Source: an uncultured virus (IMG/VR IMGVR_UViG_3300009034_000021)
Taxonomy: Duplodnaviria > Heunggongvirae > Uroviricota > Caudoviricetes
Direction: 5' to 3' (one strand)
Virus record (IMG/VR): IMGVR_UViG_3300009034_000021
Span: 51,298 to 71,297 of that record
Length of the DNA stretch: 20,000 bases
Of this stretch, positions 1-20,000 are shown in pieces. The position numbers and the translations under genes were made by a program. The notes below the pieces were generated by a model. The model did no database searches. It saw only the letters and a list, made by a program, of their open reading frames with translations, and had not been told where the DNA came from. The number at the start of each line of letters is the position of its first letter. Position 1 is the first letter of the stretch.

Positions 1-1768
1 CTCTCGCCTTCGGGTGCGGCATCAGGTCGGGCCGCAGGACAAACACACGATCCGCCTCGCCGCCCTTCGCCTTATGCACGCTGGAGAACGTCACGCCCTC
101 GGCGTCATCGCTGAAAACTTGACTGACTTTGCGCTCCAGTTGGGCGACAGTGCTGCAACCGTCTGACAAGGCGACAATGGTTTCAACCCTATCTCGCAGC
201 GATTGTGCTCTCATGCTCTTGCCCAGCCGGTTGAGCTTGCGGACTTCTTTCTTACTATATTCCATCAGGGCGTCAAGCGTATCGGCCAGGCTGTAGACAC
301 GTCGTTTCTTTTGCACTTTCTTGACCAGGTCCATCAAGCCCTTGCCGATGTCTCTGCCGAGGATGACGGCCTTGACGCCACGTCGGATAAGACTAAAGGC
401 TGGCTCAATTAACGGTGCGTTGCATCGGCAGAGCACCAAGTCATTGACCTGCACTATATTCAGGAATTCATAGCTGGAGATGTCCTTGATTGTGCCTTCT
501 TGTGCCCAGTCAGCCGCCTCAATGTGCGGCACGAGCCGCTGGGCTAGTGCAACATGAGACGTTGGGCAACGGTAGGATATACTGAGTGGTAACACTGTGG
601 CGTCTAGCGCCGCAATGATATTCGGCATCGCGTCCACGTCGGCACCACGAAAGCCGTAAATTGACTGGAATTCATCACCCACGGCGATTATCCTGCCGTC
701 ATCTTTGATAGACCTTAGTGCCATTGCAATCTGTGCCTTGTTTAAGTCTTGGCACTCATCAACGAATAAAAAGTCAAATTTTTCACAAGGCGCGATGCCT
801 GTCGCCGAGAAGAATATCATGTCGTCGTAGTCTATGACTTCAGTCTGTTCAATGGACTTTTCGTAGACTAGTTTGACTAAGTGGTGGATCGTATCAGTAT
901 TGCCGTTAGTCTCAATATTCCACCGGTCGGCGATCCACTCCAAGTTCTCTGGCATCGGCTTTCGCAGGGTCGCCTTGCATAAGCTAACCAGATGTGAGAT
1001 TGACTGGCCGTTCGTCTGCAAGGTGTCATAAACCTGATAGTCTCCTCCCGCAATTTCTGCGGCGGTATCGGCGATGATATGCCACAGTTTGCGTGGTTCA
1101 ACCTCAACTTTGCCGAGCGCGCTGCGGATGTTGCCATATCCCAGGCTGTGCAAAGTTGAAACATGCACATGCTCTGGCGCACGCTTCGCGAGCTCTTTGG
1201 CAATGTGGCGATTGAAAGCCACGAATGCTACCTTGTCGTCTGGCGAAGTGAACTTGAGTCCTTCAACGAGAGCAGTGGTTTTTCCAGACCCAGCAACGGC
1301 TTTGATGACACCATGTCCTGTGCCAGACTTGATGAATTCAAAGATAGCCTTTTGGTATTTTGAGGGCGTGAACACTTTCGATGCTGCCGGCGCAACTTGA
1401 GTCTTGCTACCATTCTTGCCATCTTCCAGCGCCAGTCGCCACAATTTCCTCAACTTGCCGGTCATCCTGTCCTGCCAGCCTGGCTTGCGTGTCGTCCAGG
1501 CATCCAGCTTGCCCAAGGCGAACCACTTATCAACCTTGCGATAGTGATACTCCACCCACAGCCTGATGCTGTCCTTGCCAGTGCTGGCGGACTTGTCATT
1601 GCGCCTGACTGAACTGCGGATCATGATCCGCTTGTTCGTCTCAGGTATTGGGATGCGATAGGCATGCTCGCCTTGCACAAGACCAGTATATTTCCATAAT
1701 GGCTCGCCGGTCTCTTTGTGGGTGGGTAGTGCTTGTTCAAACTGTTCTCTCGTAAAAGTTTCTATCAT
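1..1768 (-). CDS. Superfamily 1 (UvrD/Rep-like) DNA helicase with ~125-aa N-terminal extension; 3' end runs off the window
   Basis: Manual translation from ATG 1768 (SD AGAGGAG): MIETFTREQ...; motif I AVAGSGKTT, Ia AFNRHIAKEL, STLHSLG, Walker B FVDECQDLN, motif III AVGDEFQSIYGFRGAD, motif V SSVHKAKGGEAD. Absent from the ORF track because there is no stop in the window. Confidence 0.93.
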   Translation of the reverse strand, partial: MIETFTREQFEQALPTHKETGEPLWKYTGLVQGEHAYRIPIPETNKRIMIRSSVRRNDKSASTGKDSIRLWVEYHYRKVDKWFALGKLDAWTTRKPGWQDRMTGKLRKLWRLALEDGKNGSKTQVAPAASKVFTPSKYQKAIFEFIKSGTGHGVIKAVAGSGKTTALVEGLKFTSPDDKVAFVAFNRHIAKELAKRAPEHVHVSTLHSLGYGNIRSALGKVEVEPRKLWHIIADTAAEIAGGDYQVYDTLQTNGQSISHLVSLCKATLRKPMPENLEWIADRWNIETNGNTDTIHHLVKLVYEKSIEQTEVIDYDDMIFFSATGIAPCEKFDFLFVDECQDLNKAQIAMALRSIKDDGRIIAVGDEFQSIYGFRGADVDAMPNIIAALDATVLPLSISYRCPTSHVALAQRLVPHIEAADWAQEGTIKDISSYEFLNIVQVNDLVLCRCNAPLIEPAFSLIRRGVKAVILGRDIGKGLMDLVKKVQKKRRVYSLADTLDALMEYSKKEVRKLNRLGKSMRAQSLRDRVETIVALSDGCSTVAQLERKVSQVFSDDAEGVTFSSVHKAKGGEADRVFVLRPDLMPHPKAR

Positions 1769-1949
1769 GGCTTCTCCTCTGGTCGGCGGCCCCGATCCGT
1801 CGGCGGGCGAGGTCTGCCAGCTCTGGCACAATCTCAAAGAAAGGCAGATGGGGATGACTCAATATTTTGCAGACAATAGCGATTGCGCTATCGTTGTGGA
1901 TAATCAAATTTATAAGCCTTTGCTGAGCTTTTGAGTTTTTTGAGTTCAT
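1737..1949 (-). CDS. hypothetical protein (70 aa)
   Basis: ORF with SD GAAGGA, co-oriented, short overlap with helicase start. Confidence 0.55.
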   Translation of the reverse strand: MNSKNSKAQQRLINLIIHNDSAIAIVCKILSHPHLPFFEIVPELADLARRRIGAADQRRSHDRNFYERTV

Positions 1950-1958
1950 TGTAGTCCT

Positions 1959-2150
1959 TCAATCGATCTTTGTTGAGCCAGAAATATACTTGTCCTTCAG
2001 CCGTCGCTGTTCAGCCGACTTCTCGGCATTACTAGCGTCTGGATTCTGTAAGTACCACAAACTCCACTCTCGCCAGGCGTCTGGATGCTGGCTGATACAC
2101 CATGGCCTCTCGTGCGATTCGTGTTTTGGCGTGTATTTCATTACTGCCAT
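1959..2150 (-). CDS. hypothetical protein (63 aa)
   Basis: ORF track; SD-like GAAAGGG; fits operon packing. Confidence 0.6.
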   Translation of the reverse strand: MAVMKYTPKHESHERPWCISQHPDAWREWSLWYLQNPDASNAEKSAEQRRLKDKYISGSTKID

Positions 2151-2212
2151 TTGAATTGAAACCCTTTCTAACAGTCTGCCAGCCAGTTCCGAAGGCAGGC
2201 GAGGTTATAACA

Positions 2213-2284
2213 TCACCTCAACCAGTCCGCGATCTTTATTCCCAGAGAAATGCTCAGTATGATCACTAATATCAAGGACAGCAT
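2213..2284 (-). CDS. 23-aa hydrophobic peptide MLSLILVIILSISLGIKIADWLR
   Basis: Manual translation; SD GGGAG; single TM-like helix; resembles the upstream peptide. Confidence 0.55.
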   Translation of the reverse strand: MLSLILVIILSISLGIKIADWLR

Positions 2285-2289
2285 TGCTT

Positions 2290-2382
2290 TTATCTCCCTT
2301 CTAGTTGGGCTACGATTTTTAACCCCAGAAAGATACCCAGAACAAGTACTGCTGTTATTGTGGCTAATCCGGCGATTTGCAT
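2290..2382 (-). CDS. 30-aa hydrophobic peptide MQIAGLATITAVLVLGIFLGLKIVAQLEGR
   Basis: Manual translation; strong SD AAGGAG; first ORF downstream of the consensus promoter at 2423-2451. Confidence 0.65.
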   Translation of the reverse strand: MQIAGLATITAVLVLGIFLGLKIVAQLEGR

Positions 2383-2409
2383 TGTCTAACTCCTTTCTTG
2401 TTCTTGACT

Positions 2410-2451
2410 ATGGTGTATATAGATTATACACCATTTTCACAGTTTTGTCAA
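2410..2451 (-). promoter_or_regulatory. Consensus sigma70/sigmaA promoter with overlapping inverted repeat
   Basis: Minus strand TTGACA(2451-2446)-17 nt-TATAAT(2428-2423); perfect 10-bp IR ATGGTGTATA-N5-TATACACCAT (2410-2434) over the -10/+1 region. Confidence 0.85.
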
Positions 2452-2478
2452 GGGTGAGTTTTGGAATTCAGATACTCT

Positions 2479-2754
2479 CTAGTCCAGAATACAGTCGTTA
2501 AAAATCAATGTAATATAGCCGCCTTCGTCCTCGCCGGCGAAAGGCGATCCGCTCAAACGCAGTAATCTACATAGTTTATATCCTTCGACTCTAAAGTGAC
2601 ACCCTGCCAAATCTGAGAGTAACTTTACTAAGAGAAAACTGTCTATTACGCCAGAAATTTTATAGTGTCCACTATCCAGTATCTCCGGTGGCCAATGGAC
2701 CCGACAAACGTATTTTCCATTGTAGGTGGTCAAGTCTTTTAATTCAATTGTCAT
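2479..2754 (-). CDS. hypothetical protein (~91 aa; start refined to MTIELKD)
   Basis: SD GGAG before ATG 2754; overlaps the ThyX-like gene end. Confidence 0.6.
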   Translation of the reverse strand: MTIELKDLTTYNGKYVCRVHWPPEILDSGHYKISGVIDSFLLVKLLSDLAGCHFRVEGYKLCRLLRLSGSPFAGEDEGGYITLIFNDCILD

Positions 2755-3301
2755 TGACGATCTCCAATAACGGATACTTTCCACACGGCCTAAACACCTC
2801 TGGACACCTCTTGCCACGCCACTCACAACTCGCCTGACAAAACTGGCCGACGATCTTGAGAAAGGGGTCGTCACTACTCATCAATTCGGTCTTGATCGCC
2901 AGAACAACTTCTCTGGTCTCCGGTGTAGCGCACTCGCACAACCGCACTTCCATCATACTGAGTAATGCTTCAAGGTTGAGCCTGTCGCGCGCATTGATGA
3001 GCGCGTCTTGAGGTGTTTTGCGCCTGTCGTATCCCACCGGACTGATGCTATCAGGTCTCTGCGAACGGATGAACCAGTTGTGTCCTATATGGTGACGCAC
3101 GAGTTGCACGTGGACATAATAAGGCAGTCCTATCACGTCTATTTGCAACCTTACTGATCGGATTATACTGTGACGGCTGGTGAGAGCTTTTATCAGGAAC
3201 GTCTCAGTTAAAGGAAATGGAGCTATTCCTTGTGTAAAAGCAGCGTCGCTGGAGATGTTGTCCCAGTCGTCTAAAAGTTGGATGTGGATTTTAGGTGACA
3301 T
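2744..3301 (-). CDS. thyX: FAD-dependent thymidylate synthase (ThyX-like), phage type
   Basis: HSIIRS...VHVQLVRHHIGHNWFIRSQRPD resembles the ThyX RHRx7S signature; downstream N..AL...RLC. Start refined to ATG 3301 (SD AAGGAG). Confidence 0.8.
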   Translation of the reverse strand: MSPKIHIQLLDDWDNISSDAAFTQGIAPFPLTETFLIKALTSRHSIIRSVRLQIDVIGLPYYVHVQLVRHHIGHNWFIRSQRPDSISPVGYDRRKTPQDALINARDRLNLEALLSMMEVRLCECATPETREVVLAIKTELMSSDDPFLKIVGQFCQASCEWRGKRCPEVFRPCGKYPLLEIVNDN

Positions 3302-3360
3302 TATGCTCCTTGGTTTCGCTGTTTGCAAGGGTGGATTTTGGGCTAGTTATTTGATTTGTC

Positions 3361-4134
3361 TTATTCTTGTTCAGTTTCTCGCTCACACCACAAGCTAACT
3401 CCTCCCTTATCAAACCATTTTACATCCACTACTGTGGTATACTTTTCTTCATATAGACTTTTAAGGTACAAAGCAAATTTGTCAAAAGCAACAACCTCTG
3501 TGAAAATCTGTCTATCCCTGGCCCGTCTTGAGAGCCAGGCTTTTAACTGAGGTTGCCAGTTCCCTATATCGGAATTGCTGTACAATAACATTTCCTTGAA
3601 TGGTATGTGGCAAATTGCTCTTTTGTCGTCGCCAGATTCTTCTACTCGATAGTTTCTTACTATTGCCTTTAATCTTTCAGTTTTGATTATGATTCCAACC
3701 TCGCCCCTGAATTCTTGACCGTCAAGCCAAATTATCCACCAGTCTGATTCTGTAGTAGCGAGACCCGATGGTTTTCCGCTACAACTTATTTCGATAGCCA
3801 ACCTTCCAGTTTTACTAACTTCGTAATCTCGTTTAAATTCATATTTCCCTTTTGGAAAACTTTCGGCCTCTTGGCCATTTAGCAAATCTAAGTCCCATTC
3901 TTTGCCTGTGTCTTTGTGCCCAAAGAGTTCGGCTGTTTTGATTTCTGGCCTTGGTCGGGAATCATAGGCATACTTTAATATTTCTTCTTTAGCTAAAAGG
4001 TTTCGTTCTGTGCCAGGCTCTTTGTCAAGAGAATCAAAAATATACTTGAGCAAGACTAATTTAGCTTTTGAGGAGAGGTCATTAGTCAGTTTCTTGATAG
4101 AGCGAATAGCGACGATTTCAGGAACTTTACTCAA
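3361..4134 (-). CDS. Putative PD-(D/E)xK-fold endonuclease
   Basis: WDLDL...YEFKRD...TGRLAIEISCSGKPSGLATTESDWW matches my recollection of a common phage restriction-like nuclease pattern; overlaps the MTase stop. Confidence 0.6.
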   Translation of the reverse strand: MSKVPEIVAIRSIKKLTNDLSSKAKLVLLKYIFDSLDKEPGTERNLLAKEEILKYAYDSRPRPEIKTAELFGHKDTGKEWDLDLLNGQEAESFPKGKYEFKRDYEVSKTGRLAIEISCSGKPSGLATTESDWWIIWLDGQEFRGEVGIIIKTERLKAIVRNYRVEESGDDKRAICHIPFKEMLLYSNSDIGNWQPQLKAWLSRRARDRQIFTEVVAFDKFALYLKSLYEEKYTTVVDVKWFDKGGVSLWCERETEQE

Positions 4135-5494
4135 TTGATACTCTTTTCATGGTGATAGCGCAAGCCTTAGATTGTAAATCAAAACCAATCCAACTTCTAT
4201 TAGCTTCTATGGCTGCCTCAGCGGTCGTGCCGCTGCCGATAAAAGGGTCACAAACTATACCGTCCGGCGAACACGACGTTACAATTATTCGCTTAATGAG
4301 GTCAAGTGGCAGTTGGTTAGGCCAAGATGTTTTACTTTCGGAAACGTTCTTGACTAAGTTGTATTCCCACCAATCGTATGGGGTTGTTCCCTCTTTGCCC
4401 AGATGCGCAACCCTCTTATCATTGGGATTTTTGTAAGGTTGTAAGTCCGCTTCGCCTTCAAAGAAAGCAGGCTTGTTGCCTCGTATGTAATAAAGAATAG
4501 TTCTATGCGAACGTCGCCAATTATCATTGGTTTGCCCGGTGTTTGACGGGTAGACCCATGAAAGCCAACGCTGGAAAGTGAAAAGTCCGTCGAGTTGCTG
4601 TTTCCACTGTGCTGCTACCTCTGGGTAGTGCATCAGGTAAAACGCACCACCAGGTTTTAGAACGCGGTATGCTCCCCAGAACCAATGCACGCACCAAGAA
4701 AGATATTCGCTTTCTTCTTTTTTGTCCTTGAATCCCTCGCCGTAGTTCTTGCTTAGATTGTATGGTGGGTCAGCGAACACCAAATCAATGCTTGCCTCTG
4801 GCAGACCCATGAATCCTTCGAGGCAATCGACTTGATGAACTTTATTTAGTTCATAGACGCCAAGCGTGGGAATAGGTGGTGTCTTTGACTCGTCACTGGA
4901 AATTTCTTGATTTTCTTCCTCGTCGATTTTTTGTTTTTCTTCTTCGTCACTGTCGGCTTCTGCTTCTTCGGCTTTCTCAGTTTCTTGGATTTCTTTTTTG
5001 GGTCGTTCTATGGTGCGAGGATATTCTCTGCCATCCTTTCCGATAAAGATTTTAACGATTCTAATTTGAAGACGTTCCTCAAGTTTTCTTCTGATTCTTT
5101 TGACTGTATCCTGATGAACTCCTAAATCTACAGAAATCCAGTTATTAGTCCTTTCAAAATGCAGTTTCAGGAATTTTTCTATAACGCCTTGTCTCTCCTT
5201 GCGTGTGAGAGGCAGGCCATGTTTCAAATTGGCAAGCAAAGCGTACTCCTCGGCTTGCTCCAGAGTACCAAACCTGGCTTCAACTTCTATCTCCTCCAAC
5301 TTCAGAATCTCGGCAGCACGATAGCGATGCCAGCCATCTACTAACAAGTAATTACTTTTGTCTGGTATCTTAAAGACTACGATTGGTGGTAGTTGGTCAA
5401 AGCAATCTGCATAACCTTTCGCAATTTCAACATCGGTTTTAGTTCTTGGGCTTAGTTTACTATCTCTTTCAATCTGCTTCAATCTCAGCTTCAT
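4127..5494 (-). CDS. ParB/Srx-HTH fused to beta-class N6A/N4C DNA methyltransferase
   Basis: N-terminal LVDGWHRYRAA (ParB/Srx), HTH-like TNNWISVDLGVHQDTVKRIR, acidic linker; C-terminal IDLVFADPPYN (motif IV) before DPFIGSGTT (motif I). Confidence 0.92.
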   Translation of the reverse strand: MKLRLKQIERDSKLSPRTKTDVEIAKGYADCFDQLPPIVVFKIPDKSNYLLVDGWHRYRAAEILKLEEIEVEARFGTLEQAEEYALLANLKHGLPLTRKERQGVIEKFLKLHFERTNNWISVDLGVHQDTVKRIRRKLEERLQIRIVKIFIGKDGREYPRTIERPKKEIQETEKAEEAEADSDEEEKQKIDEEENQEISSDESKTPPIPTLGVYELNKVHQVDCLEGFMGLPEASIDLVFADPPYNLSKNYGEGFKDKKEESEYLSWCVHWFWGAYRVLKPGGAFYLMHYPEVAAQWKQQLDGLFTFQRWLSWVYPSNTGQTNDNWRRSHRTILYYIRGNKPAFFEGEADLQPYKNPNDKRVAHLGKEGTTPYDWWEYNLVKNVSESKTSWPNQLPLDLIKRIIVTSCSPDGIVCDPFIGSGTTAEAAIEANRSWIGFDLQSKACAITMKRVSIE

Positions 5495-5528
5495 TACAAT
5501 CTCCTAGTCTGTGTTGTGCTTCTCTTAG

Positions 5529-5607
5529 TTAATAGTTAATTAATTAATCACTAGATATATAGTCTTTGGCTCCTATATAATCAGGTTTCTAATTAATTAA
5601 CTATTAA
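5529..5607. repeat. AT-rich perfect 18-bp inverted repeat
   Basis: TTAATAGTTAATTAATTA (5529-5546) / TAATTAATTAACTATTAA (5590-5607), plus inner TATATAG (5556-5562)/CTATATA (5573-5579). Confidence 0.85.
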
Positions 5608-6172
5608 TTAACTTCCAGTAGCCGCGTCTCGCGTTGCCGGAATATCCTTTCCGGCTGGCTATATTTTTCATCAAATTCCAGTCGTCTTCACTGGTCACAA
5701 TGCCTTTGACTTCTGCTGCCTGTCTGATACTGTCCACTTCAACTTCCATGCCGCCGGCCAGTGTATAGCCGATCCAGTCCTCCATAACCTTGCTTTTTGC
5801 TCTGGGTGTGGGTAGCTGAAGCTGATAATTCTCAAGAAAGCTTTCGTGGTCTATCTCGTTTTCTTCACAGAACTGTTTGAATTCTTCTAGGGTGCTTTGT
5901 TCGTAGATGTACTCAAGTTGTCCCTTTTCAATGACTCTGGCTTGCTTCTCCAGCCATTTTCTAGATATTGCAAAAGCTCGTTTATCTATCTTGCCCTCTA
6001 ATTCTTTGGAGTTGGCAAGTAAATTCAAACCCTCCCTGAAGATGCGGTTTATTGCTTTTGTCCTGGAGTCTCCTAGTGCCGCCCAAACTTTGATGAATTT
6101 TTCATCAGTTGCAAGTACTTCTTCTGGGCCGCCTTTGATGTAAGCAGGATAGACACGCAGCATCTCGGCCAT
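5597..6172 (-). CDS. hypothetical protein (191 aa), possible C-terminal winged-helix DNA-binding domain
   Basis: Long ORF with SD AGGAG; C-terminus (VDSIRQAAEVKGI...RRGYWKL) looks wHTH-like by eye only. Confidence 0.75.
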   Translation of the reverse strand: MAEMLRVYPAYIKGGPEEVLATDEKFIKVWAALGDSRTKAINRIFREGLNLLANSKELEGKIDKRAFAISRKWLEKQARVIEKGQLEYIYEQSTLEEFKQFCEENEIDHESFLENYQLQLPTPRAKSKVMEDWIGYTLAGGMEVEVDSIRQAAEVKGIVTSEDDWNLMKNIASRKGYSGNARRGYWKLINS

Positions 6173-6193
6173 ACTAGTCTCCTAAAACGCAAA

Positions 6194-6332
6194 ACGTCTC
6201 TTGGTGACGGCCCCTCCGGTTGGCAAGAAGGGGGCTGGCGAACCCCTGACGAGAAAAGGGGTCGTCACCAAGAGACGTCTTTTAATAAAGTGAGTATTGT
6301 GCTGTGTTATCAATTTGCCAACCTTTCTCGTC
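6194..6332 (-). ncRNA. Three-stem structured leader with loop-to-upstream-target complementarity (C4/CI antisense-like), copy 1
   Basis: 16-bp perfect outer stem (6194-6209/6263-6278); two inner hairpins whose 9-nt loops (UUUCUCGUC, UUGCCAACC) are exactly complementary to the 18-nt target at 6315-6332; followed by UUUUG. Confidence 0.75.
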
Positions 6333-6402
6333 AATCTTATTTATTAAGCAACGGGTGCGCCATTCCCGCCGCCACGGGCCTGGGCCCGCCGAGGTTATTC
6401 TA

Positions 6403-6687
6403 TCACGAATCGCCTATCCTGTCAACCTGGCCGTCATACCCTGAGCTCGCCTGGTCTCTCACGACAATCGGCAGATATATGCTTAATCTCACCGGTGGCA
6501 TCAATGTTCTCACAGGCACAACCGTCACCGGAACCGTAGGCATCGCCGTAGGCCAAACTCTCGTCTCGCCTGTGGGCCAAGTTTTCGTCGGCCAAGGTGT
6601 GGGTTCGTTTGCTAACACATTGCTAAGACCTAAGATACACGTTACAAACGTAATTAACAACAGCAACCTAAATTTCTTACACAGCAT
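6403..6687 (-). CDS. Secreted Pro/Thr-rich protein with IYLPIVVR motif
   Basis: Signal peptide, (P/K)TWPT repeats, Chloroflexota-type YLPxxxR motif. Confidence 0.7.
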   Translation of the reverse strand: MLCKKFRLLLLITFVTCILGLSNVLANEPTPWPTKTWPTGETRVWPTAMPTVPVTVVPVRTLMPPVRLSIYLPIVVRDQASSGYDGQVDRIGDS

Positions 6688-6706
6688 TTTTATCCTCTAC
6701 TTAAAT

Positions 6707-6916
6707 TCAATCTAGTGCAGCCGCTTCGCCGAATTCCTTGACGAATTTCTCTACCATCTTGGTTAGCTCTGCATACGATACATCCTTGCTGTTGCGCGAA
6801 ACAGGAAAGTGAAAGTCCCAATCACAAAATGACGCCAGGATCGCGTTTAGGCTGCCCTTTGCGCGCTCCCATTCCATGTAGCGTGTTGCTAAAATTATCT
6901 GTCTGTTCGTCGTCAT
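6707..6916 (-). CDS. hypothetical protein (start refined to MTTNRQ)
   Basis: SD AAAGGA before ATG 6916. Confidence 0.65.
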   Translation of the reverse strand: MTTNRQIILATRYMEWERAKGSLNAILASFCDWDFHFPVSRNSKDVSYAELTKMVEKFVKEFGEAAALD

Positions 6917-6930
6917 CGTTATTCCTTTGT

Positions 6931-7089
6931 CTAGTCGTCTTCGGACGGTATCGGCCATTCGTGTCCTGCTAAGCTCGCCACTTCAACTCCGCATTCTGGG
7001 CAAACATGCTTAAACACCTTGCCGGTGGTCGAGCTTTCAACAGGATTCATCTTCGTGCCACATTTCGGACAAATCTCGTCTTTAGACAT
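6931..7089 (-). CDS. 52-aa zinc-ribbon protein
   Basis: Manual translation MSKDEICPKCGTKM...HVCPECG...; SD-like GAAAGG. Confidence 0.7.
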   Translation of the reverse strand: MSKDEICPKCGTKMNPVESSTTGKVFKHVCPECGVEVASLAGHEWPIPSEDD

Positions 7090-7107
7090 TTTTGCGACCT
7101 TTCCAAG

Positions 7108-7191
7108 TCATTTTGGCTTTTTCCCGTAGCCGCCCTTCGGCGTCGTCTGTTTGATTGGTTTTGACCCACCCTTCGGTTTTCTTTTCGTCAC
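7108..7191 (-). CDS. 27-aa Lys-rich peptide MTKRKPKGGSKPIKQTTPKGGYGKKPK
   Basis: GTG start with strong SD AAAGGAG; fills the gap between neighbours. Confidence 0.55.
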   Translation of the reverse strand: MTKRKPKGGSKPIKQTTPKGGYGKKPK

Positions 7192-7207
7192 GTTGCCTTC
7201 TCCTTTC

Positions 7208-7423
7208 TCAATGATGCGCCGAGTGCGCATGCCGTTTTGATCTCACGACATGACGGCGCGAATGTTTTGGCCTGGTGCGCTTGAATTTGCTAGAATGTCG
7301 CCGTTGCTTCGCTCGCTTGCGCCGAGCTATAGCCGTCCTGACTGCAAATTTGATTGCTGGCTTGTCAATACTTCGCCCGTGTCGTCCGGTCGCGCCCGGA
7401 AACTCACTATATGCCATGCTCAT
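7208..7423 (-). CDS. Highly basic Arg/Lys/His-rich protein (71 aa)
   Basis: ATGA overlap with upstream gene, SD GGAGG. Confidence 0.6.
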   Translation of the reverse strand: MSMAYSEFPGATGRHGRSIDKPAIKFAVRTAIARRKRAKQRRHSSKFKRTRPKHSRRHVVRSKRHAHSAHH

Positions 7424-7602
7424 CTGGACCTCCTTCGCTTGAATAGGCTATCAAGGTTGGGCAAGATGTGTTCCTCCCGTTTGAGTGCTCCACATTTCGT
7501 ACATATGTACTGCCGCTTTTGTATGGCACTAGAGGCGGATACCTTTCGTATTACAGTATCAGTCTCAGCCTTGCAATTTCTACAGTACATGATTTTCCTC
7601 AT
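7420..7602 (-). CDS. zinc-ribbon protein (60 aa)
   Basis: CRNC...CTKC. Confidence 0.65.
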   Translation of the reverse strand: MRKIMYCRNCKAETDTVIRKVSASSAIQKRQYICTKCGALKREEHILPNLDSLFKRRRSR

Positions 7603-7774
7603 GACTTAAAGCCGCCAGGCGGTCTGCAAGTTGGTAAAAATAGTGTTCGTACAGCACAATCGTTGCTTCGGATATCGTACCCTTTTCATTGCTTTCTAAT
7701 CTGTCAGCCAATGCATTGAAACTCAGTTGGCGCAGTCTGTCACTGGCCTCCAGGACGACGTTACTATTACTCAT
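7580..7774 (-). CDS. hypothetical protein (64 aa)
   Basis: ATGA-coupled ORF. Confidence 0.6.
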   Translation of the reverse strand: MSNSNVVLEASDRLRQLSFNALADRLESNEKGTISEATIVLYEHYFYQLADRLAALSHEENHVL

Positions 7775-8130
7775 GGCTTACCTTTTCCTCCCTGTGCCAT
7801 ACACGTTTCATTGTACTCCTCCGTAATATGACGTGATAGGTATGCTGCCTTCAACTCATCAGGATAGTTAGCATTAAACTCTTCTAATGAATATTCATCG
7901 CAATCTGTTTCAATAATTAAAATACGCCTAGCGCCGTAACAGTACGATTGCCATTCCTCGATCTCTGGATAATCTTCTCTCATTGCTCTATCAAGTTCTT
8001 CATCGCAACCCATTTTTATTGCACGATTGCAATCGCAGGCACCGTTACCTTCCGCCCACCAAAATGGCGAAAAACTTGAATCAAACATTCTTTTATTTCC
8101 TGTTTGTGTATCAAGTAATGTGACTTTCAT
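7771..8130 (-). CDS. hypothetical protein with W.EGN..CDCNR motif
   Basis: ORF track; start refined to ATG 8130 (SD GAAAGG); Cys-rich motif FWWAEGNGACDCNR. Confidence 0.7.
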   Translation of the reverse strand: MKVTLLDTQTGNKRMFDSSFSPFWWAEGNGACDCNRAIKMGCDEELDRAMREDYPEIEEWQSYCYGARRILIIETDCDEYSLEEFNANYPDELKAAYLSRHITEEYNETCMAQGGKGKP

Positions 8131-8148
8131 TTTGCCTTTCAAGGTTTC

Positions 8149-8190
8149 GTGTGTCCATTAGGCAGTTAATCCTCCTCCACGCCACCGCAG
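8149..8190 (-). repeat. 5' half of tRNA-like element (copy C); near-identical to 10479-10517
   Basis: 34 of 40 positions identical to the 5' part of copy B. Confidence 0.8.
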
Positions 8191-8291
8191 CCCATTTTGC
8201 TTTCCCAGACTACCGTCAAGCTGGCTATCCCACCCTTGCTTTACTCCAGCCCCGTGAGTATCCCGTCACGAGTAGTCCAGGAGTTTCTTGT

Positions 8292-8372
8292 TTAAGAAAC
8301 AGGGCTGAGGAGTAGAAGACCACAGCCAAGTACACATATTGTCAATAGCAGAAGTATTAGAAATGTTTTCAT
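8292..8372 (-). CDS. 26-aa hydrophobic peptide MKTFLILLLLTICVLGCGLLLLSPVS (or truncated secreted-protein gene)
   Basis: Manual translation; signal-peptide-like; weak SD. Confidence 0.4.
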   Translation of the reverse strand: MKTFLILLLLTICVLGCGLLLLSPVS

Positions 8373-8403
8373 TGAGCTTGCGCCTTCTAGTAATTATGTC
8401 AGA

Positions 8404-8518
8404 ACTGCGGGCCGGCTACCCCACCCTGCCGGCTCCCTTTCGCTACTCGTGAGATTATTCGCCAGGTCGGCAGTTCCTGGCGCGCCCACACCCTGGCGTC
8501 TGCCAACGCCACCGCAGT
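8404..8518 (-). ncRNA. tRNA-like structured element (copy A)
   Basis: 7-bp closing stem ACUGCGG/CCGCAGU, D-like arm GCGU-UGGCAG-ACGC, internal hairpin CGCCAGG/CCUGGCG, T-position arm GCCGGC/GCCGGC abutting the 3' strand. Confidence 0.65.
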
Positions 8519-8523
8519 CTGTC

Positions 8524-8733
8524 TCACTTTTTCTTGCTGCCAGTATCCTGCCGTGTTCCCAACACTTGCTCCACGGCTGACAAGGCTGTCAAAAAACCCT
8601 TCCTGAAGATGGCAACGCCAGGATGGTCAGGGAAATTATCCGCCAAGTCTTTGTTGGCTTTATCAATACCATTGAGCACACTTTGTATGTCTTCCCGTGA
8701 GTGAACTTCGGATCGAACCTTGGTCCGTTTCAT
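8524..8733 (-). CDS. hypothetical protein (69 aa)
   Basis: SD AAGGAG. Confidence 0.7.
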   Translation of the reverse strand: MKRTKVRSEVHSREDIQSVLNGIDKANKDLADNFPDHPGVAIFRKGFLTALSAVEQVLGTRQDTGSKKK

Positions 8734-8757
8734 GGCTGTCTTTCTCCTTTTCTAGTA

Positions 8758-9018
8758 TTATTTGAATGGGCAACTCTTGATGTACACGTCGGCAGAATCA
8801 ACGCCCCATTCTGTCACGGTCCCCGAGTGGCCCGAACACCCGTGCATCCGCAAGTCGGAGGGAGTGACCCACTCGTATCTATCGCAATAGAACCACGACT
8901 TGCGAATTTTGATGTGGTAGCACTTCTCTTGTGGGTCACCACATCCAAGTAGTAGGAATGCTAAAATTAAGATCAATAGCAAGATGAACCATGGAGAACG
9001 TAGAGTTTGCTTGGTCAT
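8758..9018 (-). CDS. Small Cys-rich lipoprotein
   Basis: Hydrophobic signal ending in lipobox LLGC; SD AAGGAG. Confidence 0.7.
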   Translation of the reverse strand: MTKQTLRSPWFILLLILILAFLLLGCGDPQEKCYHIKIRKSWFYCDRYEWVTPSDLRMHGCSGHSGTVTEWGVDSADVYIKSCPFK

Positions 9019-9029
9019 ATCATCTCCTT

Positions 9030-10334
9030 TCAGTTTATGGAGCCGCGGGCGGGCGGCGTCGGGGCAAGATCACCACAGCGGTCAATCTCGTAGCTGTCAA
9101 AGATATTGTCATCAGTATCTACTGCGTCCAGACGCAGCCGGCAGTCATCAATTTTTATCTCTAAGAAGTGATTGAGGTCGTCATTGAAAAAGAGTGTAAA
9201 CCAATCACCGAAGGCTGAGAGCAGAGGACCTCCGCCTCCGCCCGTGACATAATAAACTACACCTCCGTCCTGGAGGGTGGTGCAGGTGTTGTTGAGGATA
9301 GGACAGGTTCGCTCATAATGGTGATCGTGTCCATTGAAAACGACATCCACACTATAAGTTTCGAAGATTGGCACCAGGTGGGTCTGTATCTCACTCGTGC
9401 TGCCACTATGGCTGCCGGAACTGTAGGCTGGATGATGGAAGAGGACAAACTTCCAGGGCTGTGTGCTGGCTTGCAGATCGTTCACCAGCCAGTTGTACTG
9501 AGTGCTGCCGGTGCCATAGTCCTGGTTTGTGTCTAATGCCACAAAATGAGCGTTCCCCCAGTCGAAGGAATAGTACTCCTCTTTGTGGCCAAAAGGCGCA
9601 TTACCCGGCAGGTAGTAGACGTCAGTGTAGCCCTGGTATCCACAGCTACCGCCACCCAATTCATGGTTCCCCACGCTGGGATAGAAGGCGGTATCGCCCA
9701 TGATTTGCTGGTAAAGCTGAAAATAAGCCCAGGTATATTGATCCCATGAACTGTCGCTACCAGAGCAATTGCCGCCCTTGTCTACGATGTCGCCGGTATG
9801 AAGAGCCAGGTCAAAACTGTGTTGTTCTATCTCGGCCGCCATGTTCTGGGCACCTGGGCTTGGTGGCAAGCTGACATCATAAGGCCGGCTATCACCCAGG
9901 ACGACAAAGGCGAGCTGTGTTGCTGTGGAATCAGATGCGGTGGTAAAGGCGATCTCCGGCCAAGGCGTTACATCGTTATCATCAATGTGTACCCTGTAAT
10001 AATAAGTGGTCTCTGCCATCAGACCACTGATAGTGGCCGAGTGCCAATGCTTGCCATCGTAGGTGTTGCCAGTGGCGATGGCTACATTACTATAGCTTCG
10101 GTCGAGGCCGTAGTGTATTTTACCAGTCCCTATGTTTTCTGTGGCCCAAGAGATAACCACCGAAGTAGTGGTAGTTTCGCCGATGTACGGATGGACTAGC
10201 AGGCTAGATGAAATTGAATCTTGCTGTACTAAAGGCAAGAACGTTGAATATTCGAATTCGGATTCCTGAGCATAGATCAGAGTCACACATATCAGGACCC
10301 CAACTAATGATACAAACAGCAATATGTATTTCAT
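9030..10334 (-). CDS. Secreted FN3 + calcineurin-like metallophosphoesterase (purple-acid-phosphatase fold)
   Basis: Signal peptide; FN3-like (VVISWAT...ISGLMAETTYYYRV); motifs GDSR, HTGDIVD, GNHE, HHP, GHDHHYER. Confidence 0.92.
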   Translation of the reverse strand: MKYILLFVSLVGVLICVTLIYAQESEFEYSTFLPLVQQDSISSSLLVHPYIGETTTTSVVISWATENIGTGKIHYGLDRSYSNVAIATGNTYDGKHWHSATISGLMAETTYYYRVHIDDNDVTPWPEIAFTTASDSTATQLAFVVLGDSRPYDVSLPPSPGAQNMAAEIEQHSFDLALHTGDIVDKGGNCSGSDSSWDQYTWAYFQLYQQIMGDTAFYPSVGNHELGGGSCGYQGYTDVYYLPGNAPFGHKEEYYSFDWGNAHFVALDTNQDYGTGSTQYNWLVNDLQASTQPWKFVLFHHPAYSSGSHSGSTSEIQTHLVPIFETYSVDVVFNGHDHHYERTCPILNNTCTTLQDGGVVYYVTGGGGGPLLSAFGDWFTLFFNDDLNHFLEIKIDDCRLRLDAVDTDDNIFDSYEIDRCGDLAPTPPARGSIN

Positions 10335-10357
10335 TACTACTTCTTTCTATCAATCAA

Positions 10358-10519
10358 GACTGCGGGCAGGTCTCTCACCTGCTCCCACGTTGGCCCTTCG
10401 TGGCGTCATGGCCATGACGCCACCATGGGGTTTGACGGACAGCGCGAGGCATATCCGTAGTGGGTCTACCAGTCCAGCGTGTCCATTAAGCGGTTAATCC
10501 ACTCCGCGCCGCCGCAGTC
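10358..10519 (-). ncRNA. tRNA-like structured element (copy B)
   Basis: 8-bp closing stem GACUGCGG/CCGCAGUC; canonical 5-bp/7-nt T-arm geometry GCAGG-UGAGAGA-CCUGC; enlarged D-like, anticodon-like and variable regions; no CCA, no TTCG. Confidence 0.7.
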
Positions 10520-10523
10520 CTGT

Positions 10524-10868
10524 TTATCCTTGTTCTTCAACGCGCCCTCTTGCCCATCTGACCCACCGTTTGCGCTCCATCGGCTCCTCTTCTATGTCAA
10601 ATGAACAGAGCCAACAGAAAAGTATACCATCGATTTCTCTCGTCATTATGGGCCAATCCTCTTTGCATCGAGGACAAAAGCCTAAGTCAATTACCTCTGT
10701 CTCTGTCACAATATCCTCCATATTGTCGTAGTCCTGCTTATGTGGTCGGTGTACCGGTCGCCGCCAGCCCCACCTGCCGTACCACCCGTTACCGATCATC
10801 CAGTGGCTCAGGAATTGTGTCCATCCCGGACGACGCCACGTCAATTCGTGGCCTGGCTTGAACCACAC
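10524..10868 (-). CDS. hypothetical Trp-rich protein with CxxC pair
   Basis: CPRC...CWLC; 1-nt overlap with the HNH stop. Confidence 0.6.
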   Translation of the reverse strand: MWFKPGHELTWRRPGWTQFLSHWMIGNGWYGRWGWRRPVHRPHKQDYDNMEDIVTETEVIDLGFCPRCKEDWPIMTREIDGILFCWLCSFDIEEEPMERKRWVRWARGRVEEQG

Positions 10869-11407
10869 TATATTTTTCTCAAAACCATTCCTGCCTCTTC
10901 TGGCGTTCTTGGTCCTTTTTTTCTATTACAGAGAGCACAAGCTGGTACAATATTATCGGCAGTATACCCGCCGCCTTGTGTAACGGGTATCACGTGTTCT
11001 TGTTGTAATGAGCTTACTGTTCCACAATAAGCGCATCTATAGTTATATTGTCGGAGAATCTTTTGCCACTCTATATCCGTCAGGGTTGCTGGCAGGGCTG
11101 CTTTCCGCGCACGGCGGCGTTCGGCCCTGGCCCGATCTGCAGCCTTATATCTTTCTGGATCCCGATCTTTATACCTATAATATTTTTCCCTACGCCGAAC
11201 TAGAGAAAGTGGGTGTGCAGCATCATAGGTTTTTTGGTAAGTCCTTCTTTCCTCCCGATGTGTTTCTCTGTATATCCGCCAAGTCGTAGGATAAGTGTAA
11301 TGTTTCCTGCATTTCTTGCAAGCATACTGCAATCCATCTCTGCGAGTTTTATCTTTATGAAATTCACTTTCGTCCAGAACTCTTTTACATTTTGTGCACT
11401 GCTTCAT
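10868..11407 (-). CDS. HNH endonuclease with N-terminal Zn finger (homing-endonuclease-like)
   Basis: CTKC...CKKC N-terminus; CAYCG...EHVIP..GG...NIVPACALCNRKK. Confidence 0.92.
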   Translation of the reverse strand: MKQCTKCKRVLDESEFHKDKTRRDGLQYACKKCRKHYTYPTTWRIYRETHREERRTYQKTYDAAHPLSLVRRREKYYRYKDRDPERYKAADRARAERRRARKAALPATLTDIEWQKILRQYNYRCAYCGTVSSLQQEHVIPVTQGGGYTADNIVPACALCNRKKGPRTPEEAGMVLRKI

Positions 11408-11414
11408 GACAAAA

Positions 11415-11551
11415 CGCCCCTATCATGGCTGCTAAGGTGTCAGACTAAGCAGGGCGATCCTTTCTCGACCGCACATGATAAGGGCGCTTCGTCCACAATA
11501 TTCATTGTGATCCTATAAAAACAAACCGCCCCTTTGTGCTTAGTCTGACAC
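11415..11551 (-). ncRNA. Three-stem structured leader with loop-to-upstream-target complementarity (C4/CI antisense-like), copy 2
   Basis: 13-bp outer stem (11415-11427/11474-11486, one G-U on minus strand) covering the HNH SD; two inner hairpins; 11437-11451 is perfectly complementary to 11537-11551 (15 bp); ends CGUUUUG like copy 1. Confidence 0.75.
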
Positions 11552-11555
11552 TCCA

Positions 11556-11583
11556 ATTATAGCGGTTTTCGCAGCTTTGTCAA
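11556..11583 (-). promoter_or_regulatory. Consensus sigma70 promoter for leader RNA/HNH
   Basis: TTGACA(11583-11578)-16 nt-TATAAT(11561-11556). Confidence 0.8.
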
Positions 11584-11609
11584 TTCAGCACCTTGACACA
11601 CATCGGCTG

Positions 11610-11819
11610 TTAAGTTATTTTGCGCCAATGTGTAACTCCGTCTTTGGTCGTGAACCACTTGGCAAAGAGAGGTTGCACTTTCCAGCGCCAGCCTGTGAAT
11701 ATTGCCAGTGCTGGCACTGTAGAACCGGTGACCAGCACCAAAAATAGGCCGGTAGGCTTCGGTAATTTTTCTTTTACGGAAATCCACTTCGTTTCTTCAG
11801 GCATGTTGATTTTTCTCAT
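11610..11819 (-). CDS. DUF551-like phage protein
   Basis: WISVKEKLP...VTHW motif; start refined by ATGA overlap (11804 also possible). Confidence 0.75.
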   Translation of the reverse strand: MRKINMPEETKWISVKEKLPKPTGLFLVLVTGSTVPALAIFTGWRWKVQPLFAKWFTTKDGVTHWRKIT

Positions 11820-12007
11820 TCCGTGAGTTGTGGCCTGGCTTGAGAATCTGACTTGCCAGTAAACCATCCATCATAGGAAATCCACTTACCACGAAACCAC
11901 CAGCCGCGCTCGGTTGCATAGTCCCCGTGGCCCAGATATGTTCTCAGTTCATCTCGAATGGCTATTTTGTCCAATAACCAAAGATGGAATCGCTGCCACC
12001 TATTCAT
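11816..12007 (-). CDS. hypothetical protein
   Basis: ORF track; start refined to the ATGA-coupled ATG. Confidence 0.55.
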   Translation of the reverse strand: MNRWQRFHLWLLDKIAIRDELRTYLGHGDYATERGWWFRGKWISYDGWFTGKSDSQARPQLTE

Positions 12008-12132
12008 AACCATGTCCATCTCTCATCCCACCAGGCAGGATGACTGAAAAGTGCATATGCCTGGGTGGTAACGATTGGTTTTCGTCTAAGTCTCTGCAAT
12101 AGACGTTTGATAGCTTTAATTACGTTAGCCAT
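12004..12132 (-). CDS. 42-aa hypothetical peptide
   Basis: Manual translation MANVIKAIKRLLQRLRRKP...WTWL; fills the gap with overlaps at both ends. Confidence 0.5.
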   Translation of the reverse strand: MANVIKAIKRLLQRLRRKPIVTTQAYALFSHPAWWDERWTWL

Positions 12133-12280
12133 CGTTTTGTGCAGTCCGATAGGTTAACAAAACCTTATCGCAATGAGGGCACTTGAATTCAATTCGGTAG
12201 TCGCCGTCTTCGGTCTTCGTGGACGACCGAACAGCGCTCACTACCTTTTCGCACTGCCTACAAACACAAAAGTGTTTCAT
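12125..12280 (-). CDS. zinc-ribbon protein
   Basis: CRQC...CPHC; SD GGAG before ATG 12280. Confidence 0.65.
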   Translation of the reverse strand: MKHFCVCRQCEKVVSAVRSSTKTEDGDYRIEFKCPHCDKVLLTYRTAQNDG

Positions 12281-12282
12281 TT

Positions 12283-12402
12283 CTACTCCGCCGCCATCTC
12301 GTGGCCACAGTCGAGACATACGTATTTCGCCGTGCGTTTACCTGCGCTTACGACGGTTCGCTTGTTGATGTTCGTTGACTTGCACTTCGTGCACTTTACC
12401 AT
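12283..12402 (-). CDS. zinc-ribbon microprotein (39 aa)
   Basis: MVKCTKCKS...YVCLDCGHE. Confidence 0.65.
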   Translation of the reverse strand: MVKCTKCKSTNINKRTVVSAGKRTAKYVCLDCGHEMAAE

Positions 12403-12662
12403 CTCTCGTCTTTCTCCGATTCTGTCACAAGGCGTTTGTAGACAACCCAGAAAGACGAGAGATTGACTTCTGTCGTCCAAACGGAAATCCGCCCTGGCAC
12501 GACACGATCACGAGCATCGGTTGCCGTGTCTTTGATCCGGACAGATGCGCCCGTTTCCCTGATCGCCTGCTCAAGTAAAGGACGTTTTGCAGAAGGATAA
12601 TTGCCGACACAGTGGTCTTTCGTGAGTAGGTATTCGTTCTTCTTAGCTTTTTCCTTATCCAT
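12396..12662 (-). CDS. hypothetical protein (88 aa)
   Basis: SD AAAGGTGA. Confidence 0.65.
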   Translation of the reverse strand: MDKEKAKKNEYLLTKDHCVGNYPSAKRPLLEQAIRETGASVRIKDTATDARDRVVPGRISVWTTEVNLSSFWVVYKRLVTESEKDERW

Positions 12663-12762
12663 CTTCTACTTATCACCTTTCCATTTTTACTGAGCTTAGG
12701 GCGAGGCCGGCGACCCCTCACCGACCCCGCCCACACAAAGGAGGAGAAAAGATGAATTCTGT

Positions 12763-13020
12763 CTACCATTGTCCTGTCGCCATCCGCTCAGAGATGGCCT
12801 GTCGGACATCAAACAACACATGCTCTGCCAGTTCTACTTCAGTCTTTCCTTCTAGTACCTCCAGCAGATACACTACCCATTCTGCCTGCTTTTCAGAGGA
12901 TAGCTTACTGATACTCGTCGCTGCGATGTTCAAGTCATGCATCACGGCAGCTTCCGCGGTGCTTGCCTGTTGCATCATGTTTGATCGACACTGCGCTTTA
13001 TGGTTCTTGATATATCTCAC
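12763..13020 (-). CDS. hypothetical protein (85 aa)
   Basis: GTG start with SD GGAGG. Confidence 0.65.
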   Translation of the reverse strand: MRYIKNHKAQCRSNMMQQASTAEAAVMHDLNIAATSISKLSSEKQAEWVVYLLEVLEGKTEVELAEHVLFDVRQAISERMATGQW

Positions 13021-13143
13021 TTGTTGCCTCCATTGAATTCAATATGCTGGCAGGCGGGTTTCATTGAGCTGACTTCCTGACAGGGATGCTGGTTGGATTT
13101 GTACCCGCCTGCCAGTTACGAGCGGCGCAGGGCTTGATGCCTG

Positions 13144-13533
13144 CTACTGCTTGTTAATAGATTCTTCAATAGCCGCTCTCTCAACTCGGAAGTCCTCAAG
13201 GAGTGCCCTCTCTTCTTCCTGGTATGTTAGTTTCTTAAGAGCCTCTTCATATCGCTTGCGCTCTTGCTCCCTGCCAGACTTGGTGTAAAAACCCATCATG
13301 CGCCGGCGATGCTCTTCTTCTAGTCGTTCGCGCTTAGAGTCGGCATCTTCACCCTTACCGTACCTGGCCTTCAGAGTGGCCAGTCTAGCTTGCTGTTCCT
13401 CACTGAGCCGAGCCATGACATCGTTAAAGCGGTAGTTAGCTTTCCTTTTTCTAAACTCTTTCAGGGCCCTAACGACAGTATGCACTACCTCGCTACCGAA
13501 GTGGATTAGAAGCTCCCAGAGCTCAGGCACCAC
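13144..13533 (-). CDS. coiled-coil hypothetical protein (129 aa)
   Basis: SD AAGGAGG; E/R/K-rich helical sequence. Confidence 0.7.
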   Translation of the reverse strand: MVPELWELLIHFGSEVVHTVVRALKEFRKRKANYRFNDVMARLSEEQQARLATLKARYGKGEDADSKRERLEEEHRRRMMGFYTKSGREQERKRYEEALKKLTYQEEERALLEDFRVERAAIEESINKQ

Positions 13534-13545
13534 GCCTCCTTGTTA

Positions 13546-13767
13546 TTATTCGCACCATACTAAATCTATTGTGATGATTTGTCCTGGCTCTACTATCACG
13601 AATCCCTCATGTGATCCTCTTGTGAAGGCATGTGTCATGGAGATATCTGTAGTGTTCTCCAGGACGATCCTCTCGCTGACACCACAATGAGTCGTTGCCA
13701 ATGCAGGGGAAGTCATCAGGACAATTATGATCAACAGTAATGCCACGATCCCGATTATATTTTTCAT
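13546..13767 (-). CDS. small secreted protein
   Basis: Signal peptide with ALA cleavage motif; SD AAGGAG. Confidence 0.7.
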   Translation of the reverse strand: MKNIIGIVALLLIIIVLMTSPALATTHCGVSERIVLENTTDISMTHAFTRGSHEGFVIVEPGQIITIDLVWCE

Positions 13768-13790
13768 ATCATCTCCTTATATAAATGCAT

Positions 13791-14621
13791 CTATTTGAAT
13801 AACTTATTACGACCGCGTGTGCGCTGCACCGGTATCGCGCTGTCGTGGTCGTCAAATAACTCACTCATGGCTCTGTCCGCCGTATATCTCCGCCAGCAGC
13901 CCGCTTTCGGGTCCAGCCAGAAGACTATGGCTAAACTCCTGGACTGCGGATACTTCGGGTACTTCTCATCGGGATACGTCTGGTATAGTCTGACAAAACC
14001 ACTGTCATTGGAAAGAAACGCATCCTCTGCCAACCACAGCGATTCACCGCTATACCACTGCTGCTTATCGCTGGCTTTCTCAATTGCCAACTTGACTAAC
14101 TCATTCTTGCTCAAGCCGGCAGCCGCCAGTTCTAGCTCAGATTTATTGCCCTGACCGATGAGCAGCGACCCCGCCATCCTTTCATAGGTAGAGATAGCGG
14201 TCGCTAGGTCAGGCTTGGTCTCGCGCATGACACCCCAGGCCGACATGCCCGACTGGGCAGACTTGACGGAGAATGTCTCGCCACCTACTCTGGCTAATCG
14301 TTCGGCGTCGGCTTGGTCGTTGCACCAGGACAACTCCTTGCCCTGGACTTCGGCGGCCACCAGACAGGCTGCCCGGACGTGGTAGCAGACAGCGTGACTA
14401 TTACCGTGGCAGGCGTCGCCGCTATCATCATCCTGTCGGAAGCAATAGGCACTAAGATGCTTGTTGCGGCTGAATGAGACTTCGTAGTGTCGCTTTTCGT
14501 GACCAGGCACATAAAAGCGCGTCGGCCGGCCTGCGTCGTCGTTTTTGATAGGTCGGCCTGCACCGTCCATTTTCAGTACGTGGACAAATTCTTTGACATT
14601 CCTTGCACTCTTAATGTTCAT
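13791..14621 (-). CDS. hypothetical protein with SWIM-like Zn finger (276 aa; start refined to MNIKSAR)
   Basis: YEV...AYC..x..AC HGNSHAV CYH; SD GGAG before ATG 14621. Confidence 0.7.
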   Translation of the reverse strand: MNIKSARNVKEFVHVLKMDGAGRPIKNDDAGRPTRFYVPGHEKRHYEVSFSRNKHLSAYCFRQDDDSGDACHGNSHAVCYHVRAACLVAAEVQGKELSWCNDQADAERLARVGGETFSVKSAQSGMSAWGVMRETKPDLATAISTYERMAGSLLIGQGNKSELELAAAGLSKNELVKLAIEKASDKQQWYSGESLWLAEDAFLSNDSGFVRLYQTYPDEKYPKYPQSRSLAIVFWLDPKAGCWRRYTADRAMSELFDDHDSAIPVQRTRGRNKLFK

Positions 14622-14784
14622 TTTTCTTCTCCGTTTTGTCCAATAATGCATCCAGCGAAACCGATACAATAATATCATCCTTGACAACCTGCAACGAAAA
14701 GCCACCGTCCACCACAGTTTGCCAACTATGAATTTTAAGTCTGGTGGTTTCAACTACATTGTGTTCAGGCTCCTGGGTGTTCAT
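14611..14784 (-). CDS. 57-aa hypothetical protein
   Basis: Manual translation MNTQEPEHNVVETTRLKIHSW...; SD GAGGT. Confidence 0.6.
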   Translation of the reverse strand: MNTQEPEHNVVETTRLKIHSWQTVVDGGFSLQVVKDDIIVSVSLDALLDKTEKKNEH

Positions 14785-14795
14785 AACTACCTCAC

Positions 14796-14945
14796 TTAGT
14801 CGTACTCAAACCACTCATCAATATGAGTAATTTCGTCCCCATGCCCACAATCCCATTCGTTGTCACTTGGTCTGGGATTCTTTTCTACCTTGACGATCTC
14901 TCCGTCTACTACATCGGGATCTGGAAGTGCTTTGGGTGGTTTCAT
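14796..14945 (-). CDS. 49-aa acidic hypothetical protein
   Basis: Manual translation MKPPKALPDPDVVDGE...EWFEYD; SD AAGGAG. Confidence 0.6.
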   Translation of the reverse strand: MKPPKALPDPDVVDGEIVKVEKNPRPSDNEWDCGHGDEITHIDEWFEYD

Positions 14946-14969
14946 CTTAGTTGTCTCTCCTTGGTAACC

Positions 14970-15193
14970 AACACTCCCATCCAGCCTCGTCCATATCCCG
15001 GTCGGTGTCCCACTGCGTATCTCGGCGAGCGGCTGGGAGCAGCCAGTTTCGGTCTATGTATGTTTGGCTCAGTCCGGCTCCCGTGCACGACTCTGCCAGT
15101 GCGTTTTTACAACCTTCGCCCGTTCGCCGCCTCTCCGATTCGCACGGAGCGGTTTACGTGGCTAGCCGGTGAACGAGGCCAGACGGGAATGTT
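14970..15193 (-). ncRNA. ~224-nt intergenic structured RNA
   Basis: 21-bp uninterrupted closing stem with 4 G-U pairs on the minus strand only; nested stems 15077-15086/15142-15150 and 15041-15045/15065-15069. Confidence 0.65.
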
Positions 15194-15250
15194 GATTATG
15201 GAATTGTTAAAATCTGTCTAAAGTAAATTATTGCGCTAGCCTTCCTGTGT

Positions 15251-15610
15251 CTAGGCACTCACCATCTCTGCCGGTGCATTGTACTCCAGCACTGCCTGCA
15301 TCAATTCTGTCGGTGTTCGACCCCTGGCCGTAAACTTGCGCGACCCCACACCATCTTTGTAAATCTGCGCGACATAATGTTCCGTCGTTGCCCTGATGAG
15401 GCCCAGAGAAAGCTTTGCTATCTTCATTCTCGTCAGAAGAGCTATTTCCTCGTCCGATGCGGGCTTCGTCCAGAAATTGCGTCCGCTTGCTGCATATTTT
15501 GCTTCCCGATTGAGCTTTTTTTTCGCCTCGCCAGCCGAGGCATATAATGTCCGATTTTTCTCTTTCGCATGAACACCTCGTATTAACCAAGTCGGCTTTT
15601 TCTTTCCCAT
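15251..15610 (-). CDS. basic hypothetical protein (start refined to MGKKKP)
   Basis: SD AAAGGGG; first gene after the promoter at 15664-15692. Confidence 0.7.
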   Translation of the reverse strand: MGKKKPTWLIRGVHAKEKNRTLYASAGEAKKKLNREAKYAASGRNFWTKPASDEEIALLTRMKIAKLSLGLIRATTEHYVAQIYKDGVGSRKFTARGRTPTELMQAVLEYNAPAEMVSA

Positions 15611-15663
15611 CAGACTAACCCCTTTCATTTACTATGTTATCTTAAGTCCTCAACCTCACCTAA

Positions 15664-15692
15664 ATTATACACCATTTTCCCCGTTTTGTCAA
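15664..15692 (-). promoter_or_regulatory. Consensus sigma70 promoter, near-identical to 2423-2451
   Basis: TTGACA-AAACGGGGAAAATGGTG-TATAAT versus TTGACA-AAACTGTGAAAATGGTG-TATAAT. Confidence 0.88.
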
Positions 15693-15762
15693 GCAAAACC
15701 GGCAAAACTGGTCTAAACTGGTATGTTGATGGCTGAAAAATACTATCACGAAATGGACATAA

Positions 15763-16113
15763 TTATTCTGGCGACAAGTCCAACATCATCCTATCCGCCT
15801 GCATTTCCAACTCTTGCGCCAGGTTGAAAAAGTTGGCGGCTATGGCATAGAGTTGCTCAGATGCATTATGATTATGTCGGGCTAAATCAACCAATTCGAT
15901 AGCCACGGTGTTCTCACCCACCAATGCCCTGCTCAACACCTTCACGGCCACGTCAACCACTTTTGACTTGCTGCACGTCGCCAACAGGTCTAACTCTGCC
16001 GCGCCGTCGGGCGATAGTGCGATAGTCAATCGTCTCGCGCCGGCCATCTTGAGCAAACCGTAGGGATGGCGGCCAATGACTAATTTAACGTCTGGATTCA
16101 TCTTTGTGTTCAT
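15763..16113 (-). CDS. hypothetical protein, possible ribbon-helix-helix regulator
   Basis: RRLTIALSPDGAAELDLLA...SKSKVVDVAV has RHH-like patterning; SD GGAG. Confidence 0.6.
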   Translation of the reverse strand: MNTKMNPDVKLVIGRHPYGLLKMAGARRLTIALSPDGAAELDLLATCSKSKVVDVAVKVLSRALVGENTVAIELVDLARHNHNASEQLYAIAANFFNLAQELEMQADRMMLDLSPE

Positions 16114-16339
16114 CTTTACTCTCCTGACCTCCTTTCAACGATTCTCGCCGGCGAAACCACTTTATCCATTCTCTAGGCTTCATACTACTTGACGTATCCT
16201 TTCCCGTTGTCTGACAACTACTTGCGGTCCAGCGATTACAATAGATGCAATAGATCGTGGCCGGCGCAGAGGTTCTCTGCGGGAATTCTTTGTAGAATAC
16301 TCTACCGCAGTTATCACAATGGTACCGGACTGAATACAT
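16085..16339 (-). CDS. zinc-ribbon protein
   Basis: CDNC...CIYC; SD AAGGAG. Confidence 0.65.
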   Translation of the reverse strand: MYSVRYHCDNCGRVFYKEFPQRTSAPATIYCIYCNRWTASSCQTTGKDTSSSMKPREWIKWFRRRESLKGGQESKDEHKDESRR

Positions 16340-16371
16340 GGCTAGCTCCTTTCATTGTCCAGGAATTCATT

Positions 16372-16611
16372 CTATTCTGTCTCAAGTTTCTCAAATTGCT
16401 TACAAATATTCCCGACCAGCGCAAAGATGACTTGCCATGTGGGAATACCTTCCAAGCGAGCGTCTGTATTGAGCATCCCACATCCACCGGCGTCCACCAT
16501 GATTGCACGAATCTTGTGCCGCAGATAGCAAAGGCTGTAGTGAATACAAGCGTAGCAGTTCTGCTCTTGGTCTAGAGTATTGCAAGTCTCATCTTTCGTT
16601 TGGGAATTCAT
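16372..16611 (-). CDS. Cys-rich hypothetical protein (start refined to MNSQTK)
   Basis: SD GGAGGAG; CYAC..C...C. Confidence 0.65.
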   Translation of the reverse strand: MNSQTKDETCNTLDQEQNCYACIHYSLCYLRHKIRAIMVDAGGCGMLNTDARLEGIPTWQVIFALVGNICKQFEKLETE

Positions 16612-16612
16612 T

Positions 16613-16807
16613 CTATCTCCTCCGAATAAGACAGCGGATGCGCTCCAGTTCAAGCGCAGTGATGAGTATGCCAGTACATTCATCGTCTCCGACGATAGCA
16701 GTGCACTTAAAGACTGGAGCAAACCAGGCGTTCTTCTTGCCTGCTTCTATACCTTTTAGTCGCGCTGCTTCTTTTAGAACTGGTGAGGCGAATTGCAAGT
16801 TGAACAC
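16613..16807 (-). CDS. hypothetical protein (64 aa)
   Basis: GTG start, SD AAAGGG, packing. Confidence 0.5.
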   Translation of the reverse strand: MFNLQFASPVLKEAARLKGIEAGKKNAWFAPVFKCTAIVGDDECTGILITALELERIRCLIRRR

Positions 16808-16821
16808 TTTGTTTACCCTTT

Positions 16822-17082
16822 CTATGCTCTATCCAATCGTTTTGATAGATTGGTGAACTTCGTACAGCCAGCGTGGTTCCTAAATCTTGTGAGAAACATC
16901 CACTTGTGACAAGAGTCACAGTGATGTGCAATGCTCCATAAACGCCATAAAATATTTTGTAGTAGGACTTGCCAGTGCGGAGCATGGTAGACAACATTGT
17001 CCCAGTCTTGGCTACTCAGTTGTGTAAACATAAACTTTTGCAATTTGCGTTTAATTCGTTCAACGGCTTGCTGGAAACTCAT
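16822..17082 (-). CDS. hypothetical protein (86 aa)
   Basis: ORF overlapping the DUF5131 end; CDSC..H..C. Confidence 0.55.
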   Translation of the reverse strand: MSFQQAVERIKRKLQKFMFTQLSSQDWDNVVYHAPHWQVLLQNILWRLWSIAHHCDSCHKWMFLTRFRNHAGCTKFTNLSKRLDRA

Positions 17083-17902
17083 TCCATTCTCTCCCGTCTA
17101 GCAGGCGACCAGCGGCTTTCTTGCCGACGCGATAACTGTAGGTCTCATCAGGCCAGTGATAACATGTCCCTAGTTCTCGTTCTTGAAAATTATAACTCGC
17201 CCATTGGGATTGATGAATCCATGCTCCGTGCTGTTTATAGAAATAGGCTATATTTGCTGCCTTGCATTGGTCTCTCAGGTTTCGCGCCCAGTCTATATGC
17301 GCCGGCCTCGCCTGTGGCCCACTTTCTCCGCCAACAATCACTTGATCCATTCCATCCAGTACGCCAGGATAATCGGCAAAAGAACTCAGTAAAGGCTCAA
17401 AAGAGATGTATCGCATCGCAGCGGGCGTCTGCCTGAGATACTCAGCGCGGTAGCTATATTCTGGCAATTCAATGGTTGTGCCAAGCCAGACATTAGGCAA
17501 TGGCTTTTCGCCTGCATGGTAAAACATCGGAATATCTTTGGCCATTCGCCGTGGACGTTTGGTTAGAATTAGGAAAGTGTGTTGCGGGCAATCGCGCATG
17601 ATCTTCCAGATAGACCAAATATCTGCAAACGGCACGTCGTCATGGAAGAGATCAGACATAGAGCAGAGAAAAACTGTACGTTTCTTTCTCCAATGCAATG
17701 GTTGTTCCAACCTATCAGGATGTAACGTCACGTCAAAATGGTGCGGCATTTCTGGATAGCCGTACCGTCCTGCCAGTCGGCGTGCCATGCGTTCGGCGTA
17801 ACAATTGCGACAACCTTCAGACAATTTAGTACAGCCCGAAATTGGATTCCAGCTTTCCGGTGTGGTTCCTGGCCTCGCGACCCACTCGATTTTCGTCGTC
17901 AT
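17060..17902 (-). CDS. DUF5131 (phage Gp37/Gp68) radical-SAM-like protein
   Basis: TKIEW...WNPISGCTKLSEGCRNCYAE, SMSDLFH, ILTKRP, NVWLGT, SFEPLL, VIVGGESG..ARP. Confidence 0.92.
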   Translation of the reverse strand: MTTKIEWVARPGTTPESWNPISGCTKLSEGCRNCYAERMARRLAGRYGYPEMPHHFDVTLHPDRLEQPLHWRKKRTVFLCSMSDLFHDDVPFADIWSIWKIMRDCPQHTFLILTKRPRRMAKDIPMFYHAGEKPLPNVWLGTTIELPEYSYRAEYLRQTPAAMRYISFEPLLSSFADYPGVLDGMDQVIVGGESGPQARPAHIDWARNLRDQCKAANIAYFYKQHGAWIHQSQWASYNFQERELGTCYHWPDETYSYRVGKKAAGRLLDGREWNEFPASR

Positions 17903-18105
17903 TATCTCTTGCCTTCCCTGATAGCCTGTTTAGCCGCCTCCAATGCGCCTTGCTTCGTGTCAGGGCCGGCGCCCCAGGCACCGCTCGGCAATCTATAGCC
18001 ATAGTCGGGGTGGCCAAACTTGCCCTCACGTTTCGTTAGCCTAATTTTGACGCCTTGATAAAAGCTTGTTTCTATCTCTTTAACTTTCACTTTTGTTAGC
18101 GTCAT
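17902..18105 (-). CDS. hypothetical protein (start refined to MTLTKV)
   Basis: SD GAGG, ATGA overlap. Confidence 0.6.
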   Translation of the reverse strand: MTLTKVKVKEIETSFYQGVKIRLTKREGKFGHPDYGYRLPSGAWGAGPDTKQGALEAAKQAIREGKR

Positions 18106-18248
18106 CTTTTTCCTCTTTTCTGTCTGTCCATCTTTGCCAGACATTTAGCACAGGTCAAAGAATCGCCATCTCTCTGTGTTGACTCGTCTGGGACGTGGTA
18201 CGTCTGACTCTCACCACACCTTGGACACCGCACGGTGACTTTTCTCAA
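18102..18248 (-). CDS. 48-aa zinc-ribbon protein
   Basis: Manual translation (TTG) MRKVTVRCPRCGES...LTCAKC. Confidence 0.55.
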   Translation of the reverse strand: MRKVTVRCPRCGESQTYHVPDESTQRDGDSLTCAKCLAKMDRQKRGKR

Positions 18249-18249
18249 T

Positions 18250-18549
18250 TTAATTCTGCTCTTTGTCATCTCTAGCCTTTTTTCTTCCTGTCATTCTAAA
18301 ATCAAATCCCTCCGGAAACTCCAACCATAAATGATACGGCGTCACATTGAGATTGTAGTAAACTGGCACTGCCGTGTCAGGCATCTCGTCCGGCAATTCC
18401 TCGCTGGTGAAACAGAACTGCGGCATGACGTCGCCCCAACGTTTTCGGAATTCCTCTATCGCCAGGTTTAGCCTAGTGGCGAGATTGGCCAGTTTCTCCT
18501 CTTTGTTTTCTGGCTGCCATGCCCAGCCGATGCCTCGTATAGCGGTCAC
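18250..18549 (-). CDS. hypothetical protein (99 aa)
   Basis: GTGA overlap, SD AAGGAG. Confidence 0.7.
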   Translation of the reverse strand: MTAIRGIGWAWQPENKEEKLANLATRLNLAIEEFRKRWGDVMPQFCFTSEELPDEMPDTAVPVYYNLNVTPYHLWLEFPEGFDFRMTGRKKARDDKEQN

Positions 18550-19352
18550 TTTGTCTCCTTTCCTGCCACTTTCCGTCTCATATCCGCAATTTCCGCAACC
18601 TGCGGCACGCTTGCGCCAGGGTATAGCGCAATCAAAAGTTGTCTTGCGTTCACTGCGTCGCTGGCTTGCGCAACCTCACGCAGGTGTTTTTTGCTATGCG
18701 CCGCAAGACCATTTTGGTTGCGCACGCCCTTGCCGCACCAGCAGCGCAATGCGAATTCGTTGCGTTCGGCTTGCGCACGCCTTGCGTTGGCTTGCGCAGT
18801 GCTTGCGCTCGTCTTGCGCATGCCTTGCGCAACCTTGCGCTCGTTGCGCCACGTTGCGACCGCTGACTCACCATAGGCGAATACACCGTTCAGCATCGCT
18901 GCGGCCACACTGCCCATAGGTGACGCCACGGCCAGTGCCGCACCCAGACCAGGTGTATTCTTCCCAGCGTAGAGATACCAGCCCACCCAGGCCGAGACGA
19001 CACCGGCCAGGATGGACACAGCCAGCGGCAAGACGACATTAAGGCGCGGCTCGGACTTTACTTTATCCTCTATTGAACGTCTGTCGCCTTTCGGCCCGAT
19101 GGACTTGTATAGCACTTTTCGGCTTGCATTATGTTGGCTCGCCCTGGCCCACATCATGCTGCCCATTGCCTGTGATGAAGCGATGACGACACCGACGACC
19201 CAGCCAATGCTCAGGTCATAAGTTTGCCGCACGCCGAGGCCGATGGTGACGATTTCGGCTATAGCTGCGCCGACGATGGCGGTCAGTAACCAGGCGGGGA
19301 GGAGCCAGTTGATTTCAAGCTGAGGTAGAATATCGCGTAGGGATTTTGTCAT
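18546..19352 (-). CDS. Multi-pass membrane protein with C-terminal C2H2-like Zn finger
   Basis: About four hydrophobic segments; CWCGKGVRNQNGLAAHSKKH. Confidence 0.8.
   Translation of the reverse strand: MTKSLRDILPQLEINWLLPAWLLTAIVGAAIAEIVTIGLGVRQTYDLSIGWVVGVVIASSQAMGSMMWARASQHNASRKVLYKSIGPKGDRRSIEDKVKSEPRLNVVLPLAVSILAGVVSAWVGWYLYAGKNTPGLGAALAVASPMGSVAAAMLNGVFAYGESAVATWRNERKVAQGMRKTSASTAQANARRAQAERNEFALRCWCGKGVRNQNGLAAHSKKHLREVAQASDAVNARQLLIALYPGASVPQVAEIADMRRKVAGKETK
18611..18858. repeat. Helically phased TTGCG(C) array inside coding sequence
   Basis: TTGCG at 18611, 18644, 18666, 18718, 18760, 18771, 18782, 18792, 18803, 18814, 18825, 18835, 18844, 18854. Confidence 0.85.
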
Positions 19353-19492
19353 TCGGTCCCTGCCCAGAAAGCCTCATCGCCGATCTGATCATACAATTCA
19401 CCTATTTTGCCGTATGCCCTCATTAAGGCCTCGCGTAACCTCTCCACCTCTGCCACCAGCGCAGGTATGTCGGTGCGGGCATGGTGTTTCAT
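19349..19492 (-). CDS. 47-aa paralog of the upstream gene (HARTDIPALVAEVERLR)
   Basis: Manual translation; ATGA overlap with the next gene. Confidence 0.55.
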   Translation of the reverse strand: MKHHARTDIPALVAEVERLREALMRAYGKIGELYDQIGDEAFWAGTE

Positions 19493-19495
19493 GGC

Positions 19496-19750
19496 TTATT
19501 TCCAGTCGAGTTTCTGTATTAGATTTTCATAGCCATCAATTCGGCGAAGTAATTTGATTGCTCTATCAGATTCCTTCGTCAAGGCCGTGCGCAACCTTTC
19601 CACCTCTGCTATCAATGCCGGTATGTCGGTGCGTGCGTGGGCGATGAACATCTGAACTTCGTCAGACGAATAGATGCGGATGTTCGGTCCTGTGCACCGC
19701 GCTTTGATTGCCTCCAAGTCAAGTTCGGTCATGTTCTCTGCTCCTCTCAT
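19496..19750 (-). CDS. Ead/Ea22-like phage protein
   Basis: LEAIKAR...FIAHARTDIPALIAEVERLR; true start may be 19732. Confidence 0.7.
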   Translation of the reverse strand: MRGAENMTELDLEAIKARCTGPNIRIYSSDEVQMFIAHARTDIPALIAEVERLRTALTKESDRAIKLLRRIDGYENLIQKLDWK

Positions 19751-19935
19751 CTCTTGTCATTGTCTAATTCTGCTGTGCACTTAGAACAAACGCTCATTAA
19801 ATTGCCGCCGACGATACGCAGGTATGTCTTGAGATTAAAAAGCCTCTCTTCATTGCATCGTTCACAAGTCCAAGGAACGGTTGGTATCGCTGGCCGATTA
19901 AGACGAACTATGAATTCTTTGCAGGGCTTAGTCAT
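19747..19935 (-). CDS. zinc-ribbon protein (62 aa)
   Basis: CERC...CSKC; SD GAGG. Confidence 0.6.
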   Translation of the reverse strand: MTKPCKEFIVRLNRPAIPTVPWTCERCNEERLFNLKTYLRIVGGNLMSVCSKCTAELDNDKR

Positions 19936-20000
19936 ACTATCTATTCCTCTCGCTGTAGTTCATAATAGACTTTTTGGAACCAAAATTAATAAACAGTTAC

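Follow-up and report, generated by a model that had tools for sequence, protein, structure and literature searches.

A stem-enclosed terminator element with loops complementary to an upstream target in the leader of an uncultured tailed phage: a candidate antisense attenuator

Genes and features of the locus

The window (the whole stretch of 20,000 nucleotides analysed here) carries on its minus strand a leader with a promoter, two 5' hairpins, an 18-nt target and a stem-enclosed terminator element, followed by orf191, a gene for a protein of 191 aa. The features are listed below with their coordinates in the window.

6397..6425, minus strand: sigma-70-type promoter TTGACA-17-TAGAAT with a TG extended -10 (11/12 matches)
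6389-6374 and 6373-6347, minus strand: two 5' hairpins predicted by folding, the second with loop AAUGGCGCA at 6364-6356
6332-6315, minus strand: target of 18 nt, half a GACGAGAAA and half b GGUUGGCAA (whole: GACGAGAAAGGUUGGCAA), with an SD-like GAAAGG and a spacer before UUG at 6313-6311
6182..6313, minus strand: putative upstream ORF (uORF) of 44 codons from UUG to UAG, spanning the whole terminator element, translation predicted
6279..6314, minus strand: spacer between target and stem, A/U/C-rich and poor in G, which would form the first codons of the uORF
6194..6278, minus strand: terminator element, an outer stem enclosing hairpin 1, a linker and hairpin 2
6278-6263 with 6209-6194, minus strand: outer stem, ACGUCUCUUGGUGACG with CGUCACCAAGAGACGU, 16 Watson-Crick pairs
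6262-6242, minus strand: hairpin 1, (A)CCCCU[UUUCUCGUC]AGGGG(U), loop at 6256-6248
6241-6234, minus strand: linker UCGCCAGC joining the inner hairpins
6233-6211, minus strand: hairpin 2, CCCCUUC[UUGCCAACC]GGAGGGG, loop at 6226-6218
6193-6184, minus strand: U-run UUUUGCGUUUU, adjoining the stem, the probable 3' end of the RNA
5597..6172, minus strand: orf191 (191 aa), the gene constantly found behind the element
4127..5494, minus strand: gene with ParB-N and N6/N4 DNA methyltransferase domains (PF01555 5.3e-44; ParB_N 0.0011, under the cut-off)

Downstream of the U-run there is AGGAG and then the ATG of orf191 at 6172. Fourteen related proteins were collected including the window's own, the other 13 showing 47-84% identity, and no Pfam or PHROG family was found for orf191. 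The structure model (pLDDT 81.6) had no Foldseek match at E <= 0.001 in PDB and BFVD, the Atlas matches were all below 0.9, and a winged-helix-like resemblance of the C-terminal part is weak. A UvrD-type helicase is also encoded downstream in the window. In the related locus L006 a DEAD_2 helicase follows orf191, and in L005 an HNH gene and then a methylase. The element had been described in a preliminary description as the head of a methyltransferase/nuclease cassette: the ParB-methylase is indeed the next gene in this phage, but it is not constant, as orf191 is, and no nuclease was identified in the cassette. A role as immunity or zygotic-induction switch, which was proposed at the same time, is hypothetical: of 94 ORFs, 69 were compared with PHROGs, and no lysogeny gene (integrase, repressor or partition ATPase) was among these.

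The promoter was conserved in all four distinct loci encoding orf191 relatives (the window, L004, L005 and L006), with 12/12 matches in L004, 9/12 in L005 and 11/12 in L006. It lies about 65 nt upstream of TTGACG-17-GATAAC, formerly proposed as a promoter overlapping the target, which is present in the sequence but was not called by the consensus scan and is not conserved. Because the conserved promoter is upstream, the target is predicted to lie within the transcript. This would start near 6390 and, with a 3' end in the U-run, give an RNA of roughly 205 nt. A look-up of sequencing runs listed no RNA run that contains the stretch. A relative of about 95% identity had 0 differences in 6163-6418 versus 24 in 6419-6545.

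The loop of the second 5' hairpin is complementary to the linker between the inner hairpins, and a comparable 5' hairpin and loop exist in L004, L005 and L006. The duplex of 5' loop and linker in L004 (-13.4 kcal/mol) was equalled by 4/1000 shuffles, that of L005 by 129/1000 and that of L006 by 57/1000. We treat this contact as tentative.

Complementarity, folding and conservation

The two 9-nt loops are each the exact reverse complement of one target half (matches of 10 and 9 nt), and the arrangement claimed previously, of two loops reading one contiguous 18-nt target, is thus borne out by direct reading of the minus strand. The complementarity exceeds chance: when the 118-nt leader was shuffled with its dinucleotide content kept, only one sequence in 2000 reached a summed match of 19, and the target 18-mer had one match at <=3 mismatches in the window versus 0.01 expected. 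There was no further target site in the leader downstream of the element, such as seqC of P4.

A stable, G+C-rich stem immediately followed by a U-rich tract was found in 4/4 loci, and intrinsic termination is predicted for all of them. The position of the U-run, directly 3' of the stem, points to termination and not to processing. With additional A-U and G-U pairs the outer stem of the window extends to 19 pairs. A simple terminator scan did not call the element, because the enclosed part exceeds its loop limit of 3-8 nt.

Folding of the 97-nt element gave -51.8 kcal/mol (z -6.6), which was equalled by 0/200 shuffles. For the element of the window, the minimum-energy fold of ViennaRNA is rod-like: the C4/G4 arms are swapped, hairpin 1 giving its 5' arm and hairpin 2 its 3' arm to one helix. 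This rod is 1.5 kcal/mol better than the forced two-hairpin junction (-47.9 vs -46.4). In both folds the 9-nt segments are unpaired. The junction is the minimum-energy fold in one of the four loci (L006) and the rod is favoured in the other three, being ahead by at least 9 kcal/mol over the best forced-pair junction in L004 and L005, a gap that may be overstated. The hairpin arms of L005 and L006 are interchangeable as well. In a folding intermediate that lacks the 3' arm, the target-loop pairs are part of the predicted minimum-energy structure in 3/4 loci (not L004). On paper, the outer stem and the loop-target pairing are compatible and not mutually exclusive. A duplex scan with the entire interior of the element was uninformative, being swamped by the G+C-rich stem arms and the antisense strand.

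The same architecture was present in all four distinct loci, a sample of four lineages only. The distance from the target end to the stem is 33-39 nt in 4/4 loci, and all have stems of 16-22 bp and U-rich tails (UUUUGCGUUUU, CUUUGUGUUUU, UUUUUUUGUG and UUUUUUUGUUU). Loop and target sequences are unrelated between loci, and matches across loci reach just 5-8 nt, yet complementarity is retained in L005 and L006. L005 has 11 nt of loop-target complementarity (0/2000 shuffles), with its loop 1 lacking a target, and L006 has 12+6 nt (4/2000 and 7/2000 shuffles). L004 is weak, its 7+6/7 nt being equalled by 648/2000 and 176/2000 shuffles, and it counts as support only through position and one compensatory change. 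In the evolutionary sense, then, the loop-target pairing holds strongly with unrelated sequences in L005 and L006 and weakly in L004. The complementary partners in the relatives vary from 4 to 14 nt, always in unpaired parts of the RNA fold. A covariance model (R1) detected L005 (39.7 bits) and L006 (33.9 bits); in an alignment fitted to this model, 15/28 modelled pairs had changes on both sides and 131/135 cells were standard pairs. The complete change of the recognition sequences on a retained scaffold suggests that these segments set the specificity between related phages. The genes upstream of the L006 leader point the other way, which leaves read-through of the element as the only route to orf191 there.

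Further members were sought in IMG/VR by pattern. One pattern gave 0 matches; a looser one gave at least 115 GC-rich stretches, of which 80 were retrieved, and the motif was absent from the 25 lowest-energy folds shown; another gave 7 loci, with an R1 score only in L006's own contig. A further pattern and a query with the methylase protein each returned only the contig of L003. Blastn of 5500-7000 against phage and plasmid collections had no match. One weak match in a species genome fell inside an unrelated 515-aa Pseudomonas ORF and was judged spurious.

The target as a putative ribosome-binding site

Scans for SD sequences and start codons in the four loci, together with an identical copy before a real ATG, led us to read the target as a ribosome-binding site (RBS). 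The targets of the four loci contain an SD-like stretch with UUG, GUG, AUG or GUG at 7-10 nt, and the target would thus be the SD and start codon of a short, putative uORF. A leader-peptide attenuator, in which a ribosome on a short ORF with its own RBS keeps the stem from forming, is a candidate reading of this arrangement, with translation of the uORF predicted. The frame is open across the 5' arm of the stem in 4/4 loci and across the whole terminator in 3/4, the uORF of L005 ending within hairpin 1. In the window and L006 it is the sole open frame of the three across the element, and in L004 a second frame is open too. The stop codon of the uORF in the window overlaps the SD of orf191. A 1-nt deletion in L003 alters the frame, and the uORF peptide showed no conservation among the loci compared.

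A 16-nt identical copy of the target lies directly before the ATG of orf384 (2750-3904 of the genome) in the same phage (blastn-short E 5e-4). Only 2 of 400 random 46-nt windows had a repeat as good as that of the target, and the longest string shared among 4371 pairs of gene-start windows was 14. For loop 2, the orf384 start window ranked 1st of 311. In G001, near-copies abut two start codons; these sites are marginal, being equalled by 24/400 random windows, and a control with the loop of the other phage went down to -18.1 kcal/mol. The second-target genes of the two phages are not homologous, and no DUF4314 homologue or other shared gene was found between them. A near-copy with five mismatches at genome position 51040 stands at an ORF of 9 codons and was judged to be chance.

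Known RNAs, alternatives and a candidate mechanism

The C4 family of RNAs controls antirepressor or replication operons of temperate phages, plasmid-prophages and satellites. C4 has a tRNA-like acceptor stem and is released by a 5' cut of RNase P, and it reportedly brings about transcription termination through blocked translation. To our knowledge, the self-targeting leader RNAs P1 C4, P4 CI, N15 CA and IsrK form one related RNA family from enterobacterial temperate elements. An analogy of the present element with P1 C4, P4 CI and N15 CA was drawn before. The design logic is indeed alike, but membership of the C4 family (RF01695) is refuted by the Rfam check: there was no match at the element (E <= 10, 6000-6600), and the single match in the 71-kb genome (15.9 bits, against a gathering threshold of 45 bits) lies elsewhere, whereas the controls P1, N15 and P4 scored 68.8, 78.8 and 74.9 bits. 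L004-L006 had no C4 match at E <= 1. The whole window gave 0 Rfam matches at gathering scores, and E <= 10 around the element returned three irrelevant sub-threshold matches: COG3610-DE (27.9 bits, opposite strand), narK and BjrC174.

As in P1/P7 C4, the RNA is enclosed by a stem and comes from the leader of the operon that it would control. Two of its segments can pair with sites in that same transcript, one of these sites lies over an RBS (here putative), and there is an extra copy, which lies upstream in C4. The placement differs. In our reading of the P1, N15 and P4 sequences, C4 recognizes its sites by one hairpin loop and one junction strand, whereas here each of the two segments is a 9-nt loop (or one side of an internal loop), the target is contiguous and upstream, the element has its own U-run terminator, and no icd or ant genes follow. 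The closest layout is N15 CA, which controls the antirepressor operon of a temperate phage: a promoter, a 5' hairpin, two target boxes, a terminator-like hairpin with U-run, and the RNA. Its targets, however, are separated and in reversed order, and it belongs to RF01695. In the countertranscript-driven attenuation of the plasmids pT181, pIP501 and pAMbeta1, kissing of antisense loop and target on the nascent leader decides whether a terminator forms. This loop-target control of a terminator is similar, but the antisense RNA comes from the opposite strand and acts through alternative leader folds, whereas here it would come from the same strand, within the terminator.

As described in PMC4825925, the untranslated leader of the operon that P4 CI RNA silences also encodes this RNA, which pairs with seqA and seqC to cause termination, the pairing at the upstream site seqA terminating transcription prematurely. 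In the P4 sequence this upstream site precedes a hairpin and U-run, as here. Unlike P4 CI, which has a terminator separate from the RNA and its second site, seqC, downstream, the present terminator would be the RNA itself, and a downstream leader site is absent. In the Gifsy-1 prophage, a single promoter gives rise to two RNAs: the short IsrK, which ends at a Rho-independent terminator of its own, and an mRNA made by read-through. The short RNA acts on the long one in trans and alters the translation of a small ORF (PMC4825925). In that account IsrK activates translation, whereas we read repression here, and there was no similarity in sequence or model.

Several other explanations were weighed. 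The leader could be a purely cis-acting structured RNA whose contacts are tertiary pairings in a compact molecule, tuning terminator efficiency, RNA stability or the binding of a protein (e.g. orf191), with no trans action and no role of the uORF. We regard this as unlikely. In its favour, all complementary partners are in one transcript within ~140 nt, the 5' loop and linker change in step between two clades (UGGCG/CGCCA vs UGGGC/GCCCG), the target-loop pairs are predicted before the 3' arm is made in all loci except L004, and the leader is invariant in the 95% relative. However, a structural contact does not need full replacement of the recognition sequences on a scaffold that R1 still recognizes in L005 and L006. 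Nor does it explain the SD and start codon within the target or the 16-nt copy at the RBS of another gene, and in L005 and L006 the duplex of 5' loop and linker is weak. A nut/put-type site for processive antitermination would fit the position of the element, which closely follows an early promoter and precedes a long operon. The RNA would then act on its own polymerase, alone or with a phage protein, and make it pass terminators further down. In the 5' arm of the outer stem there is a boxA-like GCUCUUU or CGCUCUCUU and then a GCCCU...AGGGC hairpin, which we take to be comparable to lambda boxA and boxB. That stretch is paired in the 16-bp stem next to a U-run, as in a terminator and unlike a free nut site; loop-target complementarity and covariation are left unexplained, no Rfam antitermination family matched, and we consider this quite improbable.

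At the level of DNA, the 9-mers could be half-sites for a protein, forming an operator that lies over an internal promoter, or could belong to a site of recombination or replication, the RNA folds being incidental. Half b of the target in the window overlaps a promoter-like TTGGCA-17-AATACT (9/12), the TTGACG mentioned above overlaps half a, and the long inverted repeat scores 55.5 bits on the opposite strand too. Such an internal promoter was called in only 1/4 loci, though, and G-U pairs stand where DNA would have mismatches, the U-run is one-sided in the direction of the genes, and the shifting partners of the relatives (4 to 14 nt) always remain unpaired in the RNA fold, which makes a DNA element very improbable. 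The chance is slightest for a recombinase guide RNA (IS110-type bridge or seek RNA) with two loops reading DNA; a two-loop guide for a DNA site, raised at the outset as an alternative, found no support. RNAs of the IS110 type are encoded inside an IS110/IS1111 element beside its DEDD recombinase, and their loops match the IS ends and the target DNA. A guide RNA would account for two separate recognition segments in one folded RNA, and L005 has an ORF of the IS110-family Transposase_20 ~500 nt upstream of the leader; but no recombinase ORF is near the element in the window or L006, both segments read a single contiguous site on the sense strand of the same transcript and not two DNA partners, and the constant neighbours are the promoter and orf191. 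Finally, stem and U-run would suffice for an ordinary intrinsic terminator whose upstream complementarity is chance or a remnant of duplication, and the complementarity of L004 alone is not significant. Considering the shuffles of the window (1/2000), L005 (0/2000) and L006 (4/2000), where the sequences are unrelated but their distance from the stem is the same, this is hardly credible and close to refuted.

We favour, as roughly an even call from these comparisons, the reading of the element as an antisense attenuator that serves an early operon of the phage as its leader and is a small-RNA gene as well. The promoter at 6425-6397, strong and constitutive, would drive the 5' hairpins, the RBS and start of the uORF, the G-poor spacer, and the stem with its U-run. 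Stem and U-run would act as an intrinsic terminator presenting two 9-nt single-stranded segments against the uORF RBS. A ribosome that translates the uORF behind the polymerase and so covers the stem's 5' arm would block the terminator and allow read-through into orf191 and later genes, aided by the uORF stop at the orf191 SD. If the segments pair with the RBS, the uORF would stay untranslated and the terminator would form. The pairing partner may be in the same molecule or among accumulated RNAs that have already terminated (trans), and each termination would yield another RNA of roughly 205 nt, making the shut-off of the operon self-reinforcing. As a caveat on the trans step, intramolecular pairing could saturate the loops and leave none for trans. 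By this logic antisense repression of translation would be turned into transcriptional control, as in P1 c4 and P4 CI, and the same RNA would be expected to bind the identical RBS of the distant orf384 too.

A bolder form, possible but on the unlikely side, is that the attenuator serves a phage that is probably virulent as a timer or exclusion module made of RNA alone, in which hypervariable segments clamp the RBS of the uORF and its copy at a lysin-like distant gene. Through positive feedback, one small RNA would then turn the early operon off, and it would also keep a late function in check, with translation of the uORF as antiterminator. The divergent segments might set the specificity among co-infecting relatives (cf. 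P1 vs P7), and the C4/G4 symmetry of the arms would let the element toggle between two hairpins and a rod.

An attenuator of this kind would follow the logic of C4-type RNAs by a different fold, with regulator and terminator merged in one structure, and would be a candidate RNA family absent from Rfam. If the coupling to the uORF and the distant RBS copy hold, it would be a compact system, testable with reporters in E. coli, in which an antisense RNA carries a decision made in translation over to transcription and brings a second gene into step. The kept scaffold with exchangeable segments of 9-14 nt could be a template for orthogonal synthetic attenuators. The phages with this element are uncultivated and come from sediment and freshwater metagenomes.

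Genome setting and leader architecture

The virus record is 71,298 bp long, with 49.7% G+C, and is rated 100% complete; the window is its final 20 kb. Structural genes (terminase, portal/head-morphogenesis protein, major head protein and tape measure) are encoded on the plus strand between about 1 and 45 kb. The element lies in a leftward block that extends from 71 to 45.5 kb and consists of small ORFs and genes of DNA metabolism. Sixty-nine of the 94 ORFs were scanned against PHROGs, so the phage may be temperate. Behind the methyltransferase follow a 257-aa ORF, assigned to a PHROG of unknown function, and then a UvrD-type helicase. The promoter listed below comes from a consensus scan (11/12), and the RNA features from reading the sequence.

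Features of the leader and its downstream genes in the window (all minus strand)
6425-6397: promoter TTGACA-17-TAGAAT with TG
6389-6347: two 5' hairpins
6332-6315: target GACGAGAAA/GGUUGGCAA
between target and stem: G-poor spacer
6278-6263 with 6209-6194: outer stem, 16 bp, perfect
inside the outer stem: hairpin 1, CCCCU[UUUCUCGUC]AGGGG
inside the outer stem, between the inner hairpins: linker UCGCCAGC
inside the outer stem: hairpin 2, CCCCUUC[UUGCCAACC]GGAGGGG
between stem and AGGAG/ATG of orf191: tail (U-run) UUUUGCGUUUU
6172-5597: orf191, 191 aa, AGGAG and ATG start
5494-4127: ParB-N/N6-N4 methyltransferase, behind orf191

We confirmed the preliminary description in that either half of the 18-mer target is matched exactly, as its reverse complement, by one of the two 9-nt loops. 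Among 2000 dinucleotide-shuffled leaders, one reached this summed match. The 18-mer with up to three mismatches occurs once in the window against 0.01 expected, and each 9-mer has one more exact copy in the 71-kb genome, which equals chance expectation. The 97-nt element has a folding energy of -51.8 kcal/mol (z -6.6). The formerly proposed promoter over the target is not conserved: TTGGCA-17-AATACT (9/12) is the only one that the scan calls there, in the window alone, with nothing overlapping the target in the relatives L004-L006. Because the conserved promoter lies upstream of the target, the target belongs to the predicted transcript.

A 13-nt leader repeat, TTGGCAAATTGAT, is found at 45535-45547 (+) of the whole genome (G000; locus L133 7535-7547; E 0.031), adjoining a hairpin-plus-U-run at the meeting point of the rightward and leftward gene blocks.

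Conservation and loop-target complementarity in relatives

The orf191 protein has 13 metagenome relatives (47-84% identity), and four loci had readable DNA: L003, near-identical to the window, and L004, L005 and L006, with protein identities of 76%, 55% and 48%. All have the same order of promoter, 5' hairpin, target, spacer, long stem, U-run and orf191, and the long stem always encloses two inner helices with C4/G4 arms. The consensus scan calls a strong promoter with TG in L004 (12/12), L005 (9/12) and L006 (11/12). A covariance model based on the window, L003 and L004 matched L005 with 39.7 bits and L006 with 33.9 bits, and gave only 7-11 bits to the P1, N15 and P4 C4 RNAs. In the model-fitted alignment 131 of 135 cells hold standard pairs, and among 28 pairs 15 changed on both sides, 4 on one side only and 9 were invariant, a count biased towards structure because the alignment was fitted to that structure.

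A relative in sequencing run X1 (~95% identical) shows 26 listed differences in 6000-6600, all outside 6163-6418: 24 in 6419-6545 versus 0 in 6163-6418, and 2 in orf191; thus the leader is invariant and the upstream 94-aa ORF variable. Third codon positions account for 9 of the 16 changes at 6478-6545. A contig from run X3 matches the window over the promoter and 5' hairpin alone and diverges beyond. L003 lacks one nucleotide of the outer 5' arm and has A in place of G in hairpin 1 (L003 2910 and 2928, window 6264 and 6246), which may be sequencing error; its hairpin is able to re-register, and the frame of the upstream ORF (uORF) is shifted yet open beyond the terminator.

Loop and target covary between the homologous loci. 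In L005, loop 2 UCUCUUGGUCC matches GGACCAAGAGA over 11 nt (0/2000 shuffles), and its loop 1 has no target. In L006, loop 2 CACUGACUUACC matches GGUAAGUCAGUG over 12 nt (longest match, 4/2000) and loop 1 UUUCUU matches the adjoining AAGAAA (sum of both loops, 7/2000). L005 and L006 keep complementarity with different sequences. The L004 matches (UCUCGCC with GGCGAGA, UCAGCC with GGCUGA) are not significant alone (648/2000 for the longest, 176/2000 for the sum); there the target change GAC-to-GGC is matched by GUC-to-GCC in the loop. Cross-locus loop-target matches reach 5-8 nt at most, and the target ends 33-39 nt from the stem in all four loci. Judged from these sequences, evolution in four lineages supports loop-target pairing.

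The target also looks like a ribosome-binding site: a purine-rich SD-like stretch, 7-10 nt, and then UUG (window), GUG (L004), AUG (L005) or GUG (L006). The frame opening there extends over the stem 5' arm in 4/4 loci; no other frame is open across the element in the window and L006. The putative uORF has 44 codons in the window and L004, with its UAG overlapping or just before the orf191 SD, 66 codons in L006, ending 17 nt inside orf191, and 20 codons in L005, ending within hairpin 1. No peptide conservation was found among the four loci.

The end of orf191 falls within a long A/U-rich, near-perfect hairpin of stop-codon-like repeats, both in the window and in 3/3 relatives:
window 5525-5611, minus strand: repeats UAAUUAAUUAG, -27.1 kcal/mol, z -3.5
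L005 2748-2832: repeats (UUAG)n, 27-bp stem, -47.2 kcal/mol, z -7.4
L004 1208-1321
L006 3558-3644

Relation to C4-type RNAs and possible mechanism

The element is not a member of the C4 family, to which the preliminary description had likened it. The Rfam model RF01695 matched neither the element nor its relatives, and the controls P1, N15 and P4 scored 68.8, 78.8 and 74.9 bits. Of the two recognition boxes in the C4-type loci of P1, N15 and P4, one occupies a hairpin loop and one a junction strand, and the RNA is separate from an upstream hairpin-plus-U-run, whereas here both boxes are in equivalent loops and the RNA is the terminator itself. The sole RF01695 match in the genome (window 15018-15134 (+), 15.9 bits, E 0.097, threshold 45 bits) is probably chance.

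The stem plus U-run would terminate transcription. The genes upstream in L006 are divergent, so orf191 and later genes are reachable solely by read-through, and the element would therefore be an attenuator. What is observed comprises the architecture and how it is conserved, the complementarity, and a target that looks like an RBS. The simplest device using all parts would be translation-coupled attenuation gated by antisense contact: a ribosome on the uORF would block stem formation, the two segments paired with the uORF RBS would block the ribosome, and terminated RNAs would join a pool pairing in trans. The same attenuation logic is reported for P1 c4 and for P4 CI.

We give this antisense-gated, translation-coupled attenuation about even chances. 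A purely structural role in cis is rather unlikely, and antitermination, DNA-level, guide-RNA and chance readings share the remainder. In the window (6263-6278 (-)), L005 and L006, the outer-stem 5' arm has a boxA-like CGUCUCUUGG, CGCUCUCUUG or GCUCUUUG and then a GCCCU...AGGGC hairpin, which recalls lambda nut sites; the 3' arm is accordingly SD-like (AAGAGA, AGGAGA). For a terminated short isoform that acts on the read-through isoform, IsrK offers a precedent (PMC4825925).

Back-to-back divergent consensus promoters at L006 2671-2748 (TTGACA-17-TATACT leftward, TTGACA-17-TAGAAT rightward) lie between an Amidase_2 lysis-type gene and the operon of leader, orf191 and helicase. In L005 an ORF with an IS110-family Transposase_20 domain (674-1444; E 9e-7) lies ~500 nt upstream of the leader; no similar ORF was found beside the element in the window or L006.

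Further target copies and competing folds

An identical 16-nt copy of target sequence, AGAAAGGUUGGCAAAU, stands directly before the ATG of a distant 384-aa ORF (orf384) at G000 2736-2751 (+) (locus L131, outside the window); this ORF is flanked by an RRXRR-HNH endonuclease gene and the large terminase gene. The blastn-short E value of the copy is 5e-4; 2 of 400 random 46-nt windows gave an equally good repeat, and the longest string common to gene-start windows was 14 (4371 pairs). For pairing with loop 2 the orf384 start ranked 1 of 311 start windows (-14.6 kcal/mol). Homologues of orf384 are often fused to Amidase_2, Peptidase_M23 or PKD/MG2 domains, which hints at an envelope-directed, lysin-like product. 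On the 52-kb L006 contig (G001), whose target has another sequence, two start codons are directly preceded by near-copies of that target: CAAGAAAGGGgAAGUCAG/AUG before a 124-aa ORF with its own promoter, and AGAAAGGUAAGUCA/AUG before a DUF4314 gene. Here 24 of 400 random windows were as good and the energy control with the other phage's loop gave -18.1 kcal/mol, so these sites are only suggestive as second targets. The second-target genes of the two phages showed no homology.

The four C-run/G-run arms are interchangeable, and so the two-hairpin junction has a competitor in a rod fold. In the rod, arm 1 is paired with arm 4, and a central hairpin with the linker at its tip is made of arms 2 and 3. 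The recognition segments are single-stranded in both folds.

Folding energies (kcal/mol); the forced junction values of L004 and L005 are perhaps too weak, as forced pairs need not be the best register, and the best two-hairpin folds are not necessarily the junction of the preliminary description
window: rod -47.9; junction -46.4
L004: rod -58.3; junction -40.8 (forced pairs); best two-hairpin fold -52.6 (within 9 kcal/mol sampled)
L005: rod -53.6; junction -44.6 (forced pairs); best two-hairpin fold -51.4
L006: rod -54.9; junction -56.5

A third contact may tentatively be proposed between the loop of the second 5' hairpin and the linker, which are complementary as UGGCG(CA) with (UG)CGCCA in the window and L004 and as UGGGC with GCCCG in L005 and L006, giving two pair flips between these clades; support is uneven, as shuffles did as well in 4/1000 (L004), 129/1000 (L005) and 57/1000 (L006).

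Follow-up and report, generated by a model that had tools for sequence, protein, structure and literature searches.

To our knowledge, the non-coding RNAs of phages fall into very few known classes, and rnaC and rnaD of phage T4 are the sole small RNAs known in a phage tRNA cluster, with no function assigned to them after fifty years. The c4 RNA of phages P1 and P7 and the CI RNA of phage P4 are small RNAs that are excised by RNase P via a tRNA-like fold and pair with close sites on the same transcript. The ends of YrlA form the Ro60-binding stem, whereas its tRNA-like part lies inside the molecule and has D and T loops of the canonical type. Published work describes the T4 molecules (species 1 and 2 RNAs) as small stable RNAs whose role is unknown (PMC3014915, PMC9697503), and YrlA and other bacterial Y RNAs as bacterial and phage non-coding RNAs with a tRNA-mimicking module (Chen et al. 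2014, PMC4201824). In the engineered 'tRNA scaffold' for recombinant RNA in E. coli, a foreign RNA in the position of the anticodon arm is processed and stabilised (PMC3753655).

Here, we analysed a window of 20,000 nt from the contig of an uncultured phage (IMGVR_UViG_3300009034_000021), in which an earlier note had pointed out three tRNA-shaped elements, A, B and C. Elements A and B are genuine and C is a truncated copy; the two full ones belong, as divergent members, to a large family of tRNA-shaped phage RNAs that is absent from Rfam 15. As in tRNAs (RF00005), the ends of an element form a terminal helix (named P1), a 4-bp hairpin follows in D position after 2 nt, a 5-bp hairpin in T position lies flush with the helix, and some elements fill slots of phage tRNA arrays on the strand of the tRNAs. 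Unlike a tRNA, an element has a hypervariable insert of 40-160 nt instead of the anticodon arm, its P1 comprises 8-9 bp and its T-like loop mostly 8 nt, and it lacks both a CCA and a call by tRNA detectors. The T4 RNAs are likewise encoded directly after tRNA genes of a phage tRNA cluster, and rnaC also has paired ends with a T-type hairpin by its 3' end; however, the T loop of rnaC is a canonical UUCGAAU, and both RNAs are known in T4-type phages only. In contrast to YrlA, the ends of the elements form an acceptor-like helix and no Y-RNA-type match in Rfam was obtained, while c4 and CI RNAs differ from the family in that the latter shows no excess of local complementarity and no Rfam match. 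The engineered scaffold follows the same design principle, but it is a laboratory construct on a real tRNA, whereas the family is natural and has its own non-tRNA D and T loops.

Elements A, B and C in the window

The sequence CUGCGG(U/C)GGCG, given in the earlier note as the common start, occurs (as CTGCGGYGGCG) at exactly three sites of the window, 8190, 8517 and 10517, all on the minus strand, and at no further site in the rest of the 71,298-bp contig. The description of A and B in that note was borne out as well: both close with CCGCAG directly after the T-like hairpin, which in B has 5 bp and a 7-nt loop, both have a D-like arm, and their expanded inserts, unrelated in sequence to each other, lie where an anticodon arm with a 7-nt loop is absent. 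No CCA is encoded in A, in B or elsewhere in the family.

Table 1 Features of the three elements and of a neighbouring structure in the window.
Feature	Position	Strand	Remark
Element B	10357..10520	-	full-length family member, 164 nt
B, P1 5' strand (GGACUGCGG)	10512..10520	-	partner of 10357-10365
B, D-like arm	10477..10509	-	stem GCGC/ACGC; one C.A mismatch, marked in model alignment
B, variable insert (payload)	10383..10476	-	94 nt
B payload, perfect 24-nt palindromic hairpin	10400-10423	-	
B, T-like hairpin GCAGG-UGAGAGA-CCUGC	10366..10382	-	5 bp, 7-nt loop; flush with P1 3' strand
B, P1 3' strand (CCGCAGUCU)	10357..10365	-	
Element A	8402..8520	-	full-length family member, 119 nt
A, D-like arm GCGU-UGGCAG-ACGC	8496..8509	-	
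A, variable insert	8434..8495	-	62 nt
A, T-like hairpin GCCGGC, 11-nt loop, GCCGGC	8411..8433	-	flush with P1 3' strand
A, P1 3' strand	8402-8410	-	
Element C	8151..8193	-	truncated 43-nt copy of B's 5' part
Possible degenerate structure upstream of C	8200..8283	-	10-bp closing helix, two hairpins

The closing helix comprises nine pairs in B, the outermost being G.U, and 8 bp in A when flanking bases are counted. In both elements the D-like hairpin begins two bases past this helix (linker UG in A, CG in B), and its stem corresponds to the 4-bp GCGY/RCGC of the family, perfectly in A and with the one mismatch in B. The D-like loops of both depart from the family consensus, that of B by an extra 18-nt hairpin (AUUAA-CCGC-UUAAU) not present in relatives, e.g. 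L119 and DMCA. The T-like stem of the family (5 bp, consensus GCCGG/CCGGC) is present in A as GCCGG(C)/(G)CCGGC, and that of B is a variant found also in Persinger, L192 and L166. As read from the sequence, the loop of the insert hairpin of A (AACUGCCGA) complements the D-like loop over 5 nt (GGCAG/CUGCC).

C retains the P1 5' strand and a D-like arm of B type, extra hairpin included, and ends after this arm; payload, T-like arm and P1 3' strand are missing, and no full-length match of model R2 (see below) covers it. B and C align with 36 matches over 43 columns, at a Smith-Waterman score of 49 compared to 16.1 ± 2.1 in dinucleotide shuffles, none of 1000 of which reaches 49. A is only marginally similar to B and to C (14 and 12 of 1000 shuffles, respectively, reach the score), and B folds with an MFE z-score of -3.87, the C region with one of -1.9 and A with one of -1.1. 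Since similarity and folding signal are so uneven inside the window, the membership of A rests on the family outside of it. In the structure upstream of C, the loop of the second hairpin resembles the T-like loop of A in 13 of 14 nt (E = 9, weak); the structure is detected by neither of the family models.

Two such models were employed. The pattern used to gather the training set of R1 goes back to A and B themselves, and the scores of this model for A (40.8 bits) and B (33.7 bits) are therefore partly circular. R2 was trained without A and B, on sequences picked by a motif absent from both; with filters off it ranks B first (26.1 bits, E = 2.8e-4) and A second (22.8 bits, E = 1.4e-3) in the window, with unchanged ends and the next match at E = 2, where all E-values are rough due to a shortened calibration. 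Given their low family-model scores and deviant D and T loops, A and B may be decaying copies.

Architecture and covariation

Across the family, P1 is free in sequence and near-perfect in pairing, and a CG linker leads to the conserved D-like hairpin. The earlier note had proposed a conserved acceptor scaffold, which holds for the pairing and fails for the sequence, CUGCGG being merely a local variant. Its claim of tRNA geometry stands as regards the T-like hairpin flush with the helix, and has to be given up for the dimensions: the 12 bp of tRNAs (7-bp acceptor plus 5-bp T stem) with a 7-nt UUCRANY loop were not found, since with a P1 of 8-9 bp the stack of P1 and T-like stem reaches 13-14 bp, and the T-like loops are mostly of 8 nt, e.g. 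AGUAGCGC, and not of tRNA type (7 nt, UGAGAGA, in B and 11 nt in A). A uniform helix resembling an anticodon stem does not close the payloads (8 of 60, the same as in shuffles). The general idea of a tRNA-like acceptor and elbow carrying variable payloads was met again in many phages.

Compensatory changes in the stems, on which the earlier note had staked its reading, are abundant. In a MAFFT alignment of 24 elements picked by the D-arm motif alone, 97.9% of the cells pair, compared to 76.1% in shuffles and 36-42% in slid controls, and changes on both sides were found for eight of nine P1 pairs and four of five T-stem pairs. With all 67 elements, in an alignment fitted to the model, 99.8% of P1 and 99.4% of the T stem are paired, and pairing of the terminal helix ranges from 96 to 99.8% across alignments; CUGCGG/CCGCAG, GCAGUG/CACUGC, AGAACGG/CCGUUCU and GCGCGG/CCGCGC exemplify the breadth of P1. 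G.U pairs are present on one strand only, the strand of the genes, which together with the compensatory changes in P1 indicates selection on RNA (or a single strand) and not on duplex DNA.

While P1 varies freely, the D-like and T-like hairpins are near-identical across phages of different bacterial phyla. D loops with GG go together with UCAAG T loops and AGCAG D loops with UAGCG T loops, and in L007 CUGAC lies opposite GUCAG in the two loops; this association could just reflect two clades.

Extent of the family and its delimitation

Two scans of IMG/VR with the pattern from A and B yielded 20 non-self matches, among them six clear relatives (L098, L103, L106, L113, L118 and L119), and BLAST searches from two of these led to cultured phages. 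We read elements out of the sequences of Ssp-JY40, DMCA and Persinger, and R1 scored further ones in phiKX1, Pan3, POI1126, Orimi01 and PotUPM1; the cultured carriers infect Pseudomonas, Caulobacter, Ochrobactrum, Komagataeibacter, Synechococcus and Pseudanabaena. Of the 80 loci fetched, 64 contain full-length elements according to R1, 67 in total, and several phages have two copies. The D-arm 20-mer alone, which captures one sub-type, occurs in at least 121 IMG/VR stretches, so that the family is far more widespread than rnaC and rnaD, to which R2 revealed no homology (nothing under E = 1 on the T4 region). Hosts range from Proteobacteria to Cyanobacteria and probably include Chloroflexota. 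The motif shared by B and C was not found in four Anaerolineae/Chloroflexota MAGs, and R2 had no match in 151 Chloroflexota genomes, a search of little weight. A metagenome scan with the same motif returned one low-complexity match and L006, which is identical with L007; its likeness of 81% over 43 nt, on the strand opposite the tRNA array, is probably due to chance, and the L007 contig carries a true family member elsewhere. The only close relative of our phage in IMG/VR is a 99.9% identical contig with one uninformative SNP in the payload of B, at 10440. Relatives by capsid or DUF5131 share structural genes only or differ in gene order, and gave no element above control.

No paper came up in a full-text literature search with the D-arm 17-mer, written in DNA or in RNA letters, and no description of the family was found in the literature on tRNA-like phage RNAs. 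A catalogue of 2023 lists 10,006 candidate viral RNAs (PMC10690425) and may include the family; the D-arm motif was not found in the six of its supplementary files that were searched.

The earlier note had expected that tRNA calls would be absent or pseudo and that no named family would apply, and both expectations agree with the data. ARAGORN reports neither tRNA nor tmRNA, be it in the window or in the remaining 52 kb of the contig. At gathering score, Rfam 15 has no match in window or contig, including C4, YrlA, Proteo-phage-1 and tmRNA; in E-value mode, the stretch 7900-10800 gave matches at E = 5.1 and E = 9.1 only, with none of the tRNA model at E ≤ 10, and nothing at E ≤ 1 was obtained at the element positions of 18 other loci. 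The Proteo-phage-1 match in L147 is distinct from the element, being located 210 nt upstream. A riboswitch was rejected, as the only near-match on the C region, that of the glycine-GGAnGA model, reaches 14.9 bits (E = 5.1) where the gathering score is 110. A protein-coding role was rejected as well: 28 of the 67 elements have stops in all three frames, and the ORFs from an AUG at the element 5' end (13 of 67) have 11-78 codons. Some records, e.g. those of Orimi01 and PotUPM1, have an annotated protein-coding gene that spans the element.

Might the elements be former tRNA genes, decayed or intron-bearing, that lost their anticodon arm to insertions? They resemble tRNAs in their overall layout, some copies reside in tRNA arrays, in one sub-type the D loop has GG and the T loop UCAAG in tRNA fashion, and the payloads of Pan3 and L102 include a canonical tRNA-type T arm. 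Nevertheless, in other loci both ARAGORN and the tRNA model of Rfam recognise the tRNAs that flank an element and never the element itself, P1 has 8-9 bp, and we know of no splicing system in bacteria for inserts of 40-160 nt. In more than 60 phages, the D-like and T-like arms keep non-tRNA sequences of their own and the acceptor-like helix is free, the reverse of an isoacceptor family and not what neutral decay produces. We thus regard this origin as very unlikely.

Placement of the elements and possible roles

The three copies of our phage are found in one early operon, 3' of a consensus sigma-70 promoter, between accessory genes of small size and a secreted phosphatase of host origin. The 5' part of B and C form 43-nt direct repeats around the phosphatase, two small genes and A (2.3 kb). 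Homologues of the phosphatase in hosts share 69-73% amino-acid identity, and the flanks are not host-derived; acquisition of the leader together with the phosphatase was rejected, because the host homologues have no shared flanking sequence, and the sole CTGCGGCGGCG in L044 falls within the coding frame. Elsewhere, near-identical elements (98% and 91%) are embedded in flanks without detectable homology (L135 compared to L196/L158, L155 compared to L141); both flanks are unrelated in three of 11 near-identical pairs and one flank in four more. The element is an independent unit.

These observations would also suit a mobile or recombination module acting on DNA, in which the hairpin sequences serve as landing or crossover sites that shuffle accessory cassettes and B and C are the repeats left around the 2.3-kb cassette. 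Copies adjoin integrase genes in Persinger and DMCA, and two copies per phage recur. On the other hand, P1 pairing is maintained by compensatory changes with G.U pairs on one strand only, Pfam identifies no integrase or transposase in our contig, neither A nor B is bordered by a visible target-site duplication, and no protein family recurs next to the elements, recombinases included (the largest cluster covers seven of 94 loci). We consider such a module unlikely as the main explanation, and it would be compatible with an RNA role alongside. Integron attC sites, MITEs and IS ends are disfavoured on the same grounds (no integrase or transposase, no target duplication, strand-specific covariation of RNA type) and kept as a minor rival only.

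In five phages, the element occupies a slot of a tRNA array on the strand of the tRNAs: within the array at spacers of 2-11 nt in L183 and L149, 3 nt ahead of tRNA-Gln in POI1126, 17 nt from tRNA-Pro in L007 and 116 nt past tRNA-Met in phiKX1. Any tRNA within 3 kb was detected in just seven of 64 IMG/VR loci, with the element on the tRNAs' strand in six of these seven. Most elements are situated 10-60 nt upstream of a small ORF on the same strand.

We suggest that the elements probably act as a tRNA-shaped RNA chassis, which is excised by tRNA-processing enzymes and displays a variable domain, with A and B as members and C as a broken one. P1 stacks on the flush T-like hairpin to give a tRNA-like top half, the D-like and T-like loops probably touch and form an elbow, and the position of the anticodon arm holds each copy's own structured insert. 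The RNA would then be released from long transcripts by RNase P at its 5' end, the 3' cut being made by RNase Z or some other 3' nuclease; the chassis would protect the excised RNA from exonucleases, yielding a stable small RNA whose payload acts in trans, and the operon message would be severed at the element as a by-product. Among the roles offered in the earlier note (processing signals, decoys for anti-tRNA nucleases, small guide or antisense RNAs), the slots in tRNA arrays favour handling by RNase P and RNase Z. Several features speak against parts of this scheme: (i) the arm measures 13-14 bp, whereas both enzymes measure 12 bp on tRNAs, (ii) most T-like loops have 8 nt without a tRNA T-loop sequence and CCA is missing, (iii) few loci have a tRNA nearby, (iv) the payloads have neither a uniform closing helix nor an excess of complements within ±3 kb, and (v) the placement of most elements close to small ORFs equally fits a role purely in cis.

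Such a role in cis would be punctuation of operons by a folded intercistronic module that is cut or blocks exonucleases and sets stability or translation of the adjacent cistrons, the excised RNA being functionless. Both A and B begin 6 nt past a stop codon, 24 nt lie between the end of B and the following start, most members precede a same-strand ORF by a few tens of nucleotides, the downstream genes are mutually unrelated (ten of 62 with a PHROG match, across six named functions), and P1 often overlaps gene boundaries, as judged from element starts at AUG (13 of 67) or at a stop codon, TGA or TAG (6 of 67). Punctuation in cis leaves unexplained the slots in tRNA arrays without an adjoining ORF, the copy of Persinger, situated behind the integrase gene and closed by an intrinsic terminator of its own, and the near-identity of the hairpins across phyla while P1 is free; it appears rather unlikely as the whole account.

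The earlier note had also thought of antisense RNAs. Scaffolded antisense regulators in the manner of c4 and CI RNA would pair by their payload loops with sites close by on their own transcript, and PotUPM1 and Orimi01 indeed carry their copies beside repressor genes in the immunity region. The payload of A has a perfect 10-nt complement at 8266-8275, 170 nt downstream. However, as regards their longest complement within ±3 kb, real payloads do not surpass shuffled ones (p ≤ 0.05 in 4 of 69 elements; A, p = 0.18; B, p = 0.79) and the Rfam C4 model has no match; regulation of this kind at nearby sites found no support and is highly improbable.

But, what could an excised chassis with ever-changing inserts be good for? 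As a speculative and in our view rather improbable extension of the chassis model, the family would be a natural 'tRNA scaffold' in phages of many phyla: an almost invariant elbow would be read by a conserved host factor (RNase P, the ribosome or a defence protein inspecting tRNA shape), and the hypervariable domain, exchanged as a cassette, would be a decoy or aptamer-like inhibitor of tRNA-directed immunity or of the translation machinery, excised by host tRNA-processing enzymes. The near-identity of the hairpins across hosts points to one conserved partner, and our phage has no tRNA genes and encodes an RNA ligase of the T4 Rnl1 type, which hints at a fight over tRNA. The family shows the design of an RNA in a tRNA body, so far a matter of the laboratory only, and its elements account for GC-rich 'empty' gaps in the annotation of phage operons. 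As cultured phages of convenient and harmless hosts such as Caulobacter and Komagataeibacter are carriers, its function is directly testable at the bench. If the scaffold reading is true, each phage would have one or several custom RNA effectors.

Elements A, B and C in their window and contig

The window forms the final 20 kb of a phage-type contig of 71,298 bp. The plus strand of this contig carries the structural genes, while early and replication genes, including those for a UvrD-type helicase, ThyX, a ParB-methylase, HNH and DUF5131, are found on the minus strand. A consensus sigma-70 promoter marks the start of a long minus-strand operon, and no terminator-like site was found between this promoter and the tRNA-shaped elements A, B and C. 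As the earlier note had read from the sequence, all three elements share the start CTGCGGYGGCG (at 10517, 8517 and 8190, all minus), which has no other site in the contig, and A and B both close at the 3' end with CCGCAG immediately past a hairpin. A and B each start 6 nt past a stop codon, of ORF 8524-8733 and ORF 10524-10868, respectively. Downstream follow a lipoprotein-like mini-ORF of 26 codons (A), the secreted phosphatase gene (B) and ORF 7771-8142 (C). The GC content of the elements is 63-67% compared to a background near 48%.

Features of the window and of the contig (window coordinates unless a contig position or an L-handle, i.e. an individual IMG/VR or GenBank phage stretch, is given)
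Feature	Position	Strand	Description
Element A	8402-8520	minus	D loop short, T loop 11 nt
Element B	10357-10520	minus	18-nt hairpin inserted in D loop, T loop 7 nt
Palindrome in B payload	10400-10423		perfect, 24 nt
Element C	8151-8193	minus	5' strand of terminal helix and B-type D arm with B's inserted hairpin, then ends
Three-way structure upstream of C	8200-8283	minus	10-bp closing helix
Phosphatase gene	9030-10334	minus	Metallophos and Pur_ac_phosph_N, signal peptide; secreted purple-acid-phosphatase-like metallophosphatase
Sigma-70 promoter	11583-11556	minus	consensus; start of long operon
Promoter leader	11408-11549	minus	15-bp long-range pairing of GUGUCAGACUAAGCA with UGCUUAGUCUGACAC; two U-rich hairpins
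GC-rich intergenic stretches	14754-15250, 13021-13143	minus	long stems
RNA ligase gene	contig 47671-48708 (L010:7671-8708)	minus	T4 Rnl1-type; PF09511, E 3.4e-16
IscB-like gene	contig 1450-2760 (L008:1450-2760)	plus	436 aa, RRXRR and HNH
871-aa ORF	contig 4295-6910 (L008:4295-6910)	plus	LAGLIDADG/Hom_end insert
Proteo-phage-1 RNA	L147:2699-2779		RF03044, 71.7 bits
POI1126 tRNA-Met, tRNA-Gln	L126:1751-1825, 2154-2227		ARAGORN calls
Overlapping CDS annotation, Orimi01	L127:1993-2466		GenBank
Overlapping CDS annotation, PotUPM1	L125:2099-2431		GenBank
T arm in payload, Pan3	L124:1864-2028		GGGUUCAAAUCCC
T arm in payload, L102	L102:1498-1622		GGGUUCGAUUCCC

Within the window alone, the likeness of B and C greatly exceeds chance: their common 43-nt stretch scored 49 versus 16.1 ± 2.1, a score reached by 0 of 1000 shuffles. 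The likeness of A to B and to C is marginal (reached by 14 and 12 of 1000 shuffles, respectively), and folding was clearly better than in shuffles for B only (z -3.9; A, z -1.1). Since the sole close IMG/VR relative of the contig is 99.9% identical, the lineage itself gives no comparative signal. ARAGORN called 0 tRNA and 0 tmRNA in the whole contig and Rfam 15 returned nothing at gathering score for window and contig, with near-matches in 7900-10800 only at E=5.1 and E=9.1 in E-value mode. The earlier reading as non-tRNA elements outside any named family is borne out; tRNA, tmRNA and any Rfam family are ruled out as identity of the elements.

The phosphatase shares 69-73% protein identity and 75-79% DNA identity with genes of Anaerolineae/Chloroflexota MAGs, the flanks being unrelated. 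It resembles an accessory gene acquired from the host and suggests a host among the Anaerolineae. The motif of B and C was absent from four candidate host MAGs.

Further structures were seen in the window. The second hairpin of the three-way structure upstream of C has a loop that equals A's T-like loop at 13 of 14 nt, and this structure may be a fourth, decayed element. The D-like hairpin of A is a shortened look-alike of the palindrome in B's payload. The promoter leader could act as an attenuator or be a regulatory RNA of its own, and the two GC-rich intergenic stretches, for which Rfam gave no match, could be other structured RNAs. Elsewhere in the contig, a T4 Rnl1-type RNA ligase is encoded by this phage without tRNA genes; in T4, this enzyme mends tRNA that a defence nuclease of the host has cleaved. 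Rfam found no HEARO/omega-RNA match beside the IscB-like gene. The 871-aa ORF has a 63% identical relative in another phage stretch (L040), and its insert probably represents an intein within a gene for packaging or of the portal region.

A structured-RNA family in other phages

Scanning IMG/VR with a pattern derived from the ends of A and B (CTGCGGYGGCG, gap, GGGAGC, gap, CCGCAG) yielded 20 non-self stretches, mostly GC-rich coding DNA, of which six (L098, L103, L106, L113, L118 and L119) are clear relatives. They share the layout of A and B, i.e. a terminal helix, a D-like hairpin, a hypervariable insert (the payload) and a T-like hairpin flush with the terminal helix. The similarity extends at both ends, and their T-position stems GCCGG/CCGGC, GCUGG/CCAGC and GCAGG/CCUGC represent compensatory changes. 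BLAST searches of GenBank phages with two of the six as queries matched unannotated gaps in several cultured phages. Carriers are Synechococcus phage Ssp-JY40, Caulobacter phage DMCA, Ochrobactrum phage POI1126, Pseudanabaena phage Pan3, Pseudomonas phages Persinger, PotUPM1 and Orimi01, and Komagataeibacter phages phiKX1/2. The D-arm 20-mer alone occurs in at least 121 IMG/VR stretches. Model R1, seeded via the A/B pattern, found 67 full-length elements of 97-221 nt (median 136) in 64 of the 80 loci fetched, four contigs having two copies each.

Among cultured phages, the terminal helix differs widely in sequence while pairing is kept, e.g. GCAGUG/CACUGC in Persinger, AGAACGG/CCGUUCU in POI1126 and GCGCGG/CCGCGC in Pan3. 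The hairpins at the D position (mostly GCGU-GGAAAGCAGAC-ACGC) and at the T position (mostly GCCGG-AGUAGCGC-CCGGC) are almost constant. Covariation was assessed in 24 elements chosen by the D-arm motif only and aligned with MAFFT, so that the alignment is free of structure fitting. Standard pairs filled 97.9% of the cells of proposed pairs, compared to 76.1% in column shuffles and 36-42% with the partner slid by 1-3 columns. The compensatory changes on which the earlier note had made its proposal depend were present: both sides changed in 8 of 9 terminal-helix pairs and 4 of 5 T-like stem pairs, while the D stem, invariant through the choice of the set, is uninformative either way. The terminal helix comprises 8-9 bp, as its outermost pair is formed in 17 of 24 elements and the adjoining one in 23. 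In the model-fitted alignment of all 67 elements, pairing reached 99.8% (terminal helix) and 99.4% (T-like stem). G.U pairs are present on the gene strand.

GG D loops occur with UCAAG T loops, as in tRNA, and AGCAG D loops with UAGCG T loops; in one element, CUGAC lies opposite GUCAG. These co-occurring loop types suggest a loop-loop elbow, but may reflect only two or three evolutionary events. An anticodon-stem-like helix closing the payloads uniformly was not found (8 of 60, equal to shuffles). The payloads of Pan3 and of stretch L102 contain a canonical tRNA-type T arm, like a nested tRNA piece; ARAGORN called no tRNA at either element.

R1 scored A at 40.8 bits and B at 33.7 bits, values that are partly circular because its seeds were found by the A/B-derived pattern. 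A second model, R2, was trained on elements picked by a motif absent from A and B and run with filters off. In the window, it ranked B first (26.1 bits, E 2.8e-4) and A second (22.8 bits, E 1.4e-3), with the next match at E=2 and the ends of A and B unchanged from R1. A and B are divergent family members, and C is a fragment, i.e. a broken copy. What had been proposed as a conserved tRNA-like scaffold with variable payloads is a large structured-RNA family absent from Rfam, A and B included, which combines a tRNA-like top half with a hypervariable insert. R2 did not find the family in 151 Chloroflexota genomes, a weak test. We found no published description in the literature, including the searched part of the 2023 viral candidate-RNA catalogue (PMC10690425), whose unnamed entries could include the family.

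Genomic context of the family

In five phages, the element occupies a slot of a tRNA array on the strand of the tRNAs: with tRNA-Ile and tRNA-Met on either side at spacers of 2 and 4 nt (L183), between tRNA-Thr and tRNA-Gly (L149), following tRNA-Met and 3 nt ahead of tRNA-Gln (POI1126), 17 nt from tRNA-Pro (L007) and 116 nt after tRNA-Met (phiKX1). These slots are the clearest hint so far that the element is treated by the cell like a tRNA precursor; a tRNA within 3 kb was seen at only 7 of 64 IMG/VR loci. The two POI1126 tRNAs are missing from the GenBank feature table. Most commonly, the element is located directly upstream of small orphan ORFs. It also lies past the integrase gene and ahead of its own terminator (Persinger), adjoining repressor genes (PotUPM1, Orimi01) or, in Ssp-JY40, in the gap separating terminase from portal genes. 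A recurrent protein family is absent from the neighbourhood, even the biggest cluster covering no more than 7 of 94 loci.

In Orimi01 and PotUPM1, annotated CDSs overlap the element, and in Orimi01 the AUG that opens the terminal helix on its 5' side serves as annotated start codon. An AUG at the element start is found in 13 of 67 elements, which is above chance. In one stretch (L147), a family member has a Proteo-phage-1 RNA 210 nt upstream, so that two phage small-RNA genes are neighbours.

Elements 98% and 91% identical have flanks without detectable similarity, and among 11 element pairs of at least 80% identity, both flanks are unrelated in three and one flank in four. It follows that the element travels as a unit, or persists as one. 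Given such unrelated flanks and the B-C direct repeats flanking a 2.3-kb cassette that includes the phosphatase gene, the element could additionally serve as a recombination point.

Possible function

The c4 and CI RNAs of P1 and P4, which are processed by RNase P, are analogues of the family. Among natural RNAs, T4 rnaC and rnaD come closest; these small RNAs, encoded in the tRNA cluster of T4, are still without an assigned role (PMC3014915, PMC9697503), and R2 did not match either. Bacterial Y RNAs with their tRNA-like module are a further analogue (PMC4201824), and the engineered tRNA scaffold is the nearest design analogue (PMC3753655).

The earlier suggestion of antisense RNAs gained no support at local scope: payload complementarity to the own transcript within ±3 kb did not exceed that of shuffles, with p<=0.05 for 4 of 69 payloads. 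Several features speak against the reading proposed below, namely a stacked arm of 13-14 bp instead of 12, a T-like loop not of tRNA type, the lack of an encoded CCA and the plainly intercistronic position of most copies. A purely cis-acting role of the element, which this position fits equally well, is a serious rival. That both hairpins are almost identical in phages from different phyla speaks for a single conserved partner. We propose that the tRNA-like chassis would recruit tRNA-processing enzymes and may stabilise the excised RNA, on which the variable domain would be displayed.

Follow-up and report, generated by a model that had tools for sequence, protein, structure and literature searches.

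A candidate two-state RNA leader before an HNH endonuclease gene in the early region of an uncultured phage

A free-standing nuclease is a hazard to its own genome, and to our knowledge the way in which such enzymes are restrained in phages outside the T4 group is largely unknown. An HNH endonuclease gene in the window (the whole stretch of 20,000 nucleotides analysed here) is preceded by a consensus promoter and a leader rich in complementary segments, which raises the question of what this leader does for the gene behind it. According to the preliminary description, the leader belongs to a portable module of promoter, RNA switch and selfish nuclease or, alternatively, is an RNA cofactor of the nuclease. 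With somewhat better than even confidence, the region is read here as a promoter followed by a 140-base 5' leader, which together head an early phage operon with the free-standing HNH endonuclease encoded first. Its features are as follows.

11556-11583, minus strand: sigma-70 consensus early promoter (12/12 matches; one of four such sites in the genome).
11537-11551, minus strand: key segment a, GUGUCAGACUAAGCA, located where the transcript is predicted to start; it pairs with a' (11451-11437).
11521-11534, minus strand: decoy copy of the SD region, b, AAGGGGCGGUUUGU, which pairs with the 5' part of the anti-SD strand in the open fold.
11494-11509, minus strand: small hairpin h1, CACAAU GAAU AUUGUG, a predicted structure.
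11474-11493, minus strand: anti-SD strand c, GACGAAGCGCCCUUAUCAUG, paired with decoy b in the open fold and with SD region d in the closed fold.
11454-11472, minus strand: hairpin h2, GCGGUC GAGAAAG GAUCGC, common to both folds.
11429-11452, minus strand: hairpin h3 of the closed fold ('hairpin 2' of the preliminary description), in which a' makes up the 8-nt loop and the 5' stem strand.
11408-11427, minus strand: translation-initiation strand d, CAUGAUAGGGGCGUUUUGUC, with the SD AGGGG at 11421-11417, adjoining AUG 11407.
10868-11407, minus strand: HNH endonuclease gene (179 aa), with an N-terminal CxxC...CxxC region and an HNH domain.

The promoter lies on the minus strand as first reported, with TTGACA at 11583-11578, a 16-nt spacer and TATAAT at 11561-11556, and it matches the consensus at 12/12 positions. 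The pattern TTGAC[AT]-16..18-TA.AAT occurs at just 4 sites across the 71,298-bp genome, all on the window's minus strand and 4-5 kb apart, as for operon promoters. By direct reading, the spacer of the HNH promoter is like those at 15692 and 2451 (TTGACAAA.C.G.GAAAA) and unlike that of L043, a locus with an HNH homologue that is described below. At its other end, the HNH gene is joined to the next ORF (10524-10868), as its stop TAG overlaps the GTG start of that ORF in the sequence ATAGTG. A promoter scan found no consensus promoter between 11551 and 11474, and a scan of IMG/VR with the promoter pattern returned 7 other contigs with unrelated leaders.

The 179-aa product matches the Pfam families PF14279 (1.2e-11) and PF01844 (4.2e-11), and HNH_5/HNH are its sole domain matches (residues 125-174). 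Among PHROGs it matches phrog_1035 (1.9e-34 over residues 1-172) as well as many other HNH families, and its structural relatives are the HNH domains of solved structures, those of Cas9 and IscB among the best. The gene product is, on sequence grounds, a true HNH endonuclease, as had been proposed. Its CxxC...CxxC N-terminal half is common to phage 'endonuclease VII/HNH' families, and these family matches would place it, like the T4 enzymes, among phage homing-type endonucleases.

A nucleotide search with 10500-12100 against 50,697 phage records gave no match. IMG/VR was also scanned with the HNH protein, its two small flanking proteins and the 434-aa phosphoesterase, which returned one near-identical contig only (99.92% over 6,537 nt, with 0 differences in 11408-11583). 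A metagenome scan with the HNH protein yielded 79 loci, none closer than 27-43% identity, and in a blastn of the leader against all retrieved loci the matches were confined to the start of the coding region. Small parts of the stretch are represented in three sediment DNA runs, from which two short contigs (214 and 179 nt) agree with 11301-11457 except for 3 differences, continue into a diverged HNH homologue, and end before the rest of the leader.

The segment 11551-11537 (GTGTCAGACTAAGCA) begins 5 nt past the -10 box, which is where the transcript would be expected to start judging from the -10 position only. All 15 nt of it are 100% complementary to 11451-11437, on the minus strand as claimed before, and the stem of key and a' comprises 15 perfect bp, or 17 bp with one bulge. 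Perfect inverted repeats of at least 15 nt with a gap of at most 300 number 5 in the genome versus 0 in each of 100 block shuffles, and those of at least 12 nt number 13 versus a block-shuffle mean of 0.94. Elsewhere in the genome, the best other matches to the key or its partner have 3-4 mismatches. The outer stem pairs 11493-11474 with 11427-11408 (20 nt, 85% complementary), covers the AGGGG at 11421-11417 and ends in CGUUUUGUC directly before AUG 11407; its 3 non-Watson-Crick positions, read directly, give G.U pairs throughout in minus-strand RNA, where RNA of the opposite strand would have C.A. A direct repeat of the SD region that is absent from the preliminary description links 11533-11521 with 11421-11409 (13 nt, 12/13 identical). 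The anti-SD strand has two targets in the same transcript, the decoy (11534-11521) upstream and the SD region (11427-11408) downstream, as in P1 c4 and P4 CI. The 15-nt inverted repeat, the 20-bp G.U helix and the 12/13 SD repeat are three independent non-random features that fit one design.

As a separate observation, hairpin h1 carries the AUG (11505-11503) of a possible 21-codon mini-ORF that would end at UGA 11442-11440, and an AGGA (11514-11511) lies in an unpaired bulge upstream of h1. The chance of such a mini-ORF length after a given AUG is ~0.37.

The leader fold has a predicted energy of -63.2 kcal/mol (z = -5.76), and 0/200 shuffles were as stable. For RNA from the predicted start at 11549, the open fold reaches -66.6 kcal/mol versus -57.9 with the SD helix enforced, and overall the open fold is favoured by 7-9 kcal/mol when the 5' segment is present. 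For RNA from 11536, from which the key has been removed, the SD-helix fold is the minimum (-55.3 kcal/mol) and P(unpaired) of the SD is 0.0. Hairpin h3 is seen with the SD helix enforced, as well as in the minimum-energy fold without the 5' arm. The proposal that the outer stem buries the HNH SD holds in that the 20-bp helix covers AGGGG, but not for the minimum-energy fold, in which the SD lies outside the outer stem; by constrained folding, the SD-burying three-stem fold is an alternative state that becomes the minimum only without the 5' segment. The same constrained folding agrees with the idea of a sense-strand, RNA-level element with two mutually exclusive folds, between which the 5' segment decides. 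In the open fold the SD is still locally paired, with P(unpaired) of 0.0-0.04 from start 11549 and of 0.8-0.95 in read-through RNA. When growing prefixes are folded, the helix of decoy and anti-SD is predicted once 76 nt have been made and the key helix once 108-113 nt have, which in both cases precedes synthesis of the SD.

These models suggest that the leader is a cis-acting two-state switch on translation, and perhaps also on termination, of the HNH-led early operon, and the balance of probability lies slightly on the side of this reading. In the closed state, the anti-SD strand (11493-11474) and the SD/start strand (11427-11408) would form the 20-bp helix that closes the three-stem structure, which would hide the ribosome site, while the CGUUUU end may also halt transcription. 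In the open state, the key, which comprises the transcript's initial 13-15 nt, would pair with the loop and 5' stem strand of h3, the decoy copy would take up the anti-SD, and only weak local structure would remain at the real SD. Since transcription yields the key first and stability favours the open state, full-length transcripts are predicted to be ON, and RNA without a free key would snap to OFF. The key may be lost through 5' decay or processing, through a start further downstream, or by being bound by something else; that the switch as predicted is always ON counts against this reading. As for termination, the outer stem ends in GGGGCG followed by UUUUGU, with 4 U only. A terminator scan did not report this site, and its loop limit of 8 would exclude such a stem regardless.

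The suggestion that the HNH protein instead uses the RNA as a cofactor or guide, in the manner of IscB and its omega RNA, with the protein as an IshB-type HNH-only relative, draws on the position of a structured RNA directly upstream of the gene, on the Cas9 and IscB HNH domains among the best solved relatives, and on an HNH domain that is 49% identical over 53 aa to the IscB-like protein of the same genome, an alignment limited to that domain. The length of 179 aa also matches that of IshB, for which about 180 aa is reported (PMC11610941). On the other hand, no match to HEARO (RF02033) was found in the window at E <= 1, and the same search finds HEARO upstream of the genome's IscB-like gene; this match, in L111 of that genome (1179-1414), has 35.6 bits and an E-value of 7.6e-5, below the gathering score of 83. 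More generally, no Rfam family was found at E <= 1 in this leader, nor in those of L035, L043 and L154 (see below), and the window as a whole yields a single Rfam match, to COG3610-DE at 6172-6269 of the plus strand, whose E-value of 0.18 leaves it well short of the threshold. Moreover, the protein is without an RRXRR domain or RuvC part, its N-terminal half is the one that phrog_1035 (residues 1-172) and other phage 'endonuclease VII/HNH' families have in common, the candidate 'guide' end is fully base-paired in the leader, and the same architecture stands before a non-nuclease gene (copy 1, below). The cofactor reading, which was the alternative offered at the outset, is accordingly given next to no weight.

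Several other classes were considered and rejected. A riboswitch does not fit a P1 helix of 15 perfect bp, which is too long, and no aptamer and no Rfam match were found, while the open fold is favoured ligand-free. Self-cleaving ribozymes and introns likewise had no Rfam match. For a retron msr-msd, the inverted repeats do flank structured RNA, yet no reverse transcriptase was noticed nearby (without a dedicated search), and for a MITE-like element the arms are without a further copy in the genome.

A second leader in the window bears on how general the architecture is.

6190-6425, minus strand: copy 1, with promoter TTGACA-17-TAGAAT (6425-6397), key, three-stem structure and SD/AUG (6172).

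The copy 1 key is a contiguous 19-mer (6333-6315), UGACGAGAAA followed directly by GGUUGGCAA. The three-stem structure (6282-6190) has a 19-bp outer stem and two 7-bp hairpins, and the 9-nt loops of both are complementary to the upstream key, with key halves and loops in crossing order by direct reading. The arrangement is terminator-like, in that the three-stem structure is followed by UUUUGCGUUUU, and the next SD/AUG (6172) is that of a 191-aa gene. A MAFFT alignment of copy 1 with the HNH leader leaves the stems out of register, and the earlier view of the two as one topology in unrelated sequence stands, with a 19-mer key facing two loops of a terminator-like three-stem structure. The architecture is kept in a related phage (L154), upstream of a homologous gene, with key and loop sequences replaced together, as expected of sequence-diversified elements; the pairing of key and loop covers 9 nt in copy 1 (GGUUGGCAA:UUGCCAACC) and 12 nt in L154 (GGUAAGUCAGUG:CACUGACUUACC), where the leader ends in a U7 run. 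The related phage G001 (72% complete) is without a homologue of the HNH protein, the 114-aa protein or the phosphoesterase.

The 191-aa protein, for which 13 homologues (47-84% identical) were found, is helical, has weak winged-helix matches only, and is without a nuclease signature or nuclease fold. Selfish nuclease cargo is therefore not supported as the common denominator of the two copies; further points against a nuclease-cargo module are the spacer of the HNH promoter, which is like those of the phage's own early promoters, and the overlap of the HNH stop with the next start. Behind the 191-aa gene lies an AT-rich hairpin, which the related phage has too.

The pairing of keys with loops could also mean that the leader is a same-strand antisense system which, as with P4 CI or P1/P7 c4, acts in trans. 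After termination or processing, three-stem RNAs would accumulate, and their loops would bind the keys of newly started transcripts before these make their own partner, leading to the closed, terminated form; the early operon would be shut off over time, or immunity would result, and the different key/loop pairs of each operon would therefore avoid cross-talk. Consistent with this, the key is complementary to 8-14-nt hairpin loops in every instance (h3 here, A and B in copy 1, B in L154, the apical loop in L035), and loop pairing is the usual recognition geometry of natural antisense RNAs. In addition, the key is transcribed 60-100 nt ahead of its cis partner, there are terminator-like U runs (UUUUGCGUUUU in copy 1, U7 in L154), and the crossing order of key halves and loops in copy 1 suits separate loop contacts over one continuous helix. 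The anti-SD strand, with one target upstream and one downstream, also resembles c4, which has upstream and downstream targets at its a1b1/a2b2 sites. The c4 RNA moreover sits within the c4-icd-ant operon that it controls (PMC8198154). Against action in trans stand the lack of an Rfam match at E <= 1 for any of these leaders and of a third copy of key or partner in the genome (best others 3-4 mismatches), as well as the cis open fold, which here is favoured both kinetically and thermodynamically, so that a trans competitor would need to be abundant. On this evidence, we consider control in trans unlikely. A wider proposal, held still a little more doubtfully, is that the leader family consists of self-titrating early-operon timers, with the promoter-key-trap unit mobile with the HNH gene in one lineage. 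At each early promoter, the 5' key would hold open its own terminator/SD-trap, until accumulated terminated or decayed three-stem RNAs capture the keys of later transcripts and turn the operon off. Key/loop pairs would differ between operons and phages so that each acts on its own only, and the mobile cassette of promoter, key, trap and HNH gene would have been met in three different genomic contexts so far.

Long helices are found elsewhere in the window as well. Its minus-strand intergenic hairpins with perfect 13-18-nt stems and structured interiors lie at 5529-5607, 6194-6278, 11437-11551, 12401-12463 and 13047-13115, and because three of the five are without a key segment, such helices are a general feature of the early region. 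They could be RNase III sites and/or 5' stabilisers of early mRNAs, as between T7 early genes, with the pairing of the SD secondary; a cut in the 15-17-bp helix would detach the HNH mRNA from the genes before it and strip it of the anti-SD. The HNH leader helix begins at the predicted transcript start, and a helix at the 5' end of a transcript fits protection of that end; the AT-rich hairpin after the 191-aa gene, shared with the related phage, could be counted on the same side. However, RNA processing leaves without explanation both the triplet of decoy, anti-SD and SD with its G.U-containing 20-bp helix and the joint replacement of key and loop in the homologue of copy 1. The stems (15 bp perfect, 17 bp with one bulge) are also shorter than two helical turns, and an IscB-based genome scan for the host gave matches of 31-42% identity scattered over several phyla, among them Bacillota, Chloroflexota and Cyanobacteria. 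We therefore hold it improbable that processing or stabilisation is the main role of these helices.

Comparison with other HNH genes was made through L035 and L043, which carry full-length homologues that are among the closest (27% identical). Each has a -10 box and, 5-6 nt past it, a segment that pairs inside a start-site-burying hairpin in the same crossing order, and in the L043 key helix both mismatches are G.U on the sense strand by direct reading. Each of the three HNH-linked leaders stands in a gene context of its own. The closed fold is the more stable one in L035 and L043, by 5.5-10 kcal/mol, and here it is the open fold, so the energetic logic is not uniform across the three. The architecture scans were script-based descriptor tests on homologue upstream regions, and the three blind scans, over 77-79 such regions, gave no general enrichment upstream of nucleases: perfect inverted repeats of at least 10 nt occurred in 4/77 regions versus 11/230 control windows, a crossing-helix score of at least 22 in 2/79 (this leader and L043; L035 scored 0) versus 3/395 shuffles, and a duplex-energy scan was positive for 3/79 versus 11/474. 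The 105 loci contain 334 distinct TATAAT sites, of which seven precede an HNH-like start by 60-200 nt, and 3/7 of these have a helix score of at least 22 versus 22/327 elsewhere, with L035 at the top of all 334. Recurrence with HNH genes thus survives in part, as comparable leaders in two of the closest full-length homologues but not as a general enrichment, and the link is biased because L035 and L043 were both found by a search with the HNH protein.

The three leaders also allow the 15-bp arms to be viewed as DNA, that is, as a pair of inverted operators to which the HNH protein or some other phage repressor would bind, the first lying at the transcript start and the second 100 bp downstream, with autorepression as for I-TevI. 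The first arm lies 5-6 nt past the -10 box in all three leaders, and the arms here and in L035 share the core CAGAC(C)TAAG on opposite arms, which is easier to understand as a DNA site than as an RNA strand. I-TevI represses its own promoter via an operator that resembles its homing site (PMC2988022). Yet the L043 arms are unrelated in sequence, with their two mismatches G.U on the sense strand, a single 15-mer is not palindromic, and the 20-bp G.U helix and the decoy make sense only as RNA, all of which makes an operator function very improbable.

Under the cis-switch reading, the restraint of the nuclease looks like a compact, sequence-programmable RNA device of key, decoy and trap. It looks as though such a device can be moved and re-coded, as it is met again ahead of a second early gene and, with its sequences replaced in matched fashion, in a distant relative. 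If confirmed, the key/loop logic would add a type of cis (or self-titrating) RNA control for the early genes of uncultivated phages and offer synthetic gene control a set of small orthogonal parts; should the leader do no more than stabilise or process mRNA, the finding is an ordinary one.

Among known systems, IscB/IshB with their omega RNA (HEARO, RF02033) likewise have a structured RNA directly upstream of a small HNH-domain protein, and the same genome has a likely IscB with a HEARO-like RNA. Unlike these, the leader fails the HEARO model, its protein is without the RRXRR/RuvC part, and its 5' end is paired, whereas a guide would be free. In the MS2 maturation gene and in hok mRNA, a 5'-proximal temporary pairing keeps the start open until a stabler long-range closed structure forms. 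The leaders of L035 and L043, whose closed fold is predicted to be stabler, would fit kinetic control of this type; in the window's leader the open fold is stabler, and time alone would therefore not close it, unlike in MS2 and hok.

The likeness to P1/P7 c4 and P4 CI lies in a regulatory strand and targets on the same strand of one leader, in an upstream and a downstream target, of which the downstream one overlaps the ribosome site of the first gene, and in hairpin loops as recognition elements, with related elements that have different, matched sequences. The HNH leader has no sequence or Rfam similarity to c4 and P4 CI; its pairing could be satisfied wholly in cis, with the cis open fold as the predicted stable one, and the controlled genes, which encode an HNH nuclease and a 191-aa helical protein, are unlike those in P1 and P4.

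In T-even phages, an RBS-sequestering hairpin with a nearby promoter is an established control of phage homing endonucleases, with I-TevI, I-TevII, I-TevIII, segB and Aeh1 mobE as cases (PMC2988022). As there, the SD of a phage endonuclease can be locked in a very stable hairpin, here the 20-bp helix (of minimum energy only once the 5' arm is removed), a promoter directly precedes it, and the freedom of the RBS is set by which hairpin-forming part the transcript carries. In T4, the proximal late promoter starts inside the hairpin, so that short transcripts are ON and long ones OFF (PMC2988022). By contrast, the start of the HNH leader lies neither inside nor after the inhibitory strand: the promoter is a sigma-70 consensus early one, not late, and stands upstream of all elements, its -10 box ending at 11556 before both helix strands. 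The 5' key and the decoy SD would here hold the hairpin open, so that complete RNA is predicted to be ON and RNA without its 5' end OFF. The HNH leader thus appears to be a variation on a mode of nuclease restraint already known from phages.

The virus record in IMG/VR is 71,298 bp long, and the window is its right-hand 20 kb. Structural genes and others of large size occupy the plus strand between 1.4 and 47 kb of the genome, and the window is filled by a minus-strand block of small genes, encoding a UvrD-type helicase, a ParB-N6/N4 methyltransferase, a metallophosphoesterase, DUF551, DUF5131 and an HNH endonuclease, and is an early/replication region. Only four sites genome-wide match TTGAC[AT]-16..18-TA.AAT, all on the minus strand of the window and 4-5 kb apart (15692, 11583, 6425 and 2451); three of the four share a spacer pattern, TTGACAAA.C.G.GAAAA, read from the sequence. 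The site at 11583 opens the HNH cassette, which comprises:

11583-11556, minus strand: HNH promoter, TTGACA (11583-11578), 16-nt spacer, TATAAT (11561-11556), 12/12 matches
11551-11537, minus strand: key, GTGTCAGACTAAGCA, starting 5 nt past the -10 box
11493-11474 with 11427-11408, minus strand: helix over the Shine-Dalgarno sequence (SD helix), 20 nt, 85% complementary
11407-10868, minus strand: HNH ORF, 179 aa

By its spacer family and regular spacing the HNH promoter looks native to this phage; the portable promoter module suggested in the preliminary description is not supported here. Back-to-back with it lies a plus-strand promoter-like site (11593-11621, TTGACA-17-TATTTT, 10/12) directed antisense into the DUF551 gene, and the TTGACA of this site and the HNH promoter's -35 box together make an inverted repeat of 6 nt (TGTCAA-9-TTGACA).

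The downstream gene is an HNH endonuclease, as had been proposed. Residues 125-174 match HNH_5 (1.2e-11) and HNH (4.2e-11), residues 1-172 match phrog_1035 (1.9e-34), the protein has CxxC pairs and an H...N...N motif, and HNH domains of solved structure match it at 1e-7 to 1e-8. The stop codon of the gene and the GTG of the ORF that follows overlap (ATAGTG), so the HNH gene is joined to the downstream operon. On the minus strand, two direct copies of the 13-mer CAAGCCAGGCCAC, at 11830-11842 and at 10848-10860, flank the DUF551 gene, promoter/leader and HNH gene and fall in differing reading frames of the flanking ORFs; chance alone would give the window about 0.5 such pairs, so they may mean nothing.

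Every element listed for this leader is present: the 12/12 promoter, the exact 15-nt complementarity and the outer stem covering the SD. The exact reverse complement of the key lies at 11451-11437. Perfect inverted repeats of at least 15 nt within 300 nt number five in the genome and zero in each of 100 block shuffles, and those of at least 12 nt number 13 against a mean of 0.94. The SD helix includes the SD AGGGG (11421-11417) and ends one base short of the AUG at 11407. Its three non-complementary positions would be C.A on the opposite strand but are all G.U in the minus-strand RNA, so the element reads as a helix in the sense RNA; that the repeats are DNA operators is a lesser alternative. 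Absent from the preliminary list is an upstream duplicate of the SD region (11533-11521 vs 11421-11409, 12/13 identical), a decoy SD that offers the anti-SD strand (11493-11474) a second pairing option. Folding of the 156-nt leader gives -63.2 kcal/mol (z = -5.76), a stability that none of 200 shuffles reached; a role as RNase III or stability elements is likewise a lesser alternative.

Two folds were computed for this RNA. From the predicted start at 11549, the minimum-energy fold (-66.6 kcal/mol) consists of the key paired with its complement, the decoy paired with the anti-SD, and two small hairpins, and leaves the SD region outside the key/decoy domain. Enforcing the SD helix gives -57.9, a penalty of 8.7 kcal/mol; from 11555 the corresponding values are -67.1 and -59.8. 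When the RNA starts at 11536 and lacks the key, the SD helix fold becomes the minimum (-55.3 kcal/mol; probability of an unpaired SD 0.0), and it consists of the three stems originally described: the outer stem and hairpins 11472-11454 and 11452-11429. The key and SD helices cross (key, anti-SD, key complement, SD) and are therefore mutually exclusive in any nested fold. According to prefix folding, the open fold arises in synthesis order, with the decoy helix present by 76 nt and the key helix by 108-113 nt, and it persists in a read-through RNA of 321 nt that comes from the upstream gene. Both alternatives are therefore real within the energy model, where the key decides between them and the SD-burying form, minimal only without the key, is the alternative and not the ground state.

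These data somewhat favor a predicted leader switch acting in cis, with the 5' key and decoy SD holding the trap open. Without them, the ribosome site would be buried and transcription perhaps terminated, such that complete transcripts would be ON and RNAs lacking the 5' end OFF. It is rather unlikely that free three-stem leader RNAs instead act in trans by binding the keys of newly made transcripts. A candidate 21-codon mini-ORF, MNIVDEAPLSCAVEKGSPCLV (11442-11505, minus strand), spans the anti-SD, the hairpin at 11472-11454 and most of the key complement, with AGGA 5 nt ahead of its AUG in the sole large unpaired bulge of the open fold. Its translation would open both the key and decoy helices; an open run of this length has a chance expectation of about 1 in 3.

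The sole close relative of the HNH leader is a 43.6-kb contig, IMGVR_UViG_3300009034_001625, which is 99.9% identical and invariant over 11408-11583, giving no close-range comparative evidence for the leader itself; two short sediment contigs cover 11301-11457 with 3 differences. Over 11.3 kb, 9 positions differ in the 43.6-kb contig. Among them are a 1-nt deletion within the HNH gene (11346), which would shift the frame if real, the loss of 2 nt from the methyltransferase gene (4744-4745) and two changes in the copy 1 hairpin described below (6264 and 6246), neither compensatory; the indels may be assembly errors. Two loci of HNH homologues, L035 and L043, have the crossing order of the window leader. 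L035 has a divergent upstream gene and a TGnTATAAT box; its key, 15 nt long (93%, 12 nt of it perfect), pairs with the stem and apical loop of a hairpin of 21-25 bp. The base of that hairpin pairs with GCGAGG, and AUG comes next. In L043 the promoter is TTGACA-16-TATAAT, the two mismatches of the key helix are both G.U, and positions 388-400, among them the A of AUG, are the pairing partner of an anti-start strand. In both loci the closed fold has the lower energy (-43.5 vs -38.0 and -41.6 vs -31.8, respectively). In all three leaders TATAAT is followed by AGTGT within 4 nt, a motif with 5 occurrences in 382,757 nt (both strands searched), two of which precede HNH-like starts, by 112 and 127 nt. 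The three cassettes lie in three different gene contexts.

General enrichment of the architecture was absent from three blind scans of regions upstream of HNH homologues. The longest perfect inverted repeat reached at least 10 nt in 4/77 distinct regions vs 11/230 random windows; a crossing-helix score of at least 22 was found in 2/79 (the window's own, 38, and L043, 23) vs 3/395 shuffles, with L035 missed (score 0) because the script permits no bulges; and duplex energies of -16 or below occurred in 3/79 vs 11/474. A narrower test was positive. It covered 105 loci with 334 distinct exact TATAAT sites, and seven of these sites precede an HNH-like start by 60-200 nt. The segment after the box forms a helix scoring at least 22 with a downstream site in 3/7 of these, compared with 22/327 elsewhere, and L035 has the highest score of all 334. 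In our reading, most members of this HNH family lie within operons and lack such a leader, and those with their own promoter tend to have the key. The loci were found through the HNH protein, so the enrichment upstream of nucleases that had been anticipated cannot be claimed.

A second leader, copy 1, precedes a gene for a 191-aa protein, and the expectation of the same topology in unrelated sequence was borne out, as a 19-mer is complementary to loops inside the three-stem form:

6282-6190, minus strand: copy 1 outer stem, 19 bp, downstream of the 6425 promoter, followed by UUUUGCGUUUU and AGGAG-N8-AUG (6172)

Folded alone, the interior forms two 7-bp hairpins with 9-nt loops (-19.3 kcal/mol), and the whole three-stem form (-49.3) is within 2.5 kcal/mol of the minimum (-51.8). 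The loops, UUUCUCGUC(A) and UUGCCAACC, are perfect complements of one contiguous upstream 19-mer (6333-6315). Comparative evidence is good for copy 1. The 191-aa protein has 13 homologues (47-84% identity), and the leader was compared with that of one related phage record (L154/G001), where the homologue is 48% identical. The promoter there has the same form (TTGACA-17-TAGAAT with TG), and the leader, with 70% column identity in the alignment, is built of an outer stem of 15 bp with U7 and a pair of inner hairpins. The 14-nt loop of its second hairpin includes CACUGACUUACC, the perfect complement of GGUAAGUCAGUG in the upstream key; the equivalent positions in copy 1 read UUGCCAACC and GGUUGGCAA. 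This joint replacement of key and loop is the strongest sign of selection on their pairing. The copy 1 leader (6190-6425; L154 2720-2952), with its promoter, 19-nt key and terminator-like three-stem structure, is thus conserved ahead of the homologous gene and by itself appears to be a genuine, new structured leader RNA. The proposed nuclease cargo is not supported for its gene, which is not recognisable as a nuclease: the 191-aa protein has no Pfam or PHROG match and no solved relative by sequence, and the structure matches of its helical AlphaFold model (pLDDT 81.6) are weak winged-helix ones (E >= 0.28), with no nuclease fold among them. Three further long intergenic hairpins have structured interiors, and the AT-rich one after this gene has a 22-nt counterpart in the related phage (L156 12451-12526):

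5529-5607, minus strand: perfect stem of 18 nt
12401-12463, minus strand: perfect stem of 15 nt
13047-13115, minus strand: perfect stem of 13 nt

A search of these for a key segment found none, and they may be processing or termination sites.

The suggestion that the leader RNA is a cofactor of the HNH protein is also a lesser alternative, and it failed both tests applied to it. The window has no match to HEARO (RF02033), although the same model gives a sub-threshold match elsewhere in this genome (L111 1179-1414, 35.6 bits, E 7.6e-5), and the HNH protein has no RRXRR domain. The HEARO match lies 5' of a 430-aa ORF with RRXRR (1.6e-52) and HNH domains, whose IscB-like product has relatives at 31-42% identity in Bacillota, Chloroflexota, Cyanobacteria and others. 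The same piece of the genome (780-2760) has four direct repeats of 37 nt, TTTCAATGCTAAGATCTGATTTTAGACAGTTGCAACC, separated by spacers of about 36 nt, and a 13-nt inverted copy of the repeat at 1177-1189; judged from sequence, it looks like a phage-borne, CRISPR-array-associated IscB system. Elsewhere in this genome, an 871-aa ORF adjoining the portal gene (4295-6910) has LAGLIDADG/Hom_end matches and is probably an intein, and a T4 Rnl1-type RNA ligase gene (47671-48708) lies at the junction of the plus-strand and minus-strand gene blocks. In two other IMG/VR contigs (L144 701-1330 and L151 701-1797), tandem units of about 370 nt, each with a TTGACAAACC.GAGAAAAATGCGTATAAT promoter and then a hairpin RNA of about 100 nt with a terminator and variable loop, look like small RNA gene arrays in unrelated phages.

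Overall, the original observation is confirmed and its interpretation partly supported. P4 CI and P1 c4 are RNAs that act in trans on new transcripts, and the trans model of the three-stem RNA is likened to them. The c4 RNA is an antisense RNA within the operon under its control (PMC8198154). For the favored cis-acting switch, the nearest established parallel is the hairpin that occludes the ribosome-binding site of T-even homing endonucleases (PMC2988022). The logic here would be inverted, with complete transcripts ON and 5'-less RNAs OFF. The putative RNA device is coherent and partly conserved, a variation on an established type of control.
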